Assembly (NCBI GenBank): GCA_025558095.1 | Contig: JAIVFI010000032.1 | Coordinates: 124,001 to 188,000, forward strand | DNA length: 64,000 nucleotides | Origin: Hyaloraphidium curvatum SAG 235-1 | Taxonomy: Eukaryota; Fungi; Monoblepharomycota | Reading direction: 5' to 3' | Shown: one piece after another, positions 1 through 64,000 of the stretch | Layout: the number at the start of each line of letters is the position of its first letter | Position numbering within the stretch: position 1 is the stretch's first letter | Program-made: the position numbers and the translations under genes | The notes under the pieces: model-generated | Databases searched by the model: none | Told to the model about the DNA's origin: nothing | The model's input: only the letters and a program-made list of their open reading frames with translations

Positions 1-1015
1 TAGTACCGCAGCTTGAACTGTTCGAGGAGCACGAACGCCATCGTGTTCCACCCCCCGATCCTGGCGTCGGACGACGTCAGCCCCCGCCTCCAATCGGCAC
101 AAGCAGCAGGTTTGCAGCCCACCTGGCAAAGTTGGGGACGAATCCCTTGTAAAATCCCCCCACGCCCTCGTTCTTGAGGATCTTGACGGCGCAGTCCAGC
201 GCCCCCGAAAACTCCTTCTGCCCGCCGACCGTCCGCGAGTTCATCACACGCGTCTTCACGACGTCGATCGGCGAACCGAGGACGGTCGCCGCGAAGCCCG
301 CGGACAGCCCCGCCATGACGTGGGTCGTGGCGGTGTTGGGCAGCCCGGCCCCCAACAGGCTTTCCTTGACCTGGTCGAAGGTGGCCAACTCCGTCGCCTG
401 TCCATAGCGTCAGCCTCGCTTTTGTCGCAGAAAGACCCCCGTAAACCCCACCGAAATGAGCGAATTCCTCAGCAGGTTCGGAACGTACCCCCTCCACAGC
501 CCGCGGATCCCCTCCGTCGCCGCAATCTTCCGGTAGGCGTCCAAAACCCCGCTGTACAGCCTCGGCACCTCCGGCGGCGCCCTCCCCTGCGCCTGCAGCC
601 GCACCTTGACCGTGTCCGCGGGGCTCGCCACGGTGATCCCGATCGCCGAGGTCGTCAGGCCCGCCAGGATCTTCTGCGGCAGCGTGGGCAGCAACCCGGC
701 CTCGACCGCCTCCTTCCCCATGTAAAAGTTGCGCACGGGCTCGTACAGGCCCAAACGCAGGGGCGCAAACACCGCCTGCCGCTGCAGACCGGCCGTGACG
801 CCCCGCCAGAGGCTCGGCAGGCCCTCCTGCCGGGCCATGGTCGCGAGGCAGTCCGCCAGACCCTTGTAGTGCGCCCGGGCCGTCGAGCCCTGGGATTGGA
901 GCTGCAGGCGGACCTTGGCCGTGTCCAGGGGCATGGTCGAGAACTCGGAGATGCCGGCGGCGCCGAGGGACAGCCCGAGGGAGACGCCGACGGGAAGGGG
1001 GGGTTGTTGCGCCAT
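1..1015 (-). CDS. Mitochondrial carrier (SLC25), uncoupling-protein-like; 3 exons, 3' end runs off the window
   Basis: Three carrier signatures (PLDTAKVRLQ, PADTVKVRLQ, PIDVVKTRVM). GT-AG introns at 398-451 and 61-122 join ORFs 410..1015 and 77..388 and give the C-terminal FYKGFVPNFARIGGWNTMAFVLLEQFK, typical of UCPs. Confidence 0.9.
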
Positions 1016-1199
1016 CCCGGCGGCAAGACGGCCGAGAGAATGAGATCAAAGGGCGAAAGGAACGAGAGCCGGCAAAAGCCGGAGGACGGGAAGCGCCGGG
1101 GGGTGGGGGATTTTGTCGCAGCTTTGTTTACGGCGAACAGCTCAAAGACATCACTCGCTTCTCTGCCAGAGAGAAAGCAAACACCGGAATGCTGTCAAT

Positions 1200-4100
1200 C
1201 TATGATTTTCGAACTACAGGCCTAGTGATATGCGTCTCTGAATGCCTCCGCCCCCTTCCCTTTTGTCCATGCCTCACTGCGAAGGCCTTGCTTTGCCCTT
1301 CTGCTTGCTCGACGATGTCTGCTGCGGCGGCTGTATCGGGGGCGGCTGTATCGGCGGCGACGGCTGCTGGGCCGGCATCTGCAGGGGCTGCGGCCGCGGG
1401 GGAGGCTGCCTCGGCGCCTGGGCCGAAGGCTCTCCCTGCCGCTTCGGCGCGGCCCGCCCGAGCGTGCTCAGGGGCAGGTCCTCGTCGCTGTCGTCCACCG
1501 TCGGCTGCTGCTGCGCCTTGAACCGGGACACCGTCGACCGGGGTGCAGCGCTGGTGAACGAACGCACGGTGCCGACCTCGGAAGTGCCCCGGCTGACCCT
1601 CCCGACGGGCACAGGAACGGGGTACATGGCCGGTTGGGCCCACATGGCGGGCTGCACGAGCTGCGGTGCCATCTGCGGCGGTTGCTGTACGTAGCCGTAG
1701 CCGGGAATGAAGACCACCGAGCCCGGAATCAGGGGCGGCATGCTCTGGGGCAGCATGGGCATGCTTTGCATCGCGGGGTACCCCTGCATGGTCGGTGCCA
1801 TCTGCATCGCCGGCATCTGCATCATGGGCTGAAGCGCCGTCTGGATCGGCTGAGAGTACTGCATCGCAGCCTGAAGCTGGGCCTGCGGCACCAGGTTCAC
1901 CTGCGAGGGCGTGTGCTCCAAGACCCGCTCGTGCTGCCTCTGGCGTTCCTTTTCGCGTTCACGCTCGAGCCACGCCATTGCAAGCGAGTTGCGCGCCCGC
2001 ACAGAGGCCGAGTCGTCGAAGTCGTACGGATCCGTGGCCATCGCAGGAACGCTGCCCATCGCGTACGGGTTGGGCAGCGGGGAGCCGTATCCGAGCGCTG
2101 ACTGACCGCCGACGATGGATTGAGGGCCACTCATAGGGGTGGGTACCGCCGAGCCCCCAATGCTCATGCCCGGAATCATCTGGCCATAAGCGGCCTGGTG
2201 AATGCTGGTGGGCCTTGATCCCGGCATGAAGGTGCCGGGCAACTGCGGCTGCCTGTAGACGCCTGCCCTCCTCGGGTCCATGGGGGGCGTTCCCGGGCCG
2301 GCCAACATGTACGCCTGGGGGTACTGGGCGTGCGCCGCGTACGTAGCTTGCGCCATCACATTCTGGCCGACGACCGAAGCCGAATCCTGAGGACCGATCA
2401 TGCTGCGAAGAACGTCAGCGCTACTCGCGGCACCGAACTTCAAATGCTCACTTGAGCGACATTGACGTCGTCTGGTGCACGAGCGGTTTCTCGTCTTCCT
2501 CGCCGTCCGTTTCGTTGCCGGTAACGGGGTTCATGGCTACGCCGGCGACTTGTTCGACAGGGTCCGCTTGCTTGGAGACCTGCACGACGTTGGCGACCTC
2601 CTCGGCAACCTCTTCGTTCGTCGGAGTGTGGAAGTCGGCGGCATCCTCTCCTTGATCGTCTCCTTGCCCTCCAAGATCCTCGGAAACTGCGGGGACGCCG
2701 GCAGGGGCATCCGTCCTTCCTTCCGTGGTAGACTCAATCGTTCCACTGGGCACAACGGTGTCGGCTTCGCTGGGAGCAGAGTCCGGAGCATCTGGTTTGG
2801 CGTCGTTCCTGGTGACCACCGTCAGTTTGATGAGCTTGTCGACGGGAGGCTGGGGTTGGGAGGCGAGCACTGCCTCCTGAGCGGCAGCCAACGAAACCTC
2901 AACGATCGATGCGTTGAGCTCGTCCCTTTCCACGAGCTGGTACTCCCAGTCCCAGACTTGTTGCCCGTCCTCCTGGACGGTAGGGCTCGGGACGGCGACA
3001 AGAACCATGCTGCTCTGCTGCGTTACCGTGAGCATGGGCACTGCAATCGGCGCCACCTCCGTCGGAACGGAGTCCGTCTGGTCGTCAGCAGCCTGGTATT
3101 CTTGCTGGATCAGCTGCTCGATAGTCACGGGCGACCGCGCGTCCTCGGGGTCCTCGTCGCCGTCGGACGAAGAGTCTTCGCCAGCAACCTGCTCGTCTTC
3201 GACAATGCTGGGTGCCGCCTCCGTTGGAATCTCTGGCTGGTCCGCGCTCTGCTGTGTCTCTCCGGCCGCGATCTTGATCGGTGCGACGAACTCGGAAACC
3301 TCTTCTTCCACGATGGTCTGCTTGTGCACGGCAAGAGCCAAAGGAAGGTCCTCCTCCGATTCTTCTGCGCCACCTTCGGCCGCTTCGGTGCCCAGACGCT
3401 GCGGCGAGGTCGCAGGCTGAGGCGCAAGGGAGGCCTGGACGGCAGGCGCGACAGCGGAGGGGGTTGCGAGCCGGAGGGGGGTGGCGCTAGCATAGGAAGC
3501 GGTCGGAGCCCGCTCGGCGAGTGGCGTGTTCATCGTCGACAGGACGTCGGGTCCAGCAGAAAAGGAGAATGCGCCGGGGCTCTTGGGCGACAGGTTCTTG
3601 TTTGCTGCGGCCTCCATGAGCATGGCAATCTCGTAGGCCCGACGCACGGCCTCGTCGACTTTGCTTGACGGCTTGCGTGGCGAGCGACTGGTGCCCGACT
3701 TGACTCTCTTCATCTGATCGGATGCCTTGCCGAAGCTGGGGATCCTGAGTCCTACGTCGGCGTTTAGGCCGCTCGACAACCATTCCGACCATCGCTTTTG
3801 GACCTTCTGGATCCAATCCTGTTCCGAGTCGTTGCTTTGGCCAATGATGCGCCGTTTTTCGGCAATTAGGGCAAGCAGCTCTGCCTTCGGTGCCATGGTA
3901 GGAAGGCTCCGCAGGAAAGGAAGGAAAGCCACCAGCTCCGCGACCGACAGCCACAGCTGGGATCCTTCCGAATCGACCGCACAGTCCTCCATGTCGGCAT
4001 TGGCGTGAAGCAGAGCATGACCCGGCGCGCTTGCGGATCCGCAGATGGAAAGCACCAGACGTGCCAGATCTTGCACGGTGGGCAGCATAAAGAGCACGAA

Positions 4101-5703
4101 CGGCGCGGATGGCGACGTCGAGAAGGGGCGCCTTTCGCGCCTTCCGGGGGAAGCCGGAGGGTGCAACAGGTCCCAACGGACGCGGATGTTGTCCGCCTCC
4201 ACCTTGACTACGCCGGGTCCCATCACGAGCTCCGCCCTCCCCGGGTACAGAGCAAACGCCGAGTAGCAGCCCTGTCCAAGGACAATCAAATCATGCCATA
4301 AGAGAAGTCGAGGTTGCCAACACACCTGAATGACAATGATCGGGTCGCGGTTCTTCTTCAAGTCCTTCTTGTCGCTGTAGAGAGCAATGCGGGCGACATG
4401 GAACTAATGGATCGGCGGAATGTTAACGAGGACCACGTCGAGCCAAAGACGAGCTCACAGTGTCCGAATGACCAGGGCGCGGGCTTTTGGGGGCGGAAAG
4501 GAAACGGCCAAAGATGCTCGACGTGTCCTTGCCGTCCCCGGATTTGCCAGAAACCGCGGAAGGGGCCAGCGAAGCCATGTCCGCACTGCGCCGATCGACC
4601 GTGGAGCGCGGCGTGGCCTCGAGCTTATCGTCACCCGCGGTCACCACGCACCAGAACCTGGGGTCCGGGCCCGTCGCGTAAGTTGCGATCCATCGCCAAA
4701 AGGCACTGCTGCTCACCGGCTCCACTCCGTCTCGTACGTGACCCGAGCCAGAAGCCAGCCCTGTTGCAGGATCTCACCGGGTTTCTGTGAGGGCATGAGT
4801 TGAGCTTCGAAGAGGTCATGGTCGACCACGACGACCCACAGCTCGGTTGGTGGGTGCCATCGTCGTTCGGTCGACTCCCAAATCAGACCAGGCAGACTTC
4901 GACACCGCCGGGCGTTGGAGGAGACGGAAAGTGAAGGCCTCGCACAGCCTGGCGAACTCGAATTGCGCAAGGCGAATGGCGAAGAGCCAGCCGTCCCTCA
5001 TGTGCACAGTTGGGCAGCCGAGCGTGTAGAGGTTGCACCCGGCACTGGTCATGTGGAAGCGGTGGGCAAAGCGCGCATCCGGAGGCACGTCTGTCGGAGA
5101 ACGAGCAGTACTGGAAGCCGGAGTGAGGGTTTGCGCATCCGAGTTCTCCGTGATGGTGCTCATTGGCGACGAGATTGCTTGAGAGTGCCGTTCGCCGTGA
5201 TCCGGCACGACCGTTGTGCAGCCGTCAGTAATGTTGATGTAGTTCGGAACCGGCTGCTTCTCCTTGATGGCCGCGACGAGGTCCGCCGACGGGGGCCCGG
5301 CGGTCGCTTTCTGGAGGTCCTCGTCGGCCGCGCCCCAGAACTGCATCACGCTTCCGCGGAGCTCGACCCACCACGAGGTCCAGACGTCCTCGCGATCCTT
5401 CAAGGCAATCTTCCGCCCGTGCGAATCGAGGTCGCGGCGTTTGAAGACGACGCCCGAAAAGTAGAGCTTCTCATTGTGCGCCTGGAAGAAGGGCAGCAGA
5501 GCCTGCAGGTCGGTAACGTCGATGGCTTTCGGCGCAACGCGGGGAGCTTCGGCTCGCCAGCTGGTCTGAAGGCGCAGCTGCCCGGCAGTTCCGGAATCCG
5601 AGGCAGGAGAGATGTCAATTGGAGTCGCCGACGGCGTCGCCAAGGGCGGCGAGTCGCCAGGACCCGTCCCGGTCCCGAGGGTCCCCTCGACAACTGCAGC
5701 CAT
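1200..5703 (-). CDS. Skg3/Caf120-like PH-domain protein with acidic and Pro/Gln/Met-rich C-terminal regions; multi-exon
   Basis: ORF 4816..5703 has LYFSGVVFKRRDLDSHGRK...WTSWWVELRGSVMQFW...PNYINITD. ORF 2448..4361 has SAFALYPGRAELV. The segments are linked to 1274..2443 by short GT-AG introns. The 3' end (TAG at 1200-1202) is inferred. Confidence 0.7.
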
Positions 5704-6224
5704 GAAGGGTAGGCAGAAATCAACCGGAGCCGGCCTGCAATGTCAGGTGTTCGGTCCGTCGCCGCAGTATCGGGTGGCACGTGCCGAAGACCGATTGCCG
5801 TTCGCCCGGTCAGACGCGAGACGAATGCCCGGCCTCTGTCGATTTCGATAGCCGGTAGTCCGATTCAAGCGAGAGCGGGCCGCTTTGTCGCTCGGGAGCC
5901 CACGCCGGCGCTGCCGACGATTGTTTGGACCACCCGCCGACGAGGCCCGGCACTCCCAATCCGAAGCGCTGGGACGGGGCCCAGAGCCCGGAAATCGAAG
6001 GAAGCGTCGATGCACAAGTCACCCGATCTCAGGAAGCACGGATGGCGGTGCACTGCGGGCGGAAGCTCGCAGGGCTTCGAAACTCCGAACCGATGGCGGC
6101 CCCGCTTGCTTGGCCGCTCGACAAACAACACCCGAATCTTCCCTCCACACCTCTCATCTATGCGTCTAGAAATAGAGCTACGAGACAAAAAGACATAGTG
6201 TCGCAGGAGATTGTCCGTTTTGCG

Positions 6225-9006
6225 TCAGAGATCGTCCTCGAATCCGCCGTCCGAAGAAAGCGCAGCAAAGAGGCTCGCCAACTCACGCCGCCGCGGGCTC
6301 TGGGCCGTCTTGGCGACTGCTTCGGCGACGATCTTGGGCGGTGTGGAGCGTGTCGACGCAGAGTACTCCGATGGTGGGGTTCGGGCCCCGTCGGGAAGAC
6401 TCGCCCTCTTCTGGGACCCGCCCGACAGGCGGCTCCTGTGCTGAGCGAAGCTGTCGGGCAGATGGTGATACTTGCTCCTGCGGTGCGGGCAGTGGCTGGC
6501 TCGCCCAGCTTTCTTCAGGCGGCTTGACCTCCTGATTCCGGGGTGCAGTCCCTCCTCGCCGCCATCTTCGTTGTCGCTCGGGCAGCACGAAGTGTGCAGG
6601 CTGGCCGACTTTGAGGACTTGGTCGGCGTCGTCCGTGCCGATGACCACGCAGAATAGGGCACGGAAGGGAGATGGTCGTCCGCGGCCTCGTCTCGGGGCT
6701 GCGGAACCTGCAAAAGATCGGTGGTCTGTCGTCGGGGCATGAAGTGCAGCATGAGGCCGTTGAGGGCACCGCGGATGCGGTTGATGGCCGTAACGGAGTC
6801 AAGAAGAAGGCTGGGTCCTGTTTCCGTGTGCGATGTTGGGGCAACAGCCGCGTTCCCGCATGCGAGCTCGTCCGAAAGGTCCCGCAGCTCCTTGAAGCGT
6901 CCGAGGTCCGGGATGTCGGACACGTCGACCCACTCCAAGCGCCCGCAGATGTTGAGAAAGCTCCTGATGTTGCCTGCCGAGAATTGCGTGTTCATCTGGA
7001 GGCTTATCTTGCGCAGCGAGCGGTAAAGGCCCATGAGAGAGAAAAGCGTCAGGTCCGTGAGCTGCGGATTGCGCGCTAGATGCAACGCCCGCAAGTTGGT
7101 GCACGTGTTGCAGACCAGCTTGACGGTGTCGTCGGTGAGCCTGCCCCTGCCTCCAACGCGGTGCGAGATCGCATTGTCCGAGAGGTCCAGCACCACAAGC
7201 TTCTGCGACAGCATGCGGGAAACAGAGGACATGGGCAACGGCGTGTGCGACAAGAATAGGGTCCGAATGTCCTGGGAAGCCTTGAGATCCCGGAACTGTG
7301 CGACGGTCGAATCCGATAGGCCCAAACAGTGCGAGACCTTTAGGACATCGAGGGCTGGGTTGGAGACCGTCACGACTTGCAGAACCGCGACCGTCAAGAA
7401 AGGTAGGCCAGACATGTTGAGAGACTTCAACGACCTGAAAGACTCCCCTCTCGGGTAAGAAGCGGGCCCAACGGGCAAGAGAGGCTCCAGGTCGTCCAGG
7501 AGGCGTATGCCGGCGATGTTCAGCGTCTCCAAGGTCTGCATGTTCCGCCTGTGGATGACCAAGGCACCAAAGACTGTTGCGGCACGCAGGTTCTCGAGCT
7601 GCTCCAAATCCAGCTCCTTCAATGCGGGGCAAGCTTCCGCGACACGGGCAACAGCTGCATCAGTCAGGCCCTTACAACGTCCCAGCTTGAGGGAAACCAA
7701 ATGGTTCCCTAGATGCTGCACAATGCGGAAAATGTGTCGGTCAGAAACACCGCAACATCCGGAAAAGTCAAGGCGCTTCAAAACGCGGTCCTTGACAGCG
7801 AAGACCGAGTCGTCCAGCAAGAGATCAAAGAAAGCGTTGTCGACGGCCTGGCAGTCTCTGAGCACCAGAGTGTGCAGCCGCGTGCACCCTTCGCGCAGTA
7901 GCGTTGCCAATCCATCGAGCTGCGACGCATTGGAGAGGTTCAGACTCTGAAGCCGATAGCATCTGGTGAAAGCGGAAAGCTCCAGTGGAACGGCCGCGCC
8001 ATTCTCCGAAAAAGCGCCGGAGAGGTCCAAATGCCGGATGGAGTGAGCTGCCGACAACACGAGGCCGCCGACATGCGTCTTCTGCAGCCGCGACAGCAGG
8101 CTGGCCGCCTTTTCCATGGTCCGGGGCCGCGGGTTCTGGTAAGCGATGCCGGCCGCCAGAATATAGAGCCGGCGGTTGAGGAAGAGAACGGGATAGAGAG
8201 CGTTGCCCGTCGACGGAGCATAGCGTTTCCGACGCCCTTGAACGAGCTTCAGGACTGCGTTTCGGAAGAGTTAGTTAGTTCGTCGCGTTGCGGGAGGCCA
8301 GGCACGCACTCTGGGTCAAGACCTCATCGGGCAAGCTTTCCAGAGTCACCCTCTGGATGGTGTCCTCGTCCTCGAATGCCTTATTGTTGGCCGACTTTTT
8401 CCGACGGTGAAACGCGGCCGAGGTCGGCGCCGGAAGGGCGACCCGACTACTGCTCGCGGAAGGAGTCCTCGGTTGCAGCGTAGGAGGGGGCGGAGGCAGG
8501 GAAAAGGGTGTGGCAAGCTGGACCGGGAGCCGCGGGTGGTCATTCAAACCGCCGGCATGGGCGTCGTCGTTGTCCGTGACGAAGAGCGCCTGTCGGGGCA
8601 CTCGGCTCGTTCCGGCGAGCGAAGAGGGCCACACCGACGACGAGCTGGGATCTGCCTGTCCCGCGTAGGCACCGAAAAGACCCGGCGTTCCGGTAGCGGC
8701 CAGCGGGGTCGGCTGTTCGGGCGTCCACAGGTCCCGCGCCGTGGAGCGGCCCAGAGACCACGAGCCCCGCGAGCCGCCCGAAGCGGGCACGAAACCGCGC
8801 GGCTCTGCGCCTTGCCCCGCTTTCGGTGTGATCTCCGTGCGGCCGGAGCTGAGAGGCGGCCTTCCGGCGGAGAAGGCGGCACCCCAGGCGTCGTCCCCGT
8901 CCGCGACGGTGCCCTCCGAGAGGAGCTCTTCGCCGAGGGAGAGCGGAGCCCAGCCGCCGCGGTGCGCGCCGCCCAGCATGTCGGGCGCGGTTGCGGCGGT
9001 GTGCAC
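6225..9006 (-). CDS. F-box / leucine-rich-repeat (RNI-like) protein
   Basis: Intron 8255-8309 joins LESLPDEVLTQ|ILKLV (F-box) to the 630-aa ORF carrying Cys-containing LRRs (LDFSGCCGVSD, LKLGRCKGLTD, LHLARNPQLTD). Confidence 0.85.
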
Positions 9007-9935
9007 TCCCTACGGTGGGCGGCGAGTGGTGACAGCTGACAGGTGCGGTACGCTTCGTACGGAAGGCCACGGTCACCGGTGTGCGCGACCCCCGAGGTCC
9101 CACCGCAGGGATACCCACTGCACACTCGATCCGCGAGGTCCAACTACGCAGACGGGCTTTTCCCACTCGTGTTGTTGCGATCCGAGGGTGGAAGCGGCGC
9201 GAGACCAACTTTTGCCGGCACTGAATTCGAGGACGCAAGAGCGGGGATTCCTCGGTCCCATCCCTCATGAGACGGCGCTTCCAGTAGACCTCAAGGTAGA
9301 ACTCTTGTGAGTGACATTTGCTTCAATCAAGCTATTCTTTCCTCGTGGGAATTGCTCCTTTGGCAACTGTCCGCTGGCCGTAGCGGATCCCTCGAAAGAG
9401 AAGACGTCCAAGTCCAGCAAATTGCTCGGTTCTCAACTTGACATCTTTTATTTTGCCATTTACGGGATGCAACTGGATTCTGGTCCTGCATGTCATCCCT
9501 GGCGCCGTCGCCCTCCGTTTGCATTTGTAGCGATGATACCCGGGCTGATCTTTGAAGTTGGTGAAACCAGAACTTGAAACTGAAAGCATCCGTCTGAATC
9601 GAATGCCATCGCTAGGCAAATGGCCTCATGGCCGTGAGGGACACTCGGGTGGGATGACCGCTCAGTTCCGCACCCATCATCGGCCTTGCTGCGTCAGACG
9701 CACTCATCTAGATGATTTGACGCTGCAATCGAAAGATTTCGATGAATTCGCCAGTGTATCCGCGGGGATCGGGTGCGGCCACTGCCCTTCCGCCATTCCG
9801 TGTCCTAGCAAGGGTCTCCAAGACCCTGAGCTTCCACTCCTCGACTCTTTTGGCAATCGCTACCTGCCGGTCGCAGCGTCGTCTCTCCTCAAAAGTCCTC
9901 TCTCTCTTTCTCGCCCCGTCCCGTCACCCGTGAAA

Positions 9936-10977
9936 ATGTCCGAGGAGAAGCGCACCCTCACCGCCGAGGTGAGAAACATGGGACAGTGTTTCGCGGCAGC
10001 CATCGCCGTCGCCCCGCTGCATTCGGGGTTCCGCTTGTGCGAACAAGTTCATCGGCACCGGCGGATAGGCCTCTGTGGAGCGGCCATGGGAAACCGCCTG
10101 TAGGAGGCCGATTCTGACCTCGTCCCTGCTCGGCCTCCCAGCACGACACCATCTCGGTGTTCCAGGGGCTCAAGACCCTGCCCTGCCGTTTCCGGACTGC
10201 CCTCTGCCCCGACAAGTGCGGCCACTCCAAGGAGAGCGCGTTGTTCGAGGTCAAGTCCTACAACAACGAGGTCGCGGACCACGACACCCGCGTCGGCTTC
10301 GCCTCGGCCGACATCGACGCGGCCTCGCTCGACGTTATCAAGGGGCTGAAGGAGGGCGATGAGGTCCACCTCGTGTGGAAGTTGGTGTCCGCTTCAATCG
10401 ACCCTCGCCATGTTCTGATCGAATGATTCCGCCTCCAGGCACGAGAAGGTCGAGAGGCCCGGCTACTCTGGCGGCGAGCGCACCCTCACCAAAGTTGCGC
10501 CTTCCGGAGGCGCTTCGGCGGCCAGCGCCGAGAAGCGGACACTGATCGCTGAGGTATTGACAATCGGGAATGATTCTGGTCGATCGTCCGCTCATTCAGC
10601 CCTGGGCGCCAGCACGACACGATCTCCGAATTCGAGGGCATTAAGACCACTCCCTGCCGCTTCCGGACTGCCCTCTGCCCAGACAAGTGCGGCCACGCCA
10701 AGGAGGGCGCCCTGTTCTCGATCAAGAGCTACAACAACAAGGTCGACAACGAGGAAACCAAGGTCGGGTTCGAGGTCGCCGACATAGACGCCGAGTCCCT
10801 CGCCGTCCTCAAGGGCTTGAAGGAGGGCGACTCCGTTCACCTCGTCTGGAAGTGGGTTTCTAGAGCCCGGATCTCGATCGCCCGTGCTAATCTTGGCTGC
10901 GAACCAGGCACGAGAAGGTTGAGACGCCCACCTTCTCCGGCGGCGAGCGCACCATCACCAAGGTCGCCAAGAAGTAA
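9936..10977 (+). CDS. Uncharacterised two-module protein with C-x6-CPDxCGH motifs (gene A, 231 aa)
   Basis: Exons 9936-9968, 10142-10380, 10439-10553, 10613-10851 and 10908-10977 are all GT-AG bounded and total 696 nt in frame. There are two internal repeats (PCRFRTALCPDKCGH...HLVWKHEKVE). Confidence 0.9.
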
Positions 10978-11274
10978 GAAGTAGAGCCCCGAGGCGCTGG
11001 CGTTACCTGGTATCCGCCGTACCGCACGGAAGAAAAAGAATCCATGTGTCACGGCATCTGGGGCAAACGCCTGCCCAAAGTGAGCCATTTTCTCGCTTCG
11101 ATGTATCTTTGTTGCGCCCGGCAGCGCGAGTTTCCGGAGTGGCCGTCGCTTCGGATTCAAGGGTCCAAAGACACCCTGAAATCGAATCAGCGCGCAACCT
11201 CTCCCGAAGAGAGCCGCCGCCGCCTTCTCTTCTCCAGCCTTAGCCTTCTTCCAACTGAATACCATCTCTACTCG

Positions 11275-12435
11275 ATGGCTGAGGAGAAGCGGACTCTCAT
11301 CGCGGAGGTGCGTGCCGTGGCGGGGTTCGGTGGGTGGAGGTGGAGGCTCCTTGCTGGCGACACACAATGCATTCGGGCCTCAAGGGCCTTATGGAATGTT
11401 CTCTTAGGCTCATCAGAGTGCCTACCATGGCTTTGGACACCCCAAGGCCGGCGGAAGTGCCGATTCGGCGCTCTCGGTTCCGGGCAACGTTCTAACTCCG
11501 GCCCGGCTCTGTCTTCTTCGTGTCCACTCCCCATACAGCACGACACCGTCGCGGTGTTCCATGGGACCAAGAAACCCCCCTGCCGCTTCAAGACCGCCCT
11601 CTGCCCCGACCAGTGCGGACACTCCAAGGAGAGCGCGATGTTCGAGGTCACTTCTTACCACAACGACGTCTCCGACCACATGCACCACATCGCCTTCCCG
11701 ACCGCGGAGATCAACGAGGCTTCGCTCGCAGTCATCAAGAAGCTGAAGGATGGCGAGGAGGTCCACCTCGTCTTCAAGTGGGTGCCGATGCCCAGCTTTG
11801 CTTCCGTTGCTGATCGAGCCGCGCAGACACGAGAAGGTGGAGAAGCCCGGCTTCTCCGGTGGCGAGCGCACCATCACCAAGGTCGAACCTGCCAGCGCAT
11901 CGGCGGCTGCGACCGAGAGCCGCGAGCTCCTGGCGACCCACCAGACGATATCGGAGTTTGAGGGCGTTACGGAGCGGAAATGCATGCATATGACGTCCTT
12001 GTGCCCCGACAAGTGCGGGCACGGCGGTGCTGTGGCTGTTTTCAAGGTTCTGGGGTGTAAGTCGCATGTCCATCGTTTGCGTCGAAAATCGCTGACCTTA
12101 CCGTGCTCTGAACCCGAAACAGACACGAACTACGAGAAGCCTGGCAAGTACGGCGACGAGAAGCAGCAGCGCTTCCACGTCAAGCTCGCAGGCATCGGGG
12201 CCGAGAAGAACGCCGACGTGGTCGCCAAGATCAAGGCGCTCAAGCCGAACGACAAGGTGGGTCTTCCACGACACAGGTCGCGATTCTCCTGACATCCTCC
12301 GGTGAGGTGGTGCTCGACTGGAACCACGACTATGTCACGAGGGGCGGATCCAAGAGCCCCGAGCGCCCGGTCGTCAAGCTGGAGCCCATCTCGGCCGAGG
12401 CTGCCACCGAGGCTCTCGCCAAGACCACGGACTAA
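11275..12435 (+). CDS. Uncharacterised two-module protein with C-x6-CPDxCGH motifs (gene B, about 254 aa), tandem paralogue of gene A
   Basis: Exons 11275-11307, 11539-11777, 11827-12056, 12123-12256 and 12307-12435 total 765 nt in frame. Motifs are PCRFKTALCPDQCGH and KCMHMTSLCPDKCGH...YEKPGKYGD...LDWNHDYV...PERPV. Confidence 0.85.
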
Positions 12436-12493
12436 GCTGGCGCCAACGAGCGCGATCATGCTGGCCAATGCTGCTGTGTATTGGCAAGCCTCA

Positions 12494-15400
12494 CTACAGC
12501 TTGGCCAGCTTCGAGCCGATCTTCCAGTCCGTCCGCACGAGATCCGCCACGTCGATGACGCTCAAGTGGGAGTGGAACGGATCCACTTCGTCGACGACCA
12601 CGCGGACCCGGTCTCCGACCTTGTACCTGGGGACGAGCTCGTTCGCCGAACCAGGTCCGCCCTCTTGGGTCGATCTGATCGGCGGTGCTATGTGAGGCAT
12701 CTTGGCCACGAGCCCGCCCAGGTCGGCGATCGCGACCATGGCCGTCGGCGAGAAGCGGGAGAGCGCGGTGACGTAGGCCTCGTATGTCGGCCGCAGGGTC
12801 GACCCGTCCGCTTCCACAATCTCGGGAGGGGGCATTCCGTACTCGCCGGGTATCGTCGGCCCGTCCGGCGCGTTGCGCGCAACGACCATGTTTGGCTGGA
12901 ACCTCGTCCGCACCCGGAAAGGCACCCCGCTCGGCGGATCGACGTGCGGCATCGTGATGCGGTCGAGCGGGTCCGACTTGGCCGTCATGGGATCGTTGCC
13001 GAACCTGGAAAGCACCTCGCGCCGCCGCACCCACTCGAGGGCCCAAAACCTGCTGGTACGCTCCATGGCAACGTCGGCGATCCTCTCGGCAACCTTGCCG
13101 CGCGCCAGCAGCTTCTGAATGTCCTCCTTCGTGAAGGGCGGCGGCTTGGAAAGCAGGACCGCCTTGACGTTCCAGTGCAGGAGCATGTCCGGATACCGAC
13201 GAAGCGGTGAGGTCGCCCTGGTATATCCGACGAAGCCAGGCTGCCGATCACCATGACCGACACCGCCCAGCCCCATGCTAAAGTGCGCGATCGGCTCCGC
13301 CGAGACGGTGCTGGCGGGCATATAGGGCAGCAGCTTCAGGAGACCAAAATACGGGAGCACGCCCGTGCGCGGATGCTTCTCAGCCATGACGCCGTCTACC
13401 AGCGCCCGCAGCTCCGCGACGGGCGGGTATCCCGCCGTCGGATCCACGCGGAATTCGCCACCGAGCCGCTCGTCGCGCTCGGCGACGATCGGATGGGCCT
13501 GTGCGGCCTCGACAATGCCCACCTGGCCCCGGAAGAGCACGGGGACGTCGTTGTCCTGGCAGAACCGCGCAGCGATCCGGCCGGCCATGATCATGCACTC
13601 CGAGACGACCGTCTGTGAGGGGTGGAAGTGCTGGATCTTGGAGGCGCGGAAACGCACGGCCGGTGGCGGAGCCCGGTCCGTGACATAGGCAGGTTGGCGC
13701 GGGGGGTAGGGATAAGGGGAAGGAGGGAGGCCCAGCCGGTCCGTCGAGATCCGATACTCGACCTGGTCCGACTGGTACGCCCCGCACGACGTCCGGTAGG
13801 CAAGGTGATGCTTCGCCAGCTCGTAGATACTGGCCAGCCTGCCCCGGTCCTCGGGGCTGACCGAGGCGGCCCGGTTCGGGGGCCGCACCTTTGGCAGCAG
13901 GTCCGATTCCCAGATGCTCCCCGAGCGGTCCTCGGCCGCGGAACGGAAATCGTCCTCGAGCACGTCGTCCACCGTGTCGTAGTGCATGATGCGCACCTCG
14001 TTCAGCAGCGTGCAGCGCACCCTGTAGTCCGCCAGGTCCCCCGTCCGAAGGTCGAGGCGGCCCGAAAACGTCAGGGCGAACCGCTCGGCGCCGTTGATAG
14101 CGGAACTGCGGTCCCTGAGGTCCAAGAGCTTTCCCGTGGCGGTGTCGGGCAGCATGGGGAGGTGCCCGTTGGGGAGGTAGATGCTCGTCCACCTGAGCTG
14201 CGCGAGCAGGCTCAGCGGATGGTCCGGGCCTAGCCACGTGGTCGGATCGGCGATGTGCACGTCGATCCAGTCCGAAAGATTCGCGTCGCCGTCCGTCGCG
14301 GGGGAGATGGAGATGCCGTCGTCCAGCTCGTGCGCAGATGGGTCGTCGATGACAAAGACGGGTTCGGAAAAGCGCTCCCGCACCGCCGCGTGGGGGTCTT
14401 CGATCTGCTCCGCTGCGAGCCGCGCCGACGGGCTCTCCAGGCCGGACGGAAAAACGACTTCCTTCCTCAGCCGCTCCAGAACCTTGATCTCGGTCCGCAT
14501 GTCGTGCTCAAACTCGCTCGGCATGAGCAACGGCCCCTGCGGCCGCCCTGCCACGGCCTTGGCCGGGCCCCCGTCCGCTCCGGGCAGCTCCCATCCGTCC
14601 GTGATCTGCCCCGCCGCGGGCGGCTCCCCAACCAGCTGCCTCGCCCAGAAGTGCGACCACCTGTCAAGCACCCCCATCCACACGCCCATCCCCTCCCTTT
14701 CCTCGACCGAGGGCGGCGTCTCCCTCCCCGACAGCGCGATCGACACGCGCGCCTCCCGTGCGTAGTCGGTCTGGTCCCACGGGTGCAGCAGGCCCACGTC
14801 TCGGGCCAGCTGCAGCAGCCGCGACATGTCCGAGCCGCCCGTCTTGGGGAACAGCGGGGCCATGGCGTGGATCAGCCGGCCGGCGGCGGAGAGGTAGCGC
14901 GACCGGGGTTCGCGGAGGGCGCGCGAGACGTCCAGGAGCAGGCGGCGTTCGGTGTCGGTGAAGGAGAGGAGCTCCAGGTGGCGCGAGATGTGCTGGAAGG
15001 CTTCCGGCGGCGCGGGCGGCACAAAGGCCGTCGCCGCGTCGTCGCGCCACTTTTGGATGTTGCGGCGCATCTCGACCGCGTGTGACATCCGCTCCATCGT
15101 CATCCGAAAATCCGGGCTCGTCGAGGTGACATAGCGGAACACCGACTCGACGTCCGAGCGGTGCGCGGCCGAAGCGACCGCCAGTCTGAAGCCTCCCGGC
15201 GTCCGATCGATGGGACCACCCGGCACAAACACCCGCACGAGTTCCCTGGAACGGTTCCTGCTGAGCCACGTGAAAACGGCAAAGGCCTCTCCCGGCGTCG
15301 GCCTGGGCGAGCCGGCCGCCCCCGAACCCGCCGTCGCCTCGCCGTAGAGCACGTACGCGGCGACGTCCAGCAGCGTCAGCTTGTGCCCGCGCGCCTCCAA

Positions 15401-16200
15401 ACCGGCAAAGTGCGTCCGCAGGGACGCCAACCGCCGGGACTCGGCCACCTCGCCGGCGTAACGCGTCACCGCCCCGTCGAACTCGGCGAGCGACATGCCG
15501 ACCGTGGGCGGCATCCCCGCGCGCAGTACCAGCTCCAGCGCGTCCCTGCTTGTCCGCAGCTCCTCCGACAGCTCGCGCCAGTCCGCACTGGCGCCCAGCA
15601 CGGAGCGCGCGCGGGCGGCAACGACGTCCGAGGCGGCCCAGCCGGGCACATGGAGCTCCACGTCGTGCTGCCAGTGCACGTGCAGTCTGCCATCCGGAAG
15701 CAGGCTGCGAAAGTCGGGGAATCGGGGATGCCGCTGGGCGGGAACCTGCAGGATGACGCCGGGGCGGTGGCTCCCCTGGCCCCTAGAACAACCGAAAGAA
15801 TTACAATTCGTCGTCAGAACGAACATCAGACACAACAACTGTAGCAGGAAACCCACCATCTGAGCAGCACAAGGTCGCCTACAGCCAGCGGCGGCGGCAG
15901 CTGCTTGCCCTGCGGCGTTTCCTCGCCCTCCTCCTCTTCCTCGGGGTCCGCGGCCTGCCGCTCGCTCGGCACCAGCTTTTCGGGGTCCACGAGGGCGCGC
16001 GCAGCCGGCGACGCGTGGATCCGGCGAGAAACGGGGGGTAGAGGGGACGCGGCGCGGGAAGCGAGGTGCCGTTCTTGCGGGGCGCGTGGCCGGCCGAGCG
16101 CCAACCGGACAGGCACCGCGGCCCCGGAAAATGTCCGTCGGAAAGTATTGCGGCAGATTCCGAGGCCGGTTGGCCCCGGAACGACTTGCCGGGCCGGCAT
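12494..16200 (-). CDS. RNase II/RNB-family 3'-5' exoribonuclease, probably mitochondrial (Dss1/Cyt-4-like)
   Basis: RNB motifs VFVIDDPSAHELDDGIS, VHIADPT, VSECMIMAG and ATSPLRRYPDMLLH. An Arg-rich presequence-like N-terminus starts at ATG 16200, with an intron at 15783-15856. Confidence 0.88.
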
Positions 16201-16343
16201 GCCCGGATCCAAGTTGGCCTTTGGAGGACACAAACAAACCGCGTTGGCGTCGCCCGAGATGGAGGCGTCTGCCCGGCCCTCTATCTCGCCGACTTTTCCC
16301 CCACGAGCACTTCCGTCCGATGCCTCGACAGCGCGACCTACAT

Positions 16344-18166
16344 TCACAACCTCGTGAACGGATTCCACCCGCCCCTCTCCACCCGCAACCACACCGCCAT
16401 CGCCACCACGATCGCCTGCGTGAAGCCGCAGTACGCAATGACCCAGGTCCAGTTCGTCGAGAGGCGTGCGCCGTCGGGCGCGAAGATGGAGTTTGCGTCG
16501 GCGATCGCCCCGAGAACTGGGGATCGCGAGTCAGCACCAGGAACGCACCAGATCCGTCCCCAACGGCCAGCAACTCACTCGGGCCGGTAATCAGAATGCC
16601 AGGCGCGAACCAGATGAAGACCCAAGTAATCTTGGTGGCGAACTGGTGCTGTCCGAACCTGTCGGCCGCGACGTCGGTCACCGTGACTGGGAACGGGCCC
16701 GAAATAATCCCGAGCAGGATGCAGAAAGCCAGGATTCCGGCACCACTGGTTCCGACCGTAAGTATCCACAAGGGGACGAACAGTAGGAGAGTGGCGAAAA
16801 CTGCGTCGACCGCGGTTAGTGGGTGTTGTGCATGAGAGCGCGGCGCGAGGTACCAGAATAGACGAGCATGTTGTACTGGCCCATTGCCTTCATCGTGAAT
16901 CCGCTCAGCACCTGCCCCACCGCCATGAACAGATTGAGCAGCGAAAGGCACAGCGCCGCCGAGATCGTGTTGCCGCTCCCCAGATCCTGGATCTGCTGCG
17001 GAACGAACAGGAACGGCGCAAGGAAGCAGGGCGGGTAGAAGAACGTCATGGCCGACAGCTTCCAGTACGTCGGGTTCCGGAACAGCGTGGCATCCATCAC
17101 CGGGTCCTTCCGCGGCCGCTTCGGCAGCCGCTGTATCATCAGGAAGCCCGTGATGAAGCACACCCCTCCCGACACGATCGCGATGATCCGGTACGCCCAG
17201 CGCCAGTCGTACACGTCCAGGAGGTACTGCGTGAGCGGGATGATCACGGCGCCGCCGATCCCCGCGCCCGACATGCCGATGCCAAAGGCGAGCGAGAGCC
17301 GCTTGCGGAACCAGTGCGTCGGTATCGCGAGCGCGGGGGCCAGGAGAGCCGAGTACCCGAACCCGGTGACGATGCCGCCCACAAAGAGGGTCCAGACCTG
17401 CACGGCGAAGGAGTTGATGATGCCGCCCGAGGCGAGGAGGATGGCGCCGGTGCAGGCGACGAGGCGGTAGGAGAAGCGTTCGGCGAGGAAGCCGGTCAGG
17501 GGGCCGTAGAGGTCCATGCTGTGATGTGGGTGCGCTAGGTGAGCGCTGCAATGAAGGAGGCAAGAAAAGAAGCGGACGTACCCGGTCGTGGTGAGGGTGC
17601 TGGCGAAAGAGAGCACGGTGTTGGCGGCACCGGGAAACGTCGCCTCGGCGGTGAAGTAGTCGGTGAATATCCCGACGTTGGTCGATATCCCGACCACCCA
17701 GAAGTGAACTGCGCGGCACGAACCGAGTCCGGTGAGTTCGGGTGGCCGACAAGCCCCCCGCGACGGGCGCATGCCGCCCCACGCCCCGCCGGCACGCACC
17801 CATGAACATGCAAAACACCGACAGCCAGGCGAGCCCGCCGTCGGGGAACGTCACCTCGTCCAGGTGCGCGTCCCGCTCCGCCTCGGCCCGCGCCTCGCGG
17901 TCCTTCTTCGACTCCGGGGCGCGGGCATCCCAGCCGGCGTCGTCGTCCACGACTATCGTCGGGTCGGAGGGGAGGGAGGCGTCCGAGGGGGGCGGCGGGG
18001 TCGGGGGCGGCGCGGGTTCGGGGCTCGAGGGTGCCGCCGCTGCGTCCGCGGTCCCCGGGTCCGTCTCCAACGCCACACCGGGCGCCTCGTCCGGGGCTGG
18101 TGTTCCCGCTGCAACCGCCGCCGTTTCCTCCGACGGACCCGCCGGCAGCGCCGTGGGGGACGCCAT
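16344..18166 (-). CDS. MFS transporter, monocarboxylate porter (MCT/Mch) family; multi-exon
   Basis: FPDGGLAWL N-terminal signature, then GPLTGFLAERFSYR, HWFRKRLSLAFGIGMSGAGIGG and YDWRWAYR, with multiple hydrophobic helices. Confidence 0.88.
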
Positions 18167-18407
18167 GGTGGCGGTGGCGGACCCGATCACTCGATGATCC
18201 GCCCTCCGCTGGCTGATCGGGACCCCGGCGTCCTTGCTTGCTGGACGAATCGGCGCCTTTGTCGACTCCATGCCCATCAGATTGCTCTCTCCCATGCGGA
18301 CCTGCACCAGCGACCGATCCGCCCCGCCGTTCTCCCAAGCCAAGCCGCCCCATGACCCCCGCGCATCTCGTCCCCCTTGCCCCTTGCCCTTGCATCCCCC
18401 TCCCGCG

Positions 18408-19812
18408 TCAAAGCCCCATCTCCTCCATCGACAGCTGATCCAGCTCGATCACCGCCCACCCCCCCTCCTGCTCCCCCTCGGGAACCAGCGGCCCCCCCTG
18501 CCCCCCCCTCGCCCTGACGCCGGCGGGGTCGACGGGGGCCAGGCGCAGCTCGTACGCGCGGATCTCGGCGTTGGCAAAGGGGGTGAAGGTGTCGCCCCTG
18601 CGGAACGGATGGAAGGGGTCAGATGAGCGGAGAGGGTGGGGGGGAGGGACGGAGGCGCACTGGTCCCAGGTGAGGAGGGCCTTGAGGAACCCCCCGTGCT
18701 GCGCCCGGAAAGGCCGCAACGTCGAGTCCGCGATCGCGGGTCCGATGGATGCAACATGTTGCGGAAAACGCGTCAGCACCGGTTCCGGGTGCGGATGTGG
18801 GCGGCACGCACGGTGACGACGGCGATCGGCCCCAGGATCCCCGGGTGCGCCTGCCGCTCCTCCTGGCCCCTGGCCTGGTCGCCTTCCGAGGTCCCGTCGA
18901 CGGCGTCCACGGGGTCGGCCGCCATCTTTTCCTCCCCGCCGGGTTGTTCCTCCCTGATCGCCGGCTGCGGCGCCCCGACCGCCGCCTCCATCTCGTCAAA
19001 CATGCCCCACAGCAGATCCTTGAACCCCCACGCGCGCGCGTACGGATCGTCGCCCTCCCTGCGCTTGGCGAGGTTCCACTCCTCCCGCGAGATCCGCGAC
19101 AGGTCCACCCCCGGGGGCCGGTGCGAGTGGCGGCCGAAGAAGGAGATGGCGGACTTGCGGCGCTTGGCCGCCCTGCCGTTTCCGTTCCCGCCGGCTTCGG
19201 GGGCGTCGGGGTCGACGACCACCCTTCCCCTCTCGCCGAATTCGTCCATCAGGACCGAGAGGGGGCTCCCGGTGTCGCAGTTGAGCGTACCCGATTCCTG
19301 GATGCTCTCCTCGGCGACCACCGGCCCCGGTTCCCCGTCGAACAGGAGCAGCGCCGTCTGCAGCGTGCGCCTGAACGGCGACGCGAGAATCTTTACGGGG
19401 GGCGGCACCACGAACGTCGTCGATTTCCCGTTGCGCGTCAAGACGAGGTGCATCGCGATGCCGCCGCCCTCCTCCTCGGGCGGCGGCCGGAAAATGGAGC
19501 GCAGGACGACGGCCTGCTGCATGCCGGTTTCGGTGAGGGGGGGGTCGGTGCAGGCCGCGGCGTCGGGGGAGACGTTGTGCCAGGCTGTGGGGTTGGGGTG
19601 ACGCGGCGGGGAAGCCCGGAGGGGGGAAGGGGGGGTCAGCGGGCGCGTTCCGGCGGGGTCAGGGGGCAGCGAGGCGCACCCTGCGCGTGGCGGATGAGGT
19701 ACACGATGCGGCGGGGGGCGCGGGGCGCGTCGGCGAGGGTGGTTTCGGAGGGGCGGTGCGGCGGTGCGGCGGGGGGCGGGGGCGCGTCGCCGGGCGCGAT
19801 TTCGGGCGTCAT
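18408..19812 (-). CDS. Histidine phosphatase / phosphoglycerate-mutase-like protein; 3 exons
   Basis: VYLIRHAQ|AWHN across an intron, then ASPFRRTLQTA, IQESGTLNCDTG, AVVT|HGGFLKAL and FANAEIRAY. Confidence 0.85.
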
Positions 19813-20304
19813 TGCTGCGGGAGAAACGCGTCGGCGGGGCGGATGGCGGCCCGAAGGGCGATCGGACGGATGACTGTGCGGTTTCGCGTCGCGCCGACGA
19901 CTCGGCGCTCGCTCTCCGGGTCTGAAGCCACCAGCCATCACCATCGTCCCCTGCTGCTTTTCGGTCCCCGCATCAACGCCGGAAACACCAGATCAGCGCG
20001 CGGACCTATCGCGTCCGATACGTCTGCATCGCATCAGCCGCGACCGGGGCTCGTTTCGCCCGTGTGCGCCGGGCGGCCGGGGATCCGGGGAGCGATCCCC
20101 CCAAAAACGACAGGGCCGAGGGGGATTAAAGCCAAGCGCGTCCGGCCGGGGCAACCGCGGGACGGCGGAGAGGGACTCGCCAGATCCGTCATCCGCCGGG
20201 GCGAAAGCCGCTTCAAGGCCGGGGCGGGAAGCGGGGCCTTGTGACCTGCGCGCTTTTCGCTTCGGCTCTTCCCCACTCTCAAGCGGTCCCGTTCCGCTCC
20301 CCCG

Positions 20305-22725
20305 ATGGAGGGGACGGCGGCGATGGACCGCCTCAGTTACGGCATCGCGTTCCTGATCTTCATCGCGGTCGTCGGCGCGGTGCTGCTCGTCGTGCTGACG
20401 ACGGCCGACGAGGCGCCGGCCGCCCCGCCGCGCCCCGGCAAGGTGGGTTCCCGCTGCGCGCCGCCGCCGCCGCCGCTCACCGTGCGGAACGCGCAGACGG
20501 CGCCGGCCGCCCCGGTGGGCGCAGTGCGCCGCGGCCGCGTTTCGTGGGGCGCGCGCGCGTGGGAGCTCCTTTCGGCGTGGCTGCCGCGGGCGCCGCCCGC
20601 CCCCGCGCAGCCGCCCTCCGCCCAGCCACGCGATGCGCCGCGGGGCCACGCGCGCCGCGCCTCGGGCACCGCCAGGCCGCCGCCGGACCCGGGGGGCCCA
20701 TCCGCCGCGGCGAAGCACGCCCCGCCCGCACTCCCCGGAACACCGCACGGACCGCACGGACTCTCGCTGCAAAATGCAGACTCGGACCCGAACGGATTCG
20801 CTGGATCGATTGGACTCCACAGGCAGCCGGGCCGCGCACCGAACGCCGCCCGCCCGCCGCCGCACCCCGCCGCATCCCCCGCGCCGCTGCCGCCGGGCGA
20901 TCCGCCGCAGACGCTGGTCGCAAAAACAGCCGCACTCGCTGCACACGCACACCAGCCTGCCGCCGACGACGACGGCGCGTGGGAGCGCGCGGAAGGCCGC
21001 AGGAGCAGGCACAGAAAGACCGACTCGGCCGCCTCGCTCGCAACCGCGACCGCACCGGCCGCACCCCAGATCTCGGCACCCCCTGCACCGGCAACTCCCA
21101 CGGCACTTCCAACGGCAACCCCCACGGCACCCGCGGACGCGCCCGGGCTGCGGCCCCCCGCGCAGGCGCAGGCACCGCCCCGGCCCCCGCCCGGCAACCC
21201 CGCGGACGCAGCCCCGGCGCAGGCCGCCGAGCTGCAGCAGGGCACCTGGACCGCCGCGCTCGGCAGGCGCACCAGCGGCCGCCGCGGGCGCACGGGCGAC
21301 GGCCCCGATGCCCCCGGCAGCGACGACCCGCGGGCCAGGCCGAAATCCCCCGTGGGGCCGCTCAAGACGGCCAACCTCGCGCAGGCGCTGCATGCAAAGC
21401 AAGGGAACGGGACGTTGGCGGATGCGGGCAACATGCTGACGCCGCCGGCGACGCCGCCGTCCAGGGCGCCGACGGTCCCCAGGGCCAGGCAGGAGGGCGA
21501 GCACCAGAGGGAGCAGTCCCAGAGGGAGCAGAGGGATCGCGAGCGCGAGCCAAAGGACCGCGAGCGCGGTGGCGAAAAGGAGCGCGGCGGCGACAGGCAG
21601 GAGAAGAAGAGGGGCAAGGCCGGCAAGGGCGGGGCGGGCAGCTCCGTCGGCACCGTCGCCGACGTTCCGCAGGCCTCCCAGGGAACCCGGCCCTCGCAGC
21701 CCGGCACGCCCGAGCCTGTCTCTCCGAGCAAGCGCGGCTCCGGCAACACCGGCTACGTGCGCCCGCCCCGGTTCTCGCCCAACAAGTCGGCCTCGTTCGC
21801 GACCGACGGCAAGCCCGCCGGCCCCAGGCAGCCCGTGCCCTTCGAGGTGGTCCCCGTGGCGACCCGCAGCACCTCGCCGCTCCCGGCGCCGACCAAGAAG
21901 CCGCTGCGCCCGCCGCCCGGTCTGTCGCTCAAGCCCGCCGCGGGCGGGGACGCCTTTCCCGGCCTCCCCACCCCGCCCCCGTTCTCGGCCTCCACCTCGG
22001 CACGCACCACCCCCCCTCCCTCCCCGTCGGCATCGACCCCCGGCACCTCCTCCCCCGTGCAGAGCAGCACCCGCTCCGGCTCGGCCCTCAGCGCGGACGC
22101 CGGCTCCCCCCGCGCCCCCGACGCGCTGGGCGACCTCGCGCGGTACACCCTGTGGCCCGCCGACCCGATCCCCGACGACGCCCCTGCGGCGCGGCTCATC
22201 GAAAGCGCGATGCCCCCCCGCGCGCGCGGGCCGGCCCGCCGCGCGTCGGTGGGCGGGCACCCCAACGGGTTGGGGGGGGAGCGGTGGTACTCCCCCTTTG
22301 ACGGCGGCCTGAGCCTCACCCCGCAGGTCCGCCCGCCCTCGCAGGCGGAGTGGTCCGCGCCCGCAGCGAGCGGCGACCTGTGGGGCTCGTCTTTGGGGCT
22401 GCGGGCGGCGGGCGCGGGGCGGATCGGCCGCGGGCCGGCGGCGCAGGAGGGGTACGGGGGTTGGTCCCCCACGAGCCCGTCGGCGCCGGCGCACCTGATC
22501 GGCCACGGCTTCCTCGCCGGGCTCGACCGCATCTCCGGCACCCTCCCCCCCGCCCCGCCCGCCGGCCAGCCGCAGCAGGACGAGGGGTTCACCTACCAGA
22601 TCGCGGGGCACAAGCGCGCCGTCCAGGTCGGCGGCGACCTGCACTACCGCGCGACGGCGGTGGCGGCGGCGGCGGCGGCGGCGGGGGCGCCCGAGGTTGC
22701 GGGGTGGGAGAGGAAGGAGGGGTAG
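20305..22725 (+). CDS. Hypothetical protein with an N-terminal transmembrane helix and a long Pro/Ser-rich disordered region
   Basis: 806-aa ORF with ATG, hydrophobic IAFLIFIAVVGAVLLVVL, a charged RE/RD tract and G/C-ending codons. No family recognised. Confidence 0.55.
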   Translation: MEGTAAMDRLSYGIAFLIFIAVVGAVLLVVLTTADEAPAAPPRPGKVGSRCAPPPPPLTVRNAQTAPAAPVGAVRRGRVSWGARAWELLSAWLPRAPPAPAQPPSAQPRDAPRGHARRASGTARPPPDPGGPSAAAKHAPPALPGTPHGPHGLSLQNADSDPNGFAGSIGLHRQPGRAPNAARPPPHPAASPAPLPPGDPPQTLVAKTAALAAHAHQPAADDDGAWERAEGRRSRHRKTDSAASLATATAPAAPQISAPPAPATPTALPTATPTAPADAPGLRPPAQAQAPPRPPPGNPADAAPAQAAELQQGTWTAALGRRTSGRRGRTGDGPDAPGSDDPRARPKSPVGPLKTANLAQALHAKQGNGTLADAGNMLTPPATPPSRAPTVPRARQEGEHQREQSQREQRDREREPKDRERGGEKERGGDRQEKKRGKAGKGGAGSSVGTVADVPQASQGTRPSQPGTPEPVSPSKRGSGNTGYVRPPRFSPNKSASFATDGKPAGPRQPVPFEVVPVATRSTSPLPAPTKKPLRPPPGLSLKPAAGGDAFPGLPTPPPFSASTSARTTPPPSPSASTPGTSSPVQSSTRSGSALSADAGSPRAPDALGDLARYTLWPADPIPDDAPAARLIESAMPPRARGPARRASVGGHPNGLGGERWYSPFDGGLSLTPQVRPPSQAEWSAPAASGDLWGSSLGLRAAGAGRIGRGPAAQEGYGGWSPTSPSAPAHLIGHGFLAGLDRISGTLPPAPPAGQPQQDEGFTYQIAGHKRAVQVGGDLHYRATAVAAAAAAAGAPEVAGWERKEG

Positions 22726-22912
22726 GCCGGCCCCGAGGCCCGGATGGTTCGGGCCAAGGGGCGGGGCAGGTGTAAGCGATTGTAGGGTGGGATCGGTATT
22801 CGGATGCTAGCACGGCATGGGTTCCGGGCGGGGAAGGCGTCCGTCGCCGGGGGGAGCAGCGTCGATCGTCGGTGACGCGTCGTTTCTCGAGCCCCCGCAA
22901 GACCGGAGCGCG

Positions 22913-23766
22913 ATGCCGGACGATTTGGCGGACCTCGAGGCGCGTCTCCGGCGGCTGCGCGCGCCGCCGCCGTCGGACCTTCCCGCGTGCGTCCCCTTGC
23001 CGCGCGAGAGGGGTTCGGACTGACGCGCCGCAGCGACGACGAGCTCGCGGCGCGGTTGGAGAAGATCACGGGCAGCAAGCCCGTCGCGTCTTCCTCTCCG
23101 CTCTTCCGGGATCCTTTTGCCGGGGGCAAGGCCGGGCCGGCGTTTGGCGGCGAGGCCGGGGCTCTGGGCGACGAGTTCGTCGGCCTCTTCGGGGACGGCC
23201 CCCTGCTCACGGACTCGGACCTCGCACCGTCCCCCTCGCCGCCGTTCAAAGACCCGGGCAAGCTCGCCGGCCTGTCCCCCGGGGAGCTCGCGGGGCTGGA
23301 GGACGAGGCGGACGAGCTGCTTTCCGCGGTCGCGGCCGAGGTGCGGCTCGAGGGGAGGACGAGGTGGGCGGAGGAGCACGCGGAGAGGGAGCTGGAGAGG
23401 AGGGTTGGGGGGCTGAAACAAGTGAAGGTGCCGCCGAAAAAGGCGCCGCCGGAGGGGGAGAGGGGGGTGAAGGCGGGGAAGGAGGGAGGCACGGCGCAAG
23501 GAGCGGGGAAGCAGGCGGCTTCGGTGCTGGGGCCGCCTCCAAAGCCCCTCAAATCGACATTTGCTGCGAGCGGCGGGGGCAGCGACGGCGACGGGGAGGA
23601 GGAGCTCCCCTGGTGTTGCATCTGCAACGACGACGCCTCGGTGCGGTGCCGCGGGTGCGACGGGGACCTCTACTGCAGGAAGTGCTTCGTCGAGGGGCAC
23701 AAGGGGGACCCGGAGCTGTCGCGGCACCGGACGGAGGTGTACAGGGGGAAGAAGGCCGCGAGATAG
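22913..23766 (+). CDS. ZFYVE19/ANCHR-like protein: MIM1-like helices plus C-terminal B-box-like zinc finger, no FYVE domain
   Basis: C-terminus [35 protein letters not shown]...HRT closely matches the animal ZFYVE19 C-terminus as recalled. One GT-AG intron lies at about 22987-23033. Confidence 0.8.
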
Positions 23767-23783
23767 CACGTCGATCTTGCGGG

Positions 23784-23875
23784 TACAGGTGCGGCCGTTG
23801 CCGGTCCAGCCGGCGTTGCATGCGCACGATGCCACGAAGTCGCTGCTGGTGCACGTTGCCTGCGCGTTCATTCGC
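23784..23875 (-). pseudogene. Isolated, probably degenerate EGF-like domain fragment
   Basis: Translates as NAQATCTSSDFVASCACNAGWTGNGRTC. The preceding Cys codon appears reduced to 'tg' (gaa tg aac). Confidence 0.5.
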
Positions 23876-24329
23876 TGTTCCGCTGCGGGTTCAAAGTGCA
23901 CAACCATCGCCAGAAGCAGAGGCTCTGGCTGTAGCGATGGAAAGTCAGGGTCTTTTGATGGACCGGCGAAATTCTGGGGCTGCTTTGCATCCCAGCCGCT
24001 CCTCGGTTCATTTCTGGCCGGGATCCCGTTCTCAGCGGCACCCGGAGCGACTGGCAATTCTTTCACTTTCACCGCGAGCATCACTCCCGAGCACCATCGA
24101 TTTTCGGAATGCACGGCACATGACCGTGCATCATGCCCGAGGCTGGTCACGAAGGCAGAGTGGGAGAAGATTGGACGCAGCTCTAGCAGCTGTCGGTGGA
24201 GGCCATCGGGCCATGATGGTTGCGGACGGACGGACGACGGATGGGGGCAAGCTTGGAAGCACGGTGGGGCGGATCGACGGCGGATGTAGGTCCGCATTAG
24301 AAAGATCGATCGGATGGATCGGTGATACC

Positions 24330-24398
24330 CAACCGACGAACCGACGTGCGGCCTGATCAAAAAGCAACCGACGAACCGACGTGCGGCCTGATCAAAAA
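24330..24398. repeat. Two exact 34-bp direct repeats (period 35)
   Basis: caaccgacgaaccgacgtgcggcctgatcaaaaa at 24330-24363 and 24365-24398. Confidence 0.95.
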
Positions 24399-24682
24399 CA
24401 GATGAAGGGGAGTTTTGTTCGGTCGATCCCCGTGGGGCCAAAAACGGGTAAGGGGCCCGCCCACACTTTTCGCTCCACCACCGGCTCGTCCTGCAATCTC
24501 GGCCATCCGAGGGCGCATCGCGGCACTTCTTGCCCGCGCGGAGCGTTTCGCGGGCGGACTCGGACATTCCGGCGGTTCCTCTGCCGCAGGAAGCTCCGCT
24601 CCGCCCAGCCGCGATGCTGCCCGGCCAACCCGCCTCCCCCCGGCTTCACCGCATGCCGCCCCCTGCCGGCCCCTCCCGGCGC

Positions 24683-26294
24683 ATGCGCAGGCCCGACGCC
24701 GCCCTCCCGTTGCTCCTCTCCTCGCTCGCCCTCCTCCTCTGCACCCCGGCGGCCCTCGCCCAAGCCCCGCGGCTCTTCCTCCAGCAGCCCAGCGATCTCG
24801 CGATAAACGCCCGTGCGGCGGCCCGCGGCGTGGAGCCCTTCCCCTCGGTGCTCCGCTGGCTCGCCGCCGACGCCGAAACGGCCTACGCTGCTCCCGTGGT
24901 GTCGGTCGGTGACGGCAAGCACCGCCCTGAGGGGTGGCAACGCGGTGATTACGTCTCCCTCTCTCCGTACTGGTGGCCGGACTGGAGCAAGCCCAACGGG
25001 CTGCCGTACTTCCGCCGCGACGGGCTGATCAACCCCGAGGTGGCCGAGTACACCGACAAGGGCAAGCTTGTGGTGAATGTCCTGGACTACACCGTCTCGC
25101 TGGGATACGCACACTACTTTGCCCGGACGTCGCCCGGCGCGTTCCCGCGCCCGGCCGAGGCGTACGCGCGCAAGGCCGTTGCGCAGCTCAAGGCGTGGTT
25201 CGTCAATCCGCAGACGCGGATGAACCCGAACATGAAGTTTGCTCAGATCCGGCCGGGCCTCCCGGCGAGCGCCACCGACGGAGCCACGGGGATCCTGGAC
25301 CTGTCGCGGGAGATCAGATTCGTGGAGGCCCTGGCTCTGCTGGCCAACAACACGAGGCTGTTTGACCGCGAGCTCGCGACGGGGCTGCGGTCTTGGTTCT
25401 CTGACATGCTCACTTGGCTCGAGACGTCGCGTCCCGGGCGCAAGGCGGCAACCTCGGGCAACAACCTGGGGATATACTACGACGGTACGTGCAGTATTGC
25501 GGCGGCAGCTCCGCGAAGGCGCTGATGATCTTCCCAACCTGTCAGGCCTGATCGGCATCCTCAAGCTATACCTCGGTCGCTCCGACGCCGCGACCTACAT
25601 TCGCAACGCCTGCCAATCCCGGCTGGACGTGCACGTCCGCCCCAGCGGCGAGATGCCCGCCGAGACGTCCCGCTCCGACTCGCTGCACTACACCATCTTC
25701 GCCCTCAAGGGCCTCCTCAAGCTCGCCATGCTTTCGGACCGCGTCACGCCCAACGGCCGCTTCGGCACGGGCGCGTGTTGGACCCACCCGAACTTCAAGC
25801 GCGCCATGGCGTACATCCTCCCCGCCGCGCTGTCCAACGACCCCAAGGCGTGGCCGCACAGAATGTCGGGCAGCCGCCAGTTCAAGCCGGCCGCGGGGTG
25901 GGAGCTGTACTACGCCGGGTGGCTGGCCTGGGGCAACAGGGGCCAGTTCCGGTTCGGGGACGCACAGGGCATGTGGGAGCGCGCCGGGGGCACGGGATTC
26001 TGGGGCCGCGTGTGGCTGCCCGAGCCAGGGACGAGGACGGCGGTGATCGGGCAGCAGGGGGCTGCCGCCGCGCGCAGAGTCGCGGCGGCGGATGGCTTGT
26101 CTGTTGCGGCGGAGCGGGGGGCGGTTTCCGTGGCCCCGGCGAAGTGGCCCACGGGGACGCCCGGCGGGGTCGCGGTGGGCGATTTGGCGACGGACTCGCA
26201 ATCGGACGCCTGCGGCCGGATCGCATGCGTGCCCTTCAAGCTGGAGAACGGGACAGTCATCATGGCGGCGGACATCGACGACTACGGCGAGTAG
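24683..26294 (+). CDS. Secreted alginate-lyase-family ((alpha/alpha)n toroid) polysaccharide lyase homologue
   Basis: Signal peptide LPLLLSSLALLLCTPAALA, then DYVSLSPYWWPD...NGLPYFRRDGLINPE, WFVNPQTRMNPNMKFAQ, NNLGIYYD and ETSRSDSLHY. Intron at 25485-25545. An alternative upstream ATG at 24614 is possible. Confidence 0.85.
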
Positions 26295-26700
26295 GCGCTG
26301 GGCGCCTCCTGCCGGCACGGAAGTTGCTTTGGAAACCTGGGCCACTGCAGCCCTGCCACTTGGGAATCCACGCACCACTACCTTCGGAAACCGACACCCA
26401 CCCTCTCTTGGTCGATCTCCTTCTTGATCAGATATCACCCCTGCTTCTCGATGAGATATCACCTACGTCGACCTATATCCCTTTGTCTATGTTGACGCAT
26501 GCGCTCTGATATTGCGCACCACCAGGAAGACTGCAGAGATGAATTATAGATTCTGAATATGTACACATCTCACTATTGGAATCAAATGGAATCTCGAAGA
26601 GGTCGATGGGAGAGCAAGGACATCCTGCGGTTGTGATGAAGCGCGTCGGGAGAGCCCGAGGTCATTTTCCTGCTTCCCGTTCTGAACCCCGCTGGCCGCG

Positions 26701-27973
26701 ATGGCGAACCTTTACGGCGTCGCAGCGGTCGGCGACGATGCCGGCAACGGCGCGGCGTCGTTTGCTGCGGGCGGCGGCGTCAGCTTCTTCGGCCACCCGG
26801 CGCCGGCAAAGGGCGGCTCGCCGTCGCCGTCGCCGAGCGCGACGCTCGGCGCGCCGTCGCCCGCCCTGCGCGACGCGGCGGCGTTCGACCAGGCGATCCT
26901 CAACCACCTGTACTCGGCGTTCCTGAGCGGCAGCTACTCGGACTTGCTGCTGCGTTTCCACGGCGCGGCCGCCGGCGCGGAGATGGTCGCCGAGTTCCAG
27001 GTGCACAGGATGATCGTGTGCCGCAGCCCGCTCGTGCAGCAGCTGCTGCAGCAGGGCGGCATGGGCGGGTGCGTGGCCTGCCGCCGCCCGCTGGACGCCC
27101 CTGACGCGCCCCCAGGTTTTACGATCTGACCGTGCCCATCACCGACCCAAACATCACGCAGGAGGGCCTGACAGTGTGTCTGGGCTCGCTGTACTCGTCG
27201 CACTCGCGCGACGCGTTCGCGAACTCGCTCTTTTCGGAGGACCCGGCCACGCAGTCGAAGTACCTCCGGAGCGTGCTGGGCTCGGCCCTGCTGCTCAAGC
27301 TGCCCGAAATGGCGCAGCTTGCGGTGGACCTGATCAAGGGCGACATCAACCGCGGCTCCTTGATGGACTACATCACCTTCATCTCCCACCCCGATTTCAG
27401 CGAGCTCTACCAGCCCTACGCCAAGGACATCCGCGACAGCGTCTACACCTACCTCTGCAAGATCGCCGTCCGCGAGATTGCCAGCCAGGGGCTCGAGGGG
27501 AGCGCCAACATCTGGGGCAACAAGAACTCGGACGCCTACAAGGAGCTCGTCCGGCTCTTTGCCGAGCTGCCGTTCGAGTGGCTCAAGACCGTGGTCGAGA
27601 GCAAGATGTTCGAGGTCCCGACGGACAAGGAGCGGTGCGTTTCTGCCGTGCTTGCTTGCCTCTCGTGGTCTCATTTCGGTCCAGGCATGAGTTTGCGCGG
27701 CAGATCATCGCTCTCCGGTCACAGACCCACTCTCCCAACCGGCCACAGATCCTCGCTGGCGAGGAGAACGTGCTGCTGGCTTTCGGTGGCCGCGACGGCA
27801 ACAAGTCCGGCGTCACCATCGTGCGCAAGGCGCGGCCGCAGCCCTCGCAGCACCAGCAGCAGGGCGTCTACGGCGGAGGCCGGCCGAACGGGGGCATGGC
27901 CAACGGCAACGGCATGATGATGAACGGTTCCGGGCACCACGAAGGGCGCCGGATCTGGAAGATCGGGGATTGA
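26701..27973 (+). CDS. BTB/POZ-domain protein; 3 exons
   Basis: NHLYSAFLSGSYSDLLL...FQVHRMIVCRSP, then DPNITQEGLTVCLGSLY and LPFEWLKTVVES. Two short GT-AG introns join ORFs 26701, 27132 and the 3' part of 27176. Confidence 0.8.
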
Positions 27974-28105
27974 GCCGGGAGCGGCTCCGGACTACTTCCT
28001 AATGCAGATGATCTGTTGCCACGTGACCGCTCATTCTGTATAGCAATACCAGCTTCCAAGACCAGGATTCTGTACCAAACAGCACGCAAAAAGAGCAGGC
28101 GCGAT

Positions 28106-29568
28106 CTATCGCAAGTTGATGGTCTCCTGCGATCCCAGGACGGTATCCAGCTCGTCCAGGATCCGGAAGAACTCCTTGGCGGAGGCGTCCACGCTGTTCC
28201 TGTTTGCGAAGGAACCCCCGACCCGCTCCCTCTCGCCCTGCTGCCTCTCCATGCGCACCTTCTCGGCGGTGCGCTCCCTCTGGATCGAGGGACCGAAAGT
28301 CGTGCCCGCGACCAGCGCGGAATAGTTCGTCGGGAAGATGGCCGTGCTGCCCTTCGGCCTCTTGGTCGGCGACGACTCGACCGTCGTGAAGGTGGAGATC
28401 AGGGCCTTGACCCTGGATTGCTCAACCTGCGGCTGCGACGCCAGGTCCTCGCCGCTCTGGATGCGGTTGAGCGCCCGCTCGAGATCGCCCGCGAACGAGT
28501 CTGCCTGCGCCTTTTCCTCGTCCCCGAAGAGCGTCGTCGACGACAGGAAGTTGGTCACGTCCTCCTGGGCGATGTCGCCGCTCTGGATGCTGAGCGACTC
28601 GACGATCTTCTGCTGCTCGATCTTGAACGAGAAGCACCGGCTGGCCATGCGGCTGACAACCCTGCTCTCGGGGGGCGTGCGCAGCGCGTCCTCCAGCATG
28701 AGCGAGAAGCGGTTGACCACGTCGGCGGTCTCCACGGGGCTCTCCGTCTCCTTGCCAGGCTCGGGCAGGGGCGGCAGCACCACGACGGAAGGCGCCGACC
28801 GCGAAACCTTGCGCGAAAACACGCCCGACTCGGGCGGCGCCTCGATGCCCAGGCCACCCGAAACCCCTTCGCCCAGCACCTCCTTCTCCATATCCTTGGC
28901 TCGCTTCAGGGCCAGGAGGCTTCCCCGCTCCCTGCGCTGGATGAGCGGGGCAGGCGCGGGCTCCTTGTGCAGGTGATCAATGTTGCGGCTCGCCACCGTC
29001 GTGGTCTGAGTGATCATGCGCCTCAGGTCCGCATTCTCCGCCTCCAGCCGCTTGCAATGGGCCTGGAGGTCGGCCAGCCGTGCCGTGAGGTCCGCGATAT
29101 GGGCACTCTGCGTCGACGCGCTTTCGGGTCGCCGTCAGTTTTGGACGCGCCCAAGCATGCGCCACGCACGTCTTCTGGAGGTCAATGACGTCCGTCATGA
29201 TCCTCTTCTTGGCGTCCCGGAGCTTCTTGACGGTCGTAAGGAGCTGATTTGCCTCGGAGACGGCGGCATCTGTCCGGGGACGCTCTGTGTTATGACCTGT
29301 CAAAACAGGACACCCCCGACGACGCACCCCGCTCCCCAATCATCCTGCCCAGCTCCATTGGAATGGGCTTCGCGGATCCGCCCAGCGAGAACAGACCCTT
29401 GCCCGGGGCGGCGGCGAAGCAGCTGGCGGGGACCTCGTCCAAGTCCGCGTTGTTTGCGTCCGGGGACGCCGGCGCGTCGGGCTTCAGCGACGGGCCCGTG
29501 CGCCGGGGCGGGCCGTAGAACGGCCTAGGGACGGGGCCCTGCCCGCTGCTCTTGATTTCAATCTCCAT
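28106..29568 (-). CDS. Hypothetical coiled-coil protein; about 3 exons
   Basis: ORFs 29290..29568, part of 28977..29339 (EANQLLTTVKKLRDAKKRIMTDVIDLQK) and 28106..29017 can be joined through short introns. Codon usage is coding-like. Confidence 0.55.
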
Positions 29569-29784
29569 GGTGCGGCTCGGTGCGGGCGCGCTGTTGATTC
29601 CCGGGGTCAGTGTGGGTCACAAACAGGACCTGATCACGAATCAGCCACGCACGGTCCCGCGCGGCGATCCGAAGCGCCCGCAATCTTGCCACCCGGCGAC
29701 ACCCAATCGCGGGCACTGAACGCAGGTTTTCGGCCCATTCCGCTGCGCAATAATGCCGGCCAGACCTCTGCGCGTCTCTGGCAT

Positions 29785-30951
29785 GGATGCGGTGCTCTTC
29801 ACTCCGCCGAAGTACGAAGCGGAGGACTCGCCGGACGATTCCAGGCCGAAGATCTTTGACGAGACGACGGGCCGCGCGTGGAAGCCGGAAGTCGACCTGT
29901 CGTCGTCTTCGACCAACATCCTCATCGTCAACGAGTTCTTGAGGCAGAGGGCGGACGCGGGCGATGGCAAACCAGGGCCGAGCGCATCCGGGCGGCCCGA
30001 AGTCTCCCAACCCCCCGCTCCCCCAAGGCAAGCGTTTGCGACTCCATGCCGCCCCAGCTTGCTTTTCTCACGATGCTCCTTAGGCCCAAGTTCCCCCTGA
30101 TCCTCTACGTCACGAGGTCGGAAGAGATTGCGGATGCCTTCGGCGGCGTGTACGCCCGGCCCACAGACGAAGCTCTCGTCAACAGGGGCTTGCTCCATCT
30201 CGTAAACGCGCAGAGCTACTATCAATTCTCGCCCGAAGCGCGCCGCGCTTCCCACCTCCTGTACACGAACTTCATTGTGGTTGCGTTGGCTCAGGAGGAC
30301 CTCGCCGTTCGGGACGCTGAGGAAGACCGCAGGTTCCGGGCCGCACCCCCGGCTCGCAGGGGCCAGCTCCGTTCCGCGCTCAACATCGTCCTCGACTCCA
30401 TCCTCGAACACTTTGGGGAGGACATCGACGAGGAGAGGATCATTCTTTGTGCAGGCCCGACCGGGCGCAGCAACTGGCAGACCATCTGGATGGCTGGTAT
30501 TCAGCAGCCGCATCGATTCGCATGCGTTGTTCCCGTCACCGGCTGCCCGTCGCTCGGCGGGTCGGTGGACGAGGATGACGAAGATTCGAGAGGGTACACG
30601 TACTGGTCGCGAACTGTGCAGCTGACTGCTCCTGAACTCGAGCACGTTTCGGTTGTGTCGCTCATAGTCGAACCGGATGCCGCCTCCTATGGTGGTAGCT
30701 CGGAGTTTCCGGAGGTCATGGGGCTTGCCACGTTCTCCATCTCTGCTCTGGCCCTGCGACACACCATTGCGGTGGAAATGATGTCCAGCCTGCGTGCCTC
30801 GGGCAACAAGAAGACGATTGAGAGCAAGGTGACTCTCCCCCGGAACGTCAAGGAGAAGTACAACGAAGTTGGCAACCCGTACGCCTCGGTCGATTTGGTC
30901 AAGCACCTGATCGGCCAGAGGCGAGCAAAGAAGACGGTTGTGAAGCTGTGA
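29785..30951 (+). CDS. Hypothetical globular protein with one probable GC-AG intron
   Basis: ORFs 29753..30100 and 29878..30951 join in frame via AG|GCAAGC...TAG|G (30028-30083). No family recognised. The start could be 29753. Confidence 0.65.
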
Positions 30952-31031
30952 ACCTCCCGGTAATCATTGACAGTGGAAATGTAGTTCCTTTTCAGCCGAA
31001 GTACATCTTGGTATCGAGGGAATATCTCCGA

Positions 31032-34000
31032 TCAATCATCCGCATCGCTTTCGTCCTCGGCGGCCATCCGCATCAAGACGCGTTTGGAGTAGTCGGCCGC
31101 CGACCGTGCCGTCGCAGCATCGAGTTGCGTGAAGTAGGACTGTTCGGGTCGTTCAGACTCCCGAAGCCGGCAAAACACAAGCAAACCGCACTCACGTTCG
31201 GGATATCCGACTTCCGCTTGAGGTTGAAGGCGTACATCAAGGCTCGCTCCGCGGCCAGCTTCGCCGGAATGTTGCGATCCCGGACGCACGCAAACATCGG
31301 GCCGACCAGGCTGGGGATATAGGGCTCGAGCATGCCGTGGTGCTCCTTCGCTGCGGTCTTGATCGCAACAAGGGCCTCGCGTTTGACGTCGCTAGCCTTG
31401 CCGTCCGTGACCAAGATGCTCCCCATCCGCGGTGCAAGGGTGTCTACCGCGAGCTGTTCCACATCGGGAGCAGCAAGAATCGCCCGGGCCGCCTTGATGG
31501 CAGCTTCTGCAACCACGGCCTGGGCACAGACAAACGTCAGTCCCGCGAGAAGCAACATCATCCGTGGAGTAGCTAACCTTGTCATCGCCGCACAACTCGT
31601 CGACCTTGGCGATAAGCTCCTCGCGCATTCCGGCGTCGGCAAAGAAGCTCGGCGACTCGCGCATGATGTGGAGCACCATGAGTCCCATCGCATGCCCCTG
31701 CGTCCAATTCGCCGGCGGCGAAAAGACGAACGATGAAACGAGGGCCTTGGCATCCTCCATCGGAAGCTTTGAAACATACGCCCCCAGGCACTTGGCGGCC
31801 TGCACTCGAATCTCCGCGTCCGCGTCCACGCCAGATGAAGTTGCGTCTTCGATCGCCTTCTCGATCGCGCGCTTGCTGGCATCGCTCAGCTCCCTACCGG
31901 GCCCGAGCGAGCGAATGAGCCCGACAAGGGCGGCCAGCGTCGCTTCGCGGACACCGCGCTCTTCATTCGGCCTCGCGCTGGCCACGATCTCAGCGACGAG
32001 AGGATCTAGTTTGCTCTGCAGGCCGACAAAGACGAGCAGGGCCTTGGAGGCGCCATCTCGAACGACGGGCGAAGGGTCCGTGAGGCTCTTTGTCAAGGTC
32101 CGCTGGAGCTGCGGCAGGAACGGCCGCAGCTGGCCAGGAACTTTGTCCAGCAAAAGAGTAATAGTCTGAAGCATGGCACCTTTCACGTTTGGCATGACGC
32201 GCTCGCCCATGATTCGGATCAGAGGACCGGTGATCTGCGTGACAAAGGCCTTGAGACCCTCGGGCGTGGTCCGCACGATGATGTCTCCGATGCCGAGCGC
32301 CGACTGCTCGCGGATGTCGGGCGACGAGTACATGAGCCCTTGGAGGAAGATGGCAAGGAGCGGTGCTATGCCCTTCGGCAGCGAAAACCCGGCAACGGCG
32401 GCGTCGTCGCCGTGGTAAGGAATGGAAGCGATCGCACGCCGCGTCTGGTAAACATAGCGGTCCAGGTCGTCCTTCTTGACGCTCTTGGTGAGGGCGTCCA
32501 GCGCCCGCCAAGACGATTCCACCATGGTCGGGTCCTCGTCGTTCAGCAGAGGGACAAGGGTGGAAATCCAGTCGTTGATGTAGATCGACATGTCGGCGGA
32601 GGATTCCGAGAACAGCGCCGAGACGACGAAGGCCGCTGCCGAGCGTTCCTTGTGCTTCGGGTCGGAGATGCGCTCCGAAAGGAGCGAAACCAAGCCGTGG
32701 ACCCCGTCGTCTTCCACGGAGCGGAGCAGGACTCTGATGGCGTCCTCGATGTCCGGTACGGCGTCGTCCTTCTGCCCCAAGGCCTCCATGAGCGCGGGAA
32801 GGATTGTCCCGATCCTCCTGTTTATGGCGCTTCCCGAAACCGAAAGCACGCTCGCCAGGGCACGGGCATTGAACGCGGTTATGGGTTTCTGCAAGAGCGT
32901 GGGCAGCAGCGTCGGGAGAACGACGTTGGCCTTGACGGCCATGATACCCTTGAGCGCCTCCAAGGCGCTCCCCGATGGATCGCCCAACTTGAGCTGGGCA
33001 ATGAGCGTGGGAAGAATCTCGTCGACGGCCTTGCCTCCCATGTGCTCCTGCAGCATGTCGAACGCCTTGGCGGCCTGCGTCCGGATCTCAGGAACGGAGT
33101 CCGCGAGCGCCTTCTGGGTGAGGGGAACCAGCTGGACCGCGTACTCCTCAATGACGGCCTTGCCGGCGTGCGCCATGATTTCGGTCATCCCTATGCAGAC
33201 ACCCTGCCTGACGTTGGGGTCGTCGCTCTCCAAGCCACGCTGGAAGACCGGCATGATGTCCTGCAGCACGTTCTCGCCCAGCTTGCGAACTAGGTCCGCC
33301 AACGTGCGCCCGGCGACGGATCGCTTGTCGTAGCTTTCGCTGCCCAAGGAGCTGATGAGGATCTCCATCATCACCGGAAGGATCTCCTTGATGGCCCTCG
33401 GCGTGTTGGAAACGATGCTCTTCCAAACATGCTGCAGAGGGGTCAGATTGCGACGACACAAGTCCAACTCGGGGAACCCACCAAGCTGGTCGACCGCACG
33501 ACCAGGTTGACGTCGTTCCTGACGATGTACACCCGCGCGAGCACGTTCTGGTAGCGCTCCATGCCCAGAGTGTCCACCAGCGCACGACGGCCAATCTCGG
33601 TGCCCAGCATTTCCTCGTCGGCATCCGTGGCCGCCTTGCCCGAGACTCCGGTCACGCGGTACAGCAGATCGCCGAGCAAGGTGATGGAGCTCTGCCGGAT
33701 CCGCCAGTTGTCGTCGAAAATGCCGCGTTCCAGCTCGGGCAGCAGGAGGTCGATTGCTGAGCTCGAGTAGTTGCGCACCACCATCTGGCCAGCCTTGAGA
33801 CTGACATCTCGGACGGATTCCGACTCGTCGGCCAGGCCCTTGAGGAGCGCCGGCACCACGGTGGGCAGATAGGGCACGTAACGCTCCTTGAAGGTCGCAG
33901 GGAGGTAGATGAAGAGGGTGAGGAAGCCCTCCCGCACGTAAACGCGCGAACTGTTGGTGTTGGCGACGAACTCGGGCAGCAAGCCGTCGAAGCGGTCAAT

Positions 34001-37000
34001 GTCCAGACCGGCCAGCACCTCGCTGAGGCCTTGGGCCGCGCCGGACCGGTCCACGCTTCCGCTATCCGACTTGAGAATCTGGATGAGCTCCCCGACCAAA
34101 CCGGGGAAGTTGTCCTCGCCGAGCTTCTGCACGACCGTCCCAAGGGCCTTGGCGGCGATGGCTCGAGTCTCCGGTACGGGATCCACCAACACCCCTTTCA
34201 GTAACGGGAGCAAGTCACCCATGTACGGCAGCAGGTCCTTGGCTTCCGTGAGCATGGCCATGCTGCCCATGATCTGAGCAGCCCGCTTCTTGGTGTCTGT
34301 GCTGCGTTCGCGGAGGCCGCGCTTGAGAATCGGCACGACAAGCGCCAAGCTGGGCGCATCTATGTAATGCACGAAGGCCGTTTCGAGCAGGGCGGTGAGT
34401 GCCGAGTGTGTCTTGTTGTTCGGGTCGACGAGGGCATTGAGCAGGATGGGGACCAGGAACTGGATTTCGGGGTTGCGAATGACCTCGCCGAAGTGCACCA
34501 GGGCCGTCCGCGCCGCTTCCTGAACCTTGATGTGGGTGTCGGCCAGGACATCGGTCAGTCGCGGCACGATGACCGGCAAGCTGGCCGTCAGTTGTTTGGG
34601 CGCCATGAATGCCTAAAGGCAACCTTCAGAACTTTTGATATCGCGGGGGACAGCGGGCAACGTACCATGCTCCCGAGAATCTCAATGCTTCCGACCTTAG
34701 ACCTCCAATTGGGCGACTCAAGGCCTGTCAGCAGACTGGGCAGGATGAGCTTGACACCGTGCTGGCTGATTTTGCCCATGATCGCCTTGGCTGTGTCCCA
34801 AGTAGCTTCGCGAACTTCTGCCTTTCCGTCGCCAAAGCAAGGAACTACGAGGGGAAGCACCTGAATGATGTACGGTTCGAAAAGGCGTCCGAGCGTCGTG
34901 CTGAACATTTCGTAGGCCAGCAGCGCGCCTTCGCGCTTCTCGGCCGACTTCTTGTCTTCGATCGCAGCCTTCAAGTCCGCCATGATGTTGTAGTCGCGGA
35001 GGGCCGCAATACCTCTGCCCTTGACCAGGCCGGCCAATCCGTATGCCGCCCCCCTCCGTTCGGCATAGCTCTGGCCGTTGAGGAGCTGATCCATGAGCTG
35101 TGCGGCAACGGTCGCAGCTTCGTCCTTCAGACCCTTGGCCAACGGAGGTAGGCATTCCGCGACGGCCATCTGGACGCTCTCCGACGGAGTTTTCAGCGTC
35201 TCGAGCAACTTCTTCAGAATCGGGGCCACGTGCGGGTCGTCGCTGGCAAGATGCTGTGCGATCGTGCCCAGACCGACGACGATGGCCTCCCGGATGCGGT
35301 CGTGGGTTTCCGACGGCTTGGCCGGGGCCTCAAGGTACCCGTCAAAGACCGGTAGGAGCGCAGAAGTGTTCTCTTTGCCGTGCGCATTGATGATGGCGAG
35401 GCACGCTTCGAGCATGAGCTTGCGGACCGCCTCGGATTTGTCGCCCAGCGCCTCGTCGTAGATGAGGAAGCGGAACACGCTCTGCAAGTCGTCACCGTCC
35501 GAAACGGCCGGGGCACAACTGCGCAGAGCCCTAGCCAGACCGCAGCGCGGCATCGGCACGTCCGGCTTTTCCAGCGACGACTTGATCAAGATGCCGAACT
35601 CGTCGTACTCGGGAACCGGCGGAGCGACTTCCTTCCGGTAGATGTTGTAGAGTGCGTCCAAGGTCGGTCTGACCTCGCCTTCCTCGAGCTCCAGGATCGC
35701 GCCCAGGCCTTTCCCTGCCGACGTCTGGATCGCCTCGACGTGATTCGTGACCACTTCCAAGAGCATAGGCAAGAGGTCCACGTCCAAACAATCTTCCCCA
35801 TTCTTGATTGCCCAGGACTCGCTGGCGGCTTCGCCAACCGCGCCTTCCTCGAACTTGCCGCACCAGAGGGCACAGTCCACTCGGGCGGAAAGCGTCTCGT
35901 TTTCGGAAGCGTCCAGGTACTTCATGCAGTACAAGGCCGCTTCCCGACTCGCGGCCTCGGTCGACAAGGCTCCTTGAAGCAGCTCCTCGAGGACCTCGAT
36001 GCTAGACCCGTGGCCCGCGACGTCGACACCATTCTGGTGCTCTTCGGCAGACCCGTTCACTCCATCGTCCCGAACGAGCTTCGAGTCCCCGACGCCCTGG
36101 CAAAGCGCCATCAAGGCCTCGCGACCGTCGGCTCCGAACTTTGTAGCAAGTCGCGAAATGAGTCCGATGAGAACCCGCGCCATGCGGGCCGTCGGAACTT
36201 CCGGATCCGTGGTGATCGGATAGCTGCGACAGTGCGAAGCCAGGATGGCGAGGGCTTTTGCGACGAGGTCCACTTTGGCCTTTGCCCCGATCGAAGTCAC
36301 CTTCGCAGCATCGGAAAGAACGACTTCGAGAAGCGGGAAAAGGTAGATGAACGAAGCTGCCGGCATGGGAGATGAAGCAGACGATTCGAGGCGGTCCAGC
36401 GTGGAAGACAGAAGGTCTGTCACGGAAGTGTCAGAGGCGAACCAGTCACAGGCAAAGGTGTGTCATACCTTGGAGAGACGTGCCCTTCCAGGGATTTCCT
36501 GGAAGTGGAATGCCATGAGCCTGCAGCGTTGCAAACTGAAGTCGCGGGGGATGAACGGCAGCTCCCAGACGCCATCCGGCGCAATCAGCGAGCGCTACGT
36601 AAGCGTCGACCGCGTCTCCAGCAACGGCTGAAATCAAAGACCCCGTCGGGTCGGCGGCGGGAACGCGGCCAATCAAGAAGTCGCGCAATAATGCCTGCAC
36701 CAAGTCGGCCATGAAGGGAGCCAGAGCATCCGCAGTTTCCGTAGCATCCTCTTCGTCTAACTCGCCGTCATCGAGCTCGGAAGCGGCGTCGATCACGGCA
36801 CGCAGTACGCTGAATGCAGTCCGAAGCGAATTGACGCTCGCGTCCGCCTTGGCGCGCACCTCGGCCTCTTTCTTGAACTGAGCATCTTGAAGCTCCTTCT
36901 CCTCCTTGTTGAGCTGGCCTGTGGCTCCCGCAGCCTTCCCCTTTGCAGCGAGCTCCTTCCGCAATTGAGCATCAAACTTTTCGTCCTTGGTCCGCGGAGC

Positions 37001-40000
37001 TCCACTCTGCGCAGCCTTCTCCGCCTGCTTCGCACGCCGCGCGGCAACTGGATCAAAGGCCAGCTCTGATGCCGGCGTAATCCAAATGCGATAGTCGTCG
37101 GCACCAAAGTCGGCGATGTCGGTGCCCTTGATCTTGCCCAGCGACCAACTGAGGAGCGTGGAAACAACTTTGTCGTTGCCGAAGCGAACGACGACAGAAA
37201 GTGCTTTCAACGTGGCAGCCCGGAACTGCTCCTGGGACTCGCGATGCAGCGACCCCTCGAACGGATAGTCCGGAACACTGTCGGCCGATTCCGTCGCCAG
37301 CAATTTCTCGACAAACGGCAGTCCACGCCGCTGAATCAGCGAGCCCGCAGATTCGGCCAGGACCTCGTGCACCAGGTTGGGCCATGCGTTCTCGCCTTCG
37401 ACACCAGCTGTGAAGACGAGCCAATCAGGAACGGAATGAACGGCTCCGACACCGTGGACGTACCAATAGCATCGACCTGACTGATCACCAGCGTCGACAT
37501 CACAGCAGCGTCCAAAGCATCCGCCAGCGCTGCGTCGTCCTTGGCACCGACTGGAATGGCTGCGCGCACGAGCTCCCATGATCGAACCCCAATGTCCTTG
37601 CCATTTCGAGCCCGCGAAATGGGCCAGGCACCAGGCCACCGAGAATCGTCGTTCTCGTCCTCGACCGGTGCTGCCGCTACGGCAGGTCCCGATCCAGGCT
37701 CCCCCGCAGACGACAGCAGGCCACCAGCAGCACGAAGAGCAAGGTGAGCGAGCTGCCCGGCCAGTTTCGCGTCCTTCCTTTCCGCCGCGGTGCGCGCAAG
37801 ATCCCTCAAGGAACCGATGGCATCGCGGCGGACCGCCCACGAAGAGCTCTGGCAAGCACACCATGCCCACGCCGCGGGCAAGTCTGCCGATCCCAGCACC
37901 ATATCTCTGGTCCCAGGAAGCCGCGTGAGAAGCGACAGAAGCTGCACCAGCTGCAGCTGATCCGCCTCCACCGGCAGCGCCCTCGAGTAGAGTTTCTCCG
38001 AAAGCAGAAACGCGCGAGCACTTGCCGCTCCGAGGAGCGTCGGGAGCACCTTTGCCTTGGTCATCGCGGTCGCTGCCGCACCCTTGTCGCCTTCGGCCTC
38101 GGACCATCGCAAAAGCCAGGCCAAGCCGGCAAGGACCTCGACAAAGAAACCCTCCTTTCCCTCCTTGGCCATCCATCCCGCTCCGGCGGCCTGCAGCTTC
38201 ACCAGCAAAGCGGCCAGTGCGCCGGCCAAAGCCTCCACAATCTTGGCCGGCACATTCCCCACCGCCACCGGAGGCAGCACCTGAGCGAGTCCGACGATGC
38301 AGGCCTTTCTCAATCCCACCGCAGTTTTGGCGTTCCCAACGACCGCCACAATTGCCTCGCCGGCCTTGGCGTAGGCACCTTCCACCTCGGCGAGATGCGG
38401 CGCCACGACGCTGAGAAGTGCGGCGACGGATTGATCGTGCGTTTCCTTCCCCGCCAACAGCGGGAGCAGCGCGTCCAGGACGCCCTTCGAAGCTTCCCCC
38501 GGAGGAAGCGAACCAAGAGCTTCATAAGCCGCAGCCCGGGATTCCCACGAAGGAAGCTTCGAAGCGAGGAGTTTGTTGACCGTGTCGAGGGCAGACTTGT
38601 GCGAAGCCGCGGGAGAGAGTCTGGTCAGCTGTCCGAATAGAAGGACAGCGGAGCGCCGCGTGCCGGCGACGGCGGATTTGAGGTTGGCTTTTGCAACACC
38701 TTGGTCAGCAATCGGAACCAAGGTCTGAGAATAATATCTCACCGGTGATCGGCACCGTTAGCTTGGTTAGCCATGCCGAAAGGTTGACGCCTCCGTTGGG
38801 TATGCAGGCTAGCGCGCGGACCGTCGCAAGCCCATTTTGCTCCGCCGCGCGAGTATAGGCCTTTTCCACAAGCGGAAGCGCCGGGTCAAGAGCGGCATTG
38901 CTCGCAAAGCTGCGAAAGACTGCCGCCAGGAGGTCCTGGGAAGGGCGAATCAGATCCACATTGCCAGGTCTTGCGGTCAATGGGATCCATACCTGCTGGG
39001 GTTCCGGCACCGGCGCTTTGGCCCCAAGCACCGCAGTTGCCCAATAGGCAACGATTTCAGCTGCCTCCGCGTGCCCAACAATGTCCCACTTCTTGTGCTC
39101 CGCCACGTCCGCGCAAGCCCCAACCAGTGGAGCCCATTTCAAGTCTGCTGATCCCTTGGCGAGCGCAAGGGCGCATGCGAGCACAGTTTTGGCGCCCGCA
39201 ACCTTGCTCCGTGCCACAGCAGAGCGGAAGAGTTTGATCGCCTGGCTTCCGAGCTTGGCCGGTAGCGTCGCCGCCAGCTCTGCGGAAGCGGTCAGCAGAG
39301 TCTTCAGCGAGTCTTGAGATACGGAGGAATCGGAGGAGGTAAGGAGGGAGACGAGGCGAGGGACGACGACGAGTGACCAGAACAGGAGGGAGAAGCGGAA
39401 ACCGTCGCTCGAGCTGCCGAACTCGTGTGAGTGACTAGGAAAAGGCAAGCCCAATTCTAGACCTACGCAGCGGCTTTGCTCGTCCGCACACGATCAAGGC
39501 CCATGACGAGCTTGGGCAGGGCTTTAGGTCCCAGGTCACGGTCCGACGCGATCGCGGCCACAGCCCTGGCCGCGGCGGCCCTCGAAGCCCTGTCCTGGTA
39601 CCGCGGCAGGGTAGAAAACAGGATGTCCAAAAGATTCGGAACCAGCGCGTCGGGCAGCGGGTCCGCAGCTGCAATTCCTCGGTGAGTCCACAGTCTCGTG
39701 ATGGTCAAGATGGCCGAGAGCCACGTACCGGGCCCGTCCGCGCCAGCTTTCCGCCCCTTCGCGCCCTTCTTTCCCTCTTTCCGTCTCTCCGAGCCATCCT
39801 GCGTCGTCCGCCCACTGATCCGCGCCACCAGCGCGTCCCACATCGCCGTCCTCCTGCGAACCGACGCGCTTCCCGCCTCGACGGCCGCAACCCCAGTGCC
39901 GCGCGCCAGGAGCTCCGCCCAGGGCGTGGTCATCACCAGCTCGCGCAGCACGGACGTCGCATTGCCACCGGGCGCGGAGCTGCCGTCCGACCCGGCGTCG

Positions 40001-40116
40001 GAAATAGAGTCCAGGTCGGGCTGCTCGAGGGCCTCTGCCGCCCCAGGCGCGCCACCGGCGAGGCCGTTGGCGGCCACATTGCCGCCGCCCGATTCATCGA
40101 GCTCGTCGTCCGCCAT
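31032..40116 (-). CDS. GCN1: Translational activator GCN1 (HEAT-repeat eIF2-alpha kinase activator); about 10 introns
   Basis: Motifs LKTPSESVQMAVAECLPPL, ERRGAAYGLAGLVKGRG, LGRLFEPYI, APKQL..SLP.IVPRL, FVHYIDAPSLAL, DRSGAAQGLSEVL, DNWRIRQSS, WKSIVSNTPR and FVTQITGPLIRI occur across consecutive minus-strand ORFs. Confidence 0.96.
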
Positions 40117-40315
40117 CTCCGCTCCAATGGACCGGGAGGCGGGCGGCGTCGTTTTTTGTTTATGGGCCTCCAGCGGTCACACAGGCTGATGGTCAGGATA
40201 GGAGCTGCTCCTCCACGAAAGCAGTCCGCACGCATTGCTACGCTAGATCGATCTTCGTATCGCTGTGCGTGCTTCACAATGTGCCTTCTCCGCTCCGTTC
40301 CGACCCCGATCGCCG

Positions 40316-40726
40316 TCACTGCGGCCCGCTGGTCAACACGAACCCCGGCCCGACCGACAGCGTGATCCTTCCCGTGGGGAACCGCACCTCCACGTAGCGC
40401 TCGAAGTCGCCCCTCGGATCCGTCACCAGCTCCCAGCCTTCGGTCTCGTGCCTGGCGCGCCAGAATCGGTCGAACGCGGGGACCAGCTTGTCGATCTCTT
40501 CGTCCGCCCGGTCCTCAGGAAGCGACGACACGCAGACCAGGACGAGTTGGCGGAGATTGTGCAGCGTTCCGGGAAGGGACTCGATCAGGCGCAGGAACAT
40601 CGGGATGGCGTCGGGGGTGACCAGGAAGATCTGGAGGCGCGCGAGTCCCTCGGGGAGGTTTGCCGTCCCATAGGCGACGCTTGAAATCCACGGATCCATC
40701 GTCCCCGCTTCCAGATCCTGGGGCAC
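40316..40726 (-). CDS. Short hypothetical ORF, possibly a gene fragment
   Basis: Globular-looking 127-136 aa with an LRR-like segment (LHNLRQLVL). No clear 5' exons. Confidence 0.35.
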   Translation of the reverse strand: MPQDLEAGTMDPWISSVAYGTANLPEGLARLQIFLVTPDAIPMFLRLIESLPGTLHNLRQLVLVCVSSLPEDRADEEIDKLVPAFDRFWRARHETEGWELVTDPRGDFERYVEVRFPTGRITLSVGPGFVLTSGPQ

Positions 40727-40760
40727 GATGAACTCCCACGCCAGACCTACGGAGTCTGGT

Positions 40761-40812
40761 TCACTGATTCCAGGTCGCGCGGCGAATTGTCACTGATTCC
40801 AGGTCGCGCGGC
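40761..40812. repeat. Two 23-bp direct repeats (period 29)
   Basis: tcactgattccaggtcgcgcggc at 40761-40783 and 40790-40812. Confidence 0.9.
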
Positions 40813-41449
40813 TTCAGCGGGCACGTAGCGGGCCGCCGCAGGCACGCACGTTCCCCGCCGCTACCTACCATCTAGCTTCGCGCGGAGCGCGGCCGCGGAG
40901 CGGCTTGGCGAGCGCCAGCGAGCTTCGGGTGGCTGGGGAGGGGCGGAGCCCCGACCAAGAGGGTAGCAGGCTACAATAACTTTTCGCGCCCAGTTCTTTC
41001 CCCCGTGGACGCCCGCCTGCGGCGCGCGGGATTCGGACGTTGAGATGCATACGCACGCTTTTCATGCAATAAAACCCGTTGGGAAATGCATGGGTAGTGA
41101 GATCCCCTGCCGGGGCCCCGGGCGGAGCGCGCGCCCAACACCCCCTCGCCCAAACCGGCTCCCACGTCCACCGGAACGGCTCCCTGGGCCGGAGGACACC
41201 ACCGCGGTGACGGCGCGCGCGTTCCTGTGCGGCGGCGGCGCGGCGCGGCGGCGGGACGAGGCGCGGTGGGGGCAACCCGGCGCCGCTCCCCGTCGGACCT
41301 CCCTCACGCGCTGCACCCCTCGGCGCCCCTCCCGCGGAGCCACTGTCGACGGCGGCGGACGGCAAAATGGCGGACATGAAGCGGGACGGCGGCGGCAACA
41401 CGGCTGAGGGGTGGGAGGGCGGGCGGCATGCCGGGACCGCGGTACCTTC

Positions 41450-42044
41450 TCACGCCCGACGCTCCCCGCGACAGGTTCGACGTTCAAGGGGCCGGGGCCG
41501 ACAAGGAGCGCGAGGTGGAGGAGGAGTACGACGACCTTCCCTCGCTCGAGTACATCTCGGAGGGGGGAGTAGAGGAGGAGCATGGCGAGGACGGTTCGGA
41601 CAAGGGCGACGCTCCCAGCTCGTCCACGACATCCAGGGGGTCGTCCTGTCCATCGTGCTTGACATGTGCCGGCGCGTGCCGGAGAGGTGATTTGCCCACA
41701 CGACGCCGACATCCGACGAAGGCGGAGACTCGAACCCGTATTCTGTGCCGTCCAGGCCATCCAGCAGGCTCTTTCTGGCTTCGTTGATCTGCTTCATGAA
41801 CTCATTCGCCTCGTCGGAATGCTCCCGATGCTTGTCCACAACTCTGCTTCCTGTAGCCCTTTTCGATCCCTTCCTCGGTCAAAACAGCGGAGGGATCCAG
41901 CCCGAGCCGGTCCCGCATCGTCTTCCACAGCCTGGCCCTGGCGAACAGCGCCGCGGCCGGATCCGCCGACGCCGCGGCCGGATCCGCCGACGCCGCGGCC
42001 GGTCCGTCCTCCTCGGCGGCGCCGACGATTTCGACGGAAGGCAT
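41450..42044 (-). pseudogene. Frameshifted DnaJ/J-domain gene remnant
   Basis: One frame gives RLGLDPSAVLTEEGIEKGYRKQS and another gives DKHREHSDEANEFMKQINEARKSL. Only 4 nt (41837-41840) lie where xxxHP of the HPD motif should be. Confidence 0.65.
41949..42003. repeat. 21-bp tandem repeat (about 2.6 copies) encoding AAASADP
   Basis: cgccgcggccggatccgccga repeated. Confidence 0.9.
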
Positions 42045-42435
42045 GGCGGAAGGTCCTTGCTAACGATGCGGATTCGTCGGGGTGGCTATGAGCTCCGTGC
42101 ACCTCTGCGGGATGGCGCGCGATCAACGGGGCGCAGGGACGCAAGGGGACGCCATCCTCTCACGCGATGCTGCGGCAACAATCGCGGCGACGGCAGGTCG
42201 CTTCGGAGCAATCGCACGTCGGTCGGCCATCCGATGGCTCCGGAGGGGGTTCCTTTTGAGATCCCGCGGTCTCCGGGGCGTGACGTTCGGAGGGGCTCAG
42301 ATGCGGCGGAGCCCGTCGGGAAAACGGATTGGGGTTCCATCGCCCGCTGCCCGGCATCCCGGGACAGCAGGATCACGCTCACCATGCAATGCATTGCACC
42401 TCTGCGATCGACCGTGCACAAGACGGCGCCGTGCT

Positions 42436-43750
42436 TCAACCCTGGCCCCAGGACGCCCACCTCCCCTCCGTCCCCACAACACATCCCCCATCACCCTCCT
42501 CCACCACCTGCACCCCCTCCAAACCCCTCCACCACCTCGCCTCCTTCACCCCCCTCCCCGGCACGACCACCACCTCGCACCCTTTTGCCCTCAGCGCCTC
42601 CACCCCCCTCCGCACCGCGCCCCTCCTCGCCCCGCGCAGCACCGGCCTCCAGAGCACCAGCCTCTCCAGCGTCCCGTGCGCCGCCAAGGCCGGAAACGCG
42701 TCGACGGAGCAGCGCAGGTCCTCCAGCCTCAGCCTCCCCAGCGGGAGCCGCAGCAGCGCGGCCCACGCGGCGGGGTCGACGGGGATCCCCGGCACCGCGG
42801 CGCAGAACAGGCGCATGGAACGCGGGCGGAAGCGCGGGTCCGATGGGAGGGAGGGGGGGAGGTCGTTGGCGTGGCAGGCCGAGAGGTGGGAGAGGAGGGC
42901 GAGGGTGCCGGGGGGGAGGTCCGCGGGTTCCGGCGGGCGGGGGCCGGAGAAGGACCACGGGATGTTGCGGGGCACCAGGAGCGCGGTGAGGGAGCGCAGG
43001 GACGAGGCGGGGTCCGAGGGGTCGGAGGGGTTGGGCGGGAGCCATTCCGGGTTCGAGACGGCGAGGTGCTCCAGGTTCGGCGGGAGCTCGCACGACGGTC
43101 CCGGCCGCGAAGCGCGTGAACGGCCCTCGGGCATGTCCCACGCGAAGTGGTCGTCGCCCGGCAGCGGCCCGTGCGACGACAGGCGGACCTCAAGGAACCG
43201 GCATTTCGCGAGGGAAGGGAGGAGCTTCCAGATCTCGGGCGCCACGCCCCCGTGTAGCCACAGCGCCACCGTTTCCGCGTAGGGCGCGCAGCGGGAAAGT
43301 ATCCTCAACGCGGAAAAGAAGCGCTCCGAGCGCTCGCCTGCCGAGAGCGCCGCGCGGACGGTGCGCACGTGCCGCCAGCGGTCCCGGCCGCCTTCGAGCA
43401 GGGATTCGAGCTTCCAGACGTCGTCGACGCGGAGGAGGTCCAGTTCCCGCATGAGGAAGGGCATGCCGAGGGAGAAGGCGTGGCGGGATGTGCGCATCAG
43501 CGACAGGAGGGAGGGCCTGTCTCCCCGGCGGGCCAGCTCGCTGCACACGAGGTGGAACACGTCCACGGGCAGCTTGGCGTCGCGTCCGGGGAAAATCCAA
43601 CGTGCCAGGCGGCGCATTTGGTAGGAGCATCGCGCCGAGAGAAGCCTCGCCACGAGGAAGGCGACGACGAGGCCGAGCAGCGACAGGCGCACGATTTCTG
43701 TCCAGTCCACTTCGGGAGCCGCTACAGCCGCCCTCCGCGGGCCGGCCATG
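42436..43750 (-). CDS. F-box-like / degenerate LRR hypothetical protein with an N-terminal hydrophobic segment
   Basis: KLPVDVFHLVCSELARRGDRPSLLSLMRTSR (F-box-like), followed by LPPNLEHLAV and LRSLTALL. Apparently intronless. The start could be 43806. Confidence 0.55.
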
Positions 43751-43884
43751 AGGCCGAGCGGCAACGGAGAGGCGCCGGCCTTGCCGGGGTTGCTCGATGT
43801 TTTCAATTGTTGGTGCGAAGGGGTCCAACGGTCCAGCGCCTGGCGTGTCCATCATCGATCACCGCGCACGCCATCGAGCCGGCC

Positions 43885-46159
43885 ATGTACCGCGGACCCG
43901 GCGGCGCGCCGCCGCCGAGCGATGCGCGCGATGCGCAACTGACATTCACGGCGCGGGGCGGCGATGGGCCGGGCGGGTACCCGCGGGAGTCAGCGCCCGA
44001 CGAGCCCGACGACCCGACCGGCAAGGGCGCCAAGGCGTTCGCGGCTCTCAACGGCCCGCAGCTGTTCGCGGCGCGGCGGCGGTGGACGCCGCGGGCGTGC
44101 CGGCCGCGCATGCTGACGTCGGCGCCGCGGGTGCCGCCGGCGCTGCTGCTCCTCGTCGGCGCGCTCGCCGCCGCCGCGTTCCTGTGGGCGATGCTGCCGC
44201 GCGCGCGCGAGCGGCCGCCTGCGCCGCCGCTGCCCGAACTCGACGCGACGCCGGTGCGCCAGGTGGACCGCAGGCCGCCGGCGGAGCGGCTGCCCAAGTC
44301 GCCGCTGGTGCCGCCGCCCCTCCGCAGGGGCCCCGCCGCGCCCGCAAAGGCCGCGCACGTGCCCGCGAGGCCGGACAGGGCGGGCGCCGGGCCGGACCCC
44401 GCCGCGGCCCGCGCGCGCGCGGAGATGGCGGGCTTTGTGCCGCGCCTGGACAGGAAGCCGCTGCGGCCCCCGCAGAGGCCGCCGCAGAGGCCCGTGCTCA
44501 AGCGCCCCCCCCTCCCCGCGGAGCCGGTCAAGAAGATCGTGCCGCCGCCGGAGCCCGAGGACGAGGAGGAGGAGGAGGAGGAGGAGGAGGTCGCGGAGGA
44601 GGACGCCCCCGTCGAGGCTTCCCCGCCCGACCCGCCGATCAAGGCCCTCCCGCGCGCCAAGGCGCCCGCGCCGGCCGAGCTGCCCAAACCCGCCAAGCTC
44701 CCCGACGCCGAAGAAGGCGGCGCCGGGGACGACGCCGACGCCGAGGCCGAAACCGAGGACGCGGACGCCGAAACGGACAATGCCGACGACGCCGCCCCCG
44801 CACCTCCCCCGCCTCCCCCGGCGCCCGTGCCCGCCCCCGCCCCCAAGCTCGCCAAAGCCGGCCCGCCGCTGCACAAAGCCCTCCCCAAGCGATCCGAACT
44901 CCGCGCCCCCAAGCCCAAGCAGGCGGACGAACCCACCCGCCGCCTCGTCAACGGCCGCCTGGTCCCCCCCGGCTCCGACGCCCCGCCCAAGCCCGCCCGC
45001 CCGCGGAGCTGGAACGAGCTCGCCCGGCCCCCCGCCGCCGCGCACTCCCTGGACGACGGCCACGGCGCCGATCAGCAGCGCGCGCGGTCGTGGGAGGACC
45101 TGGCGCGGCCCCCGCCGCGCGAGGTGCTCCGGCACGCGGACCACGCCAAGTCGGGGGAGGGGAAGAAGCCGTACGCGGGGGGCGGCAAGGCGCACGGGCC
45201 GGCCGATGCGGGGGAGGGGAAGGTGGAAGACGAGGGGGGCGCGAGAGGGGAGGCGCCGAGGAGGCAGGTCGTGGGGATGGGGGGAGAGAAGGGGGTGGCG
45301 GGCAAGGCGGACGGGCAGGAGGTGGGGCAGGAGGCGATGGAGGCGGCGAGGGAGCAGGCGGCCAGGGATGCGGTGCGGGATGCGGGCAAAGGGCTCCCGG
45401 GGGAGAAGCAGGCGGGCAAGCCGGCGGCGGCTGCGGTTCCGGCCCCCGCTCCCGACGGGCTGTTTGGCGACGACGCACCGCGCGCGGCTGCAGAGGCCGG
45501 CAAGCCCGCGGCGCGCGAGGAGCCGGTCGCGGTGAAGGAACAGGCGCGGGCACGGCCGGGGCGCGCGAAGCAAAAGGCGCCCGAAGCCCACGAGGAGGCG
45601 GCCAAGCCCGCGCCGGTGCCGGCGGCGCCGGAACCCGCTCCCGCTCCGCCGCCGCCCCCGCCTCCGCCCCCGCCACCCCCACCGCCCCCGCCGCCGCCGC
45701 CTCCGAAGCGGTACCCTCCCGTTCCCGGATCCCAGTGGAAATGGTTCGACCCCCCGTTCTTTCCGCACCCGCCGAACGCTGACCCCCGGTACAGCATACC
45801 CGACTTCACCACCCCCCTCACGGTCACCCCCAACGACGAGATTGCCTGCCTCTCGCGCGACGGGCGCAACTGCGTCTGGCCGACGACACACGAGGACTGC
45901 GAGGCCATGGCGCGCACCCCGCCCGAGGGCAAGATCGGCGTGCTCGAGTGCGGCGCGCACCACCAGCAGGTGTGGGGCCGTCCGGGGTACGTGTCCCGTC
46001 GTTGCGCGTCCGGGTGCGGGCCCGTGCTGATCGGGGCGCTGCAGGTACGACGATGCCGATCCGCTGTCGTGGTGCACGGCGGGGAGGAAGGTGCTCAAGC
46101 TGGCGGACTTCGTGCTGCCGGCGGAGAAAATGCCGCCGCCGCTCGATACGTGGCCTTAG
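43885..46159 (+). CDS. Type II membrane-anchored Pro/Ala/Glu-rich stalk protein with a C-terminal Cys/Trp-rich module
   Basis: TM segment ALLLLVGALAAAAFLWAML, then poly-E and poly-P tracts. Intron 45987-46044 gives TPLTVTPNDEIACLSRDGRNCVW...LECGAHHQQVWGRPGYDDADPLSWCTAG, with a stop at 46157-46159. Confidence 0.7.
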
Positions 46160-46301
46160 CTCGCGTGTATTGCGCATCGTCCGACTCGGTAGTGACACAT
46201 CGGATGCGGAGTGATCGTTCGTGCGCGGAGGGGTCCATTTCCATCTCCCCGCGCGTCCCGCGTCCCGATGCCTCAGCGGATCGCGATTCGCCGGTGACGC
46301 G

Positions 46302-47407
46302 ATGGCGACCACGCGGCGGCGCGCCGCGGCGGCGGCCGCGGGCAACGGCGCCCCCCCTCCGCGCCCCGCGCCGCCCCCGCCCAACGTGTACCTCTTCATC
46401 CCGAACCTCATCGGTGCGCGCTCCCCCTTAATTCCCACCCCCTAATCTGACCGGTGTGGTTAAAGGCTATGCGCGCGTGCTGCTCTGCGCGCTCTCCCTG
46501 TGGGCGCTCCCCGCGCACCCCATGGTGTTCTTCTGGAGCTACGCCGCGTCGGCGCTGCTGGACGCCGTCGACGGGTACGCGGCCAGGTACTTTGGGCAAT
46601 GTGGGACCGTGTCGCGGCGCGCCGGGCGGCAGGGGGGCTGAGCGGGATCCGTTCCGTCGGGCAGCGACCAAGTTCGGTGCCGTGCTGGACATGGTGACCG
46701 ACAGGTGGGCGCTTCCGGCTCCTCCGGGCGGTTCGAGCGGCTCATGCGTTCTTTGTTCCTCTGCTGGTGATGCAGGTCCTCGACGACCTGCCTCCTGACC
46801 TACCTCGCGAGCATATACCCCCACTTCATGCTCATGTCGCAGTTCCTCATCGCCCTGGACCTGTCGAGCCACTACATGCACATGGTCAGGTGGGGACATG
46901 TCTACCGGCCGTCTTGAGAGGACTTTCTCCGACGGTACTCTATCGGCTTGCTCCCACAGCTCGCTGACGTCGGGCGCCAACTCCCACAAAATAATCGCCG
47001 ATACCGGCAACCCCCTCCTGAAACTCTACTACTCCAACAAAGTGCGTCGGTTGCCCTCGAACGCGCGGTTGCGGCAGCTTACGTCGCTCCGCGCCAGTAC
47101 GTCCTCTTTCTAGTCTGCTTCGGCAACGAGTCCTTCTTCATCCTCTTCTACATGATGCACGCCCTGCCCGCCGGCTTCCGTGGGTTTCCGAACGTGCCCC
47201 ACTCACTGTCTTCCCCGCTCACCGGGTCCTTCGATCGCCACAGTCCTGACGGCGGTCAAGGTCTGCTCCCTCATCACCCTCCCCGTCTGCGTCCTCAAGC
47301 AGCTCCTCAACGTCATCCAGCTGTGGGCGGCCGCCGAGGCGCTGGTCCACGTGGACGAGAAGGAGTGGATGGCCGCGCAGCGGGGCGAGGCGGTGGCGGA
47401 GTCGTAG
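46302..47407 (+). CDS. PIS1: CDP-diacylglycerol--inositol 3-phosphatidyltransferase (phosphatidylinositol synthase); about 7 exons
   Basis: NVYLFIPNLIG|YAR, the CDP-alcohol phosphotransferase motif LLDAVDGYAARYFGQ|STKFGAVLDMVTDR, LDLSSHYMHM and KQLLNVIQL. Confidence 0.93.
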
Positions 47408-47728
47408 CCGCCGGCGGGCCGGGGCGGTCAGGCCGTGTATGGGGCGTTGGCTGCCGAAGAAAGCGGGATGTGCTGGATCACGCTGGCTCCTTTTGGTCCA
47501 GTTGGATGCCGTCCGGGGATGTCCTGGTTGTATGGAAGACCCGATGCCCGGACAAGGACAGAGATCGGAACTCGGATGGGCGAACTGCATGCATTTCGCA
47601 AGGATCCGCTACAATGCTTCTCGCGGGTATGGAATGCCACAGGGGTGGCACGCGATATTTGCAGACATAGTAGAGCCACGGTTGTGGATGTTCCAGCAAG
47701 CCAGCCCCGGGGGAGGGCCAGAGACGGA

Positions 47729-49092
47729 TCACTTGGCGCTCGGGGAAGGCCGCCGAGGCTCGCGCCTCTCCAGCTTGCGCCGCGCGATCTTCGTGACCCT
47801 CGGCCGGACCGGGCGCACATTGCTGCCCTGCTGCAGGCCCGCGATCACGGGCGTCGCGGCCCTCAGGTTGCGGAAGTTGGGGTCCACCCAGATCCTGCCG
47901 CCCGCGACGTCGGCCTCGGAGGTCGCCACGATCTGCCTGATCCAGCTCGCAAACTTGCTCACGCGGGTCCAGACGGCGGGAACGCCCGCAATCCCGCACT
48001 GCGTGGGCCCTTTGCTGGTGACGCCGACGACCACCGGCCTGCCGGCGTCGTCCGTCATGTACAGCGGCCCGCCCGAGTCTCCGTTGCACACGTTCCGCCC
48101 CGCGTCGCCGCCGGCGCAGACAACGCTGTCGTCCACGTTGCCAAAGTAGCCCCGGCACTGGTCGTGCGCGACGATCGGCACCTGCACCTCTTGGAGCGAG
48201 TTGGCCGACTGGAAGCCCTGCCCGTCCGCACGCCTCATCAGGCCCCATCCGACGGCCTGCCCGCGCTTCAGGCGGGCGTCCCCGACGGAGGCGGGGTTGG
48301 TGCTCGGGATCGAGGGGAAGCCCAGGTTGATGGCGACGGGCGTGGGCCAGTTGGTGCTCCCCGATGGGTTGCCAAAGTAGAACGAGGTTCCCAAGGGCGA
48401 CGACCGCGCGTTGCTGAGCTCGATCTGGAAAAGCGCAATGTCCCCGTACGTCGTCGAGGGGCTGCGAGGCGGGATCACGGATCAGCGCCCGGGATCACGG
48501 ATCGCTGATCCCGACGGGCACGCACTTCCAGTTCGGCGGCGTCCAGATGCGCTTGACCGAAAAGTAGAATCCGCGCCTGCCGTCGGCCGGGGCAGACCAG
48601 TCCGCCCTGTTGATCCACACGATCCACCGGTTGAGGGGCATCTTGACGCAGTCTGCAAGGCGGGATCAGGCTGATCAGCCGTGCGCAGGGGTCGGGGCCA
48701 ATTGCAGGAACCAACGGGCAGCAGTCAAGACCAGCGTGGGGCTGATCAGCGATCCAGTGCAGGCCGGGGACAGGCTCTGCGAGGGGGTTGAGACGGATCA
48801 GCAACAAGCTAGGCAGGCAGGCACATGCGTTGCCCACGTTGGATGACGGATCAACCCAGCCGAGGAATGCAACCCAGGGGTACTTGTTGGCCCCAGTCGC
48901 CGAGCCGCCCACGATGTTGGGAGAGAGTCCTCCGCCCGTCGAGTTGCCCGGCACCTGGAGCCACGACGGGTCGAACGGCGGGAGGTCCCGCTTGGGCGGG
49001 GGCGCGGCCGCTGCCGGCCATGCGGAGGCCAGCAGGGCGAGCAGAATCGCGGAGGCGACCGCCCCGCGGCAGATCCCTTTGCGGAGGGCCAT
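47729..49092 (-). CDS. Secreted S1A (trypsin/chymotrypsin-fold) serine protease; 4 exons
   Basis: Signal peptide, propeptide, IVGG...YPWVA, and catalytic triad motifs VLTAAH|C, GDIALF and CNGDSGGPL. Confidence 0.92.
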
Positions 49093-49616
49093 GAATTGCT
49101 GCAGCGGTGACGGGGGACGGGGGGATGGAGAGGCTTGCGGCAGCTTCCTGGCGTGGCGGCGGCACCCGCTCGTCCGGGGAGGCGGACGTCGGGTCACGGG
49201 TCGCTCGGAAATGGCCGGAAGTGCGAGATCAGCTGGGATCCGTGCCGGGAGATCCGCAGTCGGGTCGCGATGTGCCGTTGCGGCGGCGAAGCGCGATCCC
49301 CGACAAATGTCTGCGGCGACTGCGGCAAGACGCGACCCACCCGCGGCATAATCCCCCGCCGCAGCAGCCCAACTGAATCCGGAATCCCTCGAATGCACTG
49401 CATGACCGCGCATGTAACCGACTAGAATTGTTCGTGTTGGTGTTCGGGGCCTTGCGGCGGGATCCCATGCACTGCAATGGACGCAATGGATCTCCTTGAG
49501 GGCGCATTGCTCGTCGCAAGATCCGAAACCCGACCGATCCGTTGAGCCTTTTCAACATGCGCCACGATCAATTGGCCTCAGCAACATCCAAGAGTTGCAA
49601 AATCCTACGTTCTCGA

Positions 49617-50515
49617 CTACTTTGCCGGCTTTTCGGCCACAACGAAGATCATCGGTCCGTCCTCCACGCGCGAGATCTCGAGCCCCTCGCCGCGGAGCAT
49701 CGCCACCACCGACGCGCTATCGATGCGGATCTTGGGGTAGAATGACTTGGCGAGAGTCCAGGATCCGGCGGGATCCTTTACGTAAACCAGATCGTGCACG
49801 AGCACCTTGCCGCCGACCCTGTCTTCTCCCTCGGGCGTTTCCAGGAACACGGTGAAGATGCGATTGTCCTCGCTGCGGACCGGAATGAACCGGTCCAGGC
49901 CCTCGAGCTTCTTCAGGTGACGGAAGCTAAGCACAATCCTGCCGCCGGGCACGAGGTTGCTTGCAGCATCGCGCAAGAGCTTCGCGGCCTCGTCCATCGA
50001 AGTGCAGTGGGTCAACGTGTCGCCCATACAGACGAAGAGCGCAATCTTGGCGTCCGGCCCGCCGGGAAGGAACGAACGGAATTGGAGCATGTCGCCGTCG
50101 ACAGCTTTGATCCGGTCGGCCAGCCCCACGCGCGCAGCGTTGGCCTCCAGGGCATCCAAGAGCCTGCGGCTAGTGTCCACGGCAATCACGTCGAATCCCA
50201 GCTTGGCCAGGGCAAGGGACTGATAGCCCGAGCCGCACCCGGCGTCAACTGCGATGCGGGAGGCACTCGGGGAAGCCTCGAAAATGCCAAGCGAGCGTAG
50301 CTTCTCAACCGTGTCGCCGACCCTCGTGTCGAATAGCTCCGGCGTTCCAGCACCTGTCATCCAATCGTAGTGGGCCGAGAGGACCTTCTCTGCGACGGGG
50401 TTTCGCGAAAGAGTTGGGAGGCATTGTCGACCACGGGGAGTCGGCACTCAGACACGGAAAGCGGCGGCCGCAAAAGCGTGCTATGCTGACCGTAGTGTTC
50501 CTCCTGCGTCGGCAT
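49617..50515 (-). CDS. Class I SAM-dependent methyltransferase
   Basis: Motif I AVDAGCGSG, then VIAVDTS, GDML, CMGDTLTH and LVPGGRIVLSFR. Micro-exon MPTQEEHY (50491-50515) is joined by intron 50390-50490. Confidence 0.88.
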
Positions 50516-50707
50516 CTTCGCTTGCAGCGACGTGTCTGCATGCAATGGACGCAGGTGATGCTGTTCCACTCTGTTTGCGCGCGACGCCAATAAACAAGGT
50601 CCCCAAGTCCTCACCGGGATCGACGCTGGAACTCCGCAGCCGCACTCGCAGCCAAACGTCATGGTGAGCCTCGTCCAGCTCGCTATAGTGCAGGAAGCCA
50701 TATCGCT

Positions 50708-51394
50708 TTGTTTCTCCAGGGTTCGGCCAACAGCCGCCATCGACGATCGGAGAAGTTGGCGACGCAGCGAGGCAAGGTCCGCCCGGAGAGCCCACACGGG
50801 AAGCGCCAGCGTCGGCCCTCGGGAGCGGACGCAGTTGTCAAGACGGCACCGCTGGCTTCAGGCGAGGGCGATGGAGACAGCAGGACGTCTGCTGCGGGTG
50901 CTGGAGCCGGGGCCGCCAACGCAGTGAGGACCGGCAGGGCGAGGTCGCAGTCCGCCGGGTCGTCCGTCAACGGACTCCTGGGGCTCTACGGAGGAACGGA
51001 CTCGCGCAGGGAGTCGACTGACGGCGAGGACGCGGGCACGGATGGGCGCTCCGGTCCGGTCGGGTTCCCGAGGACGGCGACGGGCGAGCCTCTGCTGCAA
51101 GCCGGCACCAGGGCGCTCATGGGGCCGGCGGCGAATGGAGACCACCCTCCCAACCTAGCTTCCGTGTCGAAGCTCGCCCCGCGCATCGAGCTGCCCCTCG
51201 GCCACATCCATGCCTTCGCGACGCTCAAGAACGAAAGCAAGCTGCGGCGTGTCATCGACACCGTGGTGAACAGGCAAGGCTCTTTCAGCCTCGTTGCCGC
51301 CACCTTTCTCCACAAGGAGGAGCAGTCCCGAGGGCTTGCCGAGAGGACCCCTGAGCCAGCATACGTGTCACCGGTGGATCCCTACCGAGTTTGA
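50708..51394 (+). CDS. Hypothetical protein (true start uncertain)
   Basis: 228-codon frame with coding-like codon use and a structured-looking C-terminal part. Confidence 0.4.
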   Translation: MFLQGSANSRHRRSEKLATQRGKVRPESPHGKRQRRPSGADAVVKTAPLASGEGDGDSRTSAAGAGAGAANAVRTGRARSQSAGSSVNGLLGLYGGTDSRRESTDGEDAGTDGRSGPVGFPRTATGEPLLQAGTRALMGPAANGDHPPNLASVSKLAPRIELPLGHIHAFATLKNESKLRRVIDTVVNRQGSFSLVAATFLHKEEQSRGLAERTPEPAYVSPVDPYRV

Positions 51395-51703
51395 GTCTCG
51401 AACGGTCACCGAACACCGTGCTGCAGCCTTGACTGAGTTTGACGGACCCCAGTGACTGTAGGGAGGACGAAACTTTGAGGTTCCGAGGGTTCAGGGTGGA
51501 TGGAGGGTGTCGTAGATGGATTGCCTAGTTAGGACTCATGCCGCTGTTCACCGTTGTTGTTCAAAGGATCATCCAGTAATCTTTTGTCCTTCGATGTCAA
51601 CGGGCGACGACCGTGAGTGTGCTGAAGGGCGTGAGCGCAAGGGCCATCACAGGGCCTCGACCAGAGGGCTGCGCGTCCCTCAACACCCGTGTCGCCCATC
51701 ACG

Positions 51704-53019
51704 ATGGCGGGGCTCCAGGTCGAGGGCTACGCGCCGGTTGGCGACAACCAGCTCTACTTCCGGCTGACGGGCAATCCGGCCGGCGAGCTGCTCGTCTTCT
51801 GCCACGCCCTCTTCCGTGGGTCTCATCATCGCACGCTACACCGGCCCCCTGAACCCTGAAATCCCGCAGTTTCGGGCGATCAGTTCGCGCCGCAGGTCGC
51901 AGAGTTCTCGCCGCGGGTGGGACTGTTGGCGTCGTCCATTTCAGGCGTCTGACTCGCCCTCTCCTTTCTGTCCCCCGCGGATTCCTGCTCCTCGAACACT
52001 CCCTCATCGCATCCTTCTACTCTTCCTGCTACTCTGTCTTGCTTCGACATCCGGACACTCTCCTCAGTACCGCTGCCTCGTCTGGGACCAGCGCGGCCAT
52101 GGGAGGACCACCTCCCAGGGCAAATTCGACTTCTGGGACTCTGCGCGCGACCTGCTCGGTCTTTTGGACTATCTTGGTGTTCCGGTGGCCGAGTCCATCT
52201 TTGGCTCGTCGCAGGGTGGCATGGTCGCCATGCGCGCGGCAATCCTGGCGCCGACGCGCTTCAGGTCGCTGGTCATCTTGGGTTCCAGCGCGGACGAGGA
52301 GGACCCGGAGACGAGGGCGGTGTGGGGAAACATGAGGGACGTGTGGGTCAGCGAGGGTATCGACGGCGTGGTCCAGAAGGTCTCGTACATCGCCCTGGGG
52401 AACGACATTGGTGGGTTGCCGACCCTGATCAGAGGGAGAAGCATGTCCTCATCTTCTTACCGGGGGTAGCCGCCGACGAACGGCGCACCATGGAAGCGCG
52501 GATGGCCATGACCCCCACTCCCATCGTCGGCGGCCAGGACGTCGTTGATGCAGTGGTCAGTCGGGACAACATCACCGACCAGCTCTCGCGGATCGAGCAC
52601 ATCCCCACGCTCGTCTTCCACGGTGACCAGGACATGGCCTACCCGGTCGAAAAGGGCCAGGAGATTTTCGACCTCATGGGCAACAAGTCCGGCAAGAGCA
52701 AGATGGTGGTCGTTCCCGGGGCGCCCCACTTTCTCAACATCACCAACGCCGAAGCGTTGGTTGATCCGATCGAAAAGTTCCTCGCGGATGTAGGCTTGAC
52801 TCCTGAGGAGGCCGGGATCGACACCACCGCCGGAACCTACGACCCATCGACATTCAACATGCAGAGTGGGTTCGGTGCGTTTTATCGTTCGCCCCACCTG
52901 GTTGATCGGTGCGCCCACGAGCAGTTAAACCTACTTCGCCCTACACGTCCCCGGTCGCCTCCTTCGGCTCCGCAAGTCTTACGTCTCCGCATCAGGCGCC
53001 CGGACAGTCGCGTTGGTGA
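51704..53019 (+). CDS. Alpha/beta-fold hydrolase (enol-lactonase-like); about 5 exons
   Basis: LLVFCHAL, WDQRGHG, nucleophile elbow GSSQGG, PTLVFHGDQD and VPGAPH. Short GT-AG introns join the pieces. The last exon is inferred. Confidence 0.85.
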
Positions 53020-53190
53020 AGCAACGCCCGCCTGCACAGCGCGTGCAAGTAGGACAAACCGACAGTGCTACCTGATCCTCAAAAACTCCGTTCGTGTAGC
53101 CATTCTTCCTGTATCAAATCAAACGAGCATATCCTCAATCGCGATCGCTGCTCCCTTCCCGGCCCGCCCTCGAACCCCGGAGGACGACGC

Positions 53191-56100
53191 TCACCACGAC
53201 CCCTTGAGCCACCCCTTCCCAATCTCCTCGATCGGACACGGCAGCCTCCTCCCCTCGGCCACCTCGGCCGCAACGGCCGCCGCCCGCTCCGCCATCCACC
53301 CCGCTGACCCGAGCCGGAACAGCTCGAAGGCGTTCATCAGCCCTTCGAGCCCCCTGGCGTGTACGCGCACGGCGGCGTCGAGATCGGCGTCGAAGCGCGG
53401 GGAGGATTGGCCGTTGGGCGCGAGGAGGTACAGCGCGAGGGTACGCAAGGGCGGGCGGAAACCCGACTCGGCGGCAAAGGCGTTGGGCGTACCGCGGGCC
53501 TTGGTCTAAAGGAAAAGAAAAAGGTCGGGCAAGAGATTGGCGGGCAGGCAAGGACGGGAAACAAACCTGCTTGGCAACCAGCAGCGTCACGAGCGCCATA
53601 GCCGCCTGGAACGCCGCCACCTGCCCGAACCCCACGACAGGCAGGCTGTGCCCGTCGGCAACGAACACGTCCGACCACAGCATGTTGGTGGTGATGTTGG
53701 CCGACCTGCCCGCGGCCTCGGCCATCTTGTCCGCATGCGCGGTGCCTGACCAGCGGGCCAGCGCCTCGGGGGTCGCGTCCGAAGCAGGCGCGGCGAGCAG
53801 CACCGTTGCCGCGTTGTGCAGCAGCAGCGCATTGGCGAAAATCTCGAGGGCCGACCGCGGCAGCGACGTCACAACGGAGCGGTAGTACTCGACCGTGGAC
53901 GGCTTGGAGTGCGGCCGCTCGAAGGCCCTTGAGATACCCGGCAACGCGCGCCGGAAGAGATCCAGGTCGTCGGCAAGAGCGCGCCGCCCCGGGTCGTCGT
54001 CCGACAGGGGGTCGATCCGGTACATGCGGCACGAGACGCGGTAGTTGATGACGCGCCCGAGGAGGGAAAAGCCGCGGAGGTAAAAGTCGGGGGCGATCGA
54101 CTCGAAGTCCGAGGTGTCGAGGCTCCCCAGGTCGTGCGACGAGCTGGACCCGTTCTGCGAGTTGGGCGAGCGCGGCGACGCCGCATCGACAGCGTCCTTC
54201 GCCAGGTGCGGCGGGTAGATGGAGCAGTCGGCGTCGTCGATGAAAGTCCGGCGGAACTCGAGAAAGGCCAGCACCCTGTCGGTCATGTACTGCGTCCACC
54301 ACAGCCTGCGGGTGAGGTTCATCCTGTCGGCGCTCACGCTGGCCCCCGCGCCGTCCATGAACAGGATGCCCGCGCCGATGTCCACCTCGGAGGTGATGAT
54401 CCTGCTCTCCTTGATGGTCTTCTCGACCACCTCGTCGGCAACGTTGGCCCTCCCCACGGGTTCCTTGTTCATCCCCATCCGCTTGGACATGCCCACGCAC
54501 ACCCGCAGGAGCGCGTGCACCTCCTTGGCGGCCAGGGGGAACGACAGCGGGGTCCAGTTGCTCCTGTCGCCGCCTTCGTCGGCGCCCAGGGGCTCCTGCT
54601 CGCCGTTGGGGTCGGCGGCCATCATGCAGAGCACGGTGGAGAAGAGAATGACGTGCACGAGGGACGGGAGGAAGGCGGGGAGGGTGACGTGGCGCACGAT
54701 GAGGCGCTTGCACGCCGAGAGGAGGGGGACGAGCACATGCGGGCCCGGGAAGCGGCGCGCGGGCACCGAGAGGTCGACAAAGTACTCCGAAAACTCCGAA
54801 TCGGCCTGCAGGCGGCCAAAGATCCACGCACGGAGGTGCCGCGGGATGCAGGGCACGATGTCGCGGATGAAGGCGCGCTTCAGGCCCTCCTCGGTCATGG
54901 CCTCCTGCTGCAGCTGCTGGAAAATGGCCTCCTGCTGCTGCTGCTGCTGGAGCTGCAGCACCTTCTGCACGTAATCGAGCAGCGAGTCCACGTCGGGGAC
55001 GGCCTCGGGCGCCGGTTGGAGGAGCTGCCGCTGGCTGGCCCGCGGGGCCTGCAGCCGAGGGTCCGCGGCCATATTGCCGACGACGCCGTACGATGCGCCG
55101 TCGGGGACGACCGATAAACGCGCAGCGTCCGTCCGCGGGCGCGACGGGGGGTTAGCCATGAGTGGATCAGGTAGGCGGGAGGAGGCCTCGATAGTCGGAG
55201 AGACGATGAGCGGAGCAGTGGCCGAGGCGAGCGCGGCCGCAAAAGGCGCTCTCTCTCGACCATAGGCCGATGACGCCGATGAAGCCGACGCTGTCGACGA
55301 AGACAAAGAGGGTGGGAAGGTCGCTGTCGCGGCGTTGGAGGGGTGGTTGGGGAAGAAGGCACCGAGCCGCTGAAGCGCGATCGCGGGGGTCATGGCCGGC
55401 TGCTTCCTGCCCTCGTACGACGCCGAGCTGTTTGTCGAGAAAGAACGGTCGGCCAAATCGAAGCCGGGGAACGGGAACGAGCCCGGCTGCGAGGGCGGCA
55501 GCGGCGGCCCGAGCCAGGGGGCCTGCATCGACGGCGACTGCTGCCGGCCCGCCTGTTGGGGCGGCGACGGCCGGCGCGGGGGCTCCTGCGGCGGCGACTG
55601 CTGACGTGCCTGCTTGGCAGGCTTTGCTGCAGCTTGCTTCTTCTTCTTCGGCGGCTGCGGATCGTCCGGCGAGCGCTGCGGCGGGGCGAACGGCACGCCG
55701 TCGGATGCCAATGCCTGGCGCACGGCCGTCGCGGTGCCGTCTTTCACGAGCTCATGCCACGGCGAATCGCGCACCAACTTCTTGCGGTTGACATCGTAGA
55801 TGCACTCGCTGGATATTGGAGAGAGTTTAGGGGGTGCGAAGAAGGGTGCGAAGTGCCACCCACCCGTTGCGCGCCCTGCAGGTGCCGCACACGGGCGTCT
55901 GGCCGTCGCACTTGCGCCGCCGCTTCGTGCAGAAGTTGCAGGCGCGCCGCAGCGGCGGGCCCTCGCCACGTGCGACCAGCTCGGCGGCCTTTGCGGCCTG
56001 CGGTGCGCGTGCCCCTTTGCCCCCCGCGCCGCCTCCGGCCCGCCCGCCGCCGGCCGCCGGCCGCCCGCCATCTGAGAGCTGCGCGCGCTGCGGCTCCGGC

Positions 56101-56255
56101 GGGGCGTAGTCGTAGTTGTCGCCGCGCGGGTCCGGGAAGCTGCCGAAGTCGTCCCCGTCGCCATCGTACAGCGGGCCGTTTGCCGACGCCAGAATCGCGT
56201 CCAGATCAAATGCGAGCGGTTCTTCAGCCCACGCCGAGCCTCCGGAGTCGCCCAT
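53191..56255 (-). CDS. Zn(II)2Cys6 transcription factor with a fungal-TF middle homology region
   Basis: RRACNFCTKRRRKCDGQTPVCGTCRARN|.ECIY, then RRLWWTQYMTDR and a poly-Q tract. Introns near 55810-55865 and 53505-53575. Confidence 0.9.
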
Positions 56256-56349
56256 CGTGGCGCCCGCCCCCGGCGCCGAGCTCCCTGAGTGCAGGGCGCT
56301 GGGATCGTCAGCCGCCAGCGCGGGTCCGCTCCCCAGCATCCCCCCCGAA

Positions 56350-57168
56350 ATGCTTCCCCGGGTCGGTGGCAAGCCACGGGCCATCAAGAATATATACGCG
56401 TCGCTCCCCGATGCTGCAAATGTTCTCGCTGCGCACCCGCCCCGGCCTGCAAACAGCGCCCAGGCCGCCTCCTTGGACGCGTTCAACCGTTCGATCGAAC
56501 GGCTGGCGACACGCCTGGCCGCCGACCCCGGAGCCCTCCGCCCGCCACCGGAACGCCGGCGCTTCCACTTCCTGGTGATCGAGGGCCTGGACGGCTCGGG
56601 CAAGAGCTCCGCGGCCGCCGCGCTCGCGGGGCTTCTCCCACCCCCGGTTGCGGCAACCCGGACGCCGCCAAAATCGTTGGCTTCCATTCGGCCCTTGTTT
56701 GACGCCGCTGAGGAGTCGGTGCAGCGGGCATTCTACGCCGCGGGCAACTACGTGGCCGCCGAAGAGATCCTATCGTCGCTGGACGCGCCCAACCCTCCCC
56801 GGACCGTCCTCTGCGACCGCTATTTCAACTCGACCGTCTCATGGACCGCTGCCTCCTCCGATCTCACCGCCGCGGACCTCGCCTCGCTCTCGATCCCCTT
56901 CCCTGCGGACCTGCTCCCTCCCGACCTCGTCCTTTTCCTTGACGTGCCCCAGGCGGAGCGATTACGCCGGACCGGGAAGCGCGCGGGGGAGGAAAACATC
57001 TCGTTCGAGGCCAAGCTGGAGGACGAGGCTTTCGGGAACAGGGTGAGGGAGGCGTTCGGCCGGGTGGAGGGGGTGCCGTTCGAAGCCGTGGACGGGAACC
57101 GGACGGTGGCCGAGATCGCGGAGGATATGGCACGGAGGGTGTTGCGGGTCGGCGATTCGGCGAATTGA
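56350..57168 (+). CDS. Thymidylate-kinase-fold nucleotide kinase most similar to CMPK2 (UMP-CMP kinase 2)
   Basis: P-loop VIEGLDGSGKS, then TPP...IRPLFD...RAFYAAGNY, DRYFNST, FPADLLPPDLVLFL and ERLRR. Confidence 0.85.
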   Translation: MLPRVGGKPRAIKNIYASLPDAANVLAAHPPRPANSAQAASLDAFNRSIERLATRLAADPGALRPPPERRRFHFLVIEGLDGSGKSSAAAALAGLLPPPVAATRTPPKSLASIRPLFDAAEESVQRAFYAAGNYVAAEEILSSLDAPNPPRTVLCDRYFNSTVSWTAASSDLTAADLASLSIPFPADLLPPDLVLFLDVPQAERLRRTGKRAGEENISFEAKLEDEAFGNRVREAFGRVEGVPFEAVDGNRTVAEIAEDMARRVLRVGDSAN

Positions 57169-57254
57169 GGTGTACCCGGGATCGCGGACGCGAATCGGAG
57201 CCACAGGTAAACAACCGCTCGGCGCGCCGCTGGCGTTCCCCCCTCTTTCCCGCC

Positions 57255-58833
57255 ATGCTCCCCCTCCTCCGGCCCCGACTACTCCTCCGACGCGCGCTCT
57301 CCCGCGCGCACTCCACCCTGCCCCTCACCATCGCCGAATCCCTGCTCCTCTCGCCCTCGCCCGCCCCAATCTCGGTCCAAGGCTGGGCTCGCTCCCTCCG
57401 CGCGCAGAAGTCCGTGTCCTTCCTGGAGCTCTCCGACGGCTCCTCCCTCGCGGCGCTGCAGTGCGTTCTGCCCGGGAGCGCGCACGTGCCGACGGGAGCG
57501 AGCGTGCGGGTGACGGGGAGGGTGGTGGAGAGCCGGGGGAGGGGGCAGGGGGTGGAGCTCAAGGCGGAGGGGTGGGAGATCCTCGGGGACTGCGATGCGG
57601 CGGTGGGTCGGTGTGCTGGCGGTGTTGGGGTGTCTTCTGACGGGGAATCGGAAGGTGTATCCGCTGGCAAAGGCAAAGATGGGGGCGGACCACCTGCGGG
57701 AGCACATGCACCTGCGGACGAGGACGCGGACGTTTGCTGCGGCGTGGAGGTTCCGAGATGCGGTGGTCAGAGCGATCCACCGCTACTTTGAGGTGGGCTG
57801 CCTCGTTGCGGTGCTTCCTAAGGCCGCGTTGCTGACGCTCGACGGACAGGACAACGGCTTCGTCCACATCCACGCCCCGCTTATCACCTCCCTCGACTGC
57901 GAAGGCGGTGGCGAGGTCTTTTCCGTCTCGCGGCCCCCCGCCCCTGGCCAGCCCCCGGACTTTTTCGGCGCCCCAGCGTACCTGACCGTCTCGGCGCAGC
58001 TGCATCTCGAGATGGCCTGCTGCGGCTCCCTGCCGCGGGTGTACGCACTGGGACCGGCGTTCAGGGCCGAACCGGCGCATACGGCGCGGCATCTGGCCGA
58101 ATTTTGGATGCTCGAGGCCGAGGTGGCCTTTGTTCGGGGCCTGGAGGATGTTTGCGTCGTGGCAGAGGGGGCGACGAGGGCGGCGGCGGCCGGCGCGCTG
58201 GAGCGGTGCTCGGGAGAACTGGAACATTTCGAGAGGATGGCGGAGGAGGGGAGTGGGAGCGGCAAAGGGTGGCTGACGGAGCTGGTACGGGGCCTTGCTG
58301 AGGGCCCTTACGCGCGGATGAGCTACACCGACGCCGTTGAGGTGCTCCGCGCGAGCGGACGGGACTTTTTTTTCCCCGTGGAGTGGGGCCGGGCGCTGCA
58401 GACGGAGCACGAAAAGTTCTTGGCCGAGGAGGTCTGCCGCGGTCCCGTTTTCGTGACAGACTACCCGATCGGCGTCAAGCCGTTCTATATGCGGGCCAAC
58501 GGGGACGCCGACGTCGCCGGCGCTACGGACGCCGAGCTGCTCGCGGGCAGGGTGACGGTGGCCTGCACGGACCTGCTGCTGCCGCGGATCGGCGAGCTTG
58601 TGGGGGGCAGCGTGCGCGAGGAGCGCGCGGATCGGCTCGAGCCGCGGATGCGGGCGGCAGGGCTTCTGGAGGGGGGCCAATACGATTGGTACCTGGACCT
58701 GCGGCGCTTCGGGACGGTGCCGCACGGCGGATTCGGGCTCGGCCTCGAGAGGCTCCTCATGTACCTGACCGGGACGCGGACGGCGCGGGATGTGGTACTC
58801 GCGCCGCGGTATGCGGGCAGCTGCAGGTACTAG
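57255..58833 (+). CDS. Asparaginyl-tRNA synthetase, mitochondrial; 3 exons
   Basis: Presequence, OB-fold GWARSLR..K...FLELSDGS, YLTVSAQLHLE, FRAE..HT.RHLAEFWMLEAE, KPFYM, and WYLDLRRFGTVPHGGFGLGLER. Confidence 0.93.
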
Positions 58834-59355
58834 ATGATGGATTGAGTCCGGTGCGGCGGAGATCGATTGCCTGCGGCGGTCCCTCGATCCCCTGAGGGGA
58901 CGGGAAAAGAAGAGGGAGGGGGGGCGTGATGAAGCGGGCCGCACGCACAGCCGCCCGCGCTTCTCGAGCTCCAGATTCCGGCCTGAAAAAAGGCAACCAC
59001 CCGGCCAGGACGCCGAGCCGAGACGGCCCGCACCGCGCACGAGAGTCTTCCGCTACCGAACAACGCGGGCGGCGGGCGGCAGCGGCGGGGCGCGGCAGTT
59101 GAGCGAGGGATTCGGAAGGTGAGCTGCGCAAGCGGGATGGCCGGGCGGCGCGGGTGCGGCCGAGGGCGGGCCGGCACCGCGGATTCGGGCGGAATCCGAC
59201 TGATCGCGGCCGGCGGCGGTTTCATGCGCGGCGTCGAGCGGTTCTGACGCTTTGCTTCCCCCCTCCCCCTCCGGCCATCCGCACGGTTGCTTTGCCACAC
59301 GCAGGGGGTCGGGCGGCGGCGGCAGGAGCGGACGGGACAAATAGGCGGCGCGCAA

Positions 59356-61554
59356 ATGATGCTGGGCGCGGTCGTGGACGGGTCCCGGGATGCGGCGGAC
59401 CCGCCGTCGATGGGGGATTCGGGCGACGGCAGCGAGGGCGCCACGGCGTTCCCCGACGACGCGCCGCTGGGCTGCAACTCCATCTCGGCGGACCAGCTGG
59501 TCGACCTTTTGCGCGGCCGTTTTTTCAACGTGCTGCTCGTGGATGCCACGGCTGAGCCGTCGGGCCAGGCGCCGGCGAGGTCCGCCATGGACGCCCCGGC
59601 ACCGGGCACCGTATCGGCGCAGCAGCCGCAGGCGCCGGATTCGTGGCTGGCATCATCCATGGACAGGTTCCACGACTATCCGCCGATCGTCGGGAGCCGC
59701 CGGTTCGCGAGCATCGCCAGGACGAGGGAGGCCGTGCGGCTGGTGCCGATGCGCAAGCTGGTCGAGACGGAGCGCCGCAGGAGCTCGGATGCGGATGCAC
59801 AGATGCCGATGGAGAGGGGCGTTCCGGATTCGGAGGTTGTAGTGCCTTCCGAGGGCGATGGGAGCGAGAGCGCGGCAAGCACCCCGTCGCGGACGAAGAA
59901 GAAAAGGGACTCGGGCGTCGATCTCAAGGAGGAAACCGAGTCTGGTGACGAGGAGACTTACGAGAACGACGACGAGGATCTGGAGGGCGTCCATATACGG
60001 CCGACTCCTGCGGATTTGGACGAAGGTATGCATTTTTTGTGGACGATTTAACCATTCTTTTTCTTATTTCCCGCTTCCCCATCCCAATCCAGACCTCTCA
60101 TCACCGAGAAGGCAAACTTCCAGGGGATCGCCGATGCAGTGCGTGGATCCCAGCGAATGGATCGTCCATCCGGAGGACCTCGAGGAGCTGGACCGGGCCG
60201 TGTACCAAGCCTCTTCCAACATCTCGGACCCGCACTGGCAGCGGCGGCTGCACGGGCTGACGGTCGTGATCGACGAGTTCGGCGCCGAGGGAGGTTTCGC
60301 GCACAGGCTCAGCGAGTCGCTGGCCCGAGAGATTGCGGACGAGTTCGACCCGAGCGCGGGCAGCCTCATTGGCCGAGACGACCGGCCAGGCGAGGAAGTC
60401 ACCTGTCCCCGCTGCTCCGAAAGGAGGCAGTTCGCCACGGAATGCATTTATGCGACCGAGGAAGACTGCAGGAAGGCGCCGCGCGACGAGGCTAGCGAGA
60501 CGGCGAGCGAGTCAGGCGACATGAGCCTGCCCCCGCCACCGCCCTCGGCCTTCCGATCCGCCGCCTCGTTCAGCATCGCGCAGTTCACCGCGGGACACCC
60601 CCTCACTCTGTACCTCTCTGGCGGCCTGCGCAACTTCAGGAAGCTCTACCCGCAGCTGTGCCTCGACTACCCCTGCCCGCGCATGGACGCCATCCGCAAC
60701 CACCAGGACCAGCTCGTCGACGCCGTGTGGTACGGCCGCATGCCGGGCGGGCACAGCAACGACCACCCGGTCGAGATTGTGCCGCACCTGTACCTCGGCT
60801 CCGCGCACGCGGCGCTGCCAGAGCACGTGGGGGGCTACTCGATCGGCATGGTCATCCGCCTGGGCGCCTTTTCGGCCGGCTCCAAGGTCGACGGCATCGA
60901 CTACATCGATCTGGAGATCGACGACGCCGTCGGAGTGCACATTGGAGGGCTGTTCGACAGTGTCTGCGAGATCATCGCAAACAGGGTATCTCGCGGAATC
61001 AACGGTGGGCAGAATGAACCAGCTACCTCTTGCACGTTGCTCACCGACCTTTTCCTTCAGTCCTCGTGCACTGCCATGCCGGTGTTTCGCGATCGGCGAC
61101 CATCGTCCTCGCCTACCTCCTCATGCAGTCGTCGGGCCGCTACGGCATCGGTCCCGTCTGCGAATGCCACCCCGAATCCGACCATGCCATCTTCAGGAGC
61201 CTGCGCTCTGCCTTTTACTACGTCTTTGTGCGGCGGCCGATCGTCAGGCCCAATGAGGGCTTCTGCAAGCAGCTCCAGTCCCTCGAGATGGCCCTCTTCG
61301 GCACGGGCGAGACGACGATGCCGCGCTGGTGGATGTTTGCGAGCTACCTCTACGGCACGGACTGGATCGAGTTCCAGCTGAGGATCGAGGAGGCGATGGA
61401 GGCGGAGCGGAGGATGCTCGACGGGTACGAATCCGGGAGCGACGGAACTTCGGTGGACTACCACATCTACGATTCCCACGCCGAGATGGACGGTCTCATC
61501 ACCCTGCGCAAACTGGAAGATGCAATCATGACGGACATTGACGAAGTTCGATAG
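59356..61554 (+). CDS. Dual-specificity protein phosphatase with a split rhodanese-like N-terminal region (MAPK-phosphatase-like); 3 exons
   Basis: EIVPHLYLGS, VLVHCHAGVSRSATIVLAYL and RRPIVRPNEGFCKQL. Rhodanese-like pieces ISADQLVDLL...VLLVD and YLSGGLRNFRKLYPQLC. Confidence 0.88.
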
Positions 61555-61782
61555 CACGCAAAGTTTCTAAACCTTGGACTGTAGTGTACTCTGGACAACC
61601 CCACATGGCTCGGAATTGAGGAACGATTTGGCAATACCAAGAAAATTGTACAGTACGGCGGCGTGTATGGCTCTGCCCAAGGAGTGGCGATCCAACTTGG
61701 CCCACTCGGGCCCCAAGGACATCGCAAGGAATGACATCGCGAGGAATTTAGACCAGTGTATTATCGAGGAAAACGAAGCTGG

Positions 61783-62715
61783 TTACTGGAAGTTGGCCGT
61801 GATGGTCGAGCGGATCAAGTCCTCCGTCTGGGCGAGCCCGGTGCCGTACGCGACGAAGATGGCGACCAGGTAGAAGATGCCGGCCCCGGGCATGAACTCC
61901 GATGCGATGTAGCCGATCATCTGGCCGGCAAGATCAGAAAACGCTGCGATGGCAATTGCGATATAGCTTACCAGTTTGTTGATGCCAATGAGTCTCTGCT
62001 CCGACTCGAAGCGGCTCGCAACGCGTGCGGCGAAGGCCGTGAGGACTCCGTACGCCAGCAGGTTGTCCTTGATTGGGCGGGGGGCCACACGGCAGGTGAG
62101 GAACCTCTCGATTGCCGCAAAACTAAGGAAGAAGGCGATCGAGCCTGCGATGTTGCCCGGCAGGCGACGCAGCGCTTCGTGGTCGACCTTGCCCCGCCCG
62201 CGCGCCACGATGCCAATGACGGCTTGGATCAGGTAGAGCTGAACATAGAAGCGGGTGATACGCTTGGCCATGGTAGGCAGATCGGCGACGAGGGCCTTTG
62301 TGCATTCCCTGCAACGTGGGAACGATGAGAACGCGATTCCGACCCTCATGCCACCCAGAACGTACGGCTCGCCGGGGTGAATCTTGTCACAAGGGGTCTC
62401 CAAAGAATCTCCCTTCGCGTCAAACGTGTGCGTGGGGGCAATATGGTTCCCCAGCAACCTTCGGTCTGTGGGAGACGGTCCGGAAGGCAGTGAGCCGCGT
62501 GCACGAGAGACTGGGCCGCAACTCTACCGACAGCCGGGCGTAAAAGAGCGTCCATATCCCGTCAAGAGAATCGCCACGGTGCCAGCAAGGGCCGCGTGCA
62601 GCCTTCCAACGTTGGTCCTTTGTTGGACTTCCGGAGGAATCATGCGCAGGGCGTGAGAGATGGCGACCTGGACGGCCGCCAACTTCACGAGCTTGGAGAT
62701 ATCCCTGCCGCTCAT
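61783..62715 (-). CDS. Multi-pass membrane protein, weakly TMEM135-like; exon structure unresolved
   Basis: PCDKIHPG..C, FYVQLYLI and several hydrophobic helices. The frames around 62460-62560 could not be joined unambiguously. Confidence 0.35.
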
Positions 62716-62984
62716 TTTCGCTCGCTCGACGCCGACGACGGGATGTAGTAGGCGATTGCGTTTTAGTGTATGCGCACAACGCGATCAATTGAGGCGAGCG
62801 CGGGCGATAGCGCGCCCGTGCTCGAAATGCTGACGCCGGAGTCTCATTCCAATGCATCAACCTATCCGGGCTCTGCCTGCTTGACGGATCGCTTATGATT
62901 GTGGGGTCGTATACATAGAGCATACTCATGTGGGTTTCCATGACAAAGCTGCAAACTCTTCCAAACAAATCCAACAACTCGAGA

Positions 62985-64000
62985 TCATTGCACATAGCCC
63001 GAGCTCGCTGCGCGGGTCGCCATCCTCTCCGCCTGCTGCGCCATGTCCTCGGTTGTGCCCCACGTGATCACGTTCTCCTCCTCCTCGTGATCGGGCTCCG
63101 GGAACTCGTCGTCCTCATGTGCCGGTTGGGCGGCGTACGCAGTACTAGCGGTGGGCACATTGGCCGAATGGGTCCTCATGCGGTAGGGATCGTTCAAAGG
63201 AGCCGGCAAGGCGGAGCTGTCCGTGACCGACCGGAAGCGTTGCGGCACCTGCTGCGGCACATAACCCGGCATGGCGCTCCCCGTCCCAGTCCGGTAGAGC
63301 GCCGCCGGAGGCACTCCGTTGGGCATCATCGCCGGGTACGCCATGGGGAGCGTGGGTGCGGCGCCCGTTTGGTACATCGGCATCGACGCTGCCCCGGCCC
63401 CAACAAGGGGCATGTTGGCATATCCGTTCTGGTAGCCTGCACCGGGGTAGACCATGGGAAACGTTGCGGCCATGTTTGGCGCGGCCCCTCCGGGAATCGT
63501 GCCCGAGGGAACAGTGCCCGAGGGAACGTTGCCCGAGGGAATGGTGCCCGACGGAACGGTGCCGGATGGAATGTTTCCGCTCGGCATGCCTGCTGACACG
63601 GCGGCCGATGGGCGCCGCGCTGGGGGCATCTGATAACCTCCCGGAGGAACGCCATTTTGCGCAACGTCCGTGGGGTTCGTCATGACCGTCGAGGATCCGG
63701 TCCCGACGCGAGACACGGATGGCGGCGCGTAAGCCATCTCGGCGCCCTGGCCTGTAGGCACCCGGGCGATCGCTTGATACACGTCTCCGTTCGAAATGGT
63801 CGTCGACCCGGTGCCGACGCGCTGCACGGGCGGTGGGTACGGATACTTCCCGGCAGCCTGGGGCAGCGACGACAGGTAGGGGTTCGCCCCGTACGAGCGC
63901 ATGGACTGCGCTGCCATCGCTTGGGCCATGGCTTGCGCGGCGAGCGAATTCTTGCGGCCGCCGCCCGACGCGCTGGGGTCGTAGAGCTCCGCATCGTCGA
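62985..64000 (-). CDS. 3' part of a Pro/Gly/Ala/Met-rich low-complexity protein (5' end outside the window)
   Basis: Open frame to the window edge with recurring RVGTG/RTGTG motifs and PSGT/N pentapeptides. Confidence 0.6.
   Translation of the reverse strand, partial: DDAELYDPSASGGGRKNSLAAQAMAQAMAAQSMRSYGANPYLSSLPQAAGKYPYPPPVQRVGTGSTTISNGDVYQAIARVPTGQGAEMAYAPPSVSRVGTGSSTVMTNPTDVAQNGVPPGGYQMPPARRPSAAVSAGMPSGNIPSGTVPSGTIPSGNVPSGTVPSGTIPGGAAPNMAATFPMVYPGAGYQNGYANMPLVGAGAASMPMYQTGAAPTLPMAYPAMMPNGVPPAALYRTGTGSAMPGYVPQQVPQRFRSVTDSSALPAPLNDPYRMRTHSANVPTASTAYAAQPAHEDDEFPEPDHEEEENVITWGTTEDMAQQAERMATRAASSGYVQ
63490..63588 (-). repeat. 15-bp coding minisatellite ([IV]PSG[TN], about 6 copies)
   Basis: MPSGN IPSGT VPSGT IPSGN VPSGT VPSGT IPGG. 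Confidence 0.85.

Follow-up and report, generated by a model that had tools for sequence, protein, structure and literature searches.

The flp proteins were described first in Trichomonas vaginalis and later in Hydra, Clytia, Akkermansia muciniphila, Lentisphaera araneosa and Euglena (Crouch & Alderete 2001; Steele et al. 2004; Dana et al. 2012; PMC3273482). TvP14 was equated with fibronectin-like protein-1 (PMC2664820). The expression of flp in T. vaginalis responds to iron and metal binding was suspected, with no function assigned; in 2012 the family was reported to be absent from fungi (PMC3273482). More than 20 years after its discovery this widespread but patchily distributed family, best known as a textbook candidate for horizontal transfer to an animal, is without a Pfam model, a solved structure or a known function. 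The name "fibronectin-like protein" is misleading, and is all that flp has in common with fibronectin type I, II or III domains. No fn1, fn2 or fn3 Pfam match (E up to 10) was obtained for any module or full-length relative, and the predicted fold of flp is an OB-like barrel rather than an Ig-like sandwich.

The window analysed here is a 64,000-nucleotide stretch of the genome of Hyaloraphidium curvatum SAG 235-1 (contig JAIVFI010000032.1, positions 124,001 to 188,000). It carries two adjacent spliced genes, A and B, with four C-x6-CPDxCGH modules, all present in the sequence as an initial annotation had described them. The same annotation had taken the genes to be unannotated members of a candidate new family. 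Both points have to be revised: the two genes almost certainly belong to flp/TvP14, a family on record since 2001/2004/2012, and GenBank holds gene A complete (KAI9008533.1, a hypothetical protein of 231 aa) and, of gene B, the C-terminal 111 residues (KAI9008534.1). The overall explanation preferred here, with a probability of roughly 60%, is that the locus consists of two tandem intron-bearing flp genes, each encoding two OB-like modules with a putative metal-binding role. The locus is no new family. An flp in a fungus is new, against the 2012 statement of absence.

Profile searches with the modules recovered 494-591 relatives, including proteins named flp, and located them in bacteria and anaerobic protists, as had been suggested in the initial annotation. 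Among them are the Blattamonas "flp protein", the Monocercomonoides "Tvp14" and proteins of Tritrichomonas, Euglena, Akkermansiaceae and Lentisphaerae; those named flp or TvP14 matched with E about 1e-40 to 1e-43. In pairwise comparison, module 4 (P0001) shares 45% identity with the Blattamonas "flp protein" (P0338; E 5e-33), and the gene A modules (P0123) are 30-33% identical to P0338 and to Tritrichomonas P0367 (E 9e-14 to 2e-18). Gene B was queried against the databases exon by exon and with the proteins P0123 and P0001; the query covering 11933-12256 included the in-frame, stop-free intron 12057-12122. The family is present in about 14% of the sampled Verrucomicrobiota genomes, Akkermansia included, and in scattered eukaryotic hosts (Trichomonas, oxymonads, euglenids, algae and Hydra). 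Neither Pfam nor NCBIfam yielded a match above noise for any exon or full-length relative. No relative turned up among PDB sequences searched with two profiles and with P0123, and in the ESM Atlas, queried both by shape and by features, the only matches were unnamed clusters from Verrucomicrobiota or eukaryotes. One apparent member, P0140 (1658 aa, 19 stretches), was discarded as a false positive, being an unrelated Cys-containing repeat protein.

Table 1. Positions of the two flp-type genes, their exons and their modules in the window
Feature	Position	Strand	Description
Gene A, flp-type	9936..10977	+	5 exons, GT..AG introns, exon translations within KAI9008533.1
Gene A exons	9936-9968, 10142-10380, 10439-10553, 10613-10851, 10908-10977	+	
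Module 1 core	10142..10380	+	239-nt exon; Cys motif C-x6-CPDKCGH at 10184-10225
Module 2 core	10613..10851	+	239-nt exon; Cys motif at 10655-10696
Intergenic spacer	10978..11274	+	Gene A stop to gene B ATG; aligns with 300 nt upstream of gene A
Gene B, flp-type	11275..12435	+	5 exons; short module 3, then long module 4
Gene B exons	11275-11307, 11539-11777, 11827-12056, 12123-12256, 12307-12435	+	
Module 3 core	11539..11777	+	239-nt exon; Cys motif CPDQCGH at 11581-11622, then DHMHH
Module 4, long canonical flp type	11933..12435	+	Interrupted by introns 12057-12122 and 12257-12306; Cys motif 11981-12022

Gene A (Table 1) splices to 696 nt and encodes 231 aa with two short-type modules; the translation of each exon is a substring of KAI9008533.1 (P0123). 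Gene B splices to 765 nt (~254 aa). All eight introns of the two genes are bounded by GT..AG, the last of them ending in GAG. The public entry for gene B, KAI9008534.1 (P0001, named "flp protein" in GenBank), comprises only the last 111 aa and is identical to module 4; the two introns it uses are the last two of gene B. This model appears to be too short, and the correction offered here, a 5' extension, draws on homology, splice signals and an orthologue on a metagenome scaffold (L032). In that uncultured relative a short and a long module lie in one gene, as in gene B; the long module is 70% identical to module 4 and is intron-free across both Hyaloraphidium junctions.

The three 239-nt exons, identical in length and splice phase, could have been joined in one transcription unit, or in mixed isoforms, so that genes A and B would yield a three- or four-module protein, and multi-module flp proteins do occur elsewhere (three modules in P0125, two in P0010 and P0142). 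Such a unit is highly improbable here. An in-frame TAA closes gene A after its C-terminal tail, and GenBank treats gene A as a separate 231-aa protein. Gene B starts at an ATG of its own; its first exon parallels the one in gene A, and its upstream DNA is duplicated. Furthermore, the L032 relative has gene B alone.

The four modules, each of about 110-125 aa, are of two types. Modules 1-3, each contained in one 239-nt exon, are 65-75% identical to one another in protein and represent a derived short module type that is new here. Module 2 is 75% identical to module 1 in protein; in DNA the identities are 77% for modules 1 and 2, 79% for 1 and 3, and 67% for 2 and 3. All four modules have the three Cys, the Pro and the Asp of C-x6-C-P-D-x-C, and ER in the tail. 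The beta4-strand motif reads WKH in the two modules of gene A, FKH in module 3 and WNH in module 4. The YEKPGKYGDEKQ loop and the WNHDYV...PERPV tail are restricted to module 4, and the His cluster DHMHH is found in module 3, both as first annotated. The loop, with the motif YEKPGKYGD, lies between beta2 and beta3 and is common in the family without being universal. It is missing from modules 1-3; it is also absent or altered in other flp members such as P0240, P0127 and P0010, and is therefore not a criterion of membership. Four diverged modules in one genome make the tolerated changes visible: all three Cys and the His are constant and the YEKPGKYGD loop is dispensable.

The suggestion that the modules were amplified locally is borne out, since flp is confined to this one locus in the Hyaloraphidium genome and the introns and upstream DNA of the copies still align. 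The spacer between the genes gives a global alignment score of 13.5 with the DNA upstream of gene A (shuffled sequence, -6.4 +/- 5.8). The proposal that module 4 is the ancestral type also fits: module 4 matches the widespread flp form, and in the tree modules 1-3 form a clade of their own with the L032 short module (SH-aLRT 97), outside of which module 4 falls. The L032 scaffold, which lacks gene A, is colinear with window positions 7163-8996 as well as with gene B. The short-then-long arrangement, as in gene B, would predate the split from this uncultured relative. Upstream duplication of the 5' part of such a gene (upstream DNA, exon 1, intron 1 and short module) would have followed in the Hyaloraphidium lineage, and a doubling of the short module would then have produced gene A. 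The local duplication took the introns along, which is new here.

The small OB-like beta-barrel that had been proposed for the module is supported by models. Two AlphaFold models (pLDDT 88.7 and 88.3, the latter of P0123:1-116) agree, with the same DSSP order of beta1-loop-beta2-beta3-helix-beta4-beta5, and OB-type barrels account for all 50 of the top 50 structural neighbours, at Z no higher than 7. On these models an OB-like five-stranded barrel is the likely fold of the flp module. The C-x6-C-P-D-x-C-G-H motif sits in the 16-residue beta1-beta2 loop of the predicted fold, within which pLDDT falls to 69-79; the W-x-H-x-Y-V strand (beta4) and the P-E-R-P segment were placed from the secondary-structure order of the models. 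In OB folds the beta1-beta2 loop lies on the usual ligand-binding face. The prediction would put the Cys motif on the putative ligand-binding face of the barrel. The best Foldseek matches are SSB OB folds (E about 0.03-0.1, probability 0.9-0.99). The best VIA-align matches are SilF with Cu(I) (Z 7.0), SilF with Ag(I) (Z 6.8), 3rd4 (Z 6.5-6.8) and the SilB C-terminal domain (Z 5.5-6.1), where Z-scores of 5-7 are in the range that the tool warns is common among unrelated barrels.

Among the structural neighbours are also SSB, PriB, cold-shock domains, TIMP-1 and potempins (Z 4.3-6), and flp is fused once with a cystatin domain (P0091) and once with an MliC-like domain (P0219). The module might accordingly be a nucleic-acid- or protein-binding domain, an OB fold of the SSB or cold-shock kind or an inhibitor of the TIMP or potempin kind, with a Cys loop that merely stabilises it. 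This is quite unlikely. The Z-scores are all in the unspecific range and each fusion is a single case; nucleic-acid binding, in addition, does not suit a family made up mostly of exported bacterial proteins.

The most likely role of the flp modules, though its odds are about even, is metal binding. The three Cys and one His of a module would bind one metal ion (Zn, Fe or Cu). The invariance of the three Cys and the His holds for the four copies, in which they are identical, but for the motif His it does not extend to the whole family. Across 286 flp domains Cys1 is conserved in 278, and Cys2, the Pro and Cys3 in 285 each. The beta4 His occurs in 271 domains, the N-terminal His in 242, and the motif His in 212 (74%), its place in the other 26% being taken by Asp, Glu, Ser or some other residue. 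All 20 aligned proteins that lack a signal peptide have the motif His. Cytosolic-type proteins (about 50 clusters) and exported ones (about 200 clusters) alike retain the three Cys. No N-terminal hydrophobic segment is seen in either gene of the locus, in agreement with the lack of a signal peptide noted at the outset; the Hyaloraphidium proteins would be cytosolic, and their bacterial homologues are exported.

About 200 bacterial members are exported, by Sec or as lipoproteins, to the oxidising periplasm, where disulfides are usual, and a quarter of the domains do without the motif His. Both facts would suit a thiol oxidoreductase or redox sensor with a redox-active thiol/disulfide centre, in which a C-x3-C pair, for instance, would work with a resolving Cys. 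The CPDxC spacing of flp is reminiscent of the CxxxC in Sco proteins. This reading is nonetheless unlikely, because the predicted fold is OB-like rather than thioredoxin-like, the number of conserved Cys is odd, and neither the three Cys nor the His varies in cytosolic-type eukaryotic proteins, in which stable disulfides are not expected; nor do the bacterial flp neighbourhoods contain oxidoreductase partner genes. A Sco-type copper protein, which has its CxxxC and a distal His on a thioredoxin fold, was rejected on the same ground of fold, the module being predicted all-beta and OB-like, in spite of the CxxxC spacing, and neither the modules nor the full-length relatives gave a SCO1/SenC Pfam match.

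Three Cys together with a variable fourth residue recall Fe-S clusters with one non-Cys ligand. A [4Fe-4S] or [2Fe-2S] cluster on the three Cys, with His, Asp or Glu as the fourth ligand, would agree with the variation seen at that position, with the many anaerobes among the hosts, and with the iron-responsive expression of flp in T. vaginalis (PMC3273482). The chance of such a cluster is nevertheless slim: Ser or Ala occupies the fourth position in some members, and the 196 signal-peptide-bearing bacterial members are mostly not of the twin-arginine type (a weak pattern in 2/196, lipobox-like sites in 24/196). These types of signal peptide imply that the bacterial proteins are exported unfolded and that a cluster assembled in the cytoplasm could not be carried along. 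For the bacterial members, with their Sec-type signal peptides or lipoboxes, an Fe-S cluster is unlikely.

Several other ideas about the site were tried and dropped. Covariation of the motif His with the Lys/Glu of the KPG(K/E)YGD loop showed no pattern beyond lineage. Selenocysteine, suggested by an in-frame TGA in several bacterial matches, was discarded when the TGA proved to be the terminal stop in the case inspected. A c-type haem site (CXXCH or CX3-4CH) has its His right after the Cys, and C-P-D-x-C-G-H has one residue between them. Eukaryotic flp members are of the cytosolic type, which was also counted against a haem site.

The surroundings of the bacterial genes were compared at 27 loci, which have no conserved operon and no metal theme. 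A YfbK-like VWA protein is encoded upstream of flp in 4/27, and the Akkermansia gene has sialidase, MFS and fucose isomerase genes as neighbours. A fusion of an OMF protein with flp (P0235), the sole efflux-pump fusion found, was considered as a CusF-type "Rosetta stone" and set aside, its pump being a multidrug (HAE1) RND transporter and not a Cus/Czc heavy-metal one.

A broader and tentative reading goes beyond the pair of putatively metal-binding flp genes preferred here. The flp modules may possibly form a distinct OB-fold metal-binding class, similar to CusF/SilF but with a Cys3(His) loop, that operates in the bacterial periplasm and the eukaryotic cytosol. An early-diverging fungal lineage would have gained one such module, probably horizontally, and its amplification would have produced the four-module pair, whose products would act as cytosolic metal buffers or chaperones. 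If so, the loss of a second binding-face loop from the short modules could alter their metal or partner specificity. The old metal-binding hypothesis is now directly testable with small, soluble, predicted-cytosolic proteins.

Among structurally characterised proteins, the periplasmic Cu(I)/Ag(I) metallochaperones CusF/SilF and the C-terminal domain of SilB are small OB barrels and the best or near-best neighbours of both flp models. SilF with Cu(I) superimposes with an rmsd of 3.1 over 79/80 residues (Z 7.0, within the range shared by unrelated barrels), and the bacterial flp proteins are exported, as CusF/SilF are periplasmic. The likeness is one of fold only, with no detectable sequence similarity. 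CusF/SilF bind metal at a His/Met/Met(/Trp) site; the conserved Met pair is absent from flp, in which the candidate ligands are Cys and His in the long beta1-beta2 loop. Membership of the CusF/SilF family was rejected, there being no PDB sequence match and no Met column conserved among the 286 flp domains. PROPEN_03304 (PDB 3rd4, BOF-like), DUF2500 (3q6c) and SSBs have the same barrel topology with a helix between beta3 and beta4 (Z 5.5-6.8, again unspecific), but they have neither the Cys motif nor sequence similarity to flp, and the DNA binding of SSBs is an implausible function for exported flp members.

The flp/TvP14 proteins of other organisms are closer. Their motifs C-x6-CPDxC(G/N)H, YEKPGKYGD, WNHDYV and PERP are common to module 4, and the similarity is domain-wide. 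Like other eukaryotic members, the Hyaloraphidium proteins are without a signal peptide. They differ in having two modules per protein, where the usual flp is a single domain of about 14.8 kDa, and in having genes with introns, where the flp of Hydra is a single exon. In modules 1-3, furthermore, WNHDYV is replaced by W-K-H-E-K-V and PERP by GGERT, and the YEKPGKYGD loop is gone.

On sequence comparison, the two adjacent Hyaloraphidium curvatum genes, gene A (modules 1 and 2) and gene B (module 3, then module 4), are members of a known, uncharacterised family, the flp or TvP14 proteins. The assignment is drawn from named relatives, pairwise BLASTP and the flp literature. Sequence searches of Pfam, NCBIfam and the PDB gave no match. 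Word-indexed profile searches returned 591 and 494 relatives, nearly all annotated "hypothetical protein" of Verrucomicrobiota and Lentisphaerota, with eukaryotes a minority. Three matches are named: two "putative flp protein" entries from Blattamonas nauphoetae and a "putative Tvp14" from Monocercomonoides exilis; TvP14 is the "fibronectin-like protein-1" of Trichomonas vaginalis (PMC2664820). In pairwise BLASTP, module 4 aligns with a Blattamonas flp protein at 45% identity (E 5e-33); for the modules of gene A, identity to proteins of Blattamonas and Tritrichomonas is 30-33% (E 9e-14 to 2e-18). The initial annotation had proposed a new family; the profile matches and BLASTP alignments place the modules in flp instead. 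The name "fibronectin-like" finds no counterpart in the modules: there is no match to a fibronectin domain, and the predicted fold differs.

The window DNA is GC-rich and eukaryotic, and no flp gene was found elsewhere in the 31.9-Mb genome. Introns of both genes are short and GT..AG. The genes had been thought unannotated, but the window has products with exact GenBank counterparts in this monoblepharid fungus, KAI9008533.1 and KAI9008534.1. The exons of gene A all translate to stretches contained in KAI9008533.1 (P0123, annotated "hypothetical protein"); thus the public model of gene A matches the present one. Gene B, analysed exon by exon together with the database proteins P0123 and P0001, is covered only by KAI9008534.1 (P0001, "flp protein", 111 aa). 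This model shares the last two introns of gene B, including the GAG-ending one. It starts at an internal Met within the module 4 Cys motif; missing from it are the whole of module 3 and, in module 4, the first Cys and the initial strands (window 11275-12056 affected, the 5' two-thirds of gene B). Homology, splice signals and an orthologue on the metagenome scaffold L032 indicate the longer product predicted for gene B. The 1949-aa frame just downstream, on the opposite strand, resembles by eye a read-through of several genes, in DNA that is GC-rich.

Features of the Hyaloraphidium locus, its relative and other flp loci
Feature	Position	Strand	Size	Description
Gene A	exons 9936-9968, 10142-10380, 10439-10553, 10613-10851, 10908-10977	+	231 aa	modules 1 and 2
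Gene B	exons 11275-11307, 11539-11777, 11827-12056, 12123-12256, 12307-12435	+	~254 aa, predicted	modules 3 and 4
Open frame	window 6225-8117	-	630 aa	leucine-rich-repeat / F-box-type look; syntenic in L032
LRR-type gene	window 7163-8996	-		colinear with L032, upstream of its gene B orthologue
Open frame	window 12494-18343	-	1949 aa	downstream of gene B
Gene B orthologue	L032:2480-3490			ENA metagenome scaffold, sample ERZ28593542, uncultured relative
Fusion P0235	in the RND efflux operon L039:3423-9563		590 aa	complete flp domain at C-terminus of NodT-family outer-membrane factor; single case
Fusion P0091			237 aa	cystatin domain; single case
Fusion P0219			337 aa	MliC-like domain; single case
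Fusion P0264			319 aa	dual-specificity phosphatase domain, no signal peptide; single case
Tandem duplicate flp genes	L027:3801-4800, L028:5318-6300			two uncultured Akkermansia genomes

The exon translations bear out the earlier description of the modules. H-x-T, F-x-G and C-x6-C-P-D-x-C-G-H are common to all four, a DHMHH cluster is found in module 3, and the YEKPGKYGDEKQ loop and the WNHDYV...PERPV tail are, among the four, confined to module 4, whose intron positions differ from those of modules 1-3. An N-terminal hydrophobic segment is absent from both proteins. Modules 1-3 are each encoded by one 239-nt exon of identical phase and share 65-75% protein identity.

The L032 scaffold (3490 bp, 55% GC) carries an orthologue of gene B that unites four parts in one gene: an ATG exon with EKRTLIAL at its end, a short-module exon of 239 nt (51% identity to module 3), a linker exon and a long module with 70% identity to module 4. 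This long module reads without interruption across both intron positions of Hyaloraphidium module 4, which confirms those junctions, and has a different intron of its own, between KCM and HMTS. Gene A is absent on L032 between the LRR-type gene and the gene B orthologue.

A maximum-likelihood tree of 97 domains, unrooted and with most forks unresolved, groups modules 1-3 with the L032 short module (SH-aLRT 97). Module 4 falls outside this clade, among canonical flp sequences, which supports the suggestion that it is the ancestral form. A short-module profile run against 1.84 billion proteins found the short type, which lacks the YEKPGKYGD loop, only in P0123 and in the L032-type fragment P0124; P0271, from the P0124 cluster, represents that fragment again. 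At the DNA level, the 239-nt exons of modules 1 and 3 are 79% identical, those of 1 and 2 77% and those of 2 and 3 67%. The intron following each exon, and 300 nt of DNA 5' of genes A and B, still align above shuffled controls. In the simplest reading, a gene B-like gene with a short and a long module would be the ancestor for Hyaloraphidium and the L032 organism. In the Hyaloraphidium lineage its 5' part would have been copied upstream and the short module doubled to give gene A, the two steps in either order. The YEKPGKYGD loop is also lost or replaced in P0240, the P0127 cluster and P0010 (all without signal peptide), independently of the Hyaloraphidium short type. Several such proteins without signal peptide carry two or three modules, P0125 having three and the Euglena protein P0142 two.

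AlphaFold2 models were computed for P0002, a eukaryotic flp protein (134 aa, 124-row alignment), and for module 1 (P0123:1-116, 70 rows), with pLDDT 88.7 and 88.3. In both models a long strand leads into a 16-residue Cys-motif loop, where pLDDT falls to about 70-79; strand two and a short strand three come next, then a helix and finally two long strands. Such an arrangement, in which the helix separates beta3 from beta4, is that of the OB fold. Foldseek returned only SSB-type OB folds (E ~0.03) and exhaustive VIA-align only OB barrels, best SilF Cu(I)/Ag(I) (Z 5.6-7.0), PDB 3rd4 (6.5-6.8) and the SilB CusF-like domain (5.5-6.1), with DUF2500 and SSB also in the top list; Z < 8 is common between unrelated barrels, so CusF-like kinship is only a lead. 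An OB-like barrel, as first guessed, is supported by the agreement of both models with these neighbours. The Cys motif forms the predicted beta1-beta2 loop and YEKPGKYGD the beta2-beta3 loop, which in OB folds lie on the usual ligand-binding face.

Among 286 full domains aligned to the family HMM, Cys1 is present in 278 (the remaining 8 are gaps), and Cys2, the motif Pro and Cys3 in 285 each. The preceding Thr is kept in 280, the beta4 His (W-x-H) in 271, the N-terminal His (H-x-T) in 242 and the motif His in 212, with Asp (23), Glu (21) or Ser (15) as substitutes; the motif His is invariant in 20 proteins without signal peptide, mostly eukaryotic. An N-terminal signal peptide is present in about 200 clusters and absent from about 50. 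A twin-arginine pattern, weak at that, occurs in 2/196 signal-peptide proteins, and a lipobox-like site in 24/196. The bacterial proteins are therefore exported unfolded, which argues against a pre-assembled Fe-S cluster. Since the three Cys are kept in periplasmic and cytosolic versions alike, a putative mononuclear metal site fits best; the main rival for the same three Cys is a redox-active thiol centre. The candidate metal site, a 20-year-old hypothesis, is a reasonable one. Many Verrucomicrobiota flp proteins (P0017, P0021, P0031 and P0051 among them) have an N-terminal extension of 2-3 W..WAKW...D..GHGPD..S.EW repeats. It has no Pfam match and, containing His, might be a further metal-related element.

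Bacterial flp gene neighbourhoods show no conservation, and neither they nor the fusions fix a function. The operon containing the P0235 fusion encodes an adaptor, a multidrug-type RND permease and the NodT-family factor; a link to Cus/Czc-type metal pumps was rejected, the pump being of multidrug type. In the main bacterial phylum, 29/201 sampled genomes have an flp gene; one genome (G107) gives three matches, of which two are neighbours.

The family was reviewed by Dana et al. in 2012 (PMC3273482). It began with two iron-regulated T. vaginalis genes, followed by Hydra as a candidate for horizontal transfer, and later by Akkermansia muciniphila, Lentisphaera araneosa, Euglena, Glaucocystis, Aureococcus, Porphyridium, Tritrichomonas and termite-gut symbionts (PMC3273482). 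Its function was unknown, metal binding being suggested from composition, and it was missing from every fungal dataset then available (PMC3273482). The novelty here is modest overall: an OB-like fold predicted with confidence where the family has neither a Pfam model nor a solved structure, recognition of the public gene B model as truncated, a derived short-module flp subtype, a two-module architecture at the Hyaloraphidium locus, and an flp locus in a fungus.
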